Shown here: positions 1 through 64,000 of the stretch, one piece after another | Layout of the letters: every line of letters starts with the position of its first letter | How positions within the stretch are numbered: the stretch's first letter is position 1 | Origin: Dictyostelium discoideum | Lineage: Eukaryota | Direction of reading: 5' to 3' | DNA: 64,000 nucleotides | Assembly (NCBI GenBank): GCA_000004695.1 | Contig: CM000151.3 | Span: 1,152,001 to 1,216,000 of the forward strand | The notes under the pieces: generated by a model | Seen by the model: only the letters and a program-made list of their open reading frames with translations | What the model was told of the DNA's origin: nothing | The model's database searches: none | Program-made: the position numbers and the translations under genes

Positions 1-1
1 A

Positions 2-6821
<6,820 letters not shown>

Positions 6822-7048
6822 TTGAATTAATTAATAAATATAAAAAAAAAAGAAAAAAAAAAAAAAAAGAAAACTATTTACTTTTTCTTTTTTTTTTTTT
6901 TTTTTTTTTCTTTTTTTTTTTTCTTTTGTATAGATATTAATTATTAAAAAGTTTTTTAAAATTTTATTTTATTTAATTAATTTTATTATTGTATTTACAA
7001 GTTTTTTTTTTTTTTTACAAAGATATATTTTTTTTTTTTTTTTTTGAT

Positions 7049-8899
7049 TTAATCAATAATTTTTAAAATATTATAAAGATTATGATTTAAACAATAATTT
7101 ATAAATTTAACATTTGAATATTTACAATAAATCTCATTTAGAGAATTTGGAAGTGATAGTATTTTAATTGAAGTTGATTTTGTGTTATTTATATACAATG
7201 TGGTAATAGTTTGTGGAAGTGAATATCTATCTAGAATTAATTCACGTTCTCCTGTGTAGGTTATATGTAATGATTTTAATTTTCTTGGGAAAATTGTGTG
7301 TTTTAGAGTTGAAATATCGAATAAGAAATTAAAAGAAATTTGCTCCACTGTTTCTGGTATTTTGAATAGATTAAATGTTGTGATATAAAAATAATCAAAT
7401 TCAATATTTACAATTGGTGTTGATGATTTTATTGAATATGGTAATCCTTGAAGTTTCTTTTGGTCAGATTTCACAATCACTGATGGTGATAGATTTGTTT
7501 TGAAAATGATTTTAGAGATTGGTAAATTTTGATCAAGATATTGAGGATTTGATTCAGTTATACTAATTACAAAGTTTTCCAAAGTCGATGGTAAATATTT
7601 GGCAATCATACTTCTTTTATATCTTTTAAATAGGTGAAGGGTTTTTAAATTTGGTGGTAATATATTTGGTTTATCAAATGGTTGATCGAATCTAGTACTT
7701 TCTCTAAGATCTAAATAAGTGAGAGATTGAGGTAATAATGATTCTTCATTACCACCTGTTGCTGTTGTTGTTGTTGAATCAATAAAAGGTTGGTCAAAAT
7801 TATGACCAAAAGTAATTGATTCTACATTTGTTGATTTTAAAAATCCAATGGGTCTATTATACATATATCCAAATATTATCTTTTTCAAAGTTGGTGGTAT
7901 TGATGATTCTTTAATTTCACTATTGAAATGGAATGAAAAAGTTATTGATGTTAAAAATGGTGGAAGTGAATCAATATTTTGATTAAATAATCTACCAAAT
8001 CTTAAAGATTTTAGTGATGTTAATTTTGACATATTTGATAACTTTTGATTAAATATACCACCAAAACGAATAGATTCTAAAGAAGATGGTAATTTTCCTA
8101 ATGATTTTAATTTACCATTAAAATATTCACCCAATTCTAAAACTTTTAAATTTTTTAATGATTTATCATCATTTTCTTCATTATCATAATCTTCTTTTTG
8201 TTGTTCTATAGCTCTACCACTACTTTTAAATGATGGTAATAATTTAAAAAATAAAGATGATGATCTTTTTCTTTTTGATTGTTTTGAAAAAATCATTTTA
8301 TTAAATGATGGACCAAGTTTTAAAGTTTCTAAACTTGTTGGTAGTACACCATATTGTATCTTTTGATTATAGGCATGTCCAAATTCTAAAGAAGTTAAAG
8401 ATTTTGGAAGTTGAGATGGCTTTAATGGTTGATTAAAGAAATTACCAAATACTAAAGTCTTTAAATTCACTAAACATTGGAAATCAATTGGCTGATTAAA
8501 CGATTCACCAAGTACAAGTGACGTTAAGGATTCTTTAACTGATAGCATTGGAAGGGTGTAGCATACTATTGGTTGGTCGAATTTCTCGCCAAATTTAATC
8601 GATCGGATAGAAGATACTGATACTGAGGGTAGAGTCTTGTTGTAATCTTTTTCACTCTCTAAAATTTCAATATTTGGTAAAGAGTTTAATAGAGTATTCA
8701 ATAATTGTTGATCTTGTTCTTGATAATCTTTTATTAAAATACTTCTTAAATACTCTTTCATTGGGTATTTAGCTAATGATTCTATGGTAAACTCTTGAGT
8801 ATGATAATTATTATTATATAATCTAACATGATGGAAGATTTGTTTTTTTAAATATTTATTTCTAAAAACTTTAAAAAATAATTTTTCTTGGATTTCCAT
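7049..8899 (-). CDS. FNIP-repeat-containing protein, single exon, 616 aa
   Basis: The ORF is uninterrupted, with ATG at 8899-8897. It has more than 15 tandem ~22-aa repeats carrying the FNIP signature (FGxxFNQPI, FGHNFDQPF, FGGIFNQKL, FGRLFNQNI). This Dictyostelium-expanded repeat family is known as the FNIP repeat. Confidence 0.85.
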   Translation of the reverse strand: MEIQEKLFFKVFRNKYLKKQIFHHVRLYNNNYHTQEFTIESLAKYPMKEYLRSILIKDYQEQDQQLLNTLLNSLPNIEILESEKDYNKTLPSVSVSSIRSIKFGEKFDQPIVCYTLPMLSVKESLTSLVLGESFNQPIDFQCLVNLKTLVFGNFFNQPLKPSQLPKSLTSLEFGHAYNQKIQYGVLPTSLETLKLGPSFNKMIFSKQSKRKRSSSLFFKLLPSFKSSGRAIEQQKEDYDNEENDDKSLKNLKVLELGEYFNGKLKSLGKLPSSLESIRFGGIFNQKLSNMSKLTSLKSLRFGRLFNQNIDSLPPFLTSITFSFHFNSEIKESSIPPTLKKIIFGYMYNRPIGFLKSTNVESITFGHNFDQPFIDSTTTTATGGNEESLLPQSLTYLDLRESTRFDQPFDKPNILPPNLKTLHLFKRYKRSMIAKYLPSTLENFVISITESNPQYLDQNLPISKIIFKTNLSPSVIVKSDQKKLQGLPYSIKSSTPIVNIEFDYFYITTFNLFKIPETVEQISFNFLFDISTLKHTIFPRKLKSLHITYTGERELILDRYSLPQTITTLYINNTKSTSIKILSLPNSLNEIYCKYSNVKFINYCLNHNLYNILKIID

Positions 8900-9175
8900 T
8901 TTTTTCTTTTTCTTTTTATGGTAATAAAAATTTTAACCAGGTTAAAAAATAAAAAAAATAAAAATAATAAAAAAATTAAAAATAAAAGTAATTAAACAAA
9001 AATAGATATTTTTAGATTTTTATTACTTTGATTACTTTTATTTTATTTTTAGATTTTTTTTTAATTATTATTTTTTATATTACTATAAACGAAAAATGTT
9101 GATGTGTTCTTTTTTGAGGTTCTATTATTCTTTTTTTAAAACTAATTGCGGCGTATGGTGTTTTTTATTTTGTGG

Positions 9176-9209
<34 letters not shown>

Positions 9210-10279
9210 GAAATTTACACCCCACAAAAATTAAATTAAAAAAAAAAAAAAAAATAATAATAATAATTAAAAAATTTATAATAATTTAAATGATTTTTGC
9301 AATTGATTTGAAATTTAAAAAATATCTGGACTGTTTGACCAATCCTCAATAAAAAAAAATAAAAAATAAAAAAATTAAAAAATAAAAAAAAAAAAATAAA
9401 AACTGGTAAATTTTTGGTGTTTTTCAAATCAATTACAAAAATCAATGGAAAGGCACTTTTTTTTTTTTTTTTTTTTTGTTTTTTTTTTTAATTATTTTTT
9501 TATTTTTTCTTTATTTTTTAAACAACATCCAATTACTTTAAATTATAAATTGTTAACCTTTAATTTTTAAAGTATTAAATTTATATTATAAAATTATTAA
9601 ACCATGAAAAATACTAAATAAAAAGAGATACATTTCATATTAGATTAATAGTCATTTGATTACCTAAAATTTTGCAATATAAAACTAATTTAGAATTAGT
9701 ATATTATGAATGTCATGTGGGTATTTAAAAGAAATTTAAACCCAGTAAAAAATAAAAAAAAAAACAAATAAAAAAAATATATTTTTTATAGTTTTTCACA
9801 TATCTGATTTGCTGGTTTAACTTTATTTTTTTATTTTTATTTTTATTTTTATTTTTTTTTTTATTTTTATTTTTATTTTTTTCATTGTGATTGCATTACT
9901 TCTTAACATTACATTTGATAATATTCCTTTTAAATAAAGTTTAAACTTAAAAAAAAAAAAAATAAAAACCCACTCTAACGATATGATAACGCTACTAGAA
10001 TCACAACATTAAGCCCACGCGTTCAACAAAGCTACAAGCCATCCGAAGATAACCTGTAGACAAGGCCAAGATAAAATAAAATACATTTTTGTTCAAAAAA
10101 AAAAAAATAAAAATAAAATAAATATAATTTAAATTTGTTTTTTTTTTTTTTTTTAAACAAAAATGTGATATTTTATTATATTTTTCTTGATTGTATTTGC
10201 TTGCCCTTTTTAAATTAAAAAAAAAACAAAACAAACAATTGGGTGACCATATGGTAAAAATAAATAATATCAATTGATA

Positions 10280-11790
10280 TTATGTTGAGCATGTTGGAAT
10301 ATATTGGCAACAGTCTCTACATGTAATATTTTTATGCCTGTTAACTTTAAAGGATATACATTTCAATCCTTGGGAAGGGCAATCTAAATCTTCACATGAT
10401 AAACAATCAGTTTTAATACAAATTGGAGAATCATCAATATTATAACAACGTTTACCATGTCCACATTTGAAAATTGAACATGGGTCATAAATAATAGGAC
10501 TATCACTTCCACTTATAGAGGTAGTAACTCCGATAGTAGCTGATGTTGTTACTGTCGATCCTCCAATTGTTGACCCACTTCCTCCACTTACAGTTGATGA
10601 AGTTGTTATTGTTGTTGTTGTTGTTGTCTCAATTGGAATTTCGGTAATTGTTGATACAATAGTGGTTGCAGTTGATGCAATAGTAGTTACTGGAGAACTT
10701 AATCTTGAGGGAGGTTCAACTTCATAGCAAGTACCATTTTCCAAGTGGTGGCATTGTAATGGAAAATCTGTTTTAAACCTTTTAAAAATTATAATAATAA
10801 TAATAATATAAATAATAAATATTAATTTTTTAAAAGTTTTTTTAAAAAGATAATAATAATTACTCTAATAAATGATAATCTGGTCTAAATTTTCTATTGC
10901 AATTAATTATTTCAGTCTCAAACATTTGACTTGGTGGATAACCAATTTTTTTAAAATCTAAACTAATCTCTGATTTATCAGTAATTCCAATATAAGAATA
11001 AACTGAAACACCATCAATGAAAATAAAAAGATCATCAGAATGCGATGCATAAAAATTCATTGGAGGATTATCTGGTGGGAAAAAGCTTACAAAATGTAAT
11101 CTTGCGCACCATTTATAATTATGATCCAATCCATTATTTCCAAAACCTAAACTATCAACTGGAAAGAATTTATCATTGTAATAATGTTTTGTAAAATCAA
11201 AATATTTAAAACCAGATGTAGTTGTTTTTGAACCTTCTTCTGCATATGTCCAACCATTAAAAGTTGATTCATTATGGACCTTTTTTTAAGTAAAGAAGGG
11301 AAAAAAAAGAATTATTAAATTATAAATTAATTCCAAATTTAATTTAAATATATATATAATAAATACCAATAAAATCTTTTCAGTTATTTCATCATATGTT
11401 GGGCTATTTCCATATGAATATGTCATTGAAAGTCCATCTGGTGTGAATTGAGATTTAGCTAATAAATAATCCATTGAAAATGTATTATCTTGAACTTCGT
11501 CCTATAAAAAAAAAAAAAAAAAGAAAAAAAAAAAAATATGATTAATTTATAAATATAATTTTTAATTTCTGATGACTATTTTTTAAAAAAAAAAATTACC
11601 ATATCAAAGTCTGGATTGTTGTTTACATCAAACCATGTTAATATTTGACCTAAAATTAAAAAATTATTAATAAACAAATATAAAACTAGTAATCTAATAA
11701 TATGTATTTCTTTTTAAACCTACCATTAACTGATATGGAAATATAAGAAATCAAAAATATACATAAAAAACTATGAATTAAAAAAGCCAT
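10280..11790 (-). CDS. Secreted PA14-domain / Cys-rich / Thr-rich protein (Psi-family-like), about 388 aa. Five exons: 11790..11724, 11649..11600, 11501..11367, 11279..10864, 10778..10280.
   Basis: Exon 1 encodes a signal peptide MAFLIHSFLCIFLISYISISVNG followed by donor GTAGGT. Introns are AT-rich, 70-100 nt, with GTAATT/GTATTT donors and TTTTAG/TATAG acceptors, and all are phase-consistent. A PA14-like core reads GFGNNGLDHNYKWCARLHF..PPDNPPMNFYASHSDDLFIFIDGVSVYSY. Downstream lie a poly-Thr/Ser stretch and a Cys-rich module (CSIFKCGHGKRCYNIDDSPICIKTDCLSCEDLDCPSQGLKC...CRDCCQYIPTC). Whether the last exon is used is uncertain, because an in-frame TAA overlaps the proposed GTAATT donor at 10860-10865. 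Confidence 0.6.
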
Positions 11791-12189
11791 TGTCTTCCAA
11801 TTTAATTAAATAAAAATAATTTTGTCTGTTTTCCATTTTAAAAAGAAAAAATTGAAATAAAAAAAAAATAAAAAGAAAAAATAATAATAATAATAATTAA
11901 TAAATTAATATAAGCAAATGAAAAATTGTATTTAGGTGTGTGGATTGTTGAAATAAACTGTGGTCAGTTTATTATTTTATTATTATTATTTTTTTTTTTT
12001 TTTTTTTTTTTTTTTTCAATTCATGTAATAAATTGGGGGGTAACTTTTACAAAATAAAATCAAAAATGACAATAACAACTATTTAACAATTTTCTAATTC
12101 AATATTATAATATAATTTACTGATACACTTTTTTTTTTATTTTTTTTTATATAGTTTTTATGGAAAAAAAAAAGAAAAGAATTTGATAT

Positions 12190-12619
12190 TTAATCATCCT
12201 CAGTTGCTGAATCTAATACTTTGAGTGATACTTTTCCAGCAATTTTCAAACCTTTTACAAAACCTTTTGCAGTTTTTTCACGTTTACTCTTCTTTCTTTT
12301 AAGATAACCATTTGTAACTTTGTAATCTTCATGAACAACTTTATTTGCATATGGTCCACATGAATCTTTATGTTTCTTTAATTTTTTAAATTCTTTTCTT
12401 TGATGACCTGGCAAAGTATTTCTCCATTCTGTATATGCATGTAAATAATTTGGTGGAATATTTGTAAGACCAAAATCTAATGCTGTAATACCAATTTGAA
12501 GAACACCATGTTTAGCAAATGATAAATTTTCACATGTTAAAACTTCAATACCTAATGGTAAAAGTGAAAGATCAACACCAACAAAACCTAACAAATCATC
12601 ATTTCCAACTATAGTAAAA

Positions 12620-12692
<73 letters not shown>

Positions 12693-13207
12693 TTTAATGT
12701 TAATATTTTCATAAATATCCCAACTATAATAACATATTGTACAATAAAATAAAAAAAAAAATATATATATACCTTTATCACTATCATAAACATCAAAAAT
12801 AAAAAGTTCTCTACCAACACTTGAAATATCGAGTACAACCTCTTCATTCCAAACTGGATTTAAATTTTTTTCAATTACTTTTGTAACTTTCATAGAATCT
12901 ATACTTGTTGATTTGACTTTAATATAAGGATCAGAGTACCCTTTTTATTTAATAAAAAAAAAAAAAAAAAAAAAACAATATTAGTAAAAAATATGGAAAA
13001 CAATTAAAATAAAAAAATAAAAAACATACCATTTGCATCTGCAGAAATTAAGTTTGAAGCTGATATTAAACGAATTCTGATTTTACCATTTCCATTTGGA
13101 TTTACTACAAATGGACATGCTCCTGGTGGAAGAGATAATTTGTGATTTGCAACTATCGCAATTGGACAATTTGGATTAGTTGCAGCTATCATTGGTGCTT
13201 GCATCAT
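12190..13207 (-). CDS. C2-domain protein, about 254 aa. Three exons: 13207..13030, 12940..12773, 12608..12190.
   Basis: ATGATG lies at 13207. The C2 signature spans exons 1-2: KIRIRLISASNLISADANG|YSDPYIKVKSTS...KVTKVIEKNLNPVWNEEVVLD...FIFDVYDSDKG. Intron 1 has a GTATGT donor and AAAAAG acceptor. Intron 2 (12609..12772) contains a (TAA)n tract. The exon phases (1/1) agree. The C-terminus is basic (KRKKSKREKTAKGF). Confidence 0.75.
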
Positions 13208-13670
13208 TTTTTATTTTCAAAATTAATACTTTGAGAGTTTTTGATAAAAATGAAGGTTTTTTTTTTTTTTTTTTTTTCATAAAGGAATAAAACAAAAAAA
13301 AAAAAAAAAAAATAAAAAAAAAATAAATAAAAAAAAAATAAAAATTGATATTTTAAAAAATCAAAGAAAAAAAAAAGTTGTGATCAAGTGACACAAATTG
13401 ATGTAAAGTCAGAAATAATAAAATATAAAAAAAAAAAAAAAAAAAAAAAACAAATCAAATTGTGGATGGCACCAAAAATTTTATTATAAACAATTCAAAT
13501 AAAAATTAAAAATTTGTGCCTTTTTGAAAATGATTTGTTTAATTTTTTTTTTTTGTTTTGTTTTTTTAGATATTTTTTTTTTTTACAACTTTTTATTTTT
13601 ATTTTTATTTAAAACTTTTTTTTTTTTTTTTTAAAAAAAAGTAGTAGTAGTAGTAATATTACTTATATTT

Positions 13671-14186
13671 TTATAAACCTTCAATTCTTGTATATAAAAC
13701 ATCTTCACCTTCATCAGTTGTTATTCTCTTTTTCATTGGATTTGACATTGATTCAGTTACTTGGAATTTAAGTGAACTATATGATTTTCTTTGTGGTAAA
13801 AGTCTAATTGCCAATTGATCTACAACAGTTGTTGCTACAGCTAATAAACCAAGACCTGAAACAAGAGTTAATAATAAAGTTTGGAAATGGAAAGAACCAA
13901 TTGTACCAGTTTGAATGAAAATAACACGAATACCATGACGTTTATAAAGTAATCTTGAATGAATACTTTCTAAAATGATTGTTTCTGGTACATCATAAAT
14001 TGTATTTGCAATTTGTTGAACTGAATAAACATATTTAAAATCTGATGTTGAATATGTATATGTATTTGAATATGTAATGAAAACAAATAATACAACACCA
14101 TCATATCTAATTGAAACATTTGAATCAACTGGTGCTATATATTATATTGTTTTGTATTATATTTTGAAAAAAGTAATTAATATATA

Positions 14187-14233
<47 letters not shown>

Positions 14234-15128
14234 AGAAAATTATAAAATTAAACTTACAAGCTTGATCTAAACTAACACCACCAAAAGATAATAATTGACC
14301 AATTGTCATGATATCTGGTTTACCTGATACACCAATTGAGGTACCATTTGCATCGATTTGAACTTCATCACCATCTTGATTTAAAATGTAACCATGTAAA
14401 TCGACTGCATTAAATTGAGAACCTGATGAAGATGCATACATTGTATGATCGATTAAAATTGTAAAACTCTCAATATCTGCAATATAAATATTTTTTGCAG
14501 ATCCTGGTTCATCAACAAATTTACAAGTTGGATCGGTAAAATTACAATTTGCTTCTTGTTTTGATAAACGAACACGTGTTGTACATGTAAATGTACTATC
14601 TTGACCAACTGGAAATAATGCTAATTGTTCATCCCAATAATTACATTCAAGTGGTGTAAATGGATATGTTGAACCATTATGTTGTTGATTTGAGCAATAT
14701 GTTAAATTTGATGCAAAAGTATTTGGCTAAATAAAAAAAATAAAACAAAAAAATAAAAAAAGAGTTAATCATAAAATTTAAAATTTAAAATTTAAAATTA
14801 AAAATAAAACTTACACCTTTTAAACTTGTTCTAACAGAACCAATTGGAACTTCAGTGAAAAGGTAACCTTTTTTTATAATTGCTGAATATACAACAATGT
14901 ATGCTACAATACCAACCAAAAACGATAAATGAAGTATACCTAAACGTCTGTCTCTAATTCTTACAATCTTTACTGTAGAATATTGAAATATATCATCTGT
15001 AATAAAATTAATTTGTGTGTTAATACTATTGTGTATATTTTTTATTTATTTTTTATTTATTATTTATTTTTTTATTTTATTTCTATAAAATTTAAATTCA
15101 ACAAACCCCAATCAAAACTAAAACCCAT
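13671..15128 (-). CDS. p2xA: P2X family ATP-gated cation channel, 378 aa. Four exons: 15128..15107, 14996..14815, 14726..14258, 14134..13671.
   Basis: The spliced product begins MGFSFDWDDIFQYSTVKIVRIRDRRLGILHLSFLVGIVAYIVV. That gives the conserved P2X N-terminal Y-x-T-x-K motif and TM1. The ectodomain contains the Cys pairs (CNYWDEQ..CTTRVRLSKQEANCNFTDPTCKF), and TM2 reads IQTGTIGSFHFQTLLLTLVSGLGLLAVATTVV. Introns start GTTTGT, GTAAGT and GTAAGT and end in AG, with phases all consistent. The total is 1137 nt, or 379 codons including the stop. From memory, the length and N-terminus match the published D. discoideum P2XA. I cannot exclude a paralogue (p2xB-E) without a database comparison. Confidence 0.8.
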
Positions 15129-15501
15129 TCTTTTTTTTTTTTTTTTATTTCCAAATTATTATTTTTATTTTTTTTTTTTTTTTGTTATTTACAGTGTTGA
15201 ATTAAGAAAATAAATAAAAGATTTGTATGTATTTAAAACAAATTTATCGAAATCAATTATGATGTCACGTCTGTTTTTTTTTTTTTATAAAAAAAAAAAA
15301 AATTAAATAAAAAAAAAAAAAAAGTTTTATAAAAAATAAAATAAAAAAAAAAAGAAAAAAAATAAAATAAAAAAGTGAAAGGTCGGAAAAAGATATTTTC
15401 AATCTTTAAAGCGATCACCGCGGTTTTCAGTTTAACTAAAAAAATAAAAAATAAAATAAAAAAAATAAAAAATGAAAGTGTTTTAAAAATAAAAAAATAA
15501 A

Positions 15502-15537
15502 GGGATAAATCCATTGTTTTATTTATTTTCAATCAAA

Positions 15538-15600
<63 letters not shown>

Positions 15601-15668
15601 ACAAATAATAAATAAATAATAAATAAATAAATAAAGGAATAAATCCATTGTTTATTTATTTTTTATTT
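15502..15668. repeat. (AAAT)n microsatellite of about 27 units flanked by a 30-bp direct duplication
   Basis: aaagggataaatccattgttttatttatttt [ (aaat)n ] aaaggaataaatccattgtttatttatttt. This lies in the 640-bp spacer between the P2X gene start and the PIG-P gene end. Confidence 0.85.
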
Positions 15669-15767
15669 TCCATTTTTTTTTATTTGATTAAAAATAAATA
15701 AATAAAAAATAGTAATAAATAAAAAAAAAAAAATAAAAATAAAAAATAAAAAAAAATTATTATTGTA

Positions 15768-16114
15768 TTATTTTGTAAATAATCTTGGTGAATTTGAAGG
15801 TGAACCAGACACATTTATAGAATTTGAAGGTAAATTTAAAATTCTTTTCGTTATAACAGGTGTTGAAGGATTACCATTGGTATTTGTCGTAGATAGTCTT
15901 TGATTTGAATGAGAAAATAATGAATTGTTTGGTGAATTACTACCATAATTTATATTTGAAATAATTGATTGAGGTAATAATGATGTAGAATATAAATTTG
16001 GTGATGATAATGGTTTAGATGGTAATAAATTATTATTTGGTATATTTTTTTTATAAATGTTATTTATATTTCTATTGTTATTATTAATACTATTAATATT
16101 GTTACTATTATTAA

Positions 16115-16152
<38 letters not shown>

Positions 16153-16801
16153 ATGCTATTACTTTGAGTATGTGATGGTCTTTGTTGTTGTTGTTGATAT
16201 AAAATTTCATTTACAACACCAATTGGTATATCCTCAAGTGGCGGTATCGATTCAGGTAGATAAGCAAATGCATGGTCAGCTTCATGAGAGAATTGATCTT
16301 TGAATGTATTGAATGATTCCAATGGTTCAGTGATAATAAGGTTAATACAAAAGTAAACAACCAAACCAAAGATCGCACAAACCACCAAATACATTGGTAT
16401 AGCAATCGCCCAATATTTACTTGGATAATAGTGTACACCCAATTCTGATAACACACTCTCTGGTATAAATGCCCATAATAGATATAATATATATCCTAAA
16501 AATGTTGCAATCCAATAAACAAATCCATAAACTTCTGTATTTGCTCCTTTTTTTGGTTGTTGTTGTTGTTGTTGCTGTTGTTGTTGCTGTGTCATCTCTT
16601 GTTGAAATTGTTGATGGTGTTGAGGTGAAGAAGATAATAATGGAGTTGAAATTTGTGTGGGTGTATTTATATTTGAAATCTGTGGTGGTGTTGTTATAGT
16701 TGATAATGCTGGTGTTGTATCTTCATTATTACTATTTATATTATATACAATTGGATTACTATGACTAGAATGAGACAATGAAGTTGGTGTATTTATAGAT
16801 A

Positions 16802-16845
<44 letters not shown>

Positions 16846-17576
16846 GTAGTAGTAGTACCAATAGTGGGAGTTGCTACTGCAGCAGTAGTTATTGTTGTTG
16901 TTGGTAAATTAAGTATTGGTACTGATGATGATGAAGATGATGTAGGTATTGACCCTATTGGCGGATTAACCTGTATAGGTGAAGATAAATTTGTACTTGG
17001 TGTAGTTGCTGTTGTTGTTGCTGTTGTTATTGGTGTAGTTGTTGTTGTTGGTTGTGATGGCGTAGTAGTAGTTGTTGTTGTTGTTGTTGTTGTTGTGGCA
17101 TTTGTTGCTCCTCCTCCAGTTGAGGATGCTACATTTATATTTGCATTGGCTGATGGAGATGGTGAAGGTGATGACGATATAATTGGCATTGTAACAATAG
17201 GTACAGATGATGATGATAATGATACCATAGGAATTGTTGTAGTTGTAGTTGATGTTGTATTATTATTATTACTATTATTACTATTATTACTATTATTATT
17301 ATTATTATTATTTGAAATAATAGTAGGTGGAGAATTTGGTATATGTGTATTTATTAAATCTAATTGAAATGTATTTAATAGTGGTAATGCTGGATGTGAA
17401 GTAGAGGATTGAAGTATTGGTGATGTAGATAGTGATGTACTTCCTAATCTATTGGTATTAATACCAATGCCACCTGTACTATTATTCAATTGATGTATAT
17501 TATGTGAATTTTGTTGTGATAATCTCCTTTGATGTCCACCATGAAAAGAGGATGTTGACCCTCCGCTTTGGCTCAT
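15768..17576 (-). CDS. PIG-P (GPI-GlcNAc transferase subunit P) homologue with a long low-complexity N-terminal extension, single exon, 602 aa
   Basis: The ATG is at 17576. A conserved PIG-P/DSCR5 core reads EVYGFVYWIATFLGYILYLLWAFIPESVLSELGVHYYPSKYWAIAIPMYLVVCAIFGLVVYFCINLI. It has two TM helices and the YYPxKYWA motif. The rest is poly-N/T/Q/S typical of Dictyostelium. Confidence 0.7.
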
Positions 17577-17784
17577 CCTTTAATGTTTTTCTGTATCTGA
17601 GTCTTTGTGTTATATATATAACAGATGAAAATTGAAATTAGTTTTTTTTTTTTTTTTTTTTATGTTTTTAGAAAAATGAAAATGAAAAGATTGTGTAAAA
17701 AAAAAAAAATAAAAAATAAAAAATAAAAAAAAATAAAATTTTTAACCATTTGGAACTTGGAAAAAAAAAAAAAAAAATATTTTC

Positions 17785-17825
<41 letters not shown>

Positions 17826-18435
17826 TATGATTTAATTTTAGTTTTTTTTAATATGAATTTAATTTATAAAAATAGAGTTCTAAAAAATTCTAGAAATGAT
17901 ATAAAATATAAAAAAAAATGAATGTAATCATTTTGTTTTTTTTTTTTTTTTAATCAAAAATTTTATTTTTAGTATTTATCAATTTATGTAATTGTTTTTT
18001 TTTTATTTTAAAGAACAATGAGTAGGGAATAAATTTTATAATAATAATTAAACCCTATTCTTTTTTTTTTTTTTTTTTTTTCCAAGAGTCAAGTTTGAAT
18101 GTTTTTATTTATTTGAAAAAATGATATTTTTCCGAGTTTATAATAAAAAAAAAAATAAAAAAAAATAATAAAAAATAGCGGGATTGTGTAAATTGTACCA
18201 TTGCAATGATGGTGACAAGTTACAACAAAGAAAAAAAAAATAAAAAAAATAAAAAAAATAAAAAAATAAAAATAAATAAATATTAGGAACCAATAAATAA
18301 CGATATAACATAACAAAAAAAAATATAATCATTTGTCGCACTTTATAACCCTTATTGTTTATATTTATAAATAAAATTTAAAAATATAATCATTTTGTCG
18401 CACTTTATGATTTTTTTTTTTTATTTTTTAAATTT

Positions 18436-18469
<34 letters not shown>

Positions 18470-18656
18470 ATGGTTTATTTAAAATAAAAAATAAAAACGA
18501 ATGGTTATGGCGTTTTGAATTGGGATTTTTTTGATGCTTTGGGAAAAAGTTGGTTTCCCAAATTGAGATATTTTAACAATCTTTTTTTTTTTTATTATTA
18601 ATATTTTTTTTTTTTCTTTTTTTTTTTTTTTGAATGCCGTTATTTACCATCAATTA

Positions 18657-18723
<67 letters not shown>

Positions 18724-18946
18724 TTTTTTCTTTTTTCTTTTTTCTTTTTTCTTTTTTTTTTTTTTTTTTTTTTTTTGTGATTGCCGATTTTAGATTCAAA
18801 ATATATTTGAATTGAACAATATCCTCAACCCCATCCCCTTTGTATATAAATTATAAAAGTAAGTATAGTTTAATTATTATTATTTTATTTTTTTTAACTC
18901 GTTCCAATAAATATTAAAAAATATAAATAATTTTTAAACAAATAGA

Positions 18947-20056
18947 ATGGAAACAATTCAATCAGTTATTACAGAATGGAGTGATTCAAAAAGTTGGGAT
19001 CATTTATTTCAACATAATTTCAAAGATTCAAACTGGTCAGAATTATTTGACCCAGTAAATTTCAAATTCAAATTTGGTACAACACCATTTTCTCAATTCC
19101 AAATTCTTCCATCAGTTATTTCCTTATATTTAGTTATAATTTTTTCAATTAAAGTAAATATTTCTTTTTTATTATTTCCTTATAAAAAAAAAAATTCTTA
19201 TTAATTTCTTATTTTTTATATCATTTTTATTTTATCTACTTTTTTTTTTTTTTTTTATCTTTTTAGTTTTTAATGAGAAATAGAAAACCATTTTCATTAA
19301 AATATGTTTCAATTTTACATAATGCTATCTTATGTATTTGGTCACTTGTTATGTGTGTAGGAATTTTATATGAAGTTATTAAAAGAATTACTGTAAGTGT
19401 TTTTTTTTATAAAAAAAAAAAAAAAAAATACATAATATATTAATTTTTTTAATTTTTTTATTTTTTTTATTTTTTTTTTATTTTTTTTATTCAAATAGGC
19501 TGAAGGACCATTATTTACAGTTTGTGAAACCGTTTCAGGATTTGATAAAGGTCCAGCATACTATTGGAGTTATATTTTTTATATTAGTAAATTTTATGAA
19601 CTTTTAGATACAGTTATTATAGTATTAAAAAAGAAACCATTAATTTTCTTACATGTTTATCATCATTGTATCGTTGTTTGGTTATGTTGGTATTTCATGT
19701 ACAGTGGTTGGAATCTCCAATTATGGGTTGTTTTCTTGAATACTTTTGTTCATGTATTTATGTATTACTTTTACTTTCAAACTGGTAGAGGTAAAACAGT
19801 TTGGTGGAAAAAATATATTACCATGATTCAAATTATTCAATTCATTTGTCTTGGTATTGCAGGTCTTTTACATTCAGCAGCAATCAATTTAAATTCTTCA
19901 CCATGTTTCACTCATTATCCAGCTTTCATTTCAGCTTATTTAATTAATTTCTCTTTCCTTTTCTTATTCTCTCAATTCTTTGTTAAATCTTATTCAAATA
20001 AACCAACTTCATCATCATCAACAACTACTCCAACTAAAACAAAGAAAATTGATTAA
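18947..20056 (+). CDS. ELO/GNS1/SUR4-family fatty acid elongase, about 296 aa. Three exons: 18947..19153, 19267..19392, 19499..20056.
   Basis: The ELO histidine box LHVYHHCIVVWLCWYF is present, together with the downstream YxYY/KKYITxxQxxQF motifs and multiple TM helices. Introns are GTAAAT..TTTTAG and GTAAGT..AAATAG, phase 0/0. Confidence 0.8.
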
Positions 20057-20212
20057 ACAAAAAAAAAAAAAAAAATATAAATAAAAAATTAAAAATTAAA
20101 AATTTAATAAAATAAAAAATAAAAAATTGTTTAGTATTATTAATTTTTTTTTTTTTTTTTTTCTAAAGTTTAAGATTGTATGTGTATGTATATGTTTAAT
20201 TTATTTAATTAT

Positions 20213-21323
20213 TTAAGATATATTATTATATAAAGTTACATCTTCATCATGCTTAATGATTTTCTTATTTTTTATATAATCTTTTAAACAATCTGATAAG
20301 GTTTTAAAAGCAACTTCACCATCTTCTTTTTCAAGATATGAAAATGTGACTCTGATATATGGTGTTTTAATGGTTCTATTTGGTGAACTTGAAATACCTA
20401 GACCAAAGATAACTTTATGATGTCTTAGGACATCTCTTACAAATTCATAGGAACAATCGATACCTAATAGTTTAACCCAAAAGTATAGACCAGCTTTTGG
20501 TACACTATATTCAACTTGACCTTTGAGATGTTTCTCTAAAAGTTCAATTGTTTCCCTTCTTTTTCTAATTAACACTTCTTGAACAAAATTAACATGACTA
20601 TCAAATTTTTCATCGCCCCAATTTGTTAATAATTTCTCTAATGCAATTTGAGTTAACCCACTTGAATGAAATATTGATGCATTCAATTCAAATGCTATCA
20701 CACCGAATAATTTTGAATTGGTAGTTACAAAACCCATTCTAATACCACTTGATAAAAACTTTGAAAATGTATCCAATCTAATAACTCTATCTTCTTTATC
20801 AATTGAAAGGAATGATTTGTTTAGCACTCTTTTACCATTTACTATCTCATTATCCAATTGTAAAAAGAAGTGAGGATCATCTTCTATGATTAATAAATCG
20901 AATTTACATGCAATTTTATAAATCTCTTCTTTTCTCTCCATGTCATATAAAATACCGGTTGGATTTTGACCATGTGGTATCATGTAAATTAATTTTGGGA
21001 ATTTCAAATCTGGATGAGTACTCTCCCAATTACTTAATAAATTATCCAATTCACTTGGTATCATACCTTTACTATCCATTTCACATGCTGCAAAATTAAT
21101 ACCTGATGGTTGTGTAACTGCAAACATACCACCATAAGTATATCTTTCAACTATTAATGTATCACCTCTATTAAAAAATGCTTTAACTAAACAATCAAGA
21201 GCATGTTGTGATCCTGGTGTCATTAATAAATTCCATTCTTTACCTGGTGTATTTGCTATTTTTAAAAAAATTAAATATAATAGTTTTAAAAAATTAATAA
21301 AATTTATATTAAATTATCATTTT

Positions 21324-21370
<47 letters not shown>

Positions 21371-21637
21371 TTAAAAATAGATAATTACGATCACATAATC
21401 CATGATGTCTTTGTTGAATTGATTTACACCAATTTCTTAATTTTGGTAAACCTGGTGAATCAGAGTATTGTTGCACTAAATCCAAGTCTTCTTTTGATAA
21501 TCTAACTTTTTCATTTCCCAAAAAATTAAAATTAAATTCTAATTCCTTAATTGGAAAAAATAATTTACTGGGTATACCTGCACCAAAAGATAACTTTAAT
21601 TTTTTGAATTAATATTTTAAATATTAAATGTTTTTTT

Positions 21638-21699
<62 letters not shown>

Positions 21700-21929
21700 A
21701 ATAAATAAATAGAATTATTTAAATAACATACAATTTCAGATGAAGCAAGAAATGTTGAAATTTCAACTTCTGTTAATTGACATGGTGTTGAATTTCTTAA
21801 ACTTAAATATCTTGAATAATCTTTAATTGGTTCTTTAAATTTATAATCATTGAATGATTTTCCATTTAAATTAATATTTGTATTGTTTAATTCTTGAGAA
21901 ATTTGATTAGAAATATCGCTTCTCATCAT
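20213..21929 (-). CDS. Class-I/II PLP aminotransferase of the kynurenine/alpha-aminoadipate (AADAT/ARO8) type, about 481 aa. Three exons: 21929..21732, 21593..21389, 21255..20213.
   Basis: The sequence aligns with AADAT along its length: LSFGAGIPSKLFFP..YSDSPGLPKLRNW; NLLMTPGSQHALD; LIIEDDPHFFLQL (human FLIIEDDPYYFLQF); VIRLDTFSKFLSSGIRMGFV (human VIRADSFSKIISSGLRIGF). The last of these carries the PLP Lys. Donors are GTATGT and GTAATT, acceptors AAAG and AATAG, and phases are consistent. Confidence 0.75.
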
Positions 21930-22064
21930 TATTTATTTATTATTTATTTTTTAAAAAATTAATATTGACACTATTATATAATACTATAGTCTAAGTGTGT
22001 AAATTAATAAAATAAAGTAAATTGAAATTGTTTTTTTTTTTTTTTTTTGTTTTTTTTTTTTTTG

Positions 22065-22095
<31 letters not shown>

Positions 22096-23036
22096 GTATA
22101 TGTATTGTTTTCTTTTATTATACTAAAATATAAAATTATTTTTGAATTGTTTGGAATGGGGAAAAAAAAAAATAATTCCCAAATTTGAATTTAAAAAAAT
22201 AAAAAAAAAAATTAAAAATAAAAAAAATAAAAAAAAATAAAAAAATAAAAAAAACAAATAATATTTTTTAATTTATTTTTAAAAATTAATATTTTTTGGG
22301 GTTTTTTTTTTTAATTAAAAATGACCCTATCTTTGATTTTTATCCAATTTTGAAATACAATCTATAAAATTGTCAATTAAAGATTTCAATAAATTACAAT
22401 TATAACAAAAAAAATTAATAATTATTAATTTTAAATTATTGCCAAATTAATATTTTTTTTTTTTTTTACCGAAAATGATTTTTTTTTTTTTTTTTTTTTA
22501 TGATATAGGATATTTTTTCAAGATTTTTTAAGATTTTTTTTTTTGTTATTTTTTATAAAAAAAATTGTTGATTAAACAAAAGTAAAATAAAAAATAATCA
22601 CTGAAATGAAGTTCAAATTGTTTTTGAATTCTTGTAATTTCAATTTTAATACTAAAAATAAAAAATTTAATTTCACCAAAAAAATAAAAAAAAAAATAAA
22701 AATTAAAAATTAAATTTTTTTTTTATAAAAATATTTAAAAATTTTTTTATTTTTATTATTTTTTATTTATTTTTTTTTTGTACAGATAAAAAGGAGTGTT
22801 TATATTTATGTGTATATATATATTTAAATATATATATATAGAACAACCACAAGTTATTAAACACTTTTTTTAAAAAAACAAAAAAAAAAAACAAAAGAAA
22901 AAATAAAATATAAAAAAACACAAGAAGTGATTTAAAACATATAATCATTAAGAGTAACAACACTTTTTATTGAACTCAGAAAACCAAACTACAACTAATT
23001 AATAACCAATATTAGTAATATTAATAATAGAAAGAA

Positions 23037-23113
<77 letters not shown>

Positions 23114-23128
23114 GCAACAGCAACAAAA
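23037..23128. repeat. (CAA)n microsatellite of about 30 units in the 5' flank/5'UTR of the DCN1-like gene
   Basis: The trinucleotide is directly visible, 40 nt upstream of the ATG at 23168. Confidence 0.9.
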
Positions 23129-23167
23129 AAAAAAAAGGATAAAAATAAATAAATAAAAAAAATACCA

Positions 23168-24144
23168 ATGACAAGAAAATATACAAAGAAATCGAGTGGA
23201 TCCACTGCATCCACAACAAATTCTACGGCAGAGATTGTTGATCTAACTACATCGACTTCAAGTGTAAGAATAATTATAATTTTATCTATTTAACTTTTGT
23301 TAATAATAATAATAATAATAATAATATAATAATTATAATCATAATAATTGGAGAAAAGAGAGATACAGAGATATTAAATCCTTAAAAAAAAAAAAAAAAA
23401 AAAAAATTTTAAAAAAAATGAAAATAGGTAGGAAAAAAGAGGAAGAGTCCAGATGAAAAAGCACAACCAATAACAAAGAAAGCATTGAATTCATTAACAC
23501 CAGTTCAATCAATGTTTGAAAAATATAAAGGTAAAAATATAATTAAAGCAATTCATTATACCTATTTATATACATATATTTTCAATGTACATTTAGGTAT
23601 AATTTTATTAATTAATTTTTACCTATAATATTTAGATGATGATGAAACAATTGGGCCAGAAGGTATAGCAAGATTTTGTAGTGATATAGGCCTAGCACCA
23701 GATAGTGTAAGTTTTGTATTCATATTTATATATATACATATATGAACTTACTCTTTCTAACCAGAATTTTTTTTTTATTTGTATTTTATTAAAATAGTTT
23801 GAGATTTTAGTTTTAGCATGGACAATGAATGCATCTAAAATGGGATATTTTAGTAAGAATGAATTTAGTAGTGGATTTGAAAAATTACAATGTAGTGATT
23901 TATCAACATTAAAGAAACAATTAAATAGCACTTCACAAAAATTAAAACATGATTCAACTAAATTCACAGATCTTTATAAATATGCATTTGGGTTTGCAAG
24001 TGAAGTAGAGAGTAAAAAGTCAGTAGATTTAGGTACAGCTGCGGAAATGTTAAAACTATTATTACCTGAAGGTCCGCATACTACAAATTTTGCTGCTTTT
24101 TTATGTGTATGTTTTTTTTTTTTTTTTTTTTTCCCTAAATTATC

Positions 24145-24214
<70 letters not shown>

Positions 24215-24445
24215 TTGATTAATGAATTATAATTCATTTACAACTTTTAACTTTTTAAACAAAATTTTTTTTTTTTATATATATAGACACAACCAAATAA
24301 ATCAATTAATAAAGATCAATGGTTATGCTTTTTAGAATTCTCAAGAACTGTAAAAGCAGATTTATCAAATTATGATGATTCAGAAGCTTGGCCACTTCTT
24401 CTTGATCAATTTTCAGAGTGGGTTCAACAAGAGAAAAGGATATAA
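23168..24445 (+). CDS. DCN1-like (defective in cullin neddylation) PONY/DCUN1-domain protein, about 245 aa. Five exons: 23168..23263, 23428..23530, 23636..23706, 23798..24106, 24287..24445.
   Basis: The PONY domain aligns with human DCUN1D1: [111 protein letters not shown]. Four introns are present (GTAAGA, GTAAAA, GTAAGT, GTATGT donors). The last intron contains (ATA)n. There is no N-terminal UBA domain. Confidence 0.75.
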
Positions 24446-24503
24446 ATTAGTTTTTTTTTTTTTTTTTCAAAAATATGGTATTACCAACAAGAACGATTAA
24501 ATT

Positions 24504-24538
<35 letters not shown>

Positions 24539-24733
24539 TTAATAACTAAAGTATATAACTATAGAAAAAAAGCAAAAAAGAAATGTAAAAAGGGAAATTT
24601 GTACAAAAAAAAAAAAAAGGAAAAGAACTTCAATAAAAATATTAACTTTTTTTATTTTTTTTTTAAGTAAATCTTATCTATTTTTAAAGTTTTTATTTTT
24701 TTAAAAAAAAAAAAGTTTTTATTTTTAAAGTTT

Positions 24734-26544
<1,811 letters not shown>

Positions 26545-27281
26545 TTGAATATTATTTTTCTCTAATTTAATGTGGGAGATTGGTTTTTTTTATATATATA
26601 TATATATTAAAGAAAAAAAATTAAATAAAATAAAGAAATAAAATTTTTTATTTCTTTTTTCCAACCCCCAAAAAAAAAAAAAAAAAAAATGTTTAAAAAT
26701 ATCTTCAAGACTGAAAAACTAAAAAAAAAAAATAAAAAAAAAAAAATAAAAAAAAAAATAAAAAAAAAAGATTTTTTTTTTTTTTTTTTTAAAACTTTTG
26801 GCTTTGGCCAATAAATTGTCTTGATAACCTTATTTCTTTATTTTTTTTTTTTTTTTTCAAATATTTATTTTAATTTTAATTTTTTTTATTATTATTTTAT
26901 TTTATATTATTTTTTTTATTTTTTTTAATTTTTTTCTAAACATATTTTTTTATTTTTTTATTTTATTTTATTTTACTTTATTTTTCTTTTTTAAATTAGA
27001 TTGATAAATACGATAAAAAAAATTCTATAACAGTAATTTAGTAAATTCTTTTTTTTTTTTTATTTTATATTATTTTTTTTATTTTTTTTTTATTTTAATT
27101 TTTATTTTTTTTTATTTTTTTTTATTTTTTTTTATTTTTTATTTTTTTTTTTTATTTTTTTTTTAATTCAATTTTTTTTTTTTATTTTTTTTTTTTTAAT
27201 GTAATAGTACCTACAGATGATTTGTTATAAATATATAATCTATAATTATTTTTTATTTTCATTATAATAAATTTAAAATAA

Positions 27282-29834
<2,553 letters not shown>

Positions 29835-29858
29835 TAAATTAAAATATTTATATATCTA

Positions 29859-29893
<35 letters not shown>

Positions 29894-30003
29894 ACAAAAC
29901 AAAACATAATTATCATTTATTTTATATATAAATATTTATATATATTTTTATTTTATTTTTTATTTTATTTTATTTCTATTATTATTTATTATTATTATTA
30001 TTT

Positions 30004-31004
30004 TTAAAAATCTAAACTTTCATCATCTTGTTCTAAATATTGTTTAAAATAAACACAACGTTTGGGTGAAACTAAACCATTATCACTACATATATCGAAA
30101 ACTGGACAATTACCACATGGCATATTACAAAAATTATTTACAGGTATTGGTGTTTTAGTTGGTTTATAGAGGATACCAGATCTTCTACCAAGCATTGCAC
30201 CCATTCTAGTATCTCTCATCTCTTCGATATCACCATCGTAGATGACAGTGTTAACTAGTGCTTGAATATCCTCTGGACCTAAACTTTGACTTGTTGCCTC
30301 TTCAGCAACTTTTCTAAGATAAGTGATGATATCTGCTAAATCTACGGCACCTTTATTGTCTACAAATGTTTTAATATGCATTTTCATGATTTGAATATAT
30401 TGATGATCATACGATTGATCCGAATACAATTGACCACCTGTGATCTCTCTACTTGGTTCCATATTATATAACATGTATACTTTTTTTCTACCACTTTGAA
30501 TTGATTTCACTGATTTAATAAGTTTTCTTGATTCTAATGTCTTTAAAATCTTTGTAATTTGTACTTGTTGATAACCTGAACTATTCTTTAATTCTCTTGT
30601 CCATGCACCTGTATTCGATGATGCTTCAATTAATTGATATATTAAAAAATCTTCAACTCCTAATCCTCTAAATCTAAAATTTTTAAAAATAACAATTAAC
30701 AAATGACAAATAAACTATTATTAATATTGATAATGAATAGTTATCTATTAAAATAATAATAATAATATTAATAATAATAATTTAATAATTACTTTGCTTG
30801 ATCTTCAGGATTAACTTCTTTATATGATGTCGTTTCATCAGAGTTTTGTATAAGCATTAATCTACCTTGCTTGATTAGATTATTTATAACTTTAACTATT
30901 TCCTCCATTTTATGTCCTAAACTAACCTCAATCATTTGTTGAGTTAGACCTGTTGGATATTTATGACATAAATCTAAAAATTTATTCTCCAATTCTTCAG
31001 ACAT
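30004..31004 (-). CDS. RNA polymerase III subunit RPC34/RPC6 (POLR3F homologue), about 293 aa. Two exons: 31004..30793 and 30673..30004.
   Basis: The sequence is colinear with human POLR3F: LCHKYPTGLTQQMIE; LIYQLIEASSNTGAWTRELKNSSG..ILKTLESRKLIKSVKS..KKVYMLYNMEPSREITGG; and the C-terminal [4Fe-4S]-type Cys cluster NMPCGNCPVFDICSDNGLVSPKRCVYF. The intron is GTAATT..TTTTAG, phase 2. Confidence 0.85.
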
Positions 31005-31611
31005 TTTTTAAGTATATGTATATTTTATTTGTTTTTTTTTATTTTATTTTATTTTATTTTATTTTATTTTATTTGTTTTTTTTTATTCGTTTTTTTTTTT
31101 TTTTATATATTTAATAGTTTTTTTTTATTTTATTTTTATTTTTATTTTTATTTAAATTTATATTTTTTAAAATTAAGTAGGTTGGAATTTATATAGTGAG
31201 ATGGGGTGTTATATATTATTTACAAAGGAGAAAAAGTGTACTTCTTGTTTTTACACAAATAAAAAAAAAATGAGGAAAAAAAAAATGAAATTAATTTAAA
31301 GCCAACATTTCACGATTTTTTCAAAAAAATTTTATTTTAAATTTTTTTTTTTTTCATATTTTTTTTTTTTTTATTTTGGGAAATTAATCAAGATAGTATG
31401 GAATAAAAATATTAAAAAAAAAGAAAAAAAAAGTTATATAACTAGAGTTTTTTATTTATTTAATTATTAAATTAATTAATCATTTTATTTATTTTGATTA
31501 ATTTAATCATTTAATTATTTATTTAATTATTTAATTAATTATTATATTTACTTATTTAATTAATTAATTAATTATTATATTTATTTATACATATTTATTT
31601 ATCTATTATAT

Positions 31612-33141
<1,530 letters not shown>

Positions 33142-33556
33142 TATTATTTAATTTCTTTTATTGCTTAAAAAAAAAAAAAAAAAAATAAATAAATAAAAAA
33201 AAAATAAAAAAATAAAAAAATAAAAAATGATATTGTTGCAAAAATAAAATAAAAAACATATAAAAAAAAAAATAAAAAAAATAAAATATTTTGCAATAAA
33301 AATAAAATTAAAAAAAAAAAAAATAAAAAAAAAAAAATAAAAATAAAAATAAAAAAAAATAAAAAATGACATCAGTTACATGATGCTATTTCAGTTTTTG
33401 TTGTTTTTAATTAAAAAAAAAAAAAAAAAAAAAAAAAATTAGTTAGAGTTTATTCTTTAGTAGTTGCGAAAATATTTAATTTGTTGTTTGGATGAGCGGA
33501 TGGAGTGTTGGCATTTAAGTGGAATTTACAGGTGGACATATTGAAAGTTGTTATTA

Positions 33557-33651
<95 letters not shown>

Positions 33652-33841
33652 TTATTGTCTGTCGTTGCTGTTTATGTTTTTATATTTTTTGGGATATAAT
33701 AATAAAAATAAAAGATTAAAATTAAATCTAATTATGGGAATAAAATAACAAATAAAAAAAATAAAATAAAAATAAACAAAATAAAAGAGGATAGAAAAGA
33801 AGAGAAAAAAAAAAGAACAACATTATCGATCTAGATACATA

Positions 33842-34198
33842 CTATCTTATAATTAACTCGATTAGGTTATTGATATTCCCGATACCAACTAAAGGTGAGG
33901 GGACTCCTTCAACCGGTGGGATTTGTAGCTCTATAATGTGTTGGAGGAATAGGCTAGCTTCATTGCACAAATTGATATGACGTTTCTTCATTGAAGGAGA
34001 TGGGCTAAGGAATGTAAATCCTTTGGTCAAATCTGTCAATGGGTTTGGTAAACGTTCCAAATTTTGGTAGGTCCATGGAATTCCAATGTATTCTTCTTGC
34101 ATTCGTTTTAGATCAGCTAGTTGATCTTCAGCTTCAGCTAGTTGATCTTCAGCTTCACTAGACTGCATTCTACAATTGTTACTTTTATTGTTAAACAA
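33842..34198 (-). CDS. Orphan 118-aa ORF of unusually high G+C with an internal 21-bp tandem duplication; product unknown
   Basis: No stop occurs over 357 nt in a locally about 40 % G+C patch (codons such as CCG, GGG, CGA), and all other frames are closed. The sequence AGCTAGTTGATCTTCAGCTTC x2 gives AEDQLAEAEDQLA. I see no recognisable domain. The ORF-track start is a TTG. It could be a terminal exon, a transposon-derived fragment or a lineage-specific gene. Confidence 0.3.
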   Translation of the reverse strand: MFNNKSNNCRMQSSEAEDQLAEAEDQLADLKRMQEEYIGIPWTYQNLERLPNPLTDLTKGFTFLSPSPSMKKRHINLCNEASLFLQHIIELQIPPVEGVPSPLVGIGNINNLIELIIR

Positions 34199-34245
34199 TT
34201 GTTTTGTATTTATCCAATAATAAATAAATTTATAAACTTATATTG

Positions 34246-34276
<31 letters not shown>

Positions 34277-35038
34277 ATATACACAATATTTTTATATTTA
34301 TATTATATATATATATATACAAATATACCGGCGTTAGTATACCTGTTTATATATAATATTTATAAAATAATAATAAAAAACTATAAATGGTGGCGGAAGT
34401 GGTGGTTCTATCGTTATTATATTAATATATAATATTTGTAGTAAAAAAAAAAAAACAAAAAAAAAAAATATATAAACAAAAAAAAAAAAAAAAAAAATTT
34501 ATTAAAAAAAAAATAAAAATAAAAATAAAAATAAAAATAAAATTGAAAATAAAAATAAATTAAATTTTTTTTTCACACTAACATCAAAAAAAAAAAAAAA
34601 TCTCAATTGCTTTGGTTCAAATCCATCAAAAAAAAAAAGATTATGTCATATTTTAAATATAAACAAAAAAAAATTTTAAAAAATAAATTGAATATTTTAT
34701 ACAATGTTTGAACTCAATTAAAAATAAAAATAAATATTAAAATAGATCTAAAAAAAAAAAAAAAAAAAAAAAAATAAAGAAAAATAAAAAAATTAAAAAT
34801 TTAAAAAAATTAAAAAAAAAATTGAAATATGTATATTTTCACCCAGTTTGGAATATTCACATTTTGGAGAAGAGATCCTTAAAGGAAATCTCTTTTAATT
34901 TAGCTTTTTTTGGTTTTTAAATTTATGAATAGAAAAAATTATTATTTTCTTTTTTTTTTTTTTTTTTTTTATAAAATACAAAACTCGGAGTTTATTAAAT
35001 CTTGATATAAATTAAAAAAAAAAAAAAAAAAAGAAAAT

Positions 35039-37145
35039 TTATTTTACATTTAAAATATATTCCTCCATATTAAGAAAGTTGATAGAACCCAAACCTGTAT
35101 AATTTTATGTATTATTTTGAAAAAAAAAAAAAAAATTAATAAAAAAGATTAAAAAAAAAAAAACAAAAAAAAGAAAAGGAAGACTTACCAGTAGCGGGGT
35201 CATAACCAACAGCAGCAGAGAAACCATATTGGCAACAATAGGCTCTATTACAATTTATATTACCAGTAACAATGTCATTAAATACATTTGGTTGTTCCTG
35301 AGCAGCTTGATATAGTAATGGATTTAAGAAACCTAATTGTGATTTTCCTGCTGATAGTAGTTTATCATTTATCAATGCAAAAATACCAGCAACTGTAGGT
35401 GTTGAGGCAGAAGTACCATCTACATTAATTAAACCACATGGACAACTATCAAGTGATGAATCATTTGCTGAATAACCAATAGAATATTTATGAGCCACCA
35501 ATGAGATATCAGGATATGCACGTTTAGTTGGATCAAATGAAAATGATGGCGGTAGATTTTCAGCAGTTTCAAGATATTTAGCAACTGCAACTACTTGGTA
35601 ATATGGTTGAGATTGGGTTACTGCAAAACCACCACCTGACGTTACAGCTGCACCAGTGGAAGATGAACATACTATTTCATCTGGTTGGTTAGTAATAATT
35701 TGAGTTGCACCAACTGATGTAACATATGGTGAACTTGTTGGATATTGTGGTGAAAATAGTGAACCTGCATTTTCATCAAAACTATATCCTATAATTTTAA
35801 TTCCAAGTTCATCATTACTTGTTGGTATTAAATTTTCACACGAACAACTTGAATATAGATGAGGATTTTGTGAAAAATCTTCCTCAATACTCAAATCACA
35901 TTGCCAATTAGTTTTAATAAATTCATTAACTGCATCAACAAAACTTTGATTACTAAATAAAATACCTGTATTTGCCCCAATACCCTATGTCAATTAAAAA
36001 TATTAATAAATTATTAAATTACTATTATTATAATAATTATTTAAAAAATTATAATTACATTTGGGAAAATTGCAAGTGAACCATTGGATTGAATTATAGT
36101 TATTGATGGGCATTGAGTTATTGTATGATTACAACCACCGAGCGGACAATAATGATTTAAACCATCAATTGGGCAATTGCCTGAAGTTGAATAAAAAGAA
36201 GTAGAACCATCATCACCACTACTAACGAATATTGTTGTACCACGTAAACCAATCTTTTGAAATTCAATATTTGATCTTTGGATATAAATTTGGGAGTCAA
36301 TACCAAGTGTTGGACAAAATGAAGTTGCTTGACACTGTTCTAATTCAGCCCAACTATAAGATATTGATGCAATCTTTGGTATTGGATTAAATAATTGAAT
36401 CGATGATGCCCAATCTAAAACCCATTCGCCATTACCAGATGAAAGGAATAATGTAGATATATTATTACCAATTGCTGTAATGTATTGAATATCTAAATCA
36501 CTCTCTGCCTGGCCACAATAGTTTAATCCAAAACAATTAGGTCCGGAATTGTTTACTCTAATACTTGATGAGTCAATATTATATTCTGAATCGAAATAAC
36601 CTAATGCGCCAGCGGAATAGAAATCATTAAAAGATGCAACTGAAATAGAATTATTTTCATTTTCACCAACTTGATTGAAAGGTATACCATAATAGGATTT
36701 AATAAATGATGGTGTAATTGTAACGAATGAATCCTTTACATCAATTCTTGATTTAAACATTGTTTCATAGAATTTATTATCTTCAATGAAATCCGATAAA
36801 CCTAATATAAAATCAATTTTATTTTTTAAATACTTTGGAATTGATGCTGATTCAACAATTCTAATTCTTTGATCTAAACTATTTCTTATTGATTGATAAT
36901 ATGCGAATTCCGTTTCAAATAAATTTGATGCTTTCATAACATTTATTCTTAATTGAATAAAATCTGAATGAACCATCATTTCTTCTTTACCAATATCATT
37001 ACTTTTTAACCAATTTACAACTGTTTTGACATCTTCATTACTTGGAGAAACTAATAAATTTATTTCTTCTAAACTCATAAATTTACCATATATTTTACTT
37101 TTTGGATTTGATACTTCCCAAAATTTATTTTCTAATAAATCGAGA

Positions 37146-37209
<64 letters not shown>

Positions 37210-37413
37210 TAAATAAAAATAAATAATAAATCAATTAATGAAATTTACCTGTTTTAGAAAAATTTTAAATTTTAATTCTTCATTTTCTGTTACAAATTCC
37301 TTTTGAATAAAATTTACTCTGTTTTCGACTCTAGATATTGTTAAACGTTTTGCGCTTATAATATAAACAATTAAAAAAAAAATAACAATTATTGGTTTTA
37401 TTTGAATTATCAT
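35039..37413 (-). CDS. Sedolisin / tripeptidyl-peptidase I (peptidase S53) with signal peptide and propeptide, about 702 aa. Four exons: 37413..37249, 37150..36059, 35984..35189, 35094..35039.
   Basis: The signal peptide is MIIQIKPIIVIFFLIVYIISA. The S53 catalytic Ser motif is GTSASTPTVAGIFALIND, with upstream SVGATQ and the Asp/Glu-region motifs. The C-terminal GYDPATG|LGSINFLNMEEYILNVK parallels human TPP1 [23 protein letters not shown]. Introns are GTAAAT, GTAATT and GTAAGT with AG acceptors, phases 0/0/1. Confidence 0.8.
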
Positions 37414-37649
37414 TTTTTTTTTTTTTTCTATAAATTTATGTATGTCATGAAGATCTTTGTTTTTAGTTATAAAAAATAAAAAAATAATAAAATTTTAAAA
37501 AAAAAAAAAAAAGTAAGCAACCTGGTCAAAAAAAAAAAAAAAAAAAAAAAAAACCAAAATAAAAATATCTTTCAAATAAAAATAATTATCCTGGTTTTTT
37601 TAAAGTTTAAAATGAAATTTTAAGTAATTTATTTATTCAATAAAATTTT

Positions 37650-38482
37650 TTAATTTCCGAAATATCTTGATGGTCTTGGACATTCACGTGACCATCCTTT
37701 TTGACATAATGGAGTGACACCCCAACCAGTTTCAGCTTGGTTACAAACGCTTGGGAAGAAAGTATCAGTAATATTATCTAAGACACCACCAATAACAACG
37801 ATGTTGTGGTTGATACCATAACCTAATTTGAAGATTTCATTTGAGTCCATTGGTAATTGATTGAAACAACGTTCACAATACATGTTTGAAACGTATGAGG
37901 CAAAGATAACTTTTTGGAATTTAGTCCACATAATAGCAGCAGAGCACCTAAAAATTATTTTTTAAAATTATTAAATTAGTAAGATAAATAAATAAATAAA
38001 ATCATTAAAATAAAAAATATTTACATTGGACATGGTTCACCAGTAGTGTACAATGAATAGTCTTCCCAGGTGGCTTGTTGATACATAGTAGTACAATTCA
38101 TGATAGCTTTAACTTCACCATGATACATTCTTGAACCACCAACGTTAACACCAGTACAGGCAACAGTACCATTTTTGTGGACGATTGCAGCAGCAAATTT
38201 GGAGTTATTTTCAATGGCAATATCAATTGCAATTTGCATATATTTTGAATGGTAAGCTAATTCGGCGGCTGATAAATCTTTAGCATGAGTAATATCAGAC
38301 TAATGGAAAATTAAATAATTAATAATCAATTTTTATTTTATTTTATTTTTTTTTTTTTTGTCAAAATAAATACATACTGGAGCTACATCAAAGTATGGTG
38401 ATGATGGGCATTTTGAGTGATCAGCAAATACTGATGAGAATGAAAGGGTGACTAATAATAATACAAATAAAAATAATCTCAT
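37650..38482 (-). CDS. Cytidine/dCMP deaminase-fold (CDA) zinc enzyme with a predicted N-terminal signal peptide, about 225 aa. Three exons: 38482..38378, 38299..38025, 37947..37650.
   Basis: The signal-like N-terminus is MRLFLFVLLLVTLSFSSVFA. The zinc motifs are HGEVKAI (H-x-E) and TTGEPCPM|CSAAIMW (PCxxC), and the latter is split by a phase-2 intron (GTAAAT..TTTTAG). Codon usage is C-ending-rich (ACC, GGT, TTC), which suggests a well-expressed gene. Exon junction coordinates are +/-1 nt. Confidence 0.65.
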
Positions 38483-39465
38483 TTTATTTTTTTGTTTATG
38501 ATTTTAATGTTACAAATTTAATGTTGGTAATGAAAAAAATATAAAAAAAAACTTTCCTTTTTATACACTTTTTTTTTCTTTTTTTTTTTCTTTTTTTCAT
38601 ATTTTTTTAATTATTTTAACAAAAAAAAAAAAAAAAAAAAAAAAAAAGAAAATTATAATAAATAAATATCTTAAAAAAAAAAAAATCTTTATTGTCTATT
38701 TTTCCGACCATTAATAATATTTTTATTATTATATTACTTATTTTTTTATTGATTTATTTTTTATTTTTTTCTTTTTAATTTTCCTTTATTTTTTTTTATC
38801 TGTTCGTTTATTGGGGGAAATTATCACCAATCTCTTTTAAAAAAAAATAATTTGCGAACGAAATCAATTGATTCCAGTGTGTCTCTTTTCGAAATGATAA
38901 ATCTTTGCAACGAGATTAAAAATCAAACCGACCAATCATTTTCACAAAGAAAAACTTTTTTATCCGAATAATAAAGAAAACTATAAGATTTATTTCAGAT
39001 ATTTTTTAAAACAGTTTTTTTTTTTTTCTAAAATTTTTATTTTTTATTTTCATACTATCAGAAAAATTAAGAAATCTTTTTTTTGAAATTTTGGATGACA
39101 AAAAAAAAAAAATAAAATAAAAACAAAATAAAATAAATTTACCAAATGATTGTTTTCAAAAAAAAATTTAAAAAAAAAAAAAAAAAATCAGATATTAAAT
39201 TTCGTGCTTTTTCGAATATTAACCAATCAAACCTAACGAGTTCGCTCGTTTTTTTTTCTGAAATAAAAAAAAAAAAAAGAAACAAAATCGTTATTTGTCC
39301 ACGTTGTCTGAAATTTTAGTTTATGCTGTACAAGTTTGAGTAAATATATATATTTTTTTTTTTAATCATTTTTCTTGAATCATTCTTTTTTTTTTTAATC
39401 ATTTTTCTTGTATCATTCTTTTTTTTTTTCAAAGAAAAAGGTTCATCGTTCGATTATTATTTTTG

Positions 39466-39529
<64 letters not shown>

Positions 39530-39532
39530 GTT

Positions 39533-39563
<31 letters not shown>

Positions 39564-39982
39564 TTTGATAACGTGGTGAAGGATTTGAAGTTGTTCACTT
39601 AATCTAAAATTTCCAAAACTAAACTTTGATGCATTAGTATTTGTAATCGAGAATGGATTATATGTTGGTTTAGTTGAAAATAGACCTCTATTTATCTATA
39701 TTAACTAATTTATTTAATTTACAAATTTTTTTTTAAATGTTTATTTATCTATTTATTCAACATATTTTTTGTTAAATAATAAAATAAAAATAACCACTAA
39801 AATTGATTAATTAACCATTGTTTTTGAATTTTATCAATTGTATTTTTTTTATAACATCATTAATGCCATTAAACTCATGTTACTTTTTTAAAAGTATTTG
39901 CTCTTTTTTTTAAGGTTTTTTTATTAAAATTGGGAGATTTTGAAGAATTATCAGGAACATATAATCTATCATTTGGTGAACA

Positions 39983-41169
39983 ATGAAGGCACAAGATGAT
40001 GAAATAATGAATGAATATTCAATAGATGATTATGATGCAAATGAAAGTTCAGATACTGATGAATACATATATGATGGTTTAGAACTTGAAGATAAAATTA
40101 GAACATACAACATACAAGTAATAATTTTATTTAAAAGAAATCAAATATTTCAAGTAATTGAAAAATTTAATAAAGATTCAAAGAATTTATCAAAAAACAA
40201 ACAATGTTCAATTGATTATTAGATTTAGAAAAAGTTCAAACTGGTATTATTGAAAATGAACAAGGTGCAAATTTAATATTAGATTTATTAGTAAAACCAA
40301 TAGCAAGATATAAAGATAATTCATATACCATCTTGGTTTAATAAATCAATTAAAGAAATTGCACCAAATCAAGTTAAATATATCAAAAAGGAAAGATTAC
40401 AACATTTTAAATTATATCCATTAGAATTTATTAAAAATTTAAAAAGTGGTTCAGAATTTTTAAATCATTTTACAGAACAAGATATTATAGAATCAATTAA
40501 TAATTTAAAAGAAGAAGAACAAGAATCAATTGATAGTAGTGATAAAGTTGATAGTATATTATATATGATCATTATTTATTAACAGCACACAAGTTAAATC
40601 CAGATAAATGGGAAGATTTTGGAGTTGTAGCAAAGTTATTGGATATTCAAACTCTTGATATTCAAGTAAACGTTGCTAGTAGTTTAAATCCACTCTCAAG
40701 TAATCATTCAAATTATCACCACCAGCACCAAATTCAACATCAATTACAACATCAAATAACCAGTATCACAATCGAAACAATTGCAGCTCATGAATCAATT
40801 CTTGATACTCTTCAAATCCAGTCAGTAAATGGTATCTCTGAAAAAGAAAATGAGACAAAATCTCAACAAGCCACCCTAGAGAATGAAATTACGCTCTAAA
40901 GTTGATTGATGCAACCCATTGTTATCACAGATGGTAGTAACAGAAGCACAAGCAACAATACCACCACTATAATCAGAATCCTTATAGTAGTCAATCACCA
41001 CTTCTACAGCCAATTATCGTGGAGCAATGAGACTTATAATATCAATTCAAAAGGATTTATACTTTGTAAAATAATAATAATAGTAGACAACAACAATAAC
41101 AACAACAACAACAGCAGCAACAACCATTCAACAAGTTTATCAAGTTTAAATTCTGTTGATGTGTTGTAG
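39983..41169 (+). pseudogene. Decayed protein-coding locus of unknown identity. The coding-like ORF pieces sit in three different frames and are separated by stops and frameshifts.
   Basis: Segments with coding composition (about 30 % G+C against <15 % in flanks) translate to MKAQDDEIMNEYSIDDYDANESSDTDEYIYDGLELEDKIRTYNIQ..*. Further pieces are LDLEKVQTGIIENEQGANLILDLLVKPIARYKDNSYTILV*, then SWFNKSIKEIAPNQVKYIKKERLQHFKLYPLEFIKNLKSGSEFLNHFTEQDIIESINNLKEEEQESIDSSDKVDSILYMIIIY*, and AHKLNPDKWEDFGVVAKLLDIQTLDIQVNVASS...ENEITL*. Successive pieces need +1/-1 shifts that no GT..AG intron explains. Confidence 0.45.
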
Positions 41170-41193
41170 CGAATTTTTTCACCCACTGTATAA

Positions 41194-41224
<31 letters not shown>

Positions 41225-41465
41225 AAAAATATAAATAAAATATAATAATAAAAAAAAAAATAGTGCTAATAAAAAAAAAAAAAAAAAAAAAAATAATGAT
41301 AATAATAACAATTATAATTAATATAATGAATAATAAAAAAAAAAAAAAATAATAATAATAATAACAAATAATAATAATAATAAATAATAAAAAGAAAAAA
41401 AATTTGCATAATTCAATATAAAGCAAATTAAATTAAGTTTTGTTTATTTTAATTTTTTAATATTT

Positions 41466-42641
41466 TTATTTTGGTAGAGAACCTTCTAAAGCTAATAAAG
41501 AAAGGGGATGAATTGGTTTGTTTTTATCAACATAATTGAACCAAATTGTTGGTTCTTTACCACGTAAATTGAATGACGTTAATTGATCTAGTGGCACATA
41601 AATAGCGCCCATACTTTCATAATTTGGAATGAGACGAGGTGGTTGATTTTCATCGATTGGTTCAGCATAAAAAATGACACGCATTCGTGAGTAATTAACC
41701 ATTGGACTAAATTCCACTCTGAGTATACCTTTTAATTCAATGTCAATACCAGTTTCTTCTTTTGTTTCTCTGATAGCACATTGTTGTAAAGCTTCATTAA
41801 CATTTAATTTTCCACCAGGTAACCAATACCCACGACCTGCAGCTTCATTGACTAATAAATAAGTATTATTTGATCTTTTTCTAACTACAACCAAACAAAA
41901 TGCATATATTTTTGAGAGTGATAATTGCTTTTCAGTTGGTGCACCTTTTTCACCATGAGATTCATGTAAATGAACACCCATTCTTTCCATTGGTCTAATA
42001 TTACAAATTGGACATAACGGTATTGAATTTTCAATATCATTTAATGAACAATTACAATGAAATATGAAAATATGTTCCCTAAGATGATCTTGGGATAAAT
42101 TTGTTGCAAATCCACTCTTATGACAAATTGTACATTTAAAATCACCAGATTTATCAATTGATGTAGTTTCAACGATTTTCAATGACTCTATAACATCATT
42201 GATTTTATTTGTAACTAATGAACTACCATTTTTAAATAATTTACATAGAAACATTGGGAATAATTTATCATTAATTTCATCTCTTCTTTTAGATTCCATT
42301 GAAATAGTTGAGTCGTCAATATCAATAAAAGTAACAATGAATGAATTCATTTTTCTCTTTTCTCTATATTCCACAATTGTTTTAGTTTTATTATCTATGA
42401 ACTCCATAATAGAACTCTCATTTGAACTTACTTGTTTATCTATTAAAATATGAATTAAAATTGCAACAATTGGATAATCACTTTTATATTCATTTAATAT
42501 TTTATTAGTTTCATTTTCATCACTACTCTTTATTATCTCTTTAAATTTTCCTTGTTTTAAAAAATTATTTAAAAAATTATCTTTTTGATCTTTTGAACTT
42601 TCTTTATTTGAAAAAAATATTGATTCAATTAATAATGACAT
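41466..42641 (-). CDS. Nudix hydrolase with N-terminal C2H2/C4-type zinc-finger region, single exon, 391 aa
   Basis: The Nudix box is GGKLNVNEALQQCAIRETKEETGIDIE (Gx5Ex7REUxEExGU). The upstream Cys/His cluster is CTICHKSGFATNLSQDHLREHIFIFHCNCS..CPICN. The ATG is at 42641. Confidence 0.75.
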   Translation of the reverse strand: MSLLIESIFFSNKESSKDQKDNFLNNFLKQGKFKEIIKSSDENETNKILNEYKSDYPIVAILIHILIDKQVSSNESSIMEFIDNKTKTIVEYREKRKMNSFIVTFIDIDDSTISMESKRRDEINDKLFPMFLCKLFKNGSSLVTNKINDVIESLKIVETTSIDKSGDFKCTICHKSGFATNLSQDHLREHIFIFHCNCSLNDIENSIPLCPICNIRPMERMGVHLHESHGEKGAPTEKQLSLSKIYAFCLVVVRKRSNNTYLLVNEAAGRGYWLPGGKLNVNEALQQCAIRETKEETGIDIELKGILRVEFSPMVNYSRMRVIFYAEPIDENQPPRLIPNYESMGAIYVPLDQLTSFNLRGKEPTIWFNYVDKNKPIHPLSLLALEGSLPK

Positions 42642-42799
42642 TATATTATTTATTATTATTATATGTTGGGCTGTAACTAAATTTTTTTAAAAAAAAAAAA
42701 AATAAAAAAAACAAAATAAAAAAAAAAAAAAAAAAAGGGTGAGAAAAAATAAAGAAAAAATTAAATTAAAAAATTAAATTAAAAAAAAAGATATTTTCA

Positions 42800-43330
42800 A
42801 ATAATTTTTTAGAACTGAGGAGTATTAGTATACATTCTTTTTCTTTGAACATAATCCTATAGGCACCTGTAACAAAATCAAAACATTGTTTATACTTTTC
42901 ATAAGGTAATGACCAAATTATACCTTGATCTATATTTCTACGAACATCAGCAAAGTCACAAATATGAATTCCGTGTCACTATAATAACTTCCATACATTG
43001 CTTTTGGTATTAACTCCCATGCAACTCTATCTGGACCTTTTATTGAACGGTCAAATTGTACGATCATATGTTTTAACATCAGAGTATAAAAACAGTGAAT
43101 TTTACCACTCTGGTAATGGAGGATAAGTTTTACAAAGCTTTGGCCAGTCATCACATAAATAATCATTTTCGTATGAAAATCACAAAATAAATAAATTGTT
43201 AGGAAATACCTCAATTGAATTCTAGTTTTGTTGAAAAAGTCATTTCATCTGATAATGTTTCATTTATTAATGATTTATGCAAAACAATTAAAATCAATTC
43301 AAATGACGATCACAAAGAAGTGCAGTGTTT
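42800..43330. pseudogene. Cluster of short coding-like fragments on both strands separated by frameshifts; gene remnant(s) of unknown identity
   Basis: The minus strand reads ..FDRSIKGPDRVAWELIPKAMYGSYYSDTEFI then shifts frame to CDFADVRRNIDQGIIWSLPYEKYKQCFDFVTGAYRIMFKEKE. The plus strand at 43233-43330 reads SSFVEKVISSDNVSFINDLCKTIKINSNDDHKEVQC*. The composition is coding-like, but no frame stays open for more than about 95 codons. Confidence 0.35.
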
Positions 43331-43389
43331 ATAAAACAATTAAATAATTTTAAAGAATATTAAAAAAAGGATCATTTTTTTAAATAAAA

Positions 43390-43730
43390 TAAATATAATA
43401 AAGTTTTTGTAAAAAAAAATTTTTAATTATTATTATTTATTTTTTTAAAAATTATTTAATTTTATTTATCATGGTTAATTTGCTTTAACTCTTATGCTTT
43501 AATTTCTTTTGTTAATTTTGAAGCCCACGGACACCAGAAGTAACTATTGAATCATTTATTTATTTTATTTTTAAAAAAAAATATGTTAAATTGTATTTTT
43601 TAATTTTCAAATTTTTATTTAATTGAATACATACCCTGGGAGGAAAGCTATTATTTATTGTTTTATAAATAATAAAAATAGTCATAATAAAAATAATAAT
43701 AATAATAATAATTATAATAATAATAATAAT

Positions 43731-43776
<46 letters not shown>

Positions 43777-43800
43777 GTGGAATTCATTCCCCATCTATTT
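43390..43800 (+). repeat. Dispersed repeat copy 1 (about 350 bp unique part, then an (AAT)n/(ATT)n tail of about 100 bp)
   Basis: This copy shares about 85-90 % identity with 45850..46250. Shared blocks include catggNtaatttNaNtttaactctNatgNttt, ttaattttgaagNccaNggacaccagaagNaactattgaat and tacataccctgggaggaaagctattatttattgtttta, followed by the trinucleotide tract. The two copies lie in the same orientation. Confidence 0.8.
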
Positions 43801-44077
43801 AATGATATTCACCCAAGATTAATTTTTTTTTTTTTAATTAATTATTAAAAAATTAATTTCATTGGCCCCACAAACCAAGATTTCATTTTTTTTTGAAATT
43901 ACATTTTATTAAGCTATAATTAAAATTTCAAACATAATTTATATTTTTTTTTTTTTTTTTTTTTTTTATTCTTCATAAAACAAACTACATTCTTATTAAT
44001 TTACTATACAAATTAATTTCAAATTTAAAAATATGAAATTATTATATTTTATAGTGTTTTTATTAATTGCTTTAAAA

Positions 44078-44157
44078 CTTTGTTTTTCAGAGTATTGCGG
44101 GGAGACTTATCGCAATACTCTGCCCAACAAAGTTTTAAAGCAATTATTAGAAAATAG
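44078..44157. repeat. Near-perfect 80-bp palindrome (inverted repeat with stems of about 34 nt around an 11-nt loop)
   Basis: ttgctttaaaactttgtttttcagagtattgcg-gggagacttat-cgcaatactctgcccaacaaagttttaaagcaatt. The left arm is the reverse complement of the right arm apart from a 3-nt bulge. Confidence 0.85.
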
Positions 44158-44199
44158 AAATTGTTATTCATTTATAGGTTGTAGAAATTAAACATGTTT

Positions 44200-44640
44200 A
44201 TATGAAACAATAGATTTGGAAGATGAAGTTGATTGTACAGTCATGTATCGACTGTTTTGATAGATATGGTGTTAAAAATACTCCAAATGATTCATTATGC
44301 ACCATGTGATATGTTTCTATGTGATACTCAAATTGGTTGTGTTGCTATACCAAAAGCAAATTGTCCAGAACCAAACCAATGTTAAATTCCATTAGTCTGT
44401 AATAGAGAAACTGATATTTGCGAATACGATGAAATTGATTGTGATGATGATAATGAATGTACCAATGACTATTGTGACCCAATAATAGGAGAATGTGTCC
44501 ACTTTTCCAATGATACCATTTGTTCAACTAAAGCAAGTAACTTCTCTAGTTGTTTCCATAGTGGAATATGTGGTGAGTTTGGCTGTAAATTTATAGAAGA
44601 CAGTTGTTAATGATGGTTGTAATCCTTTTGATTTTAATAA
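44200..44640 (+). pseudogene. Frameshifted fragment of a Cys-rich extracellular (EGF/Cys-knot-like) protein
   Basis: One frame reads CDTQIGCVAIPKANCPEPNQC* and then IPLVCNRETDICEYDEIDCDDDNECTNDYCDPIIGECVHFSNDTICSTKASNFSSCFHSGICGEFGCKFIEDSC*. A neighbouring frame reads MKLIVQSCIDCFDRYGVKNTPNDSLCTM*. The Cx(3-5)C spacing resembles the Cys-rich module of the PA14/Psi-like gene at 10.3 kb. Stops and shifts cannot be removed by canonical introns. Confidence 0.4.
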
Positions 44641-45849
44641 GATTTTGTCAACTTTACAAATATTATTAAAAATTTTAATTTTATCTTGATCAGTATGATT
44701 TGAAATGAATGGTTCACTTTTTCTTGATAAAACTATTAATAAATTATCTATTGGTATTGTTGGATTTTTCCAAATTAATCTTACAACTCCAAATTTAATT
44801 CATTTATTTTTGATTTAAAATTTTTTATTCCTTTTTTTTATTATTTTTTTATACATTTTTTTTTTTTTTTTTTTTTTTTCACATTTCAACATTAGCGAAA
44901 AGTAATTCTATGAGGCGCTGGTGGGTTCAATTGAAAAATTTATAACTAAATAAGCTTATTCTAAAGTGAAAACAATAAACAAATATTTTAAAATAAATAA
45001 AATAACAAAATGATTTAAAATTACAAAATAAATAAAATGAAAAAACGATTTTTTATATTCATCTTTATAAACACTTAGTTTATTATTTATTTTCGTCATT
45101 TTAATCATTTTTGTTTTATTATTTATTTTCATCATTTTATAAAAATTATTAGATTAATGGTAAAAAATCAAATGTTATCCAAATTGATTCATCGTTCTTT
45201 GTTAAATTATCACCATCATCAGTTCTACATAATGGAGGTATAATGGACAGGTGGATGAATGGAACAAAAAGTACGGGTATACCCGAACCACTAACAGAAT
45301 CAACGGCGGCACAATTAGTTTCCAACTTTTTGTTTTAGTTTACATCATGGAACCATAACATAACGCATACCAAACTCTGGTTACGTTCTAAATTTAAATG
45401 AACATTCATGAAAATTCTTCTTTTTTTCTTTTGAATCTTTATCTTTTTTACTATTATTATTATTAATTATTATTATTATTTTTATTATTAATAATATTTC
45501 CAAAATAATATTTTTTTTTAATTTATTTTTGACTGGTTTATTTTTTAGGGAATAAAATAAAGTAGTTGGAGTAAAAAAAAAATTAAAAAATTGAAAAAAA
45601 AAAAAAAAAAAAAAAAATAATTCGTGATGATCATCAAATGGTTCATACAGATATAAAACGCACACTTTTAGTTGAAAATGATGGTAGATTCTTTATTGGT
45701 GATTTTGGAAGAGCAAAATAAAAGTAAAAAAAATTATAGTTTAAATAAAAAATAAAACAATATTATATTGTATAAGGAAAATTTTAAATAAAAATAATAA
45801 TAAAAATAATAAAAATAATAATAGTAATAATATATATATGTTTTTTTTA

Positions 45850-46250
<401 letters not shown>

Positions 46251-46279
46251 ATTAGTTTTTAATTAAAAGTTTATATTTT

Positions 46280-46810
46280 TATATGTTAAAATACTTACCA
46301 CCACAGGCCTCATCAAGGTGATCTTCTACATAATTAGTTGTGGCATCACAAACTTCAATAGCCATATTAAAAAATGTGACTGTATCTGGGTCAATAATAA
46401 AGGAATAATCTAAAAGTGATGAAATGAAATTAATAAAATAATTGAATAATAATTGATTAAATCTTAAATAAAAAATCAAAAGAATATTTACGTGGATTAT
46501 AGCTTTCATTTCTCTTTTTAATTCTACCCATTACATGAACTTCATCAGATTCCTCTATTTTAAATATTGTTAGCATATGTATTTATATAAAAAATGATGT
46601 TTATTATTGTTATTATCAATGTTTTATAAATTTTATACTCACTTCCAGACAAAATATCTCTGGCTTTTTTAATTTTTTCTGAATCAGTTAATTTGAAAAT
46701 AAAATCATTATGGTCTCCATAGGTTTTTAAACCAAAATAGGCTGTTTCAGATTGTACCAATAATGAAAATGTTAAAAGAAGAGATAATAATACTAATAAT
46801 AATTTCATTT
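46280..46810 (-). CDS. Small secreted-protein gene (signal peptide) with at least two or three short exons. The 3' end is unresolved and may run into dispersed-repeat copy 2.
   Basis: Exon 1 begins at ATG 46810 and reads MKLLLVLLSLLLTFSLLVQSE|TAYFGLKTYGDHNDFIFKLTDSEKIKKARDILSG. A GTGAGT donor follows. A second exon (ESDEVHVMGRIKKRNESYNP..) has an internal GTAAAT donor and could splice to a third (YSFIIDPDTVTFFNMAIEVCDATTNYVEDHLDEACGG). That third exon ends at a strong GGTG|GTAAGT donor at about 46285 with no obvious partner exon downstream. Confidence 0.35.
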
Positions 46811-47013
46811 TAATATTTTATTTTTTTATTTTATTTAAATTTGTTATTTACAATTGAATAATTATTTGAGAATGAAATAAATTTATTTTTTTCTATTGTT
46901 TAAATAGCTTTAAAAAAAAATAATATTAATAAAAAAAAAATTAATTACTTGAGTGTTTTTTAAACTGTTGGGATGATAAAAACGTAAAATAAATTTAACC
47001 CACTCATGGGGTA

Positions 47014-47059
<46 letters not shown>

Positions 47060-47092
47060 GTAAAAATATATTTTGCTCTTTATAATAATAAC

Positions 47093-47231
47093 AACTGAGG
47101 AAAAAAAATAATCACTTTAAATCTTCCGTGGTTGGATCTGTCAAAAAAAAAAAAAAAAAAAAAAAAAAAATAAAAATAAATATAACTGAGGAAAAAAAAT
47201 AATCACTTCAAATCTTCCGTGGTTGGATCTG
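47093..47231 (+). repeat. Two copies of a 52-bp direct repeat separated by poly(A)
   Basis: aactgaggaaaaaaaataatcact(t/c)taaatcttccgtggttggatctgt occurs at 47093-47144 and 47177-47229 with one mismatch. It has a GC-rich core, cttccgtggttggatctg. Confidence 0.85.
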
Positions 47232-47469
47232 TAAAAAAAAAAAAAAAAAAAAATTAATAAAAAAAAAAAAAAAAATAATAAATATTAATAAAAAATAAAA
47301 GTTAATTGAAATTTTGTAAAATAAAAATAAATATAAAAAAATATTCTTTCTATATTTAAAAAAAAATAAAAAAAATGCAATTATTATTTATCTATGTGGA
47401 AATAAAGAAAACAAAATTTTTTTTGGGCTAATAATTTTATTAAGAATCAAAAAAATTATTTCACCATTA

Positions 47470-47645
47470 ATATTTATTTATCAGATATAGCTTCTAAAGA
47501 AAATAAATGGATTGAAAATCTTGGGATTGGTAATAGAATTACTGTGAATTCCTTTCCTGCATCAAATTTTTCAGTTTCAATTACAAATCTATCATACCAT
47601 TGATAAGTTCTATTTTGATGAAATGTCAAACGAGTAACCATATTT
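47470..47645. repeat. About 170-bp direct repeat, copy A; the paralogous copy B is at 48870..49000
   Basis: About 70 % nucleotide identity with co-linear blocks (aaaatctt..cagtttcaa..acaaatctatcata..accat). Both copies are open in one frame on each strand, e.g. minus-strand MVTRLTFHQNRTYQWYDRFVIETEKFDAGKEF against ..YDRFVFETERFVDTSNL. The two copies flank the oxygenase pseudogene. Confidence 0.6.
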
Positions 47646-48289
47646 TTAATATATAGTAGAATAATTATAATGATAATGATAATTTATAATTATTCTACTA
47701 TATATTAATCTCACGTGTTTTATTATTATTATTATTATTATAATTATTATAATTATTATTATTATTATTATTATTATAATTATTATTATTATTATTATTC
47801 TTTTTAATAATTATTTTTATTGATTTTATATTGAGATTATTATAAATTAAATGACCTTAAAAATTTTTTATTAGCCAATTTTATCATATTAACTTTTGAT
47901 ACCAATTTTATCACATTAAATTCACCCCGCTAGTTTTACCATATTAATTTCAGCCTAAAAATAGGTGCTCTATGCATGCTAAAATTACCGATGTTAGTTA
48001 TTTTTAGTTTTTTATTTTTTTTATACTTCTTTATCAAAAATGATCTTTGGCGTGTGAAGGTTTCATAGAACCAATTGAACAATAAGAAAACTAAAAACCC
48101 AAGATGACCTTTTAAAAGCATTAACTAAATTAACCGAAACTAGAATTTTTTCTTTTAAAATATTTACAATGGAATTTTGCACGTATGTAAATTAAATTTA
48201 TTATTATAATTAATTTAAAAAAAGTAAAAAAATCTAACCTTTTAATTTTATTTTAGTAAATTATTAGAAGAGATTGAAAATTTTAAAAA

Positions 48290-48700
48290 TACAGGAATAC
48301 CAACAGCAAGACCAAACTCTATGAATTATTATGGTGCAGTATACGTTGAAATGAGATTCACCGAATTTTTTAAACAACTTAGAGAAGATTATTTATCATT
48401 ATTCACATCAATTCTATATAAAGATTACAGTGGTGAAAAGTTAAATAGTCATCATGCATTTGCGGTTCAATATAAAATGGATTAAGAAAAAGAATTGATA
48501 AATCTGATATAACTGTAAATTTATGTTTAGGTAGCGAATTCACTGGTGGTTCTTTATACTTTAAAGGAATTTTAGATAAACCTGAAACTCAATAATGAAG
48601 ACTTTGAATTCAAACATATCCCAGGTGTAGCTTTAATTCATATTGGTGTTCATCGTCATGGTGCATTGGGTTTAACAATCAGAGTCAAAATTAGAATAAT
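48290..48700 (+). pseudogene. 2OG-Fe(II) oxygenase (prolyl-4-hydroxylase-like, 2OG-FeII_Oxy_3-type) pseudogene with in-frame stops and frameshifts
   Basis: Consecutive pieces in different frames match the fold's conserved order. They are ..GEKLNSHHAFAVQYKMD* (the HxD region), RIDKSDITVNLCLGSEFTGGSLYFKG (TVLxYLN..GGxLxF), and EDFEFKHIPGVALIHIGVHRHGALGLTIRVKI (distal His and RxS region). Two frame changes and at least 3 stops are present. Confidence 0.55.
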
Positions 48701-48869
48701 AAATAATAATAATAATATTGTACACTCTAATAAACATTTGTACATAAGATGTTTTTTTTTTCTTTTTTTTTAATATTTAATTATACATGTTTTAAAATTA
48801 AATAATTATAATTTATTTTTTTTTTTTTTTTTATTAGTCAATAATAGCCTCAAAGGTCTTTAATAAATG

Positions 48870-49000
48870 GACGTAAAATCTTTCTATTCGTAAAATGAGT
48901 ATTGTAAATTTGAAGTATCAACAAATCTTTCAGTTTCAAAAACAAATCTATCATATATTGAATATTTTGAAATTTGCTGTTACTCTTGTACCATTATTCT
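48870..49000. repeat. About 170-bp direct repeat, copy B (see 47470..47645)
   Basis: Paralogous to copy A, in the same orientation, immediately downstream of the oxygenase pseudogene. Confidence 0.6.
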
Positions 49001-49187
49001 AATTTTGATTTTATTTGAGGTATTATTAAGTCTATAAATTGGTACATGTCAATATTATAGTTTGGTTAAGTTTCCTCTTTTTGAAAAAGTCAATATTTTG
49101 AGTCTCATTATTGGAATTGTTGAACCTGTTGAAATCAGAAAATAATTTTCAAAGAAAAAAAAAAAAAGTTGTATATATTTTTATTTT

Positions 49188-49953
49188 TTATTTTTTATTT
49201 TTTTTTGAACTAAAAATATCTACAAATTTCTCACCAGATTCTTCAGCCTTTTTCTTTAAAATATGATTAATCTTTTGTAGTTGATGAGTTTCACTCTTTG
49301 CTTTTTTACGAGGATTATTTTCTTTAGTATTCTTTTTGATTTTATACATTTCATCTATTGATAATTTTGGTTTTTCACCACGTTCTCTATCGAAACCTGT
49401 AAATTCTGGATAATAATCATCACCATATGATGAATGTTGATCAAGAAGTTTTCTCTTCAATTGTTCGTTATTTGTATCCAATGAAATTATATTATCTTCT
49501 TCATCAGAACTTGATGAATCTTCATTAAATCTTTTATCTTGTTCTTTCATATAATCTTTTTCATGTTGTTCATAATTTTCATCAGTATTTGGATATGCAT
49601 ATTCATCTTCATTTTCATCTTGATCTTCATCTTGATCTTGATCTTCATCTATTCTATCGAATATTTGTACTTTCATAATATTTTCTTCACCTGGTACTAT
49701 TAAATCATAAAGCTGTTCATCATCATCATCATCTTGCTCTACTTCACCCTCTTCTTTAATTTCAGTGAATCTACGTTGTTTATTTTCATACTCTTCATAG
49801 TTTGCATCAGTATTTGGATATGCGTATTCATCTTCATCATCATCACCATCATCATTATCATAAATATCAATCTGTTGTTGTTGTTGAGGTTTATCTTTTT
49901 TATCATCATTCTTTTTAACTAATTCACCATCATCATTATCATAAATATCAATC

Positions 49954-50035
<82 letters not shown>

Positions 50036-51332
50036 CTTTTTTATCATCATTCTTTTTAACTAATTCACCATCTTGATTAATAAATATTTTAACAGTTTCA
50101 TCAACTTTGCTATTTGAATTTTCATCACCTTCTTTACCAATTGGTTTGAATTCATTTGAATAATCATCTTTGCTACCAAAATAATTATTACTATTATTAT
50201 TATTATTTACAAGTTTATTCGATGTTGTTGTTGTGGTTGTGGTGGTGGAAGTAGAAGGAGTGGTGGTAGTTGTCTTTTTATTATTAATTTCACATACATA
50301 TTCTTCAGTATCTGAAAATATATTATCATCATCTTCTTCATCAATTATATCTTTATTTTTATTTTTAATATTAATATCTTTATTAATTGTTGTATTTTCC
50401 TTTATATTTTCTGAATCTGAATCTGAAAATATATTATCATGGACATCATCATCAGCATTTTTAATGCTATTATTATTATTGTTATTAATATTATTATTTG
50501 ATGTAGAATCTTTGAAAAATAAATTTTTATCAGGATGATAATAATTTGTGAACATTTTCAATAATGTATTATTAATTGGTGCAGCCATTGTTTGTTTAAT
50601 TTTTGGACAATCCTCTTTACTATTTAAAATTGTAGTTGGTATATGTTGTGGAAAATCTGGGTCTAAATCAAATAGATATAACATTCTACTAGTTTGAAAT
50701 ATTTCTTTATTATATTGTTTCTGTTGTTGTTGTTGTTGTTGCTGTTTAAATTTAGTCTCTTTATCCAAAGATTGTAATTGTTGTGCTAATATTAATTTCC
50801 CAATTTCTGATTTACATTTTATTTTTGATAATCTTTCTTTTTCTTTTTCTTTTTGATTTTGTTGCTGTAATTGTAATTGTTGTTGTTGTTGTTGTTGTAG
50901 TTGATCATTTCCTTGTGATGTTGGTTGTTGTTGTTGTTGTTGTTGTTGCTGTTGTTTTAATTGCTCTTTTGTTGTATATAGTAAATTAAAATCTAAACCT
51001 TTTTTTAAAGTTGTTTCACTATTATCTACATCATTACTGTTATCATTATTATTATTATTACTACTACTACTATTGCTATTACTGTTATCATCATCATTTT
51101 TATTTTGTCTTCTTTCTCTTGCTCTATCTTTATAATTTGGGTCTATCTTTTCTGGGGCTGTTTGATAATATTCATAGTCTCTATCTATCCATTTCTTTTT
51201 TTTAGGTTTATTGTTATTTTTATTATTATTATTATTATTATTAGTATTAGTATTTTCACTATTATTGCTTGATTGACCTAATAGATTTCGAAAATCTTGG
51301 TTTGATAATTGTTTATTACTATCATTATTCAT
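49188..51332 (-). CDS. RED / IK-cytokine-like spliceosomal protein, single exon, 714 aa
   Basis: The sequence is colinear with human IK/RED. The N-terminal motifs are LSNQDFRNLLGQ (human LTNEDFRKLLMTP) and YKDRARERRQN (human YRDRAKERRDG). The RED_N core includes KGLDFNLL and EIFQTSRMLYLFDLDPDFPQHIPTTILNSKEDCP (human ELFLPGRMAYVVDLDDEYADTDIPTTLIRSKADCP). A C-terminal acidic/Gln-rich region follows with (CAA)n-encoded poly-Q. Confidence 0.8.
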
Positions 51333-51797
51333 TCAATAATTTATGGTTTTGTGATTTTGGATAAAAATAAATTTAAATAAAAAAAAAATGTAAAAAAAAA
51401 AATAAAAAAAAAAAAAAAAAAATGTAAAAAAAAAATAAAAAATAAAAAAAAAATAAATAAAATAAAAATATTCAAATAATGGTGAAACTTCTTCTTTGTA
51501 AAAAAAAAAATAAAAAAATAAAAATAAAACTTAAAAACATAAAATTGAACTTTTGAAAAAAAAAAAAAAAAAATAAAAATAAAACTAAAATTATTACAAA
51601 ATATAAAAATGAACTTCAAAACATAAAAATGAACTTCAAAAAAAAATAAAACTTAATAATTTATTAATAAAAAATAATTTAACATCAGAAATTAATAATA
51701 TTATTATATTTTTTTTTTTGTTGAAGATATTTTTCCTTGGAAATATCTCAATACCATTTTTTCAAATCTTTTTAAAACCCGTTACCGTAAAATTTTC

Positions 51798-51832
<35 letters not shown>

Positions 51833-51889
51833 TTACTATTTACCGAGTGATGGGGTGTCGATAATAAAATAGGATAAGAAAAAAAAAGA

Positions 51890-54800
51890 ATGAAAACAAT
51901 ATCATTGCTTTTCTTTTTAATTATTTTTTTTTTTATAATAAAGAATATAAAATCAGAACAAACTGAAATTTATAGTTATAATTTCAATAATAATAATAAT
52001 AACATTAATAATATTAATAATAGTAATAATTTAATAAATATTTATTTAAGTTTAAGATTTGGAAATGATTCGTCAGGAAATGGAACTTTATCAAACCCAT
52101 TTCAAACTTTTTGTAAAATAGAATCCGTGTTAAAATCACAAAATAATAATAATTTAACAATAACAGTAAATGTTGGATATGGTCTTTATGATCAATCAAA
52201 TTGTATCTATTTTTCATTAGATAATATTAATTATGATATTATTATAAAATCTTATAATGATAGTAATAATATTGGCAATACTATGGAAAGTATTAGTATT
52301 GGTGGTAGTGATGGTAGTGATGGTAGTAGTAGTAGTAGTGATAATAATGAAATTATAGAAGGAAAAGTTTTAATTCATATTTATTTAAATATTATAAATT
52401 GTAAAATAATATTTAAAGGACCATCAATAACAATATATACGTCTGGATTGGAAGTATATAATAATAGTATAATTGAATTTTCAAATGGAGTTCTAGTGAA
52501 TTTTGGATATGAAGATTTTATACATCAAATGATAAGTTCAAAATTGATTTTAATAAATTCATCAATATCATATAATTCATATGGAGCATTAGTATTGGAT
52601 GATTGTATAATGGATATTTTAGATAATAGTACATTAAATAATATTACATTTAGTTTTAATCCAAATGAACTTTCGGCACCATTCAAGGGTATTAAATTTA
52701 CAAATAGTTTAGCGGTGAATTCAATGTTTGGAATGGGTACTTATGATTTAAATGTGACAAATTCAATTCTTCAAGATTGTGTCATAGAAAGCTCAGGTTT
52801 CACAACAATTAGTAGATCAAGAATTGAACAAACAATATCCAATAATTTAAATTTAATTCAAACAATTGATACCAATTCAATGATAAATTTATATGCAACA
52901 GTTTATACTAAAAGATTTGGTGCAAGACTTTTTATCAATCATACCAAAATAATAACATCACCAACAATAAATGCATTACCAATTTTAGAAGTGTATGCCA
53001 ATTCTTATACAAATATTGCAAATTCATTAATTAGTGGTTATCGTAAAACTACACCAATAATTTTAGCGGAAAATGGTGGTGATAGTTGTACAGTGGAGTT
53101 GAAGCATGTTCATATAGAGAATTGTATCTCTTCATCATTGGCGTCTTTAGCTATGAGTACATTGACGATGTATAATATTAGCTTTAAAAACAATTACCTT
53201 GACTCAATGGTGGTTGCAAATGATGCATCTTCTATAGAGTTAAGTGACACAGTAATAAAATGTGAAGATAACAATCAATTCCTTTCAACTATAACAATGC
53301 CAATTAATCCCAATAGTCCATACAGCCGTCCATTCTCTTCAAGAAGTACAGTGGTATTGAGTAATATGAACTTGCAATGTGTTGGTCCATTTGATTTTCA
53401 AAATTCAACAGTCACTTTTTTAAATATAACAATGTCATCATTATTTCAAAGTGCCTATGTTTCTCTATATTCAAATACTACTTTAGATGTCGCCACAAGT
53501 AGTTTCTCTTCAAGCTCGTATAATGGTGGTCAATTGTTTAGTTTGGGCGATAGTGGTATTTTGTATATTCTATATTGTAACTTTAATCAAAGTGCATCAT
53601 CAATAGTCCAAGGAAATGAAGGCTCAACTGCATTCATTGATTATTCAAATTTTTACAACATAAAATCCGATTACAATGCATTATTTGTTATTGCAAACTC
53701 ATCATTGATCATTTCAAATTGTTACTTTGAAAATATTCAAACCTCTCAAACAAGTTTAATCTCTGGTACCGATTCAATCATTTCCATTGAAAATACCACA
53801 TTGAAACGTATTGGTGTCTATTTAATGGAAACGTCAGATTGTAAAATCTTTATCACTGACGTTACAATGACCAATTGCTTTACATTAATGAATAAGTTAT
53901 TCATTTCTGTACGTGACCATATCACAATTCATTCTTCAAGATTTATAGATAATCATGGATATGGTGGTACACTAATTTCAACATATTCCAGTACAATCAT
54001 CTTTTCTGTTGTTGAATTTAATGGTAATTCATTCACTCCACTACTAAGCTCATTAGGATCAAGTGTTTATCTTACAAATGTCACCTATTACAATAATTCA
54101 GGTTCATTCATTGGTAGTACTAGTGATTTGGTTGAAATTAATCAATTCCAATATGAAAATAATAAAGCACCTTGTGATTATCTATTCAGTTTATCTGGTT
54201 CCTCACCTGTGATCATGAAATCCATAACCATAGAAAATAATTACTTTTCACAATACCTCATTTTCTTTACAGAAGTACATGGTATAGAAATTTCCAATTT
54301 CCAATTCATTAACAATATTGTAGTTTCAGTTAATTCACCATCACCATTCTTTGGAATTGGTTATTTTAATGCAACTTTACAATTTACTTTATGTTCCAAT
54401 ATTTCTATAGATGGTCTTAGAGTAGAAAACAATTCAATAGGGTCTGTGTTTTTATCAAATTATCTTTCTGATTTGGTTTTAAATAATTTATTCATCTCTT
54501 CAAATACATTCTCTGATAAATTTGGTGACTTTTTAAAAAGTTCAAATTCAAGTCTAATAATTGAATCTTCAGATTTTCAAAATAACATTAATAGTATTGA
54601 CTCGGTTTTATTGTCAATCATTGATACTAATACTACAATTGATGATTGTATTTTCTTTGGAAATCAAAATCCAAATGGTATTGGATCGGTATTAAATTTG
54701 GCAATAGAAAACCAACTTTATTACTTTACAATTATCAATTCATTATTTGATTCAAATTTTGCTTTAAATGGTGGAGTATTTGGCTTTACTGGTATTTCAG

Positions 54801-56028
54801 ATTACAATGAAGATGCATTTATTAATCCATTATCTAAATTCAATAATAATACTTTTAAAAACAATTTTGCATCTCAAAAAGGTGGTGTAATCTATACTGA
54901 TTACTTTACATTTTCAAATAATATTTCAAATATTTTAAATTTAAATAATTTTGAAAATAATACTTCATTACTTGGTCCAAATTTTTCATCTGGTATGTAG
55001 TAAATAATTTTATTATTATTATTAAAATTTAAAATATATTATTAACTTTTTTTAAAATTTATTTATTAGAAATGAACTTTAATATTATTGAATTTTCAAA
55101 TTTACCAGATGGTTCAACAGCAATAATTAAATATAGATTTATTGATTATTATAATAATACATTTACACTTTATTCAGATGAATTAAATTTTAAAATTATT
55201 AGAAATTCAAATGATGATCAAATAATTTATGAAAATAATGTAATGGCAGGTCAAGGTAGTTTTTTTTATAATTTTCTTGGAAAAGCTGGTGAAAAGTATA
55301 CTTTTGAATTTAATAATCCATTCAGTTTTAATCAAACCTTTTTCGTTGGCGATTGTTTACCATACCAAATCTATTTAAATTCAAGTGAAACTTGTTCATA
55401 TTGTCAAAATAATTATGCATATAGTCAATCATATGGAAAATGCTATTCATGTGATTCAGAAATAATGACATGTTTAACCTCAACTGTATTTGCAATCGAT
55501 GGTTATTATATAGTGAATAATGATGTTTCAATGGTTGAACAATGTCCATTGGATATGTGTCTTTCTTATAATCTTTGTACATCAAATTCTAGTTTTGGTG
55601 ATTTATGCTTTAGTTGTAAAGATGAATATGGTAATTTAGTTCAAACAAAGAATGGTATAAGATGTTGCTCACATTTTAAACCAATACTTTTAATACCAAT
55701 TTTAGCATTCCATTTACTATTTTCATTAGTATTATCATTAATTAAACACAATAGTTTTAGAATACCAATTAATCAAATTATAATATTCCTTCAAATTAAT
55801 TCAGTAGTATTCTTTTCATATAGTGGTATTTACATTTTACCATTATTCAGAATGTCAGTAGATATGTTAGATGGTTATTGTCTATGGGAAGGTTTAAATT
55901 ATAATTTCAAAAGTTTTTTATCATTTTCAATTATAATTTCATTATTTTTAATTGATTCAACTGATATTACACCTTCAATTTTAATTAAAATTTATAAAAT
56001 AATTTTATCATCATCAACATTTTACAAA

Positions 56029-56082
<54 letters not shown>

Positions 56083-56907
56083 CATTTCAAAAATAATAAA
56101 AATATAAATATAAATAGTAGTAATAGTATTTCAATAACAAAATCAATTGAAAAAGAAATATTAATTGAAAAAAGGTATCCAAATTTTTTAAAAGTAATTA
56201 TTAAAAATAAGACATTTGATGAAAGATCAGAATCAAATATTTATTATTGGAAATCTATTTGGTCATTATTTCAATTATTTGTAATTCCATTGGCATTCAG
56301 TGCAATATCATCAGTAATATCAAAACAAATTAATGGTGTAAATTATTTATCAGTAGATTTTTCAATCAATTATAATCAATCAAATTCAAATCAAGCTTGT
56401 ATTATAATTTCAATCATTATTTTCATGATACTGTTGATAGTATTATTCATGCAATTAATATTATTATTGACATTTAATTATGGTAATCAATTATTTAAAA
56501 ATAGAATTACACTTTATCTTCACAAGATTCAACAAACATTAAACTATAAAGAAGGTCTTAAATGGTTTGATCTCGTTATAAACCTAAAGTCTATACTTTT
56601 TTGTATCCTATCGGTCACTATGTTATTTAAAATGCAATTCTATACCGCTGCAACCATTCCAGTTCAAATCGTTTATTCTATAATTTATCTACTTGTAAAT
56701 CCAATTAAAAAAGTTCCTTCAAGAGATCCAAACAACTATATAAACCTATTACTATTAATAATATTTGTTGTTGCAAATTCAAATTTTCTACAATTAAAAT
56801 CAATCTTTAATCAAGGTTTAGCAATAACTTGTCTTTCATTCTTTTTTGTTTTTATTTTAATTATTTTCGTATTTTTATTTGATGGTAAAAAAAATAAAAA
56901 AAATTAA
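51890..56907 (+). CDS. Large membrane protein with signal peptide, a Pmp-type (polymorphic outer-membrane-protein repeat) parallel beta-helix ectodomain, a Cys-rich linker and a multi-pass TM region. About 1646 aa. Two exons: 51890..54992 and 55070..56907.
   Basis: The signal peptide is MKTISLLFFLIIFFFIIKNIKS. Short beta-helix rungs repeat with FxxN / GGxI motifs (FKNNFASQKGGVIYTDYFTF, FQNNIN, FENN). The intron is 54993..55069 (TCTG|GTATGT...TTATTAG, phase 1). Exon 2 holds a Cys-rich segment (CLPYQIY..CSYCQNNY..CYSCDSE..CPLDMC..CFSCKDE..CCSHF) followed by at least 7 hydrophobic helices. This is a known Dictyostelium-expanded architecture. Confidence 0.7.
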
Positions 56908-57396
56908 AAATTAAAAAAAAAAGAATATGATAAAAAATAAATTGTTTATTTGATGATAGTAATTCATTATTATCACTAATATGAATTATACATTTAAATT
57001 AATATCATAAATTTTTTTTTTTTTTTTTTTATAAAAAAAGACATTTCCCCAAGATTTATTTCAAAACAAAAAAACCAGAAAATGTCTTTTTTTAATTTAT
57101 GGTTAATGCTTTCTCAAATAATTGAGCACAAAGACTTTAAAAAGCCGGTGCCTTCATGACAAACCATGGTCATGATCCTACTAAATGGTCAATTTAATCA
57201 ATATTTAATATAAAATAAATGAAATAAAAAAATGCAAAACATAAATATAAATAAGTAAATAAAAGACATAAATAAAACAAATATTTATTCCATAACTTGT
57301 ATATCTCATTCCATGTTTTTTTAATTTCTTTTTAAAAAGGTTTTTATTTTTTAGTTTATTTATTTATTTTTTATTTTTTATTTTTTTTTAAAAGTG

Positions 57397-58102
57397 TTAC
57401 CTTTTTGTTTTTGGTGTTGTTTTAGAAGAAGAAGAGGATGTTGTGGTGGTTGTTGTTGCTGCTGGAGGGGATGATTTTTGGAGTAAATGAGCAGGAGGTG
57501 GATGGGGAACATCAATAATTTTGTAAACTTCAAGATTGACGATAAAGCAATTGTCAACCAAGAAACCATTATTAGGATCTTCTAAAATTGATTTTTTAAT
57601 GACAGTTGTTTCACCATAACCATAGTTATACATCACTTGACTACTGTTATTTAATAATTCATTATCCCAATAAACTCTAATACTCTTTTTTGGATCAACA
57701 TTTAATAATTCAATACCAAATGAAATTATGATTGATTCATTCTCTTTCTTACATTTGTTTAAGTAAAATGATAAATAATCCTTCTCATTTTCAGTTTCAC
57801 CATTTATAAACAACTCTGAATAGAATTTATATTTACCTATAGTATGATTGTGTTTGATTGATACACCAACACCATGTCTAGCATTTAACTTTGTAAAATC
57901 TTTAAATAAAATTTGGTTCCTAAAAATTGTATTACTTCTATCAACCATAGCCATTTTATCATCATCATCATTTACTTTATCTTCACTTCCCATTTTAACA
58001 TCACCATTATCATTGATTTTACCATTTTCATTTTTACTATTATTGTCATTACTATCTTCAACATTTTCTCTATTTCTATCCTTTTTGATATCATATACAT
58101 TT

Positions 58103-58197
<95 letters not shown>

Positions 58198-59121
58198 TGT
58201 ATCTTCTACACTTTTAATGTTGTTGTTTTTGTTATCTTCACTTTCATTACTATCTTCATTTTCTTTATTTTTTTTAATATCTTCTAAAATGTCATTAGTT
58301 GGTTCTGTATCATTTGAAGTGTTTATATTACTATTTTCTTTTTCATTTTCTTTTTCATTTACATTTGCATTTGCATTTTCATTTTCATTTTCATTTTCAT
58401 TTTCATTTTCATTTTCATTTTCATTTTCATTTTCATTTTCATTTCCATTTCCATTTTGATTTTTTTGTTCTTGTTCTTTTCCTTGTTTTAATAATGATTT
58501 AGTTGGGCTAGAAGACTCAACTATTGATTCAATTATTTTTGTTTCAATTGATTCTTTTATATTTGTTTCATTTTCTTTATCAGTAGTAATTTCTGGCTCT
58601 ATCATAGAGTTAGATAAAACTTTTAGTGAGCTTATTGTTGAATTTTCTGTTGAATTTAGGATTGAAAATGATTCTGTTGTTTCTAAACCATCTTTTCCTT
58701 TTTCTTCAACTTTTTCTGATGTCCTAAGGGTTATAGTTTCTGTTGAATTTACTGTTTCTGCTGCTGTAGTTATTGTTGTAGTTGTTGTTGTAGTTGTTGT
58801 TGTTGTTTCCGCTGTATTATTGGATTCTTCTGTGGATTCTGATGCAGTTGCTTCTGTTGTTTCCGCTGTTGTAGTTGTGGATGTTGTTTCATTTATATCA
58901 GTCATTGATGCTTCATTATTAGTACCATTTAATATGGTATGGGTACTAGTAGTATTTGAGTTATTGGTTGCAGTGGCGGCAGTAATATTATCATCATCAT
59001 TATTTTTATTATTATTATTATTATTTTCATTAATATTATTATTAATATTTTCATTAATATTTTCCATTTGAATATCATTAGTAATAGTTGTATTTTGTGG
59101 TGGTAGTGGTGTTGGTGGTGG

Positions 59122-59179
<58 letters not shown>

Positions 59180-60424
59180 CGTATTAAAGTTGGAATTGCA
59201 ATTGTTTCTTGTGATTTATTAAATATAAATTCACCAACGATTTGTGGTTCTTCTAAATCGAAATCATCCTCATCATCATCAAAAACCAAGTTATCAACAT
59301 CAGTTTTATTTGGTGATGTTATCATTGCATTATCTCCATTCACCTGATATGGTTCTACGTTATAATTTTTTCTAATCTCCTCTATAACACTATTTATATC
59401 AAATTGTTGAGATTTTATTTTAATAAGTTCTATTTGTTCTTTTATAAAACTGTTTATATTATTTTCTGCTTTATTTTCATTAATATTATTTTCATTATCA
59501 CTATTGCCAACAATATCAATATTTTCATTTTCGTTTGTATTTTCATTTGTATTTTCATTTTCATTTGTATTTTTATTATTATTATTATTATTACTATTAC
59601 TATTTTTATAATTATCAAAATTTGAAATGATATCAATTGTATTTGAAATATAATCCTCCAATTCATCAAATTCATGTAAACCAATGAAAGAATTATCAAC
59701 TCTTTTAATGATTTCAGTTAATTGTGATATCTTTTGATTTTTATTCTTTATTAAATATTTTTGAATGTTTACGATTGTATCTAAATCAATGAATTTCTTT
59801 GATAAATGATTCTCGATGAAATTATGTAACTCTTTGATATCTTGATTCTGTTCTTCGATTATTTTCGACATATATTGAGAATGATGATTCGCTGTAACCA
59901 AATGTTTGGACATATTGTATCTTTTTAATTTCTTTTGACAACCACCAGCAACATAGACACAATCAATTACTGATTCTGGACAATTTGATTCCTTATGTTC
60001 TTGTATATACTTTTTCTTGAATACATGTTTGCAATCTTCACATTTTATTGGTATATCACTACACCATTCCGATAAATGAATTTCGTGGTCGATTCTATTG
60101 ATTAATTCATTACAATGCTCACATGTTATAGTTTGATATAAACATTGTTCATCATGTTCATCCAATAAACTCTTATTAATCTTTCCACATCTCTTTAATA
60201 GTTTTTCATCAATTTGTGGATTTGCACGAATGAAATCATCATAATTTTTACAATCTGTATAAGTCAATGGACATTCCTTTATATGTTTTTCATATTCATC
60301 AACTCTAATTATCTCTTTACATCCATTCTCTTCATCAATTGTAAAATTTTTTGTTTCATAATATCTATTTTTACAATAAACCTAATAATAATAATAAAAT
60401 AAATGATAAAAGTTAATTAAATTT

Positions 60425-60456
<32 letters not shown>

Positions 60457-60813
60457 TACTTTATTAGCAGATATTTTTTGAGCAATATAAAGATTTAAAG
60501 ATAAATCTTTTATTGAAGATACTGGTACTTTGCATTGAAGACAATTTTTTCTAAGTTTTAAATGTTGTTCCCAACATTGTAAACATTTGGTATGACCATT
60601 TTTACATTGTAATGCCTTGAATTTTTCTGGATTAAAATTATTTATTAATAATTCGCCACAATCTGGGCAATAATATTTCTTTGATATTGAATCTTTTTCA
60701 ACTAATAATTTTATTATTGGTATATCCATTGTGAAATTTGAAAATAAAAAATAAAAAAAAAAAATAAAAAAAAAAAAAAAAATAAAAATAAAAAAAATTA
60801 TTTTCAAAAACAA
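57397..60813 (-). CDS. TRAF-like protein: RING finger + TRAF-type zinc fingers + coiled coil + long low-complexity region + C-terminal MATH domain. About 1112 aa. Two exons: 60813..60460 and 60381..57397.
   Basis: Exon 1 carries a C3HC4 RING (CPDCGELL..CKNGHTKCLQCWEQHLKLRKNCLQCKVP) and ends at AAA|GTAAAA. Exon 2 starts at TTATTAG|GTTTATTGT (phase 0). It holds TRAF zinc fingers (CKEIIRVDEYEKHIKECP..YTDCKNYDD..CLYQTITCEHCNELINRIDHEIH..CEDCKHVFKKKYIQEH..CPESVIDCVYVAGGCQKKLKRYNMSKH). After poly-Q/N/T/E tracts comes a MATH/TRAF-C domain (..KLNARHGVGVSIKHNHTIGKYKFYSELFINGET..DYLSFYLNKC..GFLVDNCFIVNLEVYKI). Confidence 0.75.
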
Positions 60814-61659
60814 TTTATTTATTTTTTTTATTAATATTTTTATTATTATAATTTAAACCGCTTTTTTAAATATCTATAGAATCTTGATTTTAAGTTGGAA
60901 TTGGTTCATTTTTTTTTTTTTTTTTATTTATTTATTTCATAAAGTCCAACATTCCATAAAAAATTTTAAAAAAAAAAATGTTTTTTTTTTTTTTTGAACA
61001 GGTGGTAGAAAAAAAAAAAGAACTGTTATTTTTAAATTTTTTGTGGAGAGAAAATAAAAAAAAAAATAAATATAAATAAAAAAATAAAACGCTGTTTCAA
61101 TTTTTTTTTATTTTTTTGTTTGGTTTAAACAATGAATTTTTTTTATTATTTTTTATTTTGTTGTTTGATTTTAATTTGATTTATTTCATCTTATTTTTAT
61201 TTGTTTATTTATTTATTTTGAAATAAAAAAAAATAAAAAAAAAAAATTTTATTATATATTAAAATTTTGAAATTTTAAAATTAAAATTTCTGTTACATTG
61301 GACCTATCTATGAATTAATTATAAGTAACTCTACATTTTTTAAAAAGATCGAGTTATCTGGGAATAAATCGAATTGTTTCAAAAAAAGTTTTTTTTTTTT
61401 TTTAATATAATGAATGACTTAAAAAACAAAATTTTTAAATAATATCAAACAATATTTGTTAAGACCTATTGTAGAATTAAATTTAGAATGTAATTATAGA
61501 GAAATAAATAAAATATAAAAAAATGAACTTTGAAAAAAAAAGAAATTTCAAAAAAAACAAAACAATTTTGTTTGAATACATAAAAAAAATATACAATTGT
61601 GAATAAATCATAAAATTGAAAAATAAAAAATAATATGGCCAATGAAATTTTTTTCGATA

Positions 61660-61730
61660 AATACAGCTTTTCCCGAATAACTCGATCTTTTCCCGAATAA
61701 CTCTATCTTTTCCCGAATAACTCGATCTTT
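61660..61730. repeat. Three tandem copies of a 21-bp unit (cttttcccgaataactcgat) with an inverted partial copy at about 61345-61365
   Basis: cagcttttcccgaataactcgatcttttcccgaataactctatcttttcccgaataactcgatcttt. The upstream sequence aaagatcgagttatctggg is the reverse complement with 2 mismatches. Each unit contains TTCCCGAA, which is a TTC-N3-GAA palindromic half-site arrangement. Confidence 0.8.
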
Positions 61731-62215
61731 TTCAAAAAAAAATTTTTTTTTTTCAAGATTAATTCAATTATTCACTGATAGGTCTTTTGTTGGGTATTTA
61801 TTTAATTTAGAAATTAAAAATTAGTAAAATTAATAAAAAGAAGATTTTTTTTTAAAAAATCTACAAAGGTTGAGTCAAAAATATAAAAAAATAAAAAAAA
61901 ATAAAAAACCATAAAATTTTAAAAAAAGATATTTTTTGTATAAAATAAAAAACAGATTTTTTTTTTTTTTGATATTTTCCAATGATGATGTAATTTAAAA
62001 TTAAAAAAGATATTTTTTTTAAAAAAAAAAATCTCAGTAAAAAAAGTCATAGATTTTTTTGTTTTTTCCAAAAAAAAAAAATAAACTTGAATATTAAGGG
62101 AAAACTAAATAAAATGAAAATCCATTAAAAAATAAGTTTAGGATATGAGTAGAAATTAATTAATCAATTTTAATAGAAAAAAACTTTTTTACTAGAATGT
62201 ATTAAAATAAAAAGT

Positions 62216-63418
62216 TTATTCATTTTGAATTATGTACAGGCCACGGTCATTAATTTGATTTATTGATTTAACATCAAGAGGATGTTTAAAGGAAGGGGAA
62301 CGACCCACAAATGAAACAGTGTTTGGGATAGAATCTTTTTCAAGTGGTTGAACTATATTATAGAAAAACACCTCTTTAACTGATTTTGGAATTATTCCCT
62401 TTGTAATTTTTTGACTAAATCCATCACAAAAGAAGAGTGTATCTACAGTTTCAGGAATTGAAGCCTCAGTCAATTGAAGACCAATGTTAAAAAGGTAAAG
62501 TGATCTAACAGTTTTTGGTAATGATATTAATGATTGATTAAATCCATTGGGCAATAATAATCTTTTGGTTGATTTTGGCATGGTTTTAGGTAGACGCTGT
62601 CCCTCTCCAATTGCAAGAGATTCTGTATCATCTGGTATACTATCACCATCATTGTAAACTGTAAATATAAATTTACCCCATCTGTATCTTGACAACTGTT
62701 TTAGAGGTGAATGTTCATTAGTAGGAGGCAATTGTCCATGGTATTTATCAATACTAATTATTAAATTAAACAAATCTTTAATTGAATTAAATGATGACTC
62801 TGAAATGGTAACCTTTGAACTTGAATAATCTGGCAAATCACTAAAATGACATGTCAAAATCTTTTTACTTTGATATGAATCTTTAATGATTTGAATGTGT
62901 TTATCATTTAAATTTTGGCTTTCATCAATGAAATTATAATCATTTTTTAGACTTATTACTTTTGATAAAACTTTTAATTCTTCCTTGACTTTTGTGTTGA
63001 AAACATCATTAATATCAGTATTTTCATCTAAATTTGTAATTAATTGTTGATTTAAATTATTTTCAACAGTTTGCAAAATTGTATGTAATTTCATAATTTG
63101 GCCACTGATAATTTGTAAATTTGATTTATGTTTTTCTTTAATTTCTTCATATTTTGTTAAATTACCTTTAAGTAAATCTTGATTGTTTTTTATTAATTCA
63201 TCAATTTTTGGTATTGTTTTTTCATTCATTTCTTTTAAAATTGGTAAAACACTTTCATCATCGATTTCTATAATATCATGACCAAAGTGAATACCCTTTA
63301 AAACCACACACTTATTGCAAGCAGGTGAAAATTTACATGAAGTGCAAATAAATGTTATTTCCTGTGTTGAATGAATGAGACAAAATGTATTTTGTTCATT
63401 TTCAACTTCTTTATTCAT
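62216..63418 (-). CDS. B-box zinc finger + coiled coil + FNIP-repeat protein, single exon, 400 aa; paralogue of 31612..33141
   Basis: The B-box is CLIHSTQEITFICTSCKFSPACNKCVVLKGIHFGHD. A central coiled coil follows. C-terminal FNIP repeats read LPNGFNQSLISLPKTVRSLYLFN and CDGFSQKITKGIIPKSVKEVFFYN. The architecture and motif order match 31612..33141. Confidence 0.75.
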   Translation of the reverse strand: MNKEVENEQNTFCLIHSTQEITFICTSCKFSPACNKCVVLKGIHFGHDIIEIDDESVLPILKEMNEKTIPKIDELIKNNQDLLKGNLTKYEEIKEKHKSNLQIISGQIMKLHTILQTVENNLNQQLITNLDENTDINDVFNTKVKEELKVLSKVISLKNDYNFIDESQNLNDKHIQIIKDSYQSKKILTCHFSDLPDYSSSKVTISESSFNSIKDLFNLIISIDKYHGQLPPTNEHSPLKQLSRYRWGKFIFTVYNDGDSIPDDTESLAIGEGQRLPKTMPKSTKRLLLPNGFNQSLISLPKTVRSLYLFNIGLQLTEASIPETVDTLFFCDGFSQKITKGIIPKSVKEVFFYNIVQPLEKDSIPNTVSFVGRSPSFKHPLDVKSINQINDRGLYIIQNE

Positions 63419-63481
63419 TTTTTAACTTTAGGAAAAAAAAAAAAATTAATGCACAAAAAAAATAAATATATATAAAGTGTT

Positions 63482-63514
<33 letters not shown>

Positions 63515-64000
63515 TAAAAAAATGAAAAAAGCTTTTGATTTAATTTTTTTTTAATTTTAAAAAAATTAAATACCCTCTGAAAAATAAAAAAAAAAAAACC
63601 TCCTTAAAAAATTAAGTGCTTCTTAAAAAGATATACCCCAACAAAATCTCAATATTTGCTTTTTTTTTTTTTTTCTTTAGAAAATAATTTTAATTAAATA
63701 ATTTCTAAATTTTATCTTGATATATGAATTTCGCTTTTGACAAATCTTTAAAAAAGTAATTATAATAACTTTGATTTTATTCATTGACAAAAAAAAAAAA
63801 ATAAAAAAAATAATGATTTTTAGGCTATCCAAAGGTGGGAAATTATGAACAAAAAAAACTCTTTAATTTTAAAAATGGTCGGAACTGAAATATCTTGCAA
63901 TCATAGCAATTGAGATATTTTTATTTTTTTTTTTAATTTTTTTTTTTTTTTAATTTTTTTTTTTTTTTTTACCTGAAACCACACCTATTTAATCATGATT

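Follow-up and report, generated by a model that had tools for sequence, protein, structure and literature searches.

The question raised by this locus is whether a short open reading frame at 33842–34198, on the minus strand of the window (the whole 64,000-nucleotide stretch of Dictyostelium discoideum DNA analyzed), is a gene, and how it came to be so much richer in G+C than its surroundings. A preliminary description had taken it for an orphan frame of odd composition and a possible gene, and had proposed a transposon, horizontal transfer or high expression as its origin. The description itself was borne out, while none of the three proposed origins was.

The frame comprises 118 open codons when counted from a TTG, as described. 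From the first ATG it encodes 108 amino acids that are 100% identical to the hypothetical protein DDB_G0272026 of D. discoideum AX4 (XP_645387.1/EAL71447.1/Q86JM1), and the exact protein was present on two contigs only, AX4 chromosome 2 and one from a further assembly. A predicted tryptic peptide of this protein is MQEEYIGIPWTYQNLER. Because a eukaryotic gene is expected to begin at an ATG, as the annotated protein does, the codons between the TTG and the ATG are probably 5′ UTR and not coding; the 69 nt preceding the ATG are identical in AX4 and in two wild D. discoideum isolates, L009 and L010. The open frame exceeds chance, the probability of 118 open codons being about 4e-4 per frame (hand arithmetic, with about 6.5% stop codons expected at such a composition). 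The flanks are repeat-rich, as had been noted. In the upstream spacer, a short element (TATATATAAACAGGTATACTAACGCCGGTATATTTGT) is near-identical in AX4, L009, L010 and the D. cf. discoideum locus L007 and still recognizable in the D. dimigraforme locus L008, while the AT-rich DNA around it is unalignable; it is a candidate promoter element or a candidate donor of a 5′-UTR intron. Coordinates of all features are collected in Table 1.

Table 1. Features of the DDB_G0272026 locus, in window coordinates.
Feature	Position	Strand	Basis or remark
DDB_G0272026 CDS	33842..34168	-	ATG at 34168, TAG stop at 33842-33844, 108 aa, single exon; 100% protein identity, frame in six orthologues, G+C step
Ten additional codons (TTG start) of the 118-codon ORF	34169..34198	-	Probably 5′ UTR, not coding
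Two exact 21-bp tandem copies (GAAGCTGAAGATCAACTAGCT)	34115..34156	-	TRF array and codon alignment; EAEDQLA twice
LPNPL motif codons, residues 40-44	34037..34051	-	Orthologue alignment
Hypervariable center of the protein (AX4 residues 33-91)	33896..34072	-	L009 and L010 translations compared by eye
Conserved non-coding element (TATATATAAACAGGTATACTAACGCCGGTATATTTGT), 150-190 nt upstream of the ATG	34319..34358	-	Cross-lineage comparison
Short GC-rich upstream element (minus strand CGATAGAACCACCACTTCCGCCACCA)	34388..34413	-	Conserved within the D. discoideum clade
(TA)42 microsatellite, upstream spacer	34246..34327	.	TRF
(TTA/AAT)35.7 microsatellite, 3′ of the stop codon	33551..33656	.	TRF; gene models from other assemblies use it as a poly-Asn second exon

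Transcription is documented by a published RNA-seq comparison of B. subtilis with control (Lamrabet et al., 2020; PMC7078664, Table S2), in which DDB_G0272026 has a logFC of -3.25 and an adjusted P of 1.7e-6, that is, its mRNA was 9.5-fold lower on Bacillus subtilis in this one table. The same table lists the gene with cdc25, smc1, smc4, ndc80, pcna, plk, aurK, kif10, kif13 and anapc3, a cell-cycle link that consists of co-listing among 415 down-regulated genes. As growing cells contain the mRNA, and its level drops along with those of many mitotic and S-phase genes on B. subtilis, the protein may act in proliferating cells. In a look-up of Logan transcript assemblies, DDB_G0272026 and a neighboring control gene alike were recovered from NCBI assemblies only, which makes that result uninformative on transcription. 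The P value is weaker than those of genes with a similar fold change, which hints at a low mRNA abundance. DDB_G0272026 was absent from the searched supplements of a life-cycle proteome (PMC12821622), an absence that carries little weight for a protein of 12 kDa and probably low abundance, and also from the searched supplements of PMC6198379 and PMC3386910; in a literature search, no paper named it in its main text.

In line with the preliminary description, Pfam returned no domain for the protein or for any of the seven orthologous sequences, save one chance HopW1-1 match at E = 0.026. PDB sequence and profile searches yielded noise only; the best PDB match, amoebapore A (E = 0.033), is implausible, as the family has a single conserved Cys. 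The single-sequence AlphaFold model was all-helical with a pLDDT of 54 (low confidence), and a Foldseek search with it against the PDB returned generic helical bundles only, all at E >1 and uninformative. With low confidence, the model predicts an acidic N-terminal helix, a turn at LPNPL, a helix carrying C68, A71 and L75, and a hydrophobic C-terminal helix. A ubiquitin-like domain with a GIPxxxQRL core was considered, since in the best sub-threshold match, P0002, a protein of ubiquitin-like repeats, GIPWDNQRL aligns with GIPWTYQNL of the query; however, five repeated stretches inflate the E-value of this match, Pfam found no ubiquitin, the all-helical model lacks a beta-grasp and GIP is unconserved in the orthologues, so the domain was rejected. 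A structured non-coding RNA was likewise rejected, as no Rfam family reached its gathering score, weak E-value matches being at chance level, and the folding energy was not well below that of shuffled controls (z-scores of -0.8 for the sense and -2.3 for the antisense strand, both unremarkable).

Orthologues were obtained by synteny, immediately upstream of the same B-box gene, in the wild isolates L009 and L010, in D. cf. discoideum (L007), in D. citrinum (L005 and L006) and in D. dimigraforme (L008). The position next to the B-box gene is constant across five lineages, while the gene order just upstream of DDB_G0272026 varies between species; the D. purpureum locus lacks synteny on the side in question, and at the D. 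firmibasis locus, which is rearranged, the B-box gene is broken. The orthologous frames are open over 95–104 codons from their own ATG, including those of both wild D. discoideum isolates, with the exception of L007, in which the stop codon is lost and the copy is unannotated. Orthologous proteins are 32–70% identical to that of AX4 (33–44% between AX4 and the sister species), compared with 86–100% for neighboring proteins. The D. purpureum and D. firmibasis loci examined yielded no homologue, and the gene is restricted to the D. discoideum/D. citrinum/D. dimigraforme clade.

The seven-sequence alignment contains 15 invariant columns, L20, E25, E38, P41, N42, P43, L44, L54, S57, C68, A71, L75, V86, G95 and L102; in the LPNPL motif, P41 to L44 are invariant, while residue 40 is Leu in five sequences and Phe in the two of D. 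citrinum. The 3′ end of this alignment bears on whether the gene is longer than the 108 codons, these being no more than a first exon followed by a poly-Asn second one. Assemblies of 2025 annotate products of 132–155 aa in which the last ~14 codons are spliced out and a poly-Asn exon is added; the models of L009 (155 aa), L010 (132 aa) and L008 (144 aa) could each be reconstructed with a single GT..AG intron, and a small island at ~33440–33545 is conserved at the nucleotide level between AX4 and L009. However, AX4 and L009 read the putative second exon in different frames, a stop interrupts it in AX4, and that of L008 is unrelated, while the codons that the splicing removes (GIxNIxNLxxLIxx and a stop at the same place, including the invariant G95 and L102) are conserved as protein across species, and the annotations of AX4 and AX2 both retain the 108-aa form. 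We therefore consider a second exon very improbable; the single-exon model of AX4 looks correct, and the two-exon models look over-predicted.

The internal 21-bp tandem duplication that had been pointed out was recovered by TRF as a 21-bp period array at 34113–34161 (2.4 copies, 96% matches), and the sequence reads as two exact units, at 34136–34156 and 34115–34135, each encoding EAEDQLA. The pairwise codon alignment of AX4 and L009 has a clean 21-nt gap in L009 at this place, and the other orthologues carry one or zero copies of the unit, making the duplication specific to the AX4/AX2 lineage. It represents a recent in-frame slippage event in that lineage and adds seven residues to the N-terminal helix.

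The protein diverges far faster than its neighbors. Between AX4 and L009 or L010, amino-acid identity was 69–70%, with dN of 0.17–0.18, dS of 0.14–0.15 and dN/dS of 1.1–1.3, and between L009 and L010, dN was 0.073, dS 0.023 and dN/dS 3.2, while in the same pairs neighboring genes were 97–100% identical, with dN of 0–0.013, dS of 0.045–0.19 and dN/dS of 0–0.21. Across estimators, LWL85 and maximum likelihood included and in agreement, dN/dS was 1.1–1.7 for AX4 vs. the wild isolates and 2.6–4.4 for L009 vs. L010. The latter pair differs by 16.5 non-synonymous changes at 236 sites and 1.5 synonymous ones at 67, which is not significant for the pair alone, and all 15 amino-acid differences fall within residues 26–84 (own numbering), the central part of the protein. 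L009 and L010 differ at 18 of 303 CDS positions but at only 14 of 1193 positions in five flanking intervals (Fisher P = 6e-6), and non-synonymous changes between them ran at 6 times the rate of the flanking non-coding DNA (P = 3e-6). Set against the dS of the gene itself, dN/dS was not significantly >1, pairwise values over ~100 codons carrying a wide error. Residues outside the scaffold of invariant positions are thus replaced at or above the local neutral rate.

A dN/dS near 1 is also expected from relaxed constraint, and the gene could accordingly be a transcribed but dispensable frame, dying or never functional, that drifts neutrally. The lost stop codon and unannotated copy of L007, the lack of peptides in the searched proteome supplements, and a protein with no domain and a low-confidence fold model all fit such drift, as does dN/dS of 1.1–1.3. 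Retention of the frame, on the other hand, does not. Every CDS indel across the orthologues preserves the frame, while indels abound in the flanks; between AX4 and L009, the sole CDS indel is the in-frame 21 nt, compared with 20–100 gap columns in the flanks. In neutral simulations, the frame stayed open with a probability of 0.107 at K = 0.15, falling to 0.016 (K = 0.4) and 0.007 (K = 0.6). Retention in the D. discoideum clade by itself is therefore only weakly improbable under neutrality (~0.06–0.1), but four lineages that differ by more than 0.4 substitutions per site all keep the frame open, each at P ~0.007–0.016. Neutrality likewise leaves unexplained the 15 invariant columns with their PNPL core, the L009–L010 non-synonymous rate in excess of the flanks, and the composition described below, which neutral AT-biased decay does not predict. 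Drift under relaxed constraint is hence an unlikely, though the strongest competing, account, and the frame, with its transcript and its preservation in diverged orthologues, is a genuine single-exon protein-coding gene.

Composition was then the second part of the question. From ATG to stop, G+C is 39.1%, close to the ~40% first estimated (GC1 52%, GC2 33%, GC3 32%), while the whole window has 22.5% and 17 long ORFs have a GC3 of 8–19%. Among 808 in-frame 109-codon pieces from neighboring genes, 1.4% reached a G+C of 39%, which is therefore high but not unique, while none reached a GC3 of 32% (maximum 0.303), a true outlier; the early statement that the composition is unlike that of neighboring genes was correct. 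Individual counts are CCG 1, GGG 1, CGA 1 and ACC 2, and CTA makes up 6 of the 15 Leu codons. The excess is shared by the orthologues, each with a G+C of 35–39% and a GC3 of 27–32%, beside flanks of 5–27% in all lineages, every one of which shows a sharp G+C step at either end of the CDS. Polarized substitutions comprised 24 AT to GC and 17 GC to AT changes, although mutation bias predicts 69–78% GC to AT (P = 3e-4 to 3e-7 for the observed skew). Selection thus maintains an open frame, some 15 scaffold residues and a CDS of unusually high G+C.

Translational codon bias in a highly expressed small gene, one of the origins first proposed, would account for two of these features, the GC3 of ~0.32, which equals the 0.33 of actin, and the C-ending codons for F/Y/H/N/D/C, which amount to 36–42% vs. 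11% in neighbors. It conflicts with codon adaptation itself. The actin-based CAI, for which the reference was one D. purpureum actin gene rather than a ribosomal-protein set, was 0.29 in AX4 and 0.23–0.31 over the seven sequences, at or below the bottom of the neighbors' range of 0.29–0.48, and far from the 0.87 of actin. The genome-preferred TTA, GGT and CCA, which provide 93–100% of the Leu, Gly and Pro codons in actin and 63–77% in neighbors, are avoided in DDB_G0272026 (29%, 33% and 58%, respectively). With the modest RNA-seq significance for the fold change and the absence of peptides from the searched proteome supplements, high expression as the cause of the G+C excess can practically be dismissed.

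A process acting on the DNA rather than on the protein could raise both G+C and the substitution rate and so mimic positive selection, either a hotspot of recombination or gene conversion in which repair is GC-biased, or else a patch of hypermutable DNA. The lean of substitutions toward G+C, the excess G+C that non-optimal codons bring to all three codon positions, and the upstream gene order that differs between species agree with this idea; so does the dS of the ORF at deeper divergence, which is 1.5–4 times that of the neighbors and could reflect a raised local mutation rate or saturation. In the closest pairs, however, the dS of the ORF is inside the neighbors' range, the spacer is least diverged in the 200 nt upstream (0 of 197 differences between L009 and L010, 5% between AX4 and L009), and in all seven sequences G+C changes stepwise at the start and stop codons instead of forming a diffuse tract. 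We know of no demonstration of GC-biased conversion in Dictyostelium. Such a hotspot or patch is accordingly rated as rather improbable.

The same composition had suggested foreign DNA. The evidence runs against a transposon fragment: tblastn and blastn found no second copy in the 64-kb window, the 20-kb loci of seven other genomes contained none either, the syntenic position is the same in five lineages, the window has no tRNA gene of the kind near which TRE elements lie, and an exhaustive phmmer search of 1.84 billion representative proteins returned the protein itself and three weak repeat or coiled-coil artefacts but no transposon protein. Recent horizontal acquisition fares no better, as the scanned prokaryote genomes, metagenomes and viral contigs contained no relative, the G+C excess is common to all orthologues, and AT to GC changes are at least as frequent as the reverse, the opposite of what is expected of a foreign gene decaying toward host composition. 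An older event would be an acquisition from a bacterial, viral or transposon source in the clade's common ancestor, followed by domestication and divergence beyond recognition. Besides composition and codon choice unlike those of the host, the absence of a homologue from the D. purpureum and D. firmibasis loci examined and the location of the gene at a synteny breakpoint could be taken in its favor. Yet the same database searches and the same lack of decay count against an ancient acquisition, there are no terminal repeats and no nearby tRNA gene, and protein change at such a rate would erase similarity beyond the nearest species even in a native gene. We regard ancient acquisition as improbable, slightly more so than a conversion hotspot.

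On balance, the evidence favors a genuine single-exon gene whose frame and G+C content are kept, encoding a lineage-restricted small helical protein that is probably under positive selection. Such selection would be recurrent and diversifying and would act on a protein–protein interaction surface, as in genes of conflict or recognition processes. A more specific proposal, which we put forward tentatively, is that DDB_G0272026 is a hitherto unrecognized gene on which positive selection recurs within the D. discoideum species complex, with a fixed scaffold, a hypervariable central surface, and a conflict or recognition role in proliferating cells. The scaffold would consist of the PNPL core, C68, A71 and L75, and the conflict or recognition could lie, for example, in chromosome-segregation or centromere drive, strain incompatibility, or host–microbe interaction. 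Divergence would then be as fast as or faster than that of tgrC1, and selection would also maintain the G+C-rich CDS.

With orphan fast-evolving genes, DDB_G0272026 shares a narrow clade, a short length, the lack of a domain, a dN/dS near or above 1, and orthologues found via synteny only, but it is far more G+C-rich than its surroundings and has kept this excess in every lineage, while de novo-born genes usually resemble the surrounding non-coding DNA. The main well-studied cases of very rapid protein evolution in Dictyostelium are tgrB1/tgrC1 and the mating-type loci (see PMC12745789). For tgrC1, an amino-acid identity of 65–70% and a dN/dS <1 are reported from the same genome set (PMC12745789), so that the divergence of DDB_G0272026 among discoideum-clade isolates (69–70% for AX4 vs. 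wild) is comparable or greater. Tgr proteins, however, are large, TIG-domain, cell-surface proteins from a structurally unstable multigene locus, while DDB_G0272026 has 108 aa, a single copy in the window and the loci examined, by eye no signal peptide or membrane segment, a fixed place beside one neighbor, and no sequence similarity to them. The mating-type proteins MatA and MatB have ~107 aa and the mat locus is on chromosome 5, whereas DDB_G0272026 is on chromosome 2 and was found in all isolates examined; the mat locus is, moreover, a 5–6 kb idiomorphic region. The two are alike in kind only, as small, helical, lineage-restricted, fast-evolving proteins with no Pfam domain (PMC5580921), and the PDB profile and fold searches gave no homeodomain-like or MatA match.

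These results show that synteny can rescue orthologues missed by sequence searches. DDB_G0272026 also offers a clean case for asking why a CDS holds its G+C far from mutational equilibrium with no use of preferred codons. Single-copy, 108 aa long and easy to knock out, it would make a compact candidate for a new conflict or recognition factor in a genetic model organism. Its residues are replaced at no less than the neutral rate among isolates that reportedly form macrocysts with AX2 and so would be mating-compatible.

The ORF was identified as a gene that is already annotated and so far uncharacterised, since its 108-aa product (MQSSEAEDQLAEAEDQLADLKRMQEEYIGIPWTYQNLERLPNPLTDLTKGFTFLSPSPSMKKRHINLCNEASLFLQHIIELQIPPVEGVPSPLVGIGNINNLIELIIR) is 100% identical to 'hypothetical protein DDB_G0272026 [Dictyostelium discoideum AX4]' (XP_645387.1, EAL71447.1, UniProt Q86JM1). 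The preliminary description, in which it was a G+C-rich orphan without recognisable domain, was borne out, as neither a Pfam domain nor a relative in PDB sequence and profile searches was found for the protein. The ORF matched no Rfam family, and in folding against shuffles the sense strand was no better (z = -0.8) and the antisense strand marginal (z = -2.3). In an exhaustive HMMER search of 1.84 billion representative proteins, the protein matched itself and, weakly, three others (a protein of ubiquitin-like repeats, a tandem repeat in translated form and a coiled coil), which were rejected because their scores came from 5–6 repeated stretches.

Using the Rpc34 gene, 3 kb from the ORF, as synteny anchor, its 90% cluster was listed and 20-kb loci were fetched, most of them from the assemblies of PRJNA1300491 (described in PMC12745789). 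Six loci each yielded a single homologue to tblastn and a profile HMM, in every case (6/6) directly upstream of, and on the same strand as, the local orthologue of the B-box gene (509 aa) that lies downstream of the ORF. The tblastn identities to AX4 were 65% and 64% in two wild D. discoideum (L009 and L010), 47% in D. cf. discoideum (L007), 39% in both D. citrinum loci (L005, L006) and 45% over 60 aa in D. dimigraforme (L008). Judging by Table 1 of PMC12745789, L009 and L010 are probably the isolates CR116C and OT3A, which formed macrocysts with AX2 (PMC12745789). A further locus, L001, probably AX2-214, was 99.8% identical to the window across 10.3 kb and encodes an identical protein, including its duplication. 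The D. purpureum locus, non-syntenic on the ORF's side, and the D. firmibasis locus (L004), in which the B-box gene survives as broken remnants, yielded no homologue. Among the dictyostelid loci examined, the gene was recovered in the clade of D. discoideum, D. citrinum and D. dimigraforme. Which genes adjoin the ORF upstream varies between species, while the downstream order (B-box gene, Rpc34, F-box/ankyrin gene, GHMP kinase) does not change, so that a synteny breakpoint abuts the ORF.

Positions of the features discussed, in the window unless a locus is named
Feature	Sequence	Position	Strand	Remark
ORF	window	33842..34198	minus	118 codons, counted from TTG
DDB_G0272026 coding sequence	window	first ATG at 34168	minus	108 aa
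Two exact 21-bp copies	window	34136-34156 and 34115-34135	minus	EAEDQLA encoded twice
21-bp period array	window	34113-34161		TRF
(TTA)35.7 tract	window	33551-33656		flanks the ORF; TRF
(TA)42 tract	window	34246-34327		flanks the ORF; TRF
Conserved element TATATATAAACAGGTATACTAACGCCGGTATATTTGT	window	34319-34358	minus	150-190 nt upstream of ATG
G+C-rich element CGATAGAACCACCACTTCCGCCACCA	window	34388-34413	minus	conserved in AX4, L009, L010; partly in L007
Island of higher G+C	window	about 33440-33545		between ORF and B-box gene
1036-codon ORF	window	51890-55000	plus	
Orthologue with lost stop	L007	6970-7461		163 codons
Two-exon models	L009; L010; L008	6971-7689; 6889-7531; 6454-7174		2025 assembly annotation; 155 aa; 132 aa; 144 aa
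Region with sedolisin-like peptidase next to the ORF	L007; L009	4244-7787; 3759-7942		upstream neighbour, D. discoideum clade
Region with ketoacyl-synthase-domain gene next to the ORF	L008	392-7459		upstream neighbour, D. dimigraforme
Region with gene of about 2700 aa next to the ORF	L005/L006	1-8136		upstream neighbour, D. citrinum
Split B-box orthologue	L004	6130-9650		remnants at 6439-6689 and 9549-9650
435-aa FNIP-repeat gene	L004	7499-8806		between the B-box remnants

The comparison established that the ORF is protein-coding. In all orthologues except that of L007, the frame is open for 95–104 codons from homologous ATG to homologous stop; in L007 the stop is lost and about 65 extra codons run into T-rich low-complexity DNA (this orthologue is absent from that assembly's annotation). 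Every indel in the coding sequence across the alignment is in frame, and between AX4 and L009 the coding sequence has one in-frame 21-nt gap, compared with 20–100 gap columns in each flanking interval. Fifteen alignment columns are invariant (L20, E25, E38, P41, N42, P43, L44, L54, S57, C68, A71, L75, V86, G95 and L102). In neutral simulation, the probability of an open frame was 0.107 at K = 0.15, 0.016 at K = 0.4 and 0.007 at K = 0.6; it is therefore highly improbable that four lineages so deeply separated would all have kept the frame in the absence of selection.

The two-exon models of the 2025 assemblies look like prediction artefacts. Their introns, as reconstructed, excise the last ~14 codons and then join an (AAT)n tract, and the added exon is poly-Asn or poly-Gln; its frame differs between AX4 and L009, a stop is encountered in AX4, and the D. 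dimigraforme version is unrelated. Because this exon is unconserved, while the excised C-terminus is kept as protein (GIxNIxNLxxLIxx, with G95 and L102 invariant), we conclude from the alignments that the single-exon AX4 model of 108 aa is the correct one. The island of higher G+C, annotated in the 2025 assemblies as the end of the second exon, is conserved in nucleotides between AX4 and L009 (12/227 differences) without keeping a reading frame, and is more likely the promoter or 5′ UTR of the B-box gene.

Upstream of the ATG, the TATATATAAACAGGTATACTAACGCCGGTATATTTGT element barely differs among AX4, L009, L010 and L007 and can still be recognised in D. dimigraforme, the AT-rich spacer around it being otherwise unalignable. 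It could be a promoter element; alternatively, it could hold the donor and branch-like signal of a 5′-UTR intron (CAG|GTATAC..TACTAAC), in which case TTGTAG, immediately ahead of the ATG, would serve as acceptor. The CGATAGAACCACCACTTCCGCCACCA element may mark the transcription start region.

The G+C content of the coding sequence was 39.1% (GC1 52%, GC2 33%, GC3 32%), compared with 22.5% for the window and a GC3 of 8–19% in 17 long ORFs. Among 808 in-frame 109-codon pieces from neighbouring genes, 1.4% matched its total G+C and none its GC3 (maximum 0.303). Parts of the 1036-codon ORF reach a GC3 of ~0.30, the highest among the window's long ORFs and close to the small ORF's value. The codons singled out earlier (CCG, GGG, CGA, ACC) are present, and CTA makes up 6 of the 15 Leu codons. 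The CAI was referenced to one D. purpureum actin gene from the fetched locus (GC3 0.33; GGT, CCA and TTA at 93–100%); the ORF and its orthologues scored 0.23–0.31 (AX4 0.29), at or below the floor of the neighbours' range (0.29–0.48). Two-fold codons ending in C were raised (36% vs. 11% in neighbours), but TTA, GGT and CCA were lowered (29%, 33% and 58% vs. 63%, 69% and 77%), indicating a general shift towards G and C at every codon position. All orthologues have 35–39% G+C and 27–32% GC3, and in 7/7 sequences G+C steps exactly at the coding borders, from 5–27% in the flanks to 28–43%. Polarised substitutions in the D. discoideum clade were 24 AT→GC and 17 GC→AT, while a mutation bias towards genome equilibrium predicts 69–78% GC→AT at this composition (binomial P = 3e-4 to 3e-7). 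These counts and the stable G+C argue against neutral decay and against an ameliorating foreign gene; the excess of G+C is maintained. GC-biased conversion could account for the maintained GC3, but a diffuse hotspot fits poorly with the sharp coincidence of the step with the coding borders and with the well conserved 200 nt upstream.

None of the three origins first proposed was supported. Against a transposon-derived fragment, neither a second copy of the ORF nor a tRNA gene occurs in the window, and no transposon was matched in the HMMER pass; against horizontal acquisition, the viral, metagenome and prokaryote contigs scanned held no relative and the G+C is not decaying; the codon bias of a highly expressed gene is contradicted by the low CAI and the reduced TTA, GGT and CCA. 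The suspicion of a real but odd small gene was correct.

The internal 21-bp tandem duplication noticed earlier was confirmed by TRF and direct reading. Two copies exist in AX4 and L001 only, among the sequences compared; L009 and L010 read MQSSEAVDLLADLKRM with a single copy, leaving a clean 21-nt gap in pairwise alignment. The duplication is recent, as both copies are identical, and being in frame it would lengthen a predicted N-terminal helix (residues 2–26) by seven residues. A single-sequence AlphaFold model was all-helical with low confidence (pLDDT 54, pTM 0.45), and its PDB matches were generic helical bundles.

Transcript evidence, which the preliminary description had suggested seeking, was found in PMC7078664 Table S2, so the transcript exists: in RNA-seq of DH1 cells after 4 h in HL5c (Lamrabet et al. 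2020; PMC7078664), DDB_G0272026 has a logFC of -3.25 (adjusted P 1.7e-6) on B. subtilis vs. control. The entry was assigned to the B. subtilis sheet because its list opens in part 2 under that header and reaches the Folate sheet, and because it is far longer than any other down-regulated list. Also down-regulated there are cdc25, smc1, smc4, ndc80, pcna, plk, aurK, kif10, kif13 and anapc3 (PMC7078664), which suggests a link to proliferation, as a lead from one gene among 415 in the list. DDB_G0272030, possibly a close neighbour to judge from an identifier two steps away, was also down (-3.14 on B. subtilis, -4.13 on folate; PMC7078664 Table S2). DDB_G0272026 was not found in the supplementary files searched for a retinoblastoma/cell-cycle study (PMC3386910), a cell-type RNA-seq study (PMC6198379) or a life-cycle proteome (PMC12821622).

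Evolutionary rates were estimated pairwise by the Nei-Gojobori method; LWL85 and ML estimates left the picture unchanged. Between AX4 and L009/L010, the ORF had 69–70% amino-acid identity, dN 0.17–0.18, dS 0.14–0.15 and dN/dS 1.1–1.3, compared with 97–100%, 0–0.013, 0.045–0.19 and 0–0.21 for four neighbouring coding regions. This identity resembles that of tgrC1 in the same genomes (65–70%), whose dN/dS, however, is below 1 (PMC12745789). Between L009 and L010, the ORF had 85% identity, dN 0.073, dS 0.023 and dN/dS 3.2 (16.5 non-synonymous and 1.5 synonymous differences), and 18/303 coding sites differed vs. 14/1193 across five non-coding intervals of the flanks (Fisher P = 6e-6); directly ahead of the ATG, 197 aligned sites showed no difference. 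All 15 amino-acid differences fell within residues 26–84, the first 25 residues and the last 17 being unchanged. Towards sister species, the ORF's dN was 0.58–0.75, and dS in the neighbours was 0.15–0.66 over these pairs. Positive selection is the best reading, short of proof; possible alternatives are relaxed constraint on the ORF and a local bias in mutation or conversion. A hypervariable centre on a fixed scaffold, replaced at or above the neutral rate, would fit a binding surface under diversifying selection, which is a candidate function of the protein. DDB_G0272026 is a transcribed gene restricted to one clade, with a conserved frame, an aberrant composition and extremely fast evolution, and can be counted among the rapidly evolving orphan genes, a known class.

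Follow-up and report, generated by a model that had tools for sequence, protein, structure and literature searches.

A 2018 survey recognised the SNADs and the dictyosteliid AID/APOBEC-like deaminases (AADs) as the only secreted eukaryotic deaminases, and described the dictyosteliid AADs, which have predicted signal peptides and Cys-rich C-terminal parts, as a lineage-specific expansion with genes repeated in tandem in C. fasciculata and T. lacteum (Krishnan et al. 2018, PMC5889660). PMC13197243 lists reports of folate and pterin deaminase activities for D. discoideum, P. violaceum and D. lacteum, and PMC4794234, citing Bernstein 1981, gives the folate deaminase a size of ~40 kDa. The pterin deaminases with known genes all have the amidohydrolase fold (PMC13197243). 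The gene for the Dictyostelium folate deaminase was described in 2021 as 'yet to be cloned' (PMC8616412), and no cloning report after that date was found in the literature searched. The gene examined here, DDB_G0272030, lies in a window of 64,000 nucleotides of Dictyostelium discoideum DNA (contig CM000151.3, positions 1,152,001 to 1,216,000). It is annotated merely as encoding a hypothetical protein, and neither its gene nor its UniProt identifier is mentioned in the main texts of the literature searched.

The complete gene was found on the reverse strand at 37650..38482, from ATG to stop, with three exons and two introns and a CDS of 678 nt (36% GC) encoding 225 aa. The spliced product was an exact match in the protein collection to DDB_G0272030 (XP_645389.1, UniProt Q86JM0) and the protein has been detected by mass spectrometry (MS), confirming that this is a genuine spliced gene, as the sequence-only reading had argued, and that it is expressed. 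In the splice model, exon 1 (38378..38482, reverse strand) encodes residues 1–35, including the predicted signal peptide and the conserved Cys25, and is followed by a GTATGT donor. Intron 1 (38300..38377, reverse strand) is 78 nt long, in phase 0, runs from GTATGT to TAG and has a GC content of 10%. Exon 2 (38025..38299, reverse strand) starts at residue 36 and stops two bases into codon 127; it covers helix 1 and strands beta1-3 of the AF2 model, and it includes HGE and the first part of PCPMC. Since only the last base of the Met127 codon lies beyond it, intron 2 (37948..38024, reverse strand; 77 nt, GTAAAT to TAG, 6% GC) is in phase 2 and splits the motif as PCPM|C, exactly as had been noticed earlier. 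Exon 3 (37650..37947, reverse strand) encodes residues 127–225 and the stop, including Cys128, the family-specific SNMYCERCFNQLP segment, beta5 and a Cys-rich C-terminal extension. Intron 2 is shared with the D. firmibasis orthologue and with the D. discoideum paralogue XP_645425 and is absent in D. purpureum. An intron is present in D. purpureum at or near the position of intron 1 (HSP break at residues 32/33), and D. firmibasis has none there. The window contained no second copy of the deaminase, no second sedolisin and no tRNA genes.

Residues 52–143 scored 66 bits on the Pfam deaminase model PF00383 (cut-off 25; E=3e-18), a match far beyond chance. The codons of His95-Gly96-Glu97, which by analogy with relatives supply a zinc ligand and the catalytic proton shuttle, are at 38114..38122 (reverse strand), and those of the zinc-binding motif Pro124-Cys125-Pro126-Met127-Cys128 are divided between 38025..38035 (first 11 nt) and 37947-37944 (last 4 nt), also on the reverse strand. 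H95, E97, C125 and C128 were each invariant in 72 of 72 aligned relatives. The AF2 model showed the three-layer alpha/beta/alpha deaminase fold; this model is from the run with 72 sequences, and a 12-sequence run was poor outside the core (pLDDT 65.6). The fold and the intact zinc motifs proposed by the sequence-only reading are thus upheld. Its assignment to the CMP/dCMP type survives only in part, since the CDA fold is there and DDB_G0272030 falls in the TadA/GuaD/FCY1 clade, not with the cytidine or dCMP deaminases proper. Within that clade its family is no nearer to one of TadA, GuaD and yeast cytosine deaminase than to the others. None of the curated NCBIfam models claimed the protein or its relatives, and both alike gave far-sub-threshold matches to TadA, ComEB, RibD and anti-phage dCTP deaminase models. 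The closest structural match of the model is formally a tRNA deaminase. The Pfam comparison suggested earlier for settling the subfamily gave the PF00383 match together with a lower one to the MafB19-deam model PF14437 (41 bits, cut-off 27). The latter model is non-specific and does not discriminate, because E. coli TadA itself scores 138 bits on it and GuaD 89 bits.

At the N-terminus, MRLFLFVLLLVTLSFSSVFA|DH, a basic n-region is followed by a hydrophobic h-region spanning some 13 residues (Kyte-Doolittle 2.9), with V/A at positions -3/-1. The predicted cleavable signal peptide is encoded at 38423..38482 on the reverse strand, with predicted cleavage after Ala20. No other hydrophobic segment was found. 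The signal peptide had been noticed from the single sequence, and comparison bears it out: a signal-peptide-like start was present in 12 of 12 aligned dictyostelid homologues, and an N-glycosylation sequon and four extra cysteines were present in all 22 dictyostelid members and in about none of 46 bacterial relatives. Sister proteins carry GPI-like tails, which occur in other dictyostelids, or a WSC domain; a GPI-type paralogue was searched for in D. discoideum and none was found. The closest relatives of the dictyostelid family are uncharacterised bacterial deaminases, many of which carry Tat-like export signals, and a search of the literature for experimental Tat export of the Streptomyces homologues returned nothing useful. 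Secretory routing, as predicted from these features, is well supported.

The protein could instead stay inside the cell, either held by an uncleaved signal anchor or retained in the ER, or made in the cytosol from an internal start such as Met56, which stands just ahead of the core deaminase domain. We consider this highly improbable. The hydrophobic segment of exon 1 recurs in every aligned homologue and has a dN of 0 against D. firmibasis, Cys25, upstream of Met56, is conserved in 21 of 22 dictyostelid members, and residues 21–45 are modelled confidently, packed against the core (pLDDT 86-92 in the AF2 model). The h-region is too short for a typical transmembrane anchor, the C-terminus is not HDEL- or KDEL-like, and the eukaryote-specific sequons and cysteines would be left unexplained.

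The protein was detected by MS only at culmination and in fruiting bodies, with the proteomic profile of spore-coat and extracellular-matrix proteins, and its paralogue DDB_G0282171 was likewise detected only at these stages; for the other two D. discoideum paralogues no such data turned up. The samples were whole cells that had been washed twice, so secreted protein from the single-cell stages would have been lost and the late-only signal could reflect either late expression or a secreted protein being held back in the multicellular stages. DDB_G0272030 was also absent from the DPF conditioned-medium protein lists. As its abundance parallels that of structural spore-coat proteins, it might serve the spore coat or matrix in a structural or binding capacity without catalysis, the deaminase fold having merely been retained. 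The PCxxC cysteines have been lost in a sister clade (P0045, P0046 and P0048), which shows that this fold can also be put to non-catalytic use. For DDB_G0272030 itself this explanation is extremely improbable, as H95, E97, C125, C128 and N87 are invariant within its orthogroup and the gene is under purifying selection.

A further possibility is a luminal deaminase of lysosomes, phagosomes or prespore vesicles that would work next to hydrolases and recover bases or nitrogen once bacterial nucleic acids have been digested. Any post-ER lumen would be equally compatible with a signal peptide, sequons and cysteines, and the adjoining gene encodes a peptidase of the typically lysosomal sedolisin/TPP1 type (Pro-kuma_activ at 76 bits plus a subtilase-type domain). 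This neighbour is on the same strand, with its ATG at 37413, and is separated from the deaminase gene, as context only, by an AT-rich spacer of 236 nt (37414..37649, reverse strand), in agreement with the distance of about 240 bp given previously. The co-regulation of the two genes that had been suggested from this arrangement found no support. Only the very closely related D. firmibasis retains the order NUDIX-deaminase-sedolisin, the D. purpureum orthologue adjoins a fumarase, and no peptidase adjoins the D. discoideum paralogue; the link to the TPP1-like gene is unsupported because the adjacency is lost in D. purpureum. The identifier of the TPP1-like neighbour was not among the proteome-table entries listed. 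DDB_G0272030 was not detected by MS in pellets of vegetative, feeding-competent cells, where a resident lysosomal enzyme would be expected, and the relatives that carry a WSC domain or GPI-like tails suggest a place on the surface of the cell or outside it. Such a luminal role is therefore unlikely. Lysosomal enzymes of Dictyostelium are also secreted, so that lysosomal and secreted fates are not exclusive.

The best reading is that DDB_G0272030 would be an extracytoplasmic deaminase of a small amino-heterocycle. That it catalyses hydrolytic deamination with zinc, as a member of the TadA/GuaD/FCY1 branch, and does so outside the cytoplasm, seems to us probable. We infer that the 20-residue signal peptide would direct the protein into the ER and be cleaved there, that Asn78 and Asn103 would probably be N-glycosylated, and that disulfides among the eight extra cysteines would stabilise the protein, the predicted pairs being C83-C104 and C151/C154 with C195/C208. 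The mature enzyme of about 23 kDa would then be released by secretion, possibly as a dimer like the solved relatives, and build up outside the cells of culminants and fruiting bodies. In the active site, by analogy with its relatives, His95, Cys125 and Cys128 would hold a zinc-bound water and Glu97 would shuttle protons, with Asn87 and Asn148 expected to contact the substrate ring. Catalysis would replace the exocyclic amino group of a small molecule, which may be a purine, a pterin or folate, or a pyrimidine base, with oxygen and release ammonia.

On the NCBIfam TadA equivalog NF008113, DDB_G0272030 scored 29.5 bits against a cut-off of 150, and its paralogues and bacterial relatives scored 20–55 bits. 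TadA has a conserved GARDAKTGAAGS segment after beta4 (G-A-R-D-x-K-T-G-A-x-G-S), in place of which DDB_G0272030 has the Cys-containing ASYVSNMYCERC. TadA also has a long basic C-terminal helix, whereas in the AF2 model of DDB_G0272030 the helix after beta5 comprises only residues 184–190 and is followed by a Cys-rich coil; the mature protein has a pI of 6.1. Both TadA elements serve RNA binding, the helix contacting the anticodon loop (structure 2b3j). The TadA motif is HAE in place of HGE, and TadA differs too from DDB_G0272030 in that the latter has a predicted signal peptide, sequons and eight extra cysteines. These features would place DDB_G0272030 outside the cytoplasm, where tRNA is an implausible substrate. 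The score, the missing TadA elements and the predicted compartment, which is one without tRNA, speak against a TadA function. On the best reading DDB_G0272030 would not be an editor of tRNA or other nucleic acid.

The guanine and guanosine deaminases (B. subtilis GuaD, 1wkq; Nitrosomonas NE0047, 2g84; Arabidopsis GSDA, 7dbf) likewise have HAE where DDB_G0272030 has HGE. The region of GuaD C-terminal to beta4 could not be aligned with DDB_G0272030, in which no equivalent of the domain-swapped C-terminal Tyr was identifiable, and DDB_G0272030 differs from the GuaD type in being predicted to be exported and disulfide-rich. Asn148 aligns with GuaD Asp114; it is invariant in the orthogroup and is Asp in four other dictyostelid members. 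The best single-sequence match in the PDB was yeast cytosine deaminase (FCY1/yCD; 8vll, E=5e-8), a free-base deaminase of similar size that shares both the unusual HGE motif and an '..NC' after the catalytic helix. The hydrophobic gate residue Phe114 of yCD corresponds to Asn148 and its 'SPCDMC' to 'EPCPMC', and the alignment stops before the C-terminal gating residues (Trp152/Asp155). Unlike DDB_G0272030, yCD is cytosolic and has no extra cysteines.

The secreted AID/APOBEC-like deaminases (SNADs and dictyosteliid AADs) resemble DDB_G0272030 in being eukaryotic members of the CDA superfamily with predicted signal peptides and Cys-rich C-terminal parts, and the DDB_G0272030 family, like the dictyosteliid AADs, is multi-copy in C. 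fasciculata and T. lacteum. Even so, a defensive role against bacteria, viruses or competitors as a secreted nucleic-acid deaminase, similar to these proteins or to the bacterial toxin deaminases, is very unlikely. Neither a match to an AAD family model nor AAD structures as nearest neighbours were found for DDB_G0272030, and control comparisons with genuine TadA and GuaD led to the rejection of the MafB19 toxin-like and SNAD readings. There was no rapid evolution of the arms-race type, with dN/dS of 0.12 against the orthologue and 0.21 against the paralogue and 46–71% identity across Dictyostelia. The architecture of a polymorphic toxin, with a C-terminal module and an adjacent immunity gene, was also absent from this standalone 225-aa protein. 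The bacterial relatives are standalone too, are often Tat-signal genes and lie among metabolic or transport neighbours. No conserved gene partner was found around them in 78 loci, where the only neighbours to recur were confined to a lineage (Methylobacter phoB/phoR) or were transport genes of a generic kind (TctC, MFS, ABC). These neighbourhoods gave no pointer to the substrate, but they argue against a toxin/immunity arrangement. The family would be a separate, undescribed and well-conserved lineage of extracytoplasmic CDA-fold deaminases.

The members of this family in D. discoideum are DDB_G0272030, its near-duplicate XP_645425, DDB_G0282171 and DDB_G0272442. It is possible, though on balance doubtful, that the dictyostelid family of secreted or GPI-anchored TadA/GuaD-like deaminases encodes the classical extracellular and cell-surface folate/pterin deaminases. 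These enzymes are secreted and surface-bound and act on a 2-amino-4-oxo heterocycle that is chemically guanine-like, and their several isoforms find a parallel in the several paralogues of the DDB_G0272030 family. Members were present in D. discoideum, P. violaceum and D. lacteum. The mature polypeptide of DDB_G0272030 is 22.8 kDa with up to four sequons, corresponding to a dimer of ~46 kDa before glycans, and the ~40 kDa of the folate deaminase would be in keeping with two such subunits forming a glycosylated dimer. There are differences as well. The folate deaminase is abundant in growing cells, whereas DDB_G0272030 was seen only late, in washed whole-cell samples, and the folate deaminase is surface-bound, whereas the GPI-like tails are in other dictyostelids and in none of the D. 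discoideum copies searched.

Much of the present work on self-generated chemotactic gradients builds on the folate deaminase, for which these four signal-peptide-bearing, guanine-deaminase-like genes make up a short list. If the proposal is correct, the family inactivates the chemoattractant folate and makes self-generated gradients, and DDB_G0272030 would be a late-developmental isoform acting in the fruiting body. Its substrate may also be another compound; examples would be a purine, something cytokinin-like or a pyrimidine in the sorus. Ammonia and purine derivatives are signals in spore dormancy and late morphogenesis, and an ammonia-releasing enzyme beside the spore-coat and matrix proteins would bear on both processes. 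The amidohydrolase pterin deaminases have a (beta/alpha)8 barrel that is distorted and holds a mononuclear metal centre, whereas the DDB_G0272030 model has the CDA-type alpha/beta/alpha fold; should this family prove to be the folate/pterin deaminases, the reaction would be carried out in Dictyostelium by a CDA fold rather than an amidohydrolase fold.

DDB_G0272030 lies on the minus strand at 37650-38482 of the window, which has a GC content of about 22% and the poly-Asn and poly-A tracts typical of Dictyostelium. Reading of that strand and assembly of the exons placed the first exon at 38482-38378, followed by exons at 38299-38025 and 37947-37650 (stop included) and separated by introns of 78 nt (GTATGT..TAG) and 77 nt (GTAAAT..TAG). 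The GC content is 36% in the exons versus 6-10% in the introns, and the 678 nt CDS encodes 225 aa. Both zinc motifs, H95-G-E97 and P124-C-P-M-C128, were intact in the spliced product and, with the first two bases of the Met127 codon closing exon 2, PCPM/C is split by a phase-2 intron. The same intron occurs in the orthologue of D. firmibasis and in a paralogue of D. discoideum. It is absent from D. purpureum, whose gene instead has one at the intron-1 position or close by. The next gene on the same strand (ATG at 37413) lies beyond a 236 nt spacer, which the sequence-only reading had put at about 240 bp. Including this spacer, its observation was correct in every detail. Very long runs of 20-30 consecutive A or T were seen on both flanks (37480-37560 and 38560-38660) and a long TTA/AAT-type repeat at 39408-39602 gives poly-Leu or poly-Asn ORFs when translated. 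All of this is intergenic sequence of the usual Dictyostelium kind rather than genes.

The downstream neighbour (35136-37413, minus strand) encodes a sedolisin/TPP1-like peptidase and contains several short introns; the product has a hydrophobic N-terminus of its own (MIIQIKPIIVIFFLIVYIISA) together with Pro-kumamolisin activation and subtilase-type catalytic domains. Upstream, also on the minus strand, a gene at 41466-42641 encodes a 391 aa protein that has a NUDIX domain at its C-terminus and is rich in Cys and His in the middle (CTICH...HIFIFHCNCS...CPICN). D. firmibasis, a very close species, has retained the NUDIX-deaminase-sedolisin order, but the D. purpureum orthologue adjoins fumarase and no peptidase was found beside the D. 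discoideum paralogue at its locus. Co-regulation with the TPP1 gene, as had been proposed, is not borne out, and functional coupling of the two genes is unsupported beyond what any 236 nt tandem spacing allows.

The Pfam dCMP_cyt_deam_1 model matched DDB_G0272030 at 66 bits (cut-off 25). Both the gene and its deaminase fold are genuine. The nearest solved proteins by sequence were yeast-type cytosine deaminase, Bacillus subtilis GuaD, TadA and plant guanosine deaminase, and a 72-sequence family profile gave about 98 bits to each of TadA and GuaD. In a structural comparison over about 139 aligned residues, the scores were 19.0 with TadA, 18.4 with ADAT3, 16.9 with guanosine deaminase, 16.0 with the NE0047 guanine deaminase, 15.8 with yeast cytosine deaminase and 15.7 with the ammeline-binding Msmeg3575, versus at most 6.9 with APOBECs and 5 with toxin deaminases. 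Three parts were specific to the family: residues 21-45 near the N-terminus, the SNMYCERCFNQLP segment that follows beta4, and the last 35 residues. Identity with TadA was rejected: DDB_G0272030 scored 29.5 bits on the NCBIfam equivalog (cut-off 150), the GARDAKTGAAGS segment of TadA is replaced by other sequence and the helix after beta5 in the model comprises residues 184-190 only. A toxin-like subfamily, raised earlier as one option, did not hold either. The MafB19-deam model did match (41 bits), but this is non-discriminating because E. coli TadA (138 bits) and GuaD (89 bits) outscore it, and a weak SNAD4 match like that of DDB_G0272030 was obtained with each of the two. None of the curated models claims the family members or their bacterial relatives. 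DDB_G0272030 is predicted to belong to an extracytoplasmic branch of the TadA/GuaD deaminases, adapted by glycosylation and disulfide bonding.

Routing was judged by comparative tests on homologues. All 12 aligned dictyostelid homologues have a basic residue at the start and then a hydrophobic core of 12-15 residues (Kyte-Doolittle 2.9-3.6), and none of them has a second hydrophobic segment. In an alignment of 22 dictyostelid, four other eukaryote-like and 46 bacterial members, the Asn103-x-Ser/Thr sequon was present in 22/22, 4/4 and 1/46, respectively. Asn78-Gly-Thr was found in 17 of the 22 dictyostelid sequences, Cys25 in 21 and Cys151, 154, 195 and 208 in every one, versus 0/46 bacterial sequences in each case. 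These sequons and cysteines appear to be marks of N-glycosylation and disulfide bonding gained on a bacterial-type core. GPI-signal-like C-termini (a small-residue stretch, then a hydrophobic tail) were seen in relatives from Cavenderia, Acytostelium, Heterostelium, Tieghemostelium and Synstelium, and one eukaryote-like relative from a metagenome has a fused WSC carbohydrate-binding domain. Among the 78 closest bacterial homologues, Tat-like (RR) or Sec-like signals were present in about 30, and the sequences nearest to the amoeba proteins were among these. A further pointer is the proteomic profile described below, which DDB_G0272030 shares with spore-coat proteins. Export of DDB_G0272030 from the cytoplasm is therefore predicted as very likely, and the original proposal is upheld in part, its co-regulation with TPP1 being the unsupported element. 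Several members, P0007, P0009, P0029 and P0034 among them, end in acidic Ser/Asp tails (SDSDSD, SDSESD, SDSSDF) and others in GPI-like hydrophobic ones, where the DDB_G0272030 orthogroup ends in ...SRYFG[NFY]. One catalytic module may thus bear three alternative C-terminal 'addresses'.

Searches recovered full-length members with the Cys-rich extensions from Dictyostelia only, where every major group has them. Four copies in D. discoideum appear active: DDB_G0272030 itself, XP_645425 (85% identity to it), DDB_G0282171 (63%) and DDB_G0272442 (about 60%). Selection on DDB_G0272030 is strongly purifying (dN/dS 0.12 versus D. firmibasis and 0.21 versus the paralogue). A sister clade from Dictyostelium cf. 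discoideum and relatives (P0045, P0046 and P0048) keeps H-S-E and has lost both zinc cysteines (PCPMC to PDSLS). Its members, which retain the signal peptide, are probably inactive pseudo-deaminases. One carries a 200-residue low-complexity His/Ser/Lys-rich tail. In Tieghemostelium lacteum, three consecutive tandem copies more than 90% identical (KYQ90026-KYQ90028, the cluster of P0044) and a fourth copy elsewhere were found; the tandem copies are a recent local amplification, whereas the D. discoideum orthogroup evolves slowly in sequence.

Uncharacterised bacterial proteins annotated as 'nucleoside deaminase' form the nearest outgroup; they come from Rhodospirillales, Streptomyces, Methylobacter and planctomycetes, as well as amoeba-associated Legionella, Coxiellaceae and Berkiella. 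An ancient bacterial origin is plausible. Close relatives with Sec-like signal peptides occur in Legionella santicrucis (L013), a Coxiellaceae MAG (L019) and a Candidatus Berkiella MAG (L046); amoebae and their intracellular bacteria may have exchanged genes here, in one direction or the other. At six to seven Methylobacter loci (L027, L032, L043, L045 and related), a signal-less, cytosolic form lies directly upstream of a phosphate two-component system of the phoB/phoR type. As these methanotroph genomes are closely related, this may be lineage-specific synteny.

The zinc ligands, catalytic Glu and Asn87 are invariant. The signal peptide would be cleaved after Ala20 and the protein glycosylated and disulfide-bonded, with C83 paired with C104 and C151/C154 grouped with the C-terminal cysteines, as Cys co-occurrence suggests. 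The released enzyme (22.8 kDa, pI 6.1) would use zinc-activated water to replace the exocyclic amino group of a small heterocycle, freeing ammonia. A small-molecule rather than a nucleic-acid substrate is favoured because the protein lacks the RNA-binding elements of TadA, has no basic character and evolves under constraint, and because its bacterial relatives are standalone exported enzymes among transport and metabolic genes, not toxin cassettes. Position 148 aligns with Asp114 of GuaD and Phe114 of yeast cytosine deaminase, residues that contact the substrate in those enzymes. It is an invariant Asn within the orthogroup, whereas other dictyostelid subfamilies have D, T, K, F or H there. 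This fits paralogues with different substrates.

A candidate substrate of the family, put forward tentatively and on balance doubtful, is folate or pterin. Removal of the 2-amino group from a 2-amino-4-oxo ring corresponds chemically to the deamination of guanine, a known reaction of CDA-fold enzymes, and several paralogues could explain the several kinetic forms described. The Dictyostelium folate deaminase is secreted and also on the cell surface (PMC8616412, PMC4794234), is about 40 kDa (PMC4794234) and underlies self-generated folate gradients (PMC8616412). In 2021 it was 'identified biochemically but yet to be cloned' (PMC8616412), and our literature search brought up no report of its cloning since then. 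The family is present in D. discoideum, P. violaceum and D. lacteum, in each of which pterin deaminase activity has been reported (PMC13197243). However, the pterin deaminases with a known gene are all amidohydrolases (PMC13197243), and the paralogue search found no GPI-type copy in D. discoideum. The timing also counts against it, as DDB_G0272030 was seen only late in development. In a 2026 life-cycle proteome (PMC12821622), it was detected only at culmination (3.4e6 and 4.4e6 in the two replicates) and in fruiting bodies (1.7e7 and 2.7e7), a profile shared with cotB and pspB of the spore coat. For the paralogue DDB_G0282171 the signal was confined to fruiting bodies, and extracellular region, matrix and spore coat are overrepresented in that study's late-profile clusters. 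As the samples were washed twice, a soluble secreted protein of single-cell stages would escape detection, and the late-only signal means late expression or retention in multicellular structures. The family could give a practical handle on a long-standing orphan enzyme.

Secreted AID/APOBEC-like deaminases (AAD) have been described in C. fasciculata, T. lacteum and Acytostelium, and these and the SNADs were considered unique among eukaryotic deaminases in being secreted (Krishnan et al. 2018, PMC5889660). The family of DDB_G0272030 is TadA/GuaD-like by every test run, no member tested matched the AAD models, and it evolves slowly and is present in D. discoideum and D. purpureum. We therefore infer that it represents a distinct, undescribed lineage of secreted deaminases.

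Follow-up and report, generated by a model that had tools for sequence, protein, structure and literature searches.

A near-perfect palindrome in a Dictyostelium discoideum pseudogene as the likely scar of a template-switch inverted duplication

Introduction

Template-switch mutations (TSMs) create hairpins in one step (Loytynoja and Goldman, 2017, PMC5453318; Monttinen and Loytynoja, 2022, PMC8794818; Monttinen et al., 2023, PMC10710096), and template switches have been reported to create new miRNA genes, with an enrichment in introns (Monttinen et al., 2023). The pri-miRNA dimensions described as preferred are a stem of ~35 bp and a loop of at least 10 nt (Monttinen et al., 2023). Template switching is also known to homogenise the arms of existing inverted repeats, both in yeast inverted repeats (Abraham and Hazkani-Covo, 2021, PMC8604942) and in RNA stems (Monttinen and Loytynoja, 2022). 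With regard to small-RNA hairpins, 27 miRNA loci have been described in D. discoideum, two of which (mir-1180 and mir-7102) are intronic, and a T-rich tract lies upstream of the transcription start sites of Dictyostelium pri-miRNAs (Liao et al., 2018, PMC6161686). A further D. discoideum miRNA survey defined miRNAs by a hairpin with mapped 5p and 3p products, precise cleavage and no derivation from another structured RNA, and reported that Amoebozoan miRNAs are almost all recent innovations (Edelbroek et al., 2024, PMC11014262).

In our search of the full-text literature, we found no relevant report on template switching, palindromes or cruciforms in Dictyostelium. A related class of events is formed by the polymerase-theta-type snap-back insertions, in which tens of nucleotides are inserted at repaired double-strand breaks as a reverse-complement copy of the adjacent sequence.

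Here we analyzed a palindrome in a 64-kb stretch of D. discoideum DNA (strain AX4, chromosome 2), the whole of which is called the window hereafter. It is likely the scar of a template-switch (snap-back) inverted duplication, followed by homogenisation of the two arms in one lineage.

Results

An inverted-repeat search returned two arms of 43 nt (44057-44099 and 44111-44153), 88% complementary and 11 nt apart. The core of the palindrome consists of 36-nt arms (44064-44099 and 44111-44146) paired at 33 of 36 positions around an 11-nt loop, and its stem runs through 21 perfect base pairs, a 3-nt bubble (TTT at 44085-87 opposite CCC at 44123-25) and 12 further perfect base pairs. The outermost seven positions of the 43-nt arms, paired at five of seven, are ancestral intron and exon sequence, and their pairing is fortuitous. 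A preliminary description of this DNA had announced a near-perfect palindrome. The sequence that it quoted was found, and its arm length, its loop length and the term near-perfect were all correct; the interval that it gave (44078-44157) lay ~11-14 nt too far right of the core at 44064-44146. The features of the locus are presented in Table 1.

Table 1. Positions of the palindrome, of its host pseudogene and of the surrounding block in the window
Feature	Position	Strand	Content and basis
6.3-kb block holding the palindrome	42814..49137	.	between the Nudix gene DDB_G0272048 and the 700-aa neighbour
T24 run upstream of the ATG	43944..43967	+	inherited from the 5' region of the parent gene; aligned to the L001 T-run
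Exon 1	44033..44091	+	signal peptide MKLLYFIVFLLIALKLCFS and the first 2 nt (GA) of the E codon; tblastn of P0001, spliced translation
Left arm, 36 nt, TAATTGCTTTAAAACTTTGTTTTTCAGAGTATTGCG	44064..44099	+	original sequence, aligns with L001 exon 1 and intron start; last 28 nt of exon 1 (...LIALKLCFSE) and first 8 nt of intron 1, with the GT 5' splice site at 44092-93
Bubble, left side	44085..44087	+	TTT in AX4, GGG in GCA_054883475.1
Intron 1, 93 nt, GTATTG...GTTGTAG	44092..44184	+	boundaries by analogy with L001 give ...CFSEN*TCLYE
Loop, 11 nt, GGGAGACTTAT	44100..44110	+	ancestral intron, homologous to L001 intron GGTCAAACTTAT; unpaired in folds
Right arm, 36 nt	44111..44146	+	derived reverse complement of 44064-44099, within intron 1
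Bubble, right side	44123..44125	+	CCC in AX4 and in GCA_054883475.1
Decayed Dicty_CTDC remainder	44185..44617	+	tblastn in three frames; PF00526; L001 homology stops at 44617

The earlier claim that this structure is far beyond chance, for which folding had been proposed as a check, was borne out by the predicted energies. Folded as RNA, the plus strand gave -48.5 kcal/mol compared to -16.8 +/- 3.0 in 200 shuffled sequences (z -10.7), none of which was as good; the minus strand gave -45.3 kcal/mol compared to -13.4 +/- 3.0 in shuffles (z -10.8). As DNA, the plus strand reached -32.1 kcal/mol compared to -8.1 +/- 2.3 (z -10.4). The arm pattern matched twice in the window, at the two arms themselves, when no match was expected from 100 window shuffles. 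Across the 64 kb, the other matches of similar score in the hairpin scan were (TA)n or poly-A/poly-T pairing throughout; the top score of the window belongs to a pure (TA)n tract of ~400 bp at 25695-26102, which is yet low-complexity. After complexity filtering, the sole match in ~234 kb (the window and related loci) was the copy of the palindrome in a second assembly, GCA_054883475.1, the window's own copy falling narrowly below the cut. Since two independent assemblies, AX4 and GCA_054883475.1, carry the palindrome, it is not an assembly artefact.

We then examined the sequence that holds the palindrome. An ATG at 44033 opens a signal peptide (MKLLYFIVFLLIALKLCFSE...), downstream of which lies cysteine-rich sequence in a shifting frame, with a match to the Pfam family Dicty_CTDC (PF00526) of 29.7 bits for a cut-off of 27. 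The closest protein, P0001, is a 301-aa Dicty_CTDC protein (ACTFIR_004054, E 1.7e-44) from a different assembly labelled D. discoideum. Alignment of P0001 by tblastn placed one TAA stop at 44189-91 and another at 44383-85, frameshifts at about 44243-52 and 44301-04, and a truncation at ~residue 141 of 301. Because of these two in-frame stops, two frameshifts and the truncation, we regard the host gene as a Dicty_CTDC pseudogene, which has the family signature and the signal peptide homology and no intact reading frame. In an annotated near-identical assembly, no gene is called at the palindrome locus. Exact-product look-ups gave no match for the 52-aa ORF across the palindrome, for the Nudix ORF of the window or for the AX4 protein P0003. 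Further alleles were sought in the protein collection with the ORFs of both alleles from either strand, and none was identified. On the minus strand, a mirrored 40-aa ORF at 44049-44171 (...LIIALKLCWAEYC...) mimics the end of the signal peptide; it is a by-product of the inverted copy, with no evidence of coding.

The P0001 locus, hereafter L001, is collinear with the window over 43938-44617 at about 79-80% identity, and serves as an insertion-free comparator that is a paralog from a divergent lineage and not a pre-insertion allele of the same locus. Excising 60 nt from it (L001 10060-10119, GTATTGAGG...GGTTGCAG) yields the exact N-terminus of P0001, ...LKLCFSE/NTTCLYETIDL. As the removal of this intron reproduces P0001, the left arm is bona fide exon and splice-site sequence and not repeat DNA. 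Exon 1, the splice-site sequences and the start of exon 2 (...CFSE/N*TCLYETIDL) are common to the window and to L001, whereas intron 1 measures 93 nt in the window and 60 nt in L001. The alignment of the introns contains a gap of 33 columns with collinear homology on both flanks, where ~37 nt forming the right arm stand in place of ~4 nt (TGCG in L001), for a net gain of 33 nt. The reverse complement of this right arm equals the left arm, 11 nt away, at 33 of 36 positions, and all five differences that set the window's left arm apart from that of L001 are also present in the window's right arm. Because it carries all five of these window-specific substitutions, the right arm was copied locally, after most of the ~20% divergence had accumulated. 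The left arm and the loop are therefore ancestral, and the right arm alone is new. The L001 sequence, which has no insertion, showed no significant fold (-12.7 kcal/mol, z -1.4), and the hairpin arose in one step, as seen from the energies of L001 (-12.7 kcal/mol), AX4 (-48.5 kcal/mol) and GCA_054883475.1 (-63.3 kcal/mol). In principle, L001 could conversely have deleted one arm; the five differences between its left arm and the window's right arm argue against such a loss. A simple local inversion-duplication had been the fallback of the preliminary description, next to three functional proposals (a transposon end, a miRNA-like hairpin and a cruciform site), and it is this fallback that the L001 alignment, the inserted reverse complement and the shared substitutions support.

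The same comparison bears on the proposal, also made in that description, of a transposon terminal structure, that is, of a MITE or of terminal inverted repeats inserted into the block. Two close inverted arms in decayed DNA do resemble such an element, in shape alone. However, the left arm is the ancestral end of exon 1 with its splice site, collinear in the paralog, so that one arm only is new, and a target-site duplication is lacking. Moreover, we found no further copies of the arms in the 64-kb window, in nine related loci (~170 kb, the same locus in GCA_054883475.1 excepted) or in JGI metagenome contigs. We consider a transposon origin extremely improbable and rejected it, the left arm being ancestral exon sequence in L001 and the right arm alone inserted.

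The two assemblies that carry the palindrome differ within it. Over 17.6 kb, GCA_054883475.1 is 99.8% identical to the window, with eight substitutions and some homopolymer-length differences. Three of these eight substitutions are consecutive and fall exactly on the bubble (44085-87, TTT to GGG), and the palindrome of GCA_054883475.1 is perfect over 36 bp (-63.3 kcal/mol, z -14.9). As L001 has TTT on the left side of the bubble (codons F-S / Phe-Ser), TTT is the ancestral left-arm state, and the change would have run from TTT to GGG. Most simply, the right arm would have served as template for rewriting the left arm in the GCA_054883475.1 lineage. By a rough estimate, an independent 3-nt change would hit these very positions with the matching complementary bases at a chance of about (1/17,600) x (1/27), or 2e-6. 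With two assemblies carrying the locus, the TTT/GGG difference may be the nearest that we come to an observed templated event. Alternatively, it could be an error in one assembly, or the perfect palindrome could be the original state, from which AX4 returned to TTT through recombination or ectopic conversion. The window was searched for a sequence that could have templated the CCC of the right arm (CTGCCCAAC), and none was found elsewhere in it, an 8-mer shared with 42664 being within chance; because this CCC has no identifiable template, one untemplated 3-nt change is required in every scenario. The sole further substitutions outside A/T runs between AX4 and GCA_054883475.1 in the 17.6 kb are those at 42669 and 45536 (both G to T). 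The former lies within TGTTGGGC, an 8-mer also present in the left arm of GCA_054883475.1, which is probably a coincidence.

An interaction of the arms in vivo, as the homogenising TTT to GGG change suggests, would also be expected of a functional DNA element, either a cruciform acting as a recombination or replication site or a structured 5' splice site regulating the splicing of the host. The predicted DNA hairpin is indeed stable, at -32.1 kcal/mol (z -10.4), and the GT of the 5' splice site lies inside the stem. Nevertheless, with its stops and frameshifts the host gene is already dead and offers no target for regulation, no comparable structure exists in the intact paralog, and the palindrome is unique and lineage-specific. 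Furthermore, a G+C-rich spacer of 11 nt disfavours cruciform extrusion. Such a role for the palindrome is thus very unlikely.

The palindrome is located in a block of 6.3 kb, on one side of which the minus-strand ORF at 41466-42641 is 100% identical to the Nudix protein DDB_G0272048. The block is a mosaic of rearranged pieces of an importin-4 / OGFOD2-like / BP74_N / CTDC locus, to which they are 77-89% identical; the intact source locus (L009) lies elsewhere in the same genome, beside importin 4 on another chromosome. The block had been described as decayed, and this diverged and reordered mosaic, with an intact source in the same genome, agrees with that description, which had also named the organism correctly as D. 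discoideum. It is present in AX4 and in GCA_054883475.1, and stands in place of ~17 bp of the empty site. In five other assemblies (D. citrinum, D. dimigraforme, D. firmibasis and two divergent 'D. discoideum' assemblies, ACTFIR and ACTFIW), the block is absent at this site and the Nudix gene abuts the 700-aa neighbour. The two assemblies labelled D. discoideum among these five (GCA_054859385.1 and GCA_054859355.1) are ~94% identical to AX4 over the Nudix gene and 85-87% over the neighbour, and the D. discoideum label appears to cover deeply divergent lineages.

Within the block, two copies of the flank of the BP74_N gene (43427-43776 and 45870-46237) are ~86% identical to each other; the block therefore underwent a duplication and then an internal duplication. 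In the source locus of the AX4-like assembly, L009 17025-20373 encodes a 675-aa product with a weak Integrase_H2C2 match, between the OGFOD2-like and BP74_N genes. None of the genes called in L001 corresponds to it, and it looks like a retroelement insertion. The left edge of the block (42843-43479) matches L009 17320-17944, inside the gene of this product. The 10-kb flank of L009 ends before the parental CTDC gene, which is displaced by the retroelement-like insertion. No tRNA genes were found in the window, hence no link to the tRNA-targeted retroelements of Dictyostelium.

A second hairpin of the block, at 47646-47670 / 47684-47708, is perfect; its AT-rich arms (TTAATATATAGTAGAATAATTATAA) are 25 bp long and enclose a loop of 13 nt. 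This hairpin begins exactly at the end of the source-locus homology and may mark a junction of rearranged pieces or a further template switch. The window has no non-trivial hairpins other than these two, which both lie in the 6.3-kb block.

Since the block is a mosaic of reordered source-locus fragments, and since the hairpin at 47646-47708 sits exactly at the end of a homology segment, we considered whether the palindrome could be the junction of a larger inverted rearrangement made when the block was assembled, rather than the product of a later template switch. Three observations argue against this origin, which we judge to be very improbable. The homology to the paralog is collinear across the 33-nt insertion, hence there is no rearrangement junction; the arms are identical at 33 to 36 of 36 positions, whereas the block and its source differ by 11-23%; and the right arm carries substitutions that the left arm acquired later. 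Given this arm identity and these shared later substitutions, the copy is far more recent than the block, barring repeated homogenisation of the arms.

To further evaluate the palindrome as a source of small RNAs, we considered a young miRNA-like or siRNA hairpin gene, in which the pseudogene would be transcribed from its inherited promoter and the stem diced by DrnB/DrnA. In such a case, right-arm RNAs, antisense to the signal-peptide region, would target the parental Dicty_CTDC gene or its family. The palindrome provides a stable hairpin precursor (-48.5 kcal/mol, and -63.3 kcal/mol in GCA_054883475.1), whose 36-bp stem and 11-nt loop are near the preferred pri-miRNA dimensions (PMC10710096). 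The birth of intronic miRNA genes by template switching has a reported precedent (PMC10710096), and two miRNA loci of D. discoideum are intronic (PMC6161686). Upstream, the pseudogene still has the T-run and the parent gene's 5' region, and the perfect stem of GCA_054883475.1 could be read as maintained pairing. The T24 run resembles the T-rich tract of pri-miRNA transcription start sites, in a motif that is too generic to discriminate. If transcribed, the RNA would enclose its 5' splice site (GT at 44092-93) in the stem, a duplex of a size on which Dicer could plausibly act.

In contrast, the hairpin shows no conservation: the paralog lacks it, and sister lineages lack the entire block. The annotated assembly has no gene call at the hairpin. 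The best Rfam match, mir-2024, reached 27.3 bits against a gathering score of 69, and at gathering thresholds no Rfam match was obtained in the whole window. The 21-mers of the arms (every 21-mer of both arms, in DNA letters) were absent from the accessible parts of the text supplements of PMC6161686 and PMC11014262, a weak negative, as RNA-letter terms were searched in part only and the hairpin drawings in these parts split sequences across lines. We consider a small-RNA gene to be unlikely.

Discussion

In our study, we propose that a non-functional copy of a Dicty_CTDC secreted-protein gene acquired, within its intron, a reverse-complement copy of the ~36 nt around the exon 1 boundary, 5' splice site included, 11 nt downstream of the original. 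This copy would have replaced ~4 nt, and a junction of exon and intron that had no structure would at once have become a 36-bp hairpin. Regarding the enzymology of the duplication, we infer a template switch during replication or break repair, in which the nascent 3' end would fold back or move to the complementary strand, copy a short stretch and then return. A templated insertion by polymerase snap-back would be an equally suitable mechanism. Replication and repair lead to the same product and are inseparable from sequence alone. No microhomology was evident at the inferred switch points. The three mismatched pairs may come from errors of that synthesis or from a multinucleotide change that the right arm underwent later. 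A second templated event, in the GCA_054883475.1 lineage, would then have transferred the right-arm state onto the left arm (TTT to GGG) and perfected the palindrome. The locus has the features by which template switches are recognized, namely a local reverse complement, an insertion-free relative with collinear flanks and a local template.

No function is indicated for the palindrome: the host is dead, the paralog is unstructured, the block is lineage-specific, no Rfam family reached its threshold and the arm did not recur in the sequences searched. In this context, it most likely has no selected function. We read the palindrome as an ordinary mutational scar and a clean new example of a known mutation class, in which one event builds a 36-bp hairpin at an exon/intron junction and a second one apparently erases its sole mismatches. 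Long hairpins in AT-rich Dictyostelium DNA thus do not require a transposon end or an RNA gene, and an inverted repeat close by can supply the template for a multinucleotide difference between strains. For annotation, the message is modest: an unannotated pseudogene in a 6.3-kb lineage-specific insertion.

As Amoebozoan miRNAs are almost all recent innovations (PMC11014262), hairpins of this kind are obvious raw material for miRNAs. Counting such events across dictyostelid genomes and comparing them with small-RNA data would bear on the birth of miRNAs by template switching outside animals. It is a distant prospect that the palindrome is itself a newborn small-RNA gene, a template switch in a dead duplicate of a secreted-protein gene having made a Dicer-ready 36-bp stem. 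If this were true, the TTT to GGG change would be a stem repaired in real time in a second D. discoideum genome, and the locus would give Amoebozoa their first regulatory RNA derived from a pseudogene and generated by template switching.

When compared to the known systems, the palindrome shares with the miRNA hairpins of D. discoideum that it is stable, species-specific, single-copy and partly intronic. At 83 nt, it is shorter than the D. discoideum miRNA precursors in the part of the list available to us (about 106-149 nt). Unlike polymerase-theta insertions, it comes without a demonstrable break, microhomology or deletion scar beyond ~4 nt; like these snap-back insertions, its right arm copies adjacent sequence in inverted orientation, with possible synthesis errors. 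The difference between the two assemblies resembles the correction of quasipalindromes, since three adjacent substitutions lying on the mismatches turn an imperfect inverted repeat into a perfect one. The arms of 36 nt exceed the short inverted repeats usually studied in that context, and the direction of the change is read here from the TTT of the paralog alone, with the possibility that one assembly is wrong.

The closest likeness is to TSMs. Unlike in the TSM studies, the outgroup is a paralog and not a reconstructed ancestor of the same locus, and the event is located in a dictyostelid and in a pseudogene. As in TSMs, however, a short stretch was swapped for the reverse complement of a sequence a few bases away, and a near-perfect stem formed from previously unstructured DNA, within an intron. 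With its 36-bp stem and 11-nt loop, the palindrome fits the dimensions described for hairpins born from TSMs.

Follow-up and report, generated by a model that had tools for sequence, protein, structure and literature searches.

Among the closest described relatives of the locus analyzed here are the members of the OGFOD2 family, in which PF25238 is accompanied by a 2OG/Fe(II) oxygenase domain of the double-stranded beta-helix type, and whose nearest solved relatives by sequence are procollagen lysyl hydroxylases of viral and human origin (6ax6 and LH3). A literature search yielded no paper on OGFOD2 in Dictyostelium. With regard to genomic context, the nearest precedent is that of the unprocessed pseudogenes found in segmental duplications, that is, DNA copies that moved between chromosomes together with their intron and flanking sequence, lost one end and were left to neutral decay. 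The present locus shares these traits, but its pieces are arranged as a circularly permuted mosaic, and a perfect 25-nt palindrome is found at one of the breakpoints.

The window examined in this work is a stretch of 64,000 nucleotides from Dictyostelium discoideum chromosome 2 (to which all coordinates refer, unless a parent locus is named), with a G+C content of ~22% and with poly-N/poly-Q ORFs. The original prediction, whose quoted peptide pieces are found in the plus-strand frames of 48250–48700, had placed a 2OG-Fe(II) oxygenase pseudogene at 48290–48700. The existence of such a pseudogene was borne out. The concatenated conceptual translation of the relic matched PF25238 (OGFOD2-like) in Pfam with E = 3.3e-23, although only over profile positions 32 to 123 of 123, and an exhaustive HMMER comparison with the protein library gave 1466 proteins at E ≤ 1e-3 (top 1e-63). 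The oxygenase fragments were indeed located within the proposed interval, but the relic is longer, spanning 48058–48699 on the plus strand and including an upstream exon piece and an intron.

The anticipation that an intact parent should exist elsewhere in the genome was also confirmed. A second protein search retrieved intact D. discoideum proteins of 417–430 residues (cluster P0155, P0208), among them DDB_G0270778 (UniProt B0G0Z0, ‘Fe2OG dioxygenase domain-containing protein’), a 417-aa protein encoded on chromosome 1 of AX4. Three parent loci were compared: L004, which belongs to the same assembly as L001 (GCA_054883475.1, an independent D. discoideum assembly); L002, from another D. discoideum strain; and L003, from D. 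citrinum. The relic and the AX4-type parent are 94.4% identical at the nucleotide level over 558 aligned coding bases, and they share the intron position and a 3′ flank that includes a repeat (denoted here as B); over the same 558 columns, the parent is 93.0% identical to its D. citrinum counterpart. A search of the literature for the identifiers DDB_G0270778 and DDB_G0272068 (the latter discussed below) found no mention of either.

The parent had been expected to be prolyl-hydroxylase-like, an assignment that held at the level of the oxygenase superfamily and no further. DDB_G0270778 aligned with 6ax6, a lysyl hydroxylase domain from mimivirus (E = 7.7e-10), as well as with human LH3, and it conserves the HxD motif (in GFHYDES), the distal His (in HRHGA) and the TSGER Arg. 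In view of this conservation with lysyl hydroxylases, the family is best described as OGFOD2-like or lysyl-hydroxylase-like, and ‘prolyl hydroxylase’ is too specific, being acceptable only as a superfamily-level label.

Alignment to L002 and L004 defined the parts of the relic, all on the plus strand. The first one (48058–48182) corresponds to the 3′ end of the parent’s upstream exon (parent codons ~215–257) and it is followed by a retained intron, GTATG...TTTTAG, at the parental intron position (48183–48256, 24 bp shorter than that of the AX4-type parent) and by the homolog of the parent’s last exon (48257–48699). The homology with the parent has a sharp left edge at ~48058, around parent codon 215, which marks the point of 5′ truncation; codons 1 to ~214 are absent from the relic, and a tblastn search with P0155 recovered only parent residues 225–401 in the window. 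The remaining coding sequence carries a 1-bp frameshift deletion after 48084, a nonsense substitution (AAA to TAA) at 48483–48485, a 13-bp deletion after 48495, a 1-bp insertion at 48591 and a 59-bp deletion after 48673, and it still ends in the parental stop codon (48697–48699). Therefore, the frame is broken, as originally noted, but by four frame-shifting indels and a single nonsense change rather than by two frameshifts and several stops, since the remaining stops are a consequence of the frameshifts. Together with the 5′ truncation, these lesions leave no uninterrupted full-length reading frame.

The consequences for catalysis were evaluated by positioning the catalytic residues through the alignment to 6ax6. 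With the 13-bp deletion the relic has lost the His codon of the iron site (GFHYDES in the parent), so that the ‘HxD-like’ motif announced for this locus is not an HxD, and the distal HRH of the HxD...H facial triad is present but out of frame. The 59-bp deletion, in turn, eliminates SGERTNLILW, including the Arg (TSGER in the parent) responsible for binding the C5 carboxylate of 2OG. Because both of these residues are lost, the relic, in contrast to its parent and to the members of the OGFOD2 family, cannot encode an active enzyme, and it has no plausible enzymatic function.

Considering this evidence, we regard it as very probable that 48058–48699 is a non-functional, unprocessed, 5′-truncated pseudogene of DDB_G0270778, derived from a segment copied to chromosome 2. 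The location on a different chromosome and the 5′ truncation could also be reconciled with a processed (retrotransposed) pseudogene. However, the parental intron is kept at the same site, which indicates a DNA-level duplicate and not a retrocopy; moreover, non-transcribed 3′ flank (48700–48948, common with L004) and neighboring genes were copied too, and no poly(A) tail is found at the end of the homology, so that a retrocopy has practically no likelihood. The same can be said, on other grounds, of the notion that an intact gene has been disfigured by sequencing or assembly errors. AT-rich, homopolymer-rich DNA is prone to sequencing error, and the two available assemblies do differ in the length of nearby poly(A) tracts. 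Nevertheless, L001 matches the window at 99.9% over 38156–58863, with five base substitutions (42669, 44085–44087, 45536 and 55955) and otherwise only differences in homopolymer length, and it is base-for-base identical over 47262–55954, which implies that the defects of the relic are not sequencing errors. In addition, deletions of 13 and 59 bp in complex sequence and the 5′ truncation speak against such errors. This alternative, raised in the original prediction as part of what could overturn the pseudogene call, is excluded.

A further piece of information came from the substitution pattern. Changes were polarized by means of D. citrinum and the second D. discoideum strain. The lineage of the relic received 17 non-synonymous and 7 synonymous substitutions, compared with 1 and 6, respectively, in that of the parent, although these numbers are low and the alignment is faulty at a few codons around the 1-bp deletion. 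This difference shows that the relic has been subject to neutral drift under relaxed constraint, while the parent is under purifying selection. Synonymous-type differences amount to 13 between relic and parent and to 24 between the parent and D. citrinum, so that synonymous divergence is about half of that separating D. discoideum from D. citrinum, and this would place the duplication after the split of both species, as far as such small counts allow.

These figures also bear on the suggestion that a functional, truncated gene persists at the locus, encoding a non-catalytic, partial OGFOD2-like N-terminal domain. A gene predictor did call a model here: the ab initio annotation of the newer assembly presents a 140-aa protein over the relic (ACTFIT_002370, P0001), and an ATG at 48169 plus the genuine intron 48183–48256 give a frame open to the TAA at 48485, yielding a spliced ORF of ~81 residues. 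However, reconstruction of the model indicated that ACTFIT_002370 relies on the genuine intron and two invented ones (48465–48575 and 48751–48837), which skip the stop, two of the indels and the catalytic core. Given that these ad hoc introns bypass precisely the lesions and the core, the model is regarded as an artefact stitched over a pseudogene. As the relic has neither the promoter nor the first 214 codons of its parent and is devoid of the catalytic His and Arg, and as the 17:7 ratio is that of neutral drift, a functional truncated gene appears highly improbable.

The original prediction had described the pseudogene as bracketed by direct repeats of ~170 bp, in what looked like a tandem-duplication unit of which one copy had decayed. 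Repeats of such a unit would be expected to mark its boundaries and to be each other’s closest relatives. The repeats are real, albeit shorter (~150 bp) and 64–68% identical: within the window, 47473–47620 aligned with 48830–48979 over 151 columns (67.5% identity, E = 5.5e-16), the local alignment score being 50, compared with 11.6 ± 1.8 (maximum 22) in 1000 shuffles. No third copy was found in the window. Their interpretation as boundaries did not survive the comparison with the parent locus. Alignment to the parent’s flanks, as had been recommended, revealed that both repeats read on the minus strand and derive from the C-terminus of an unrelated gene that neighbors the parent, named here gene X, which encodes an uncharacterized protein of 422–515 residues ending in LVTRLTFHQNRSYQLYDRFVFETPKFDVGKDFSVILLPISRFSIHLFSIEVISDK before its stop codon. 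Repeat A (47399–47651) contains the last ~57 codons and the 3′ flank of an X-family gene, reads MVTRLTFHQNRTYQWYDRFVIETEKFDAGKEFTVILLPIPRFSIHLFSLEAISDK followed by a stop, and matches the final 55–57 codons of X in the parent locus (86.6% nucleotide and 81% amino acid identity to X of L004). Repeat B (48837–48990), more decayed than A, is an X-family C-terminus with stops; in L004 a copy of it (11697–11820; 87.7–92% identical) immediately follows the parent on its 3′ side, where it reads GFVFETETLVVSSNKFTILILPIQRFSTHLLTLEVIID followed by a stop and ends prematurely in foreign sequence that probably stems from a transposable element.

The repeats are 64–71% identical to each other, and each of them reaches 87–92% identity with its own parent-locus counterpart, which implies that the divergence between A and B predates the inter-chromosomal copy. 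Furthermore, homology to the parent’s flank resumes after B at 49047–49092, indicating that B belonged to the segment copied with the pseudogene. Hence, A and B are independently decayed remnants of the C-terminal coding region of X, passengers and not boundaries of the segmental duplication. A local tandem unit limited by these repeats, in which one oxygenase copy had decayed and the other had been lost, would account for the direct repeats on both sides of the relic, and tandem duplication can produce a circularly permuted order of segments such as that described below. However, the repeats are opposite-strand relics of the coding end of another gene, they were already divergent before copying, B is internal to the parent-shared segment, and no second oxygenase copy is found in the window, all of which makes the tandem unit very unlikely. 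As for the family behind the repeats, no Pfam domain was found in X, leaving it without a name, a reconstruction of its 422-aa gene model with canonical introns did not reproduce the model, and no X-family sequence was found around the oxygenase gene of D. citrinum.

The recognition of X remnants as part of a copied segment affects several gene models. The minus-strand ORF at 47474–47641 is identical to DDB_G0272068, a 55-aa hypothetical protein of AX4 chromosome 2. Homology of repeat A to X stops ~10 bp upstream of its ATG, which derives from a TTG (Leu) codon of X; the DDB_G0272068 lineage has accumulated 9 non-synonymous and 2 synonymous changes, with no sign of constraint, and no homolog other than X was found. 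Consequently, this ORF, although identical to the annotated one, is most likely not a gene of its own but, judging from its alignment, the C-terminal stump of an X paralog with a fortuitous ATG. Downstream of the pseudogene, a 714-aa ORF on the minus strand (49188–51332) encodes a RED-like protein (Pfam RED_N, E = 1.4e-47). A 733-aa RED-like model of the newer annotation replaces its natural C-terminus, VDIFSSKKNKK before the stop, with a terminal exon taken from repeat B (48884–48977), by means of an extra intron at 48978–49223 (GTAGAT...AACAG), and this terminal exon is probably an artefact. Similarly, a 465-aa NUDIX model of the newer annotation (NUDIX ORF at 41466–42641, minus strand) extends into the area of an X relic at 42843–43170 and may include a spurious exon from it. 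Further downstream, 51890–55000+ (plus strand) holds a very large ORF of more than 1036 residues (a 1656-aa gene model), with a signal-peptide-like start and many N-x-S/T-rich repeats, for which there is no Pfam match on record.

The pseudogene turned out to be one component of a larger patchwork. In the parent locus the order is oxygenase (+), BP74_N (−), gene X (−), Dicty_CTDC (+) and a gene encoding a 1084-aa protein (−), and the stretch 42843–49092 of the window is made up of pieces that are 87–95% identical (gaps excluded) to this neighborhood in L004. From left to right, these are an internal X relic just upstream of the NUDIX ORF (42843–43170, minus strand; 40% amino acid identity to X residues 20–121), fragments of the BP74 flank (43182–43776), the 5′ part of the CTDC gene (43938–44617), a 185-bp fragment of the 1084-aa gene (44604–44788), and a paralog of the BP74_N block (45801–47180, minus strand, with a gene at ~45918–46808), which together with repeat A is colinear with positions 11906–13853 of L002. 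On the right side of the pseudogene lies the co-duplicated 3′ flank of the parent (48700–48836, plus strand), part of a match between 48695–48948 and L004 11589–11820 (92% identity excluding gaps; the match to L002 reaches 11756), and the flank continues on the plus strand at 49047–49092 (L002 11768–11825), where the copied segment ends on the right, ~95 bp short of the RED-like stop codon. A low-stringency blastn search of 48930–49200 was dominated by low-complexity matches, and a tblastx comparison of the parent locus with the window was noisy and revealed nothing beyond the blastn map. Upstream of the BP74_N paralog, 47084–47265 comprises two tandem 91-bp units (AACTGAGGAAAAAAAATAATCACTT[T/C]AAATCTTCCGTGGTTGGATCTGT plus poly-A) that are 90% identical; the parent loci L002 (13208–13385) and L004 (17301–17454) have conserved this region, which may be a promoter element.

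Between repeat A and the pseudogene, there is a junction filler of 0.4 kb (408 bp) with (ATT)n (47652–48057), for which neither the parent loci nor the rest of the window provided a counterpart. At 47860–47950 the filler carries three loosely repeated motifs of ~27 nt (CCAATTTTATCA[T/C]ATTAA...), which likewise match neither the parent loci nor any other part of the window. Exactly at the breakpoint that ends the X homology of repeat A lies a perfect inverted repeat of 25 nt with a 13-nt loop (47646–47670/47684–47708, 100% complementary), whose DNA fold reaches −17.6 kcal/mol (z = −7.5), and this palindrome may be the footprint of snap-back synthesis or of hairpin formation at the breakpoint. 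A link to tRNA-targeted retrotransposons was considered as well, and it is unsupported, there being no tRNA gene in the window.

These observations are best explained if a segment of the parent locus, from the middle of the gene through the 3′ flank, was copied to chromosome 2. The copied flank already carried repeat B, as an old relic of the neighboring gene family, and other pieces of the neighborhood came along: BP74_N, the terminal part of X that gave repeat A, and fragments of the CTDC and 1084-aa genes. Lacking the promoter and the first ~214 codons, the oxygenase copy has since drifted neutrally, acquiring its four frameshifts and its stop. The chromosome 1 to 2 direction, a single age for the event and the path of rearrangement are inferred. 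The oxygenase gene and that encoding the 1084-aa protein (1084/1116 aa) are kept in synteny at the D. citrinum parent locus, and fragments of both are found in the window, which points to chromosome 1 as the source and chromosome 2 as the target. D. citrinum, however, has no BP74/X/CTDC block at its parent locus, so that the evidence on direction concerns the oxygenase and 1084-aa fragments. Likewise, identity to the parent locus differs among the blocks (95% for the oxygenase piece, 87–92% for the others), and therefore a single event is not proven.

The arrangement of the pieces gives some indication of how the copy could have been formed. The order in the window (BP74 paralog, A, pseudogene, B) is a circular permutation of the parental one (oxygenase, B, BP74, X). 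The segment with the BP74 paralog and A corresponds to parent positions 12589–17877, that with the pseudogene and B to 10822–12475, and the outer ends of these permuted segments are only ~80–125 bp apart in parent coordinates. The permuted order, the palindrome and the filler fit equally well a circular intermediate or a tandem duplication or template switch followed by deletions. A more specific and rather unlikely scenario is that extrachromosomal circular DNA (eccDNA) from chromosome 1 was opened and reintegrated on chromosome 2, or that template switching with snap-back took place and, separately, that DDB_G0272068 is an incipient de novo micro-gene. To our knowledge, duplication through circles or template switching has rarely been documented in Dictyostelium, and a literature search on segmental duplications in this genus found nothing relevant.

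The parent locus itself is polymorphic between D. discoideum strains (L004 11821–16118 versus L002 11694–12022). The AX4-type strain (L004) has ~4 kb of additional sequence between the oxygenase gene and BP74_N, which includes an Integrase_H2C2 (integrase-domain) gene model and an inverted X relic, whereas the strain represented by L002 lacks both this sequence and repeat B. Moreover, the BP74_N/X block (L002 12022–15142 versus L004 16119–19184) shows ~8.5% divergence between the two strains, compared with ~2–3% for the housekeeping genes that flank it, and the block is either fast-evolving or exchanged among paralogs.

As far as the 2OG oxygenases are concerned, the relic is an ordinary pseudogene and it leaves the understanding of these enzymes unchanged. 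The locus provides a documented case of segmental duplication between chromosomes of D. discoideum, in which the copy was rearranged and permuted and the neighborhood of the parent is polymorphic among strains; if the circle or template-switch reading were true, it would preserve the footprint of one of those seldom-documented mechanisms. The main value of these results lies in the correction of three gene models, namely ACTFIT_002370, the 733-aa RED-like model and DDB_G0272068.
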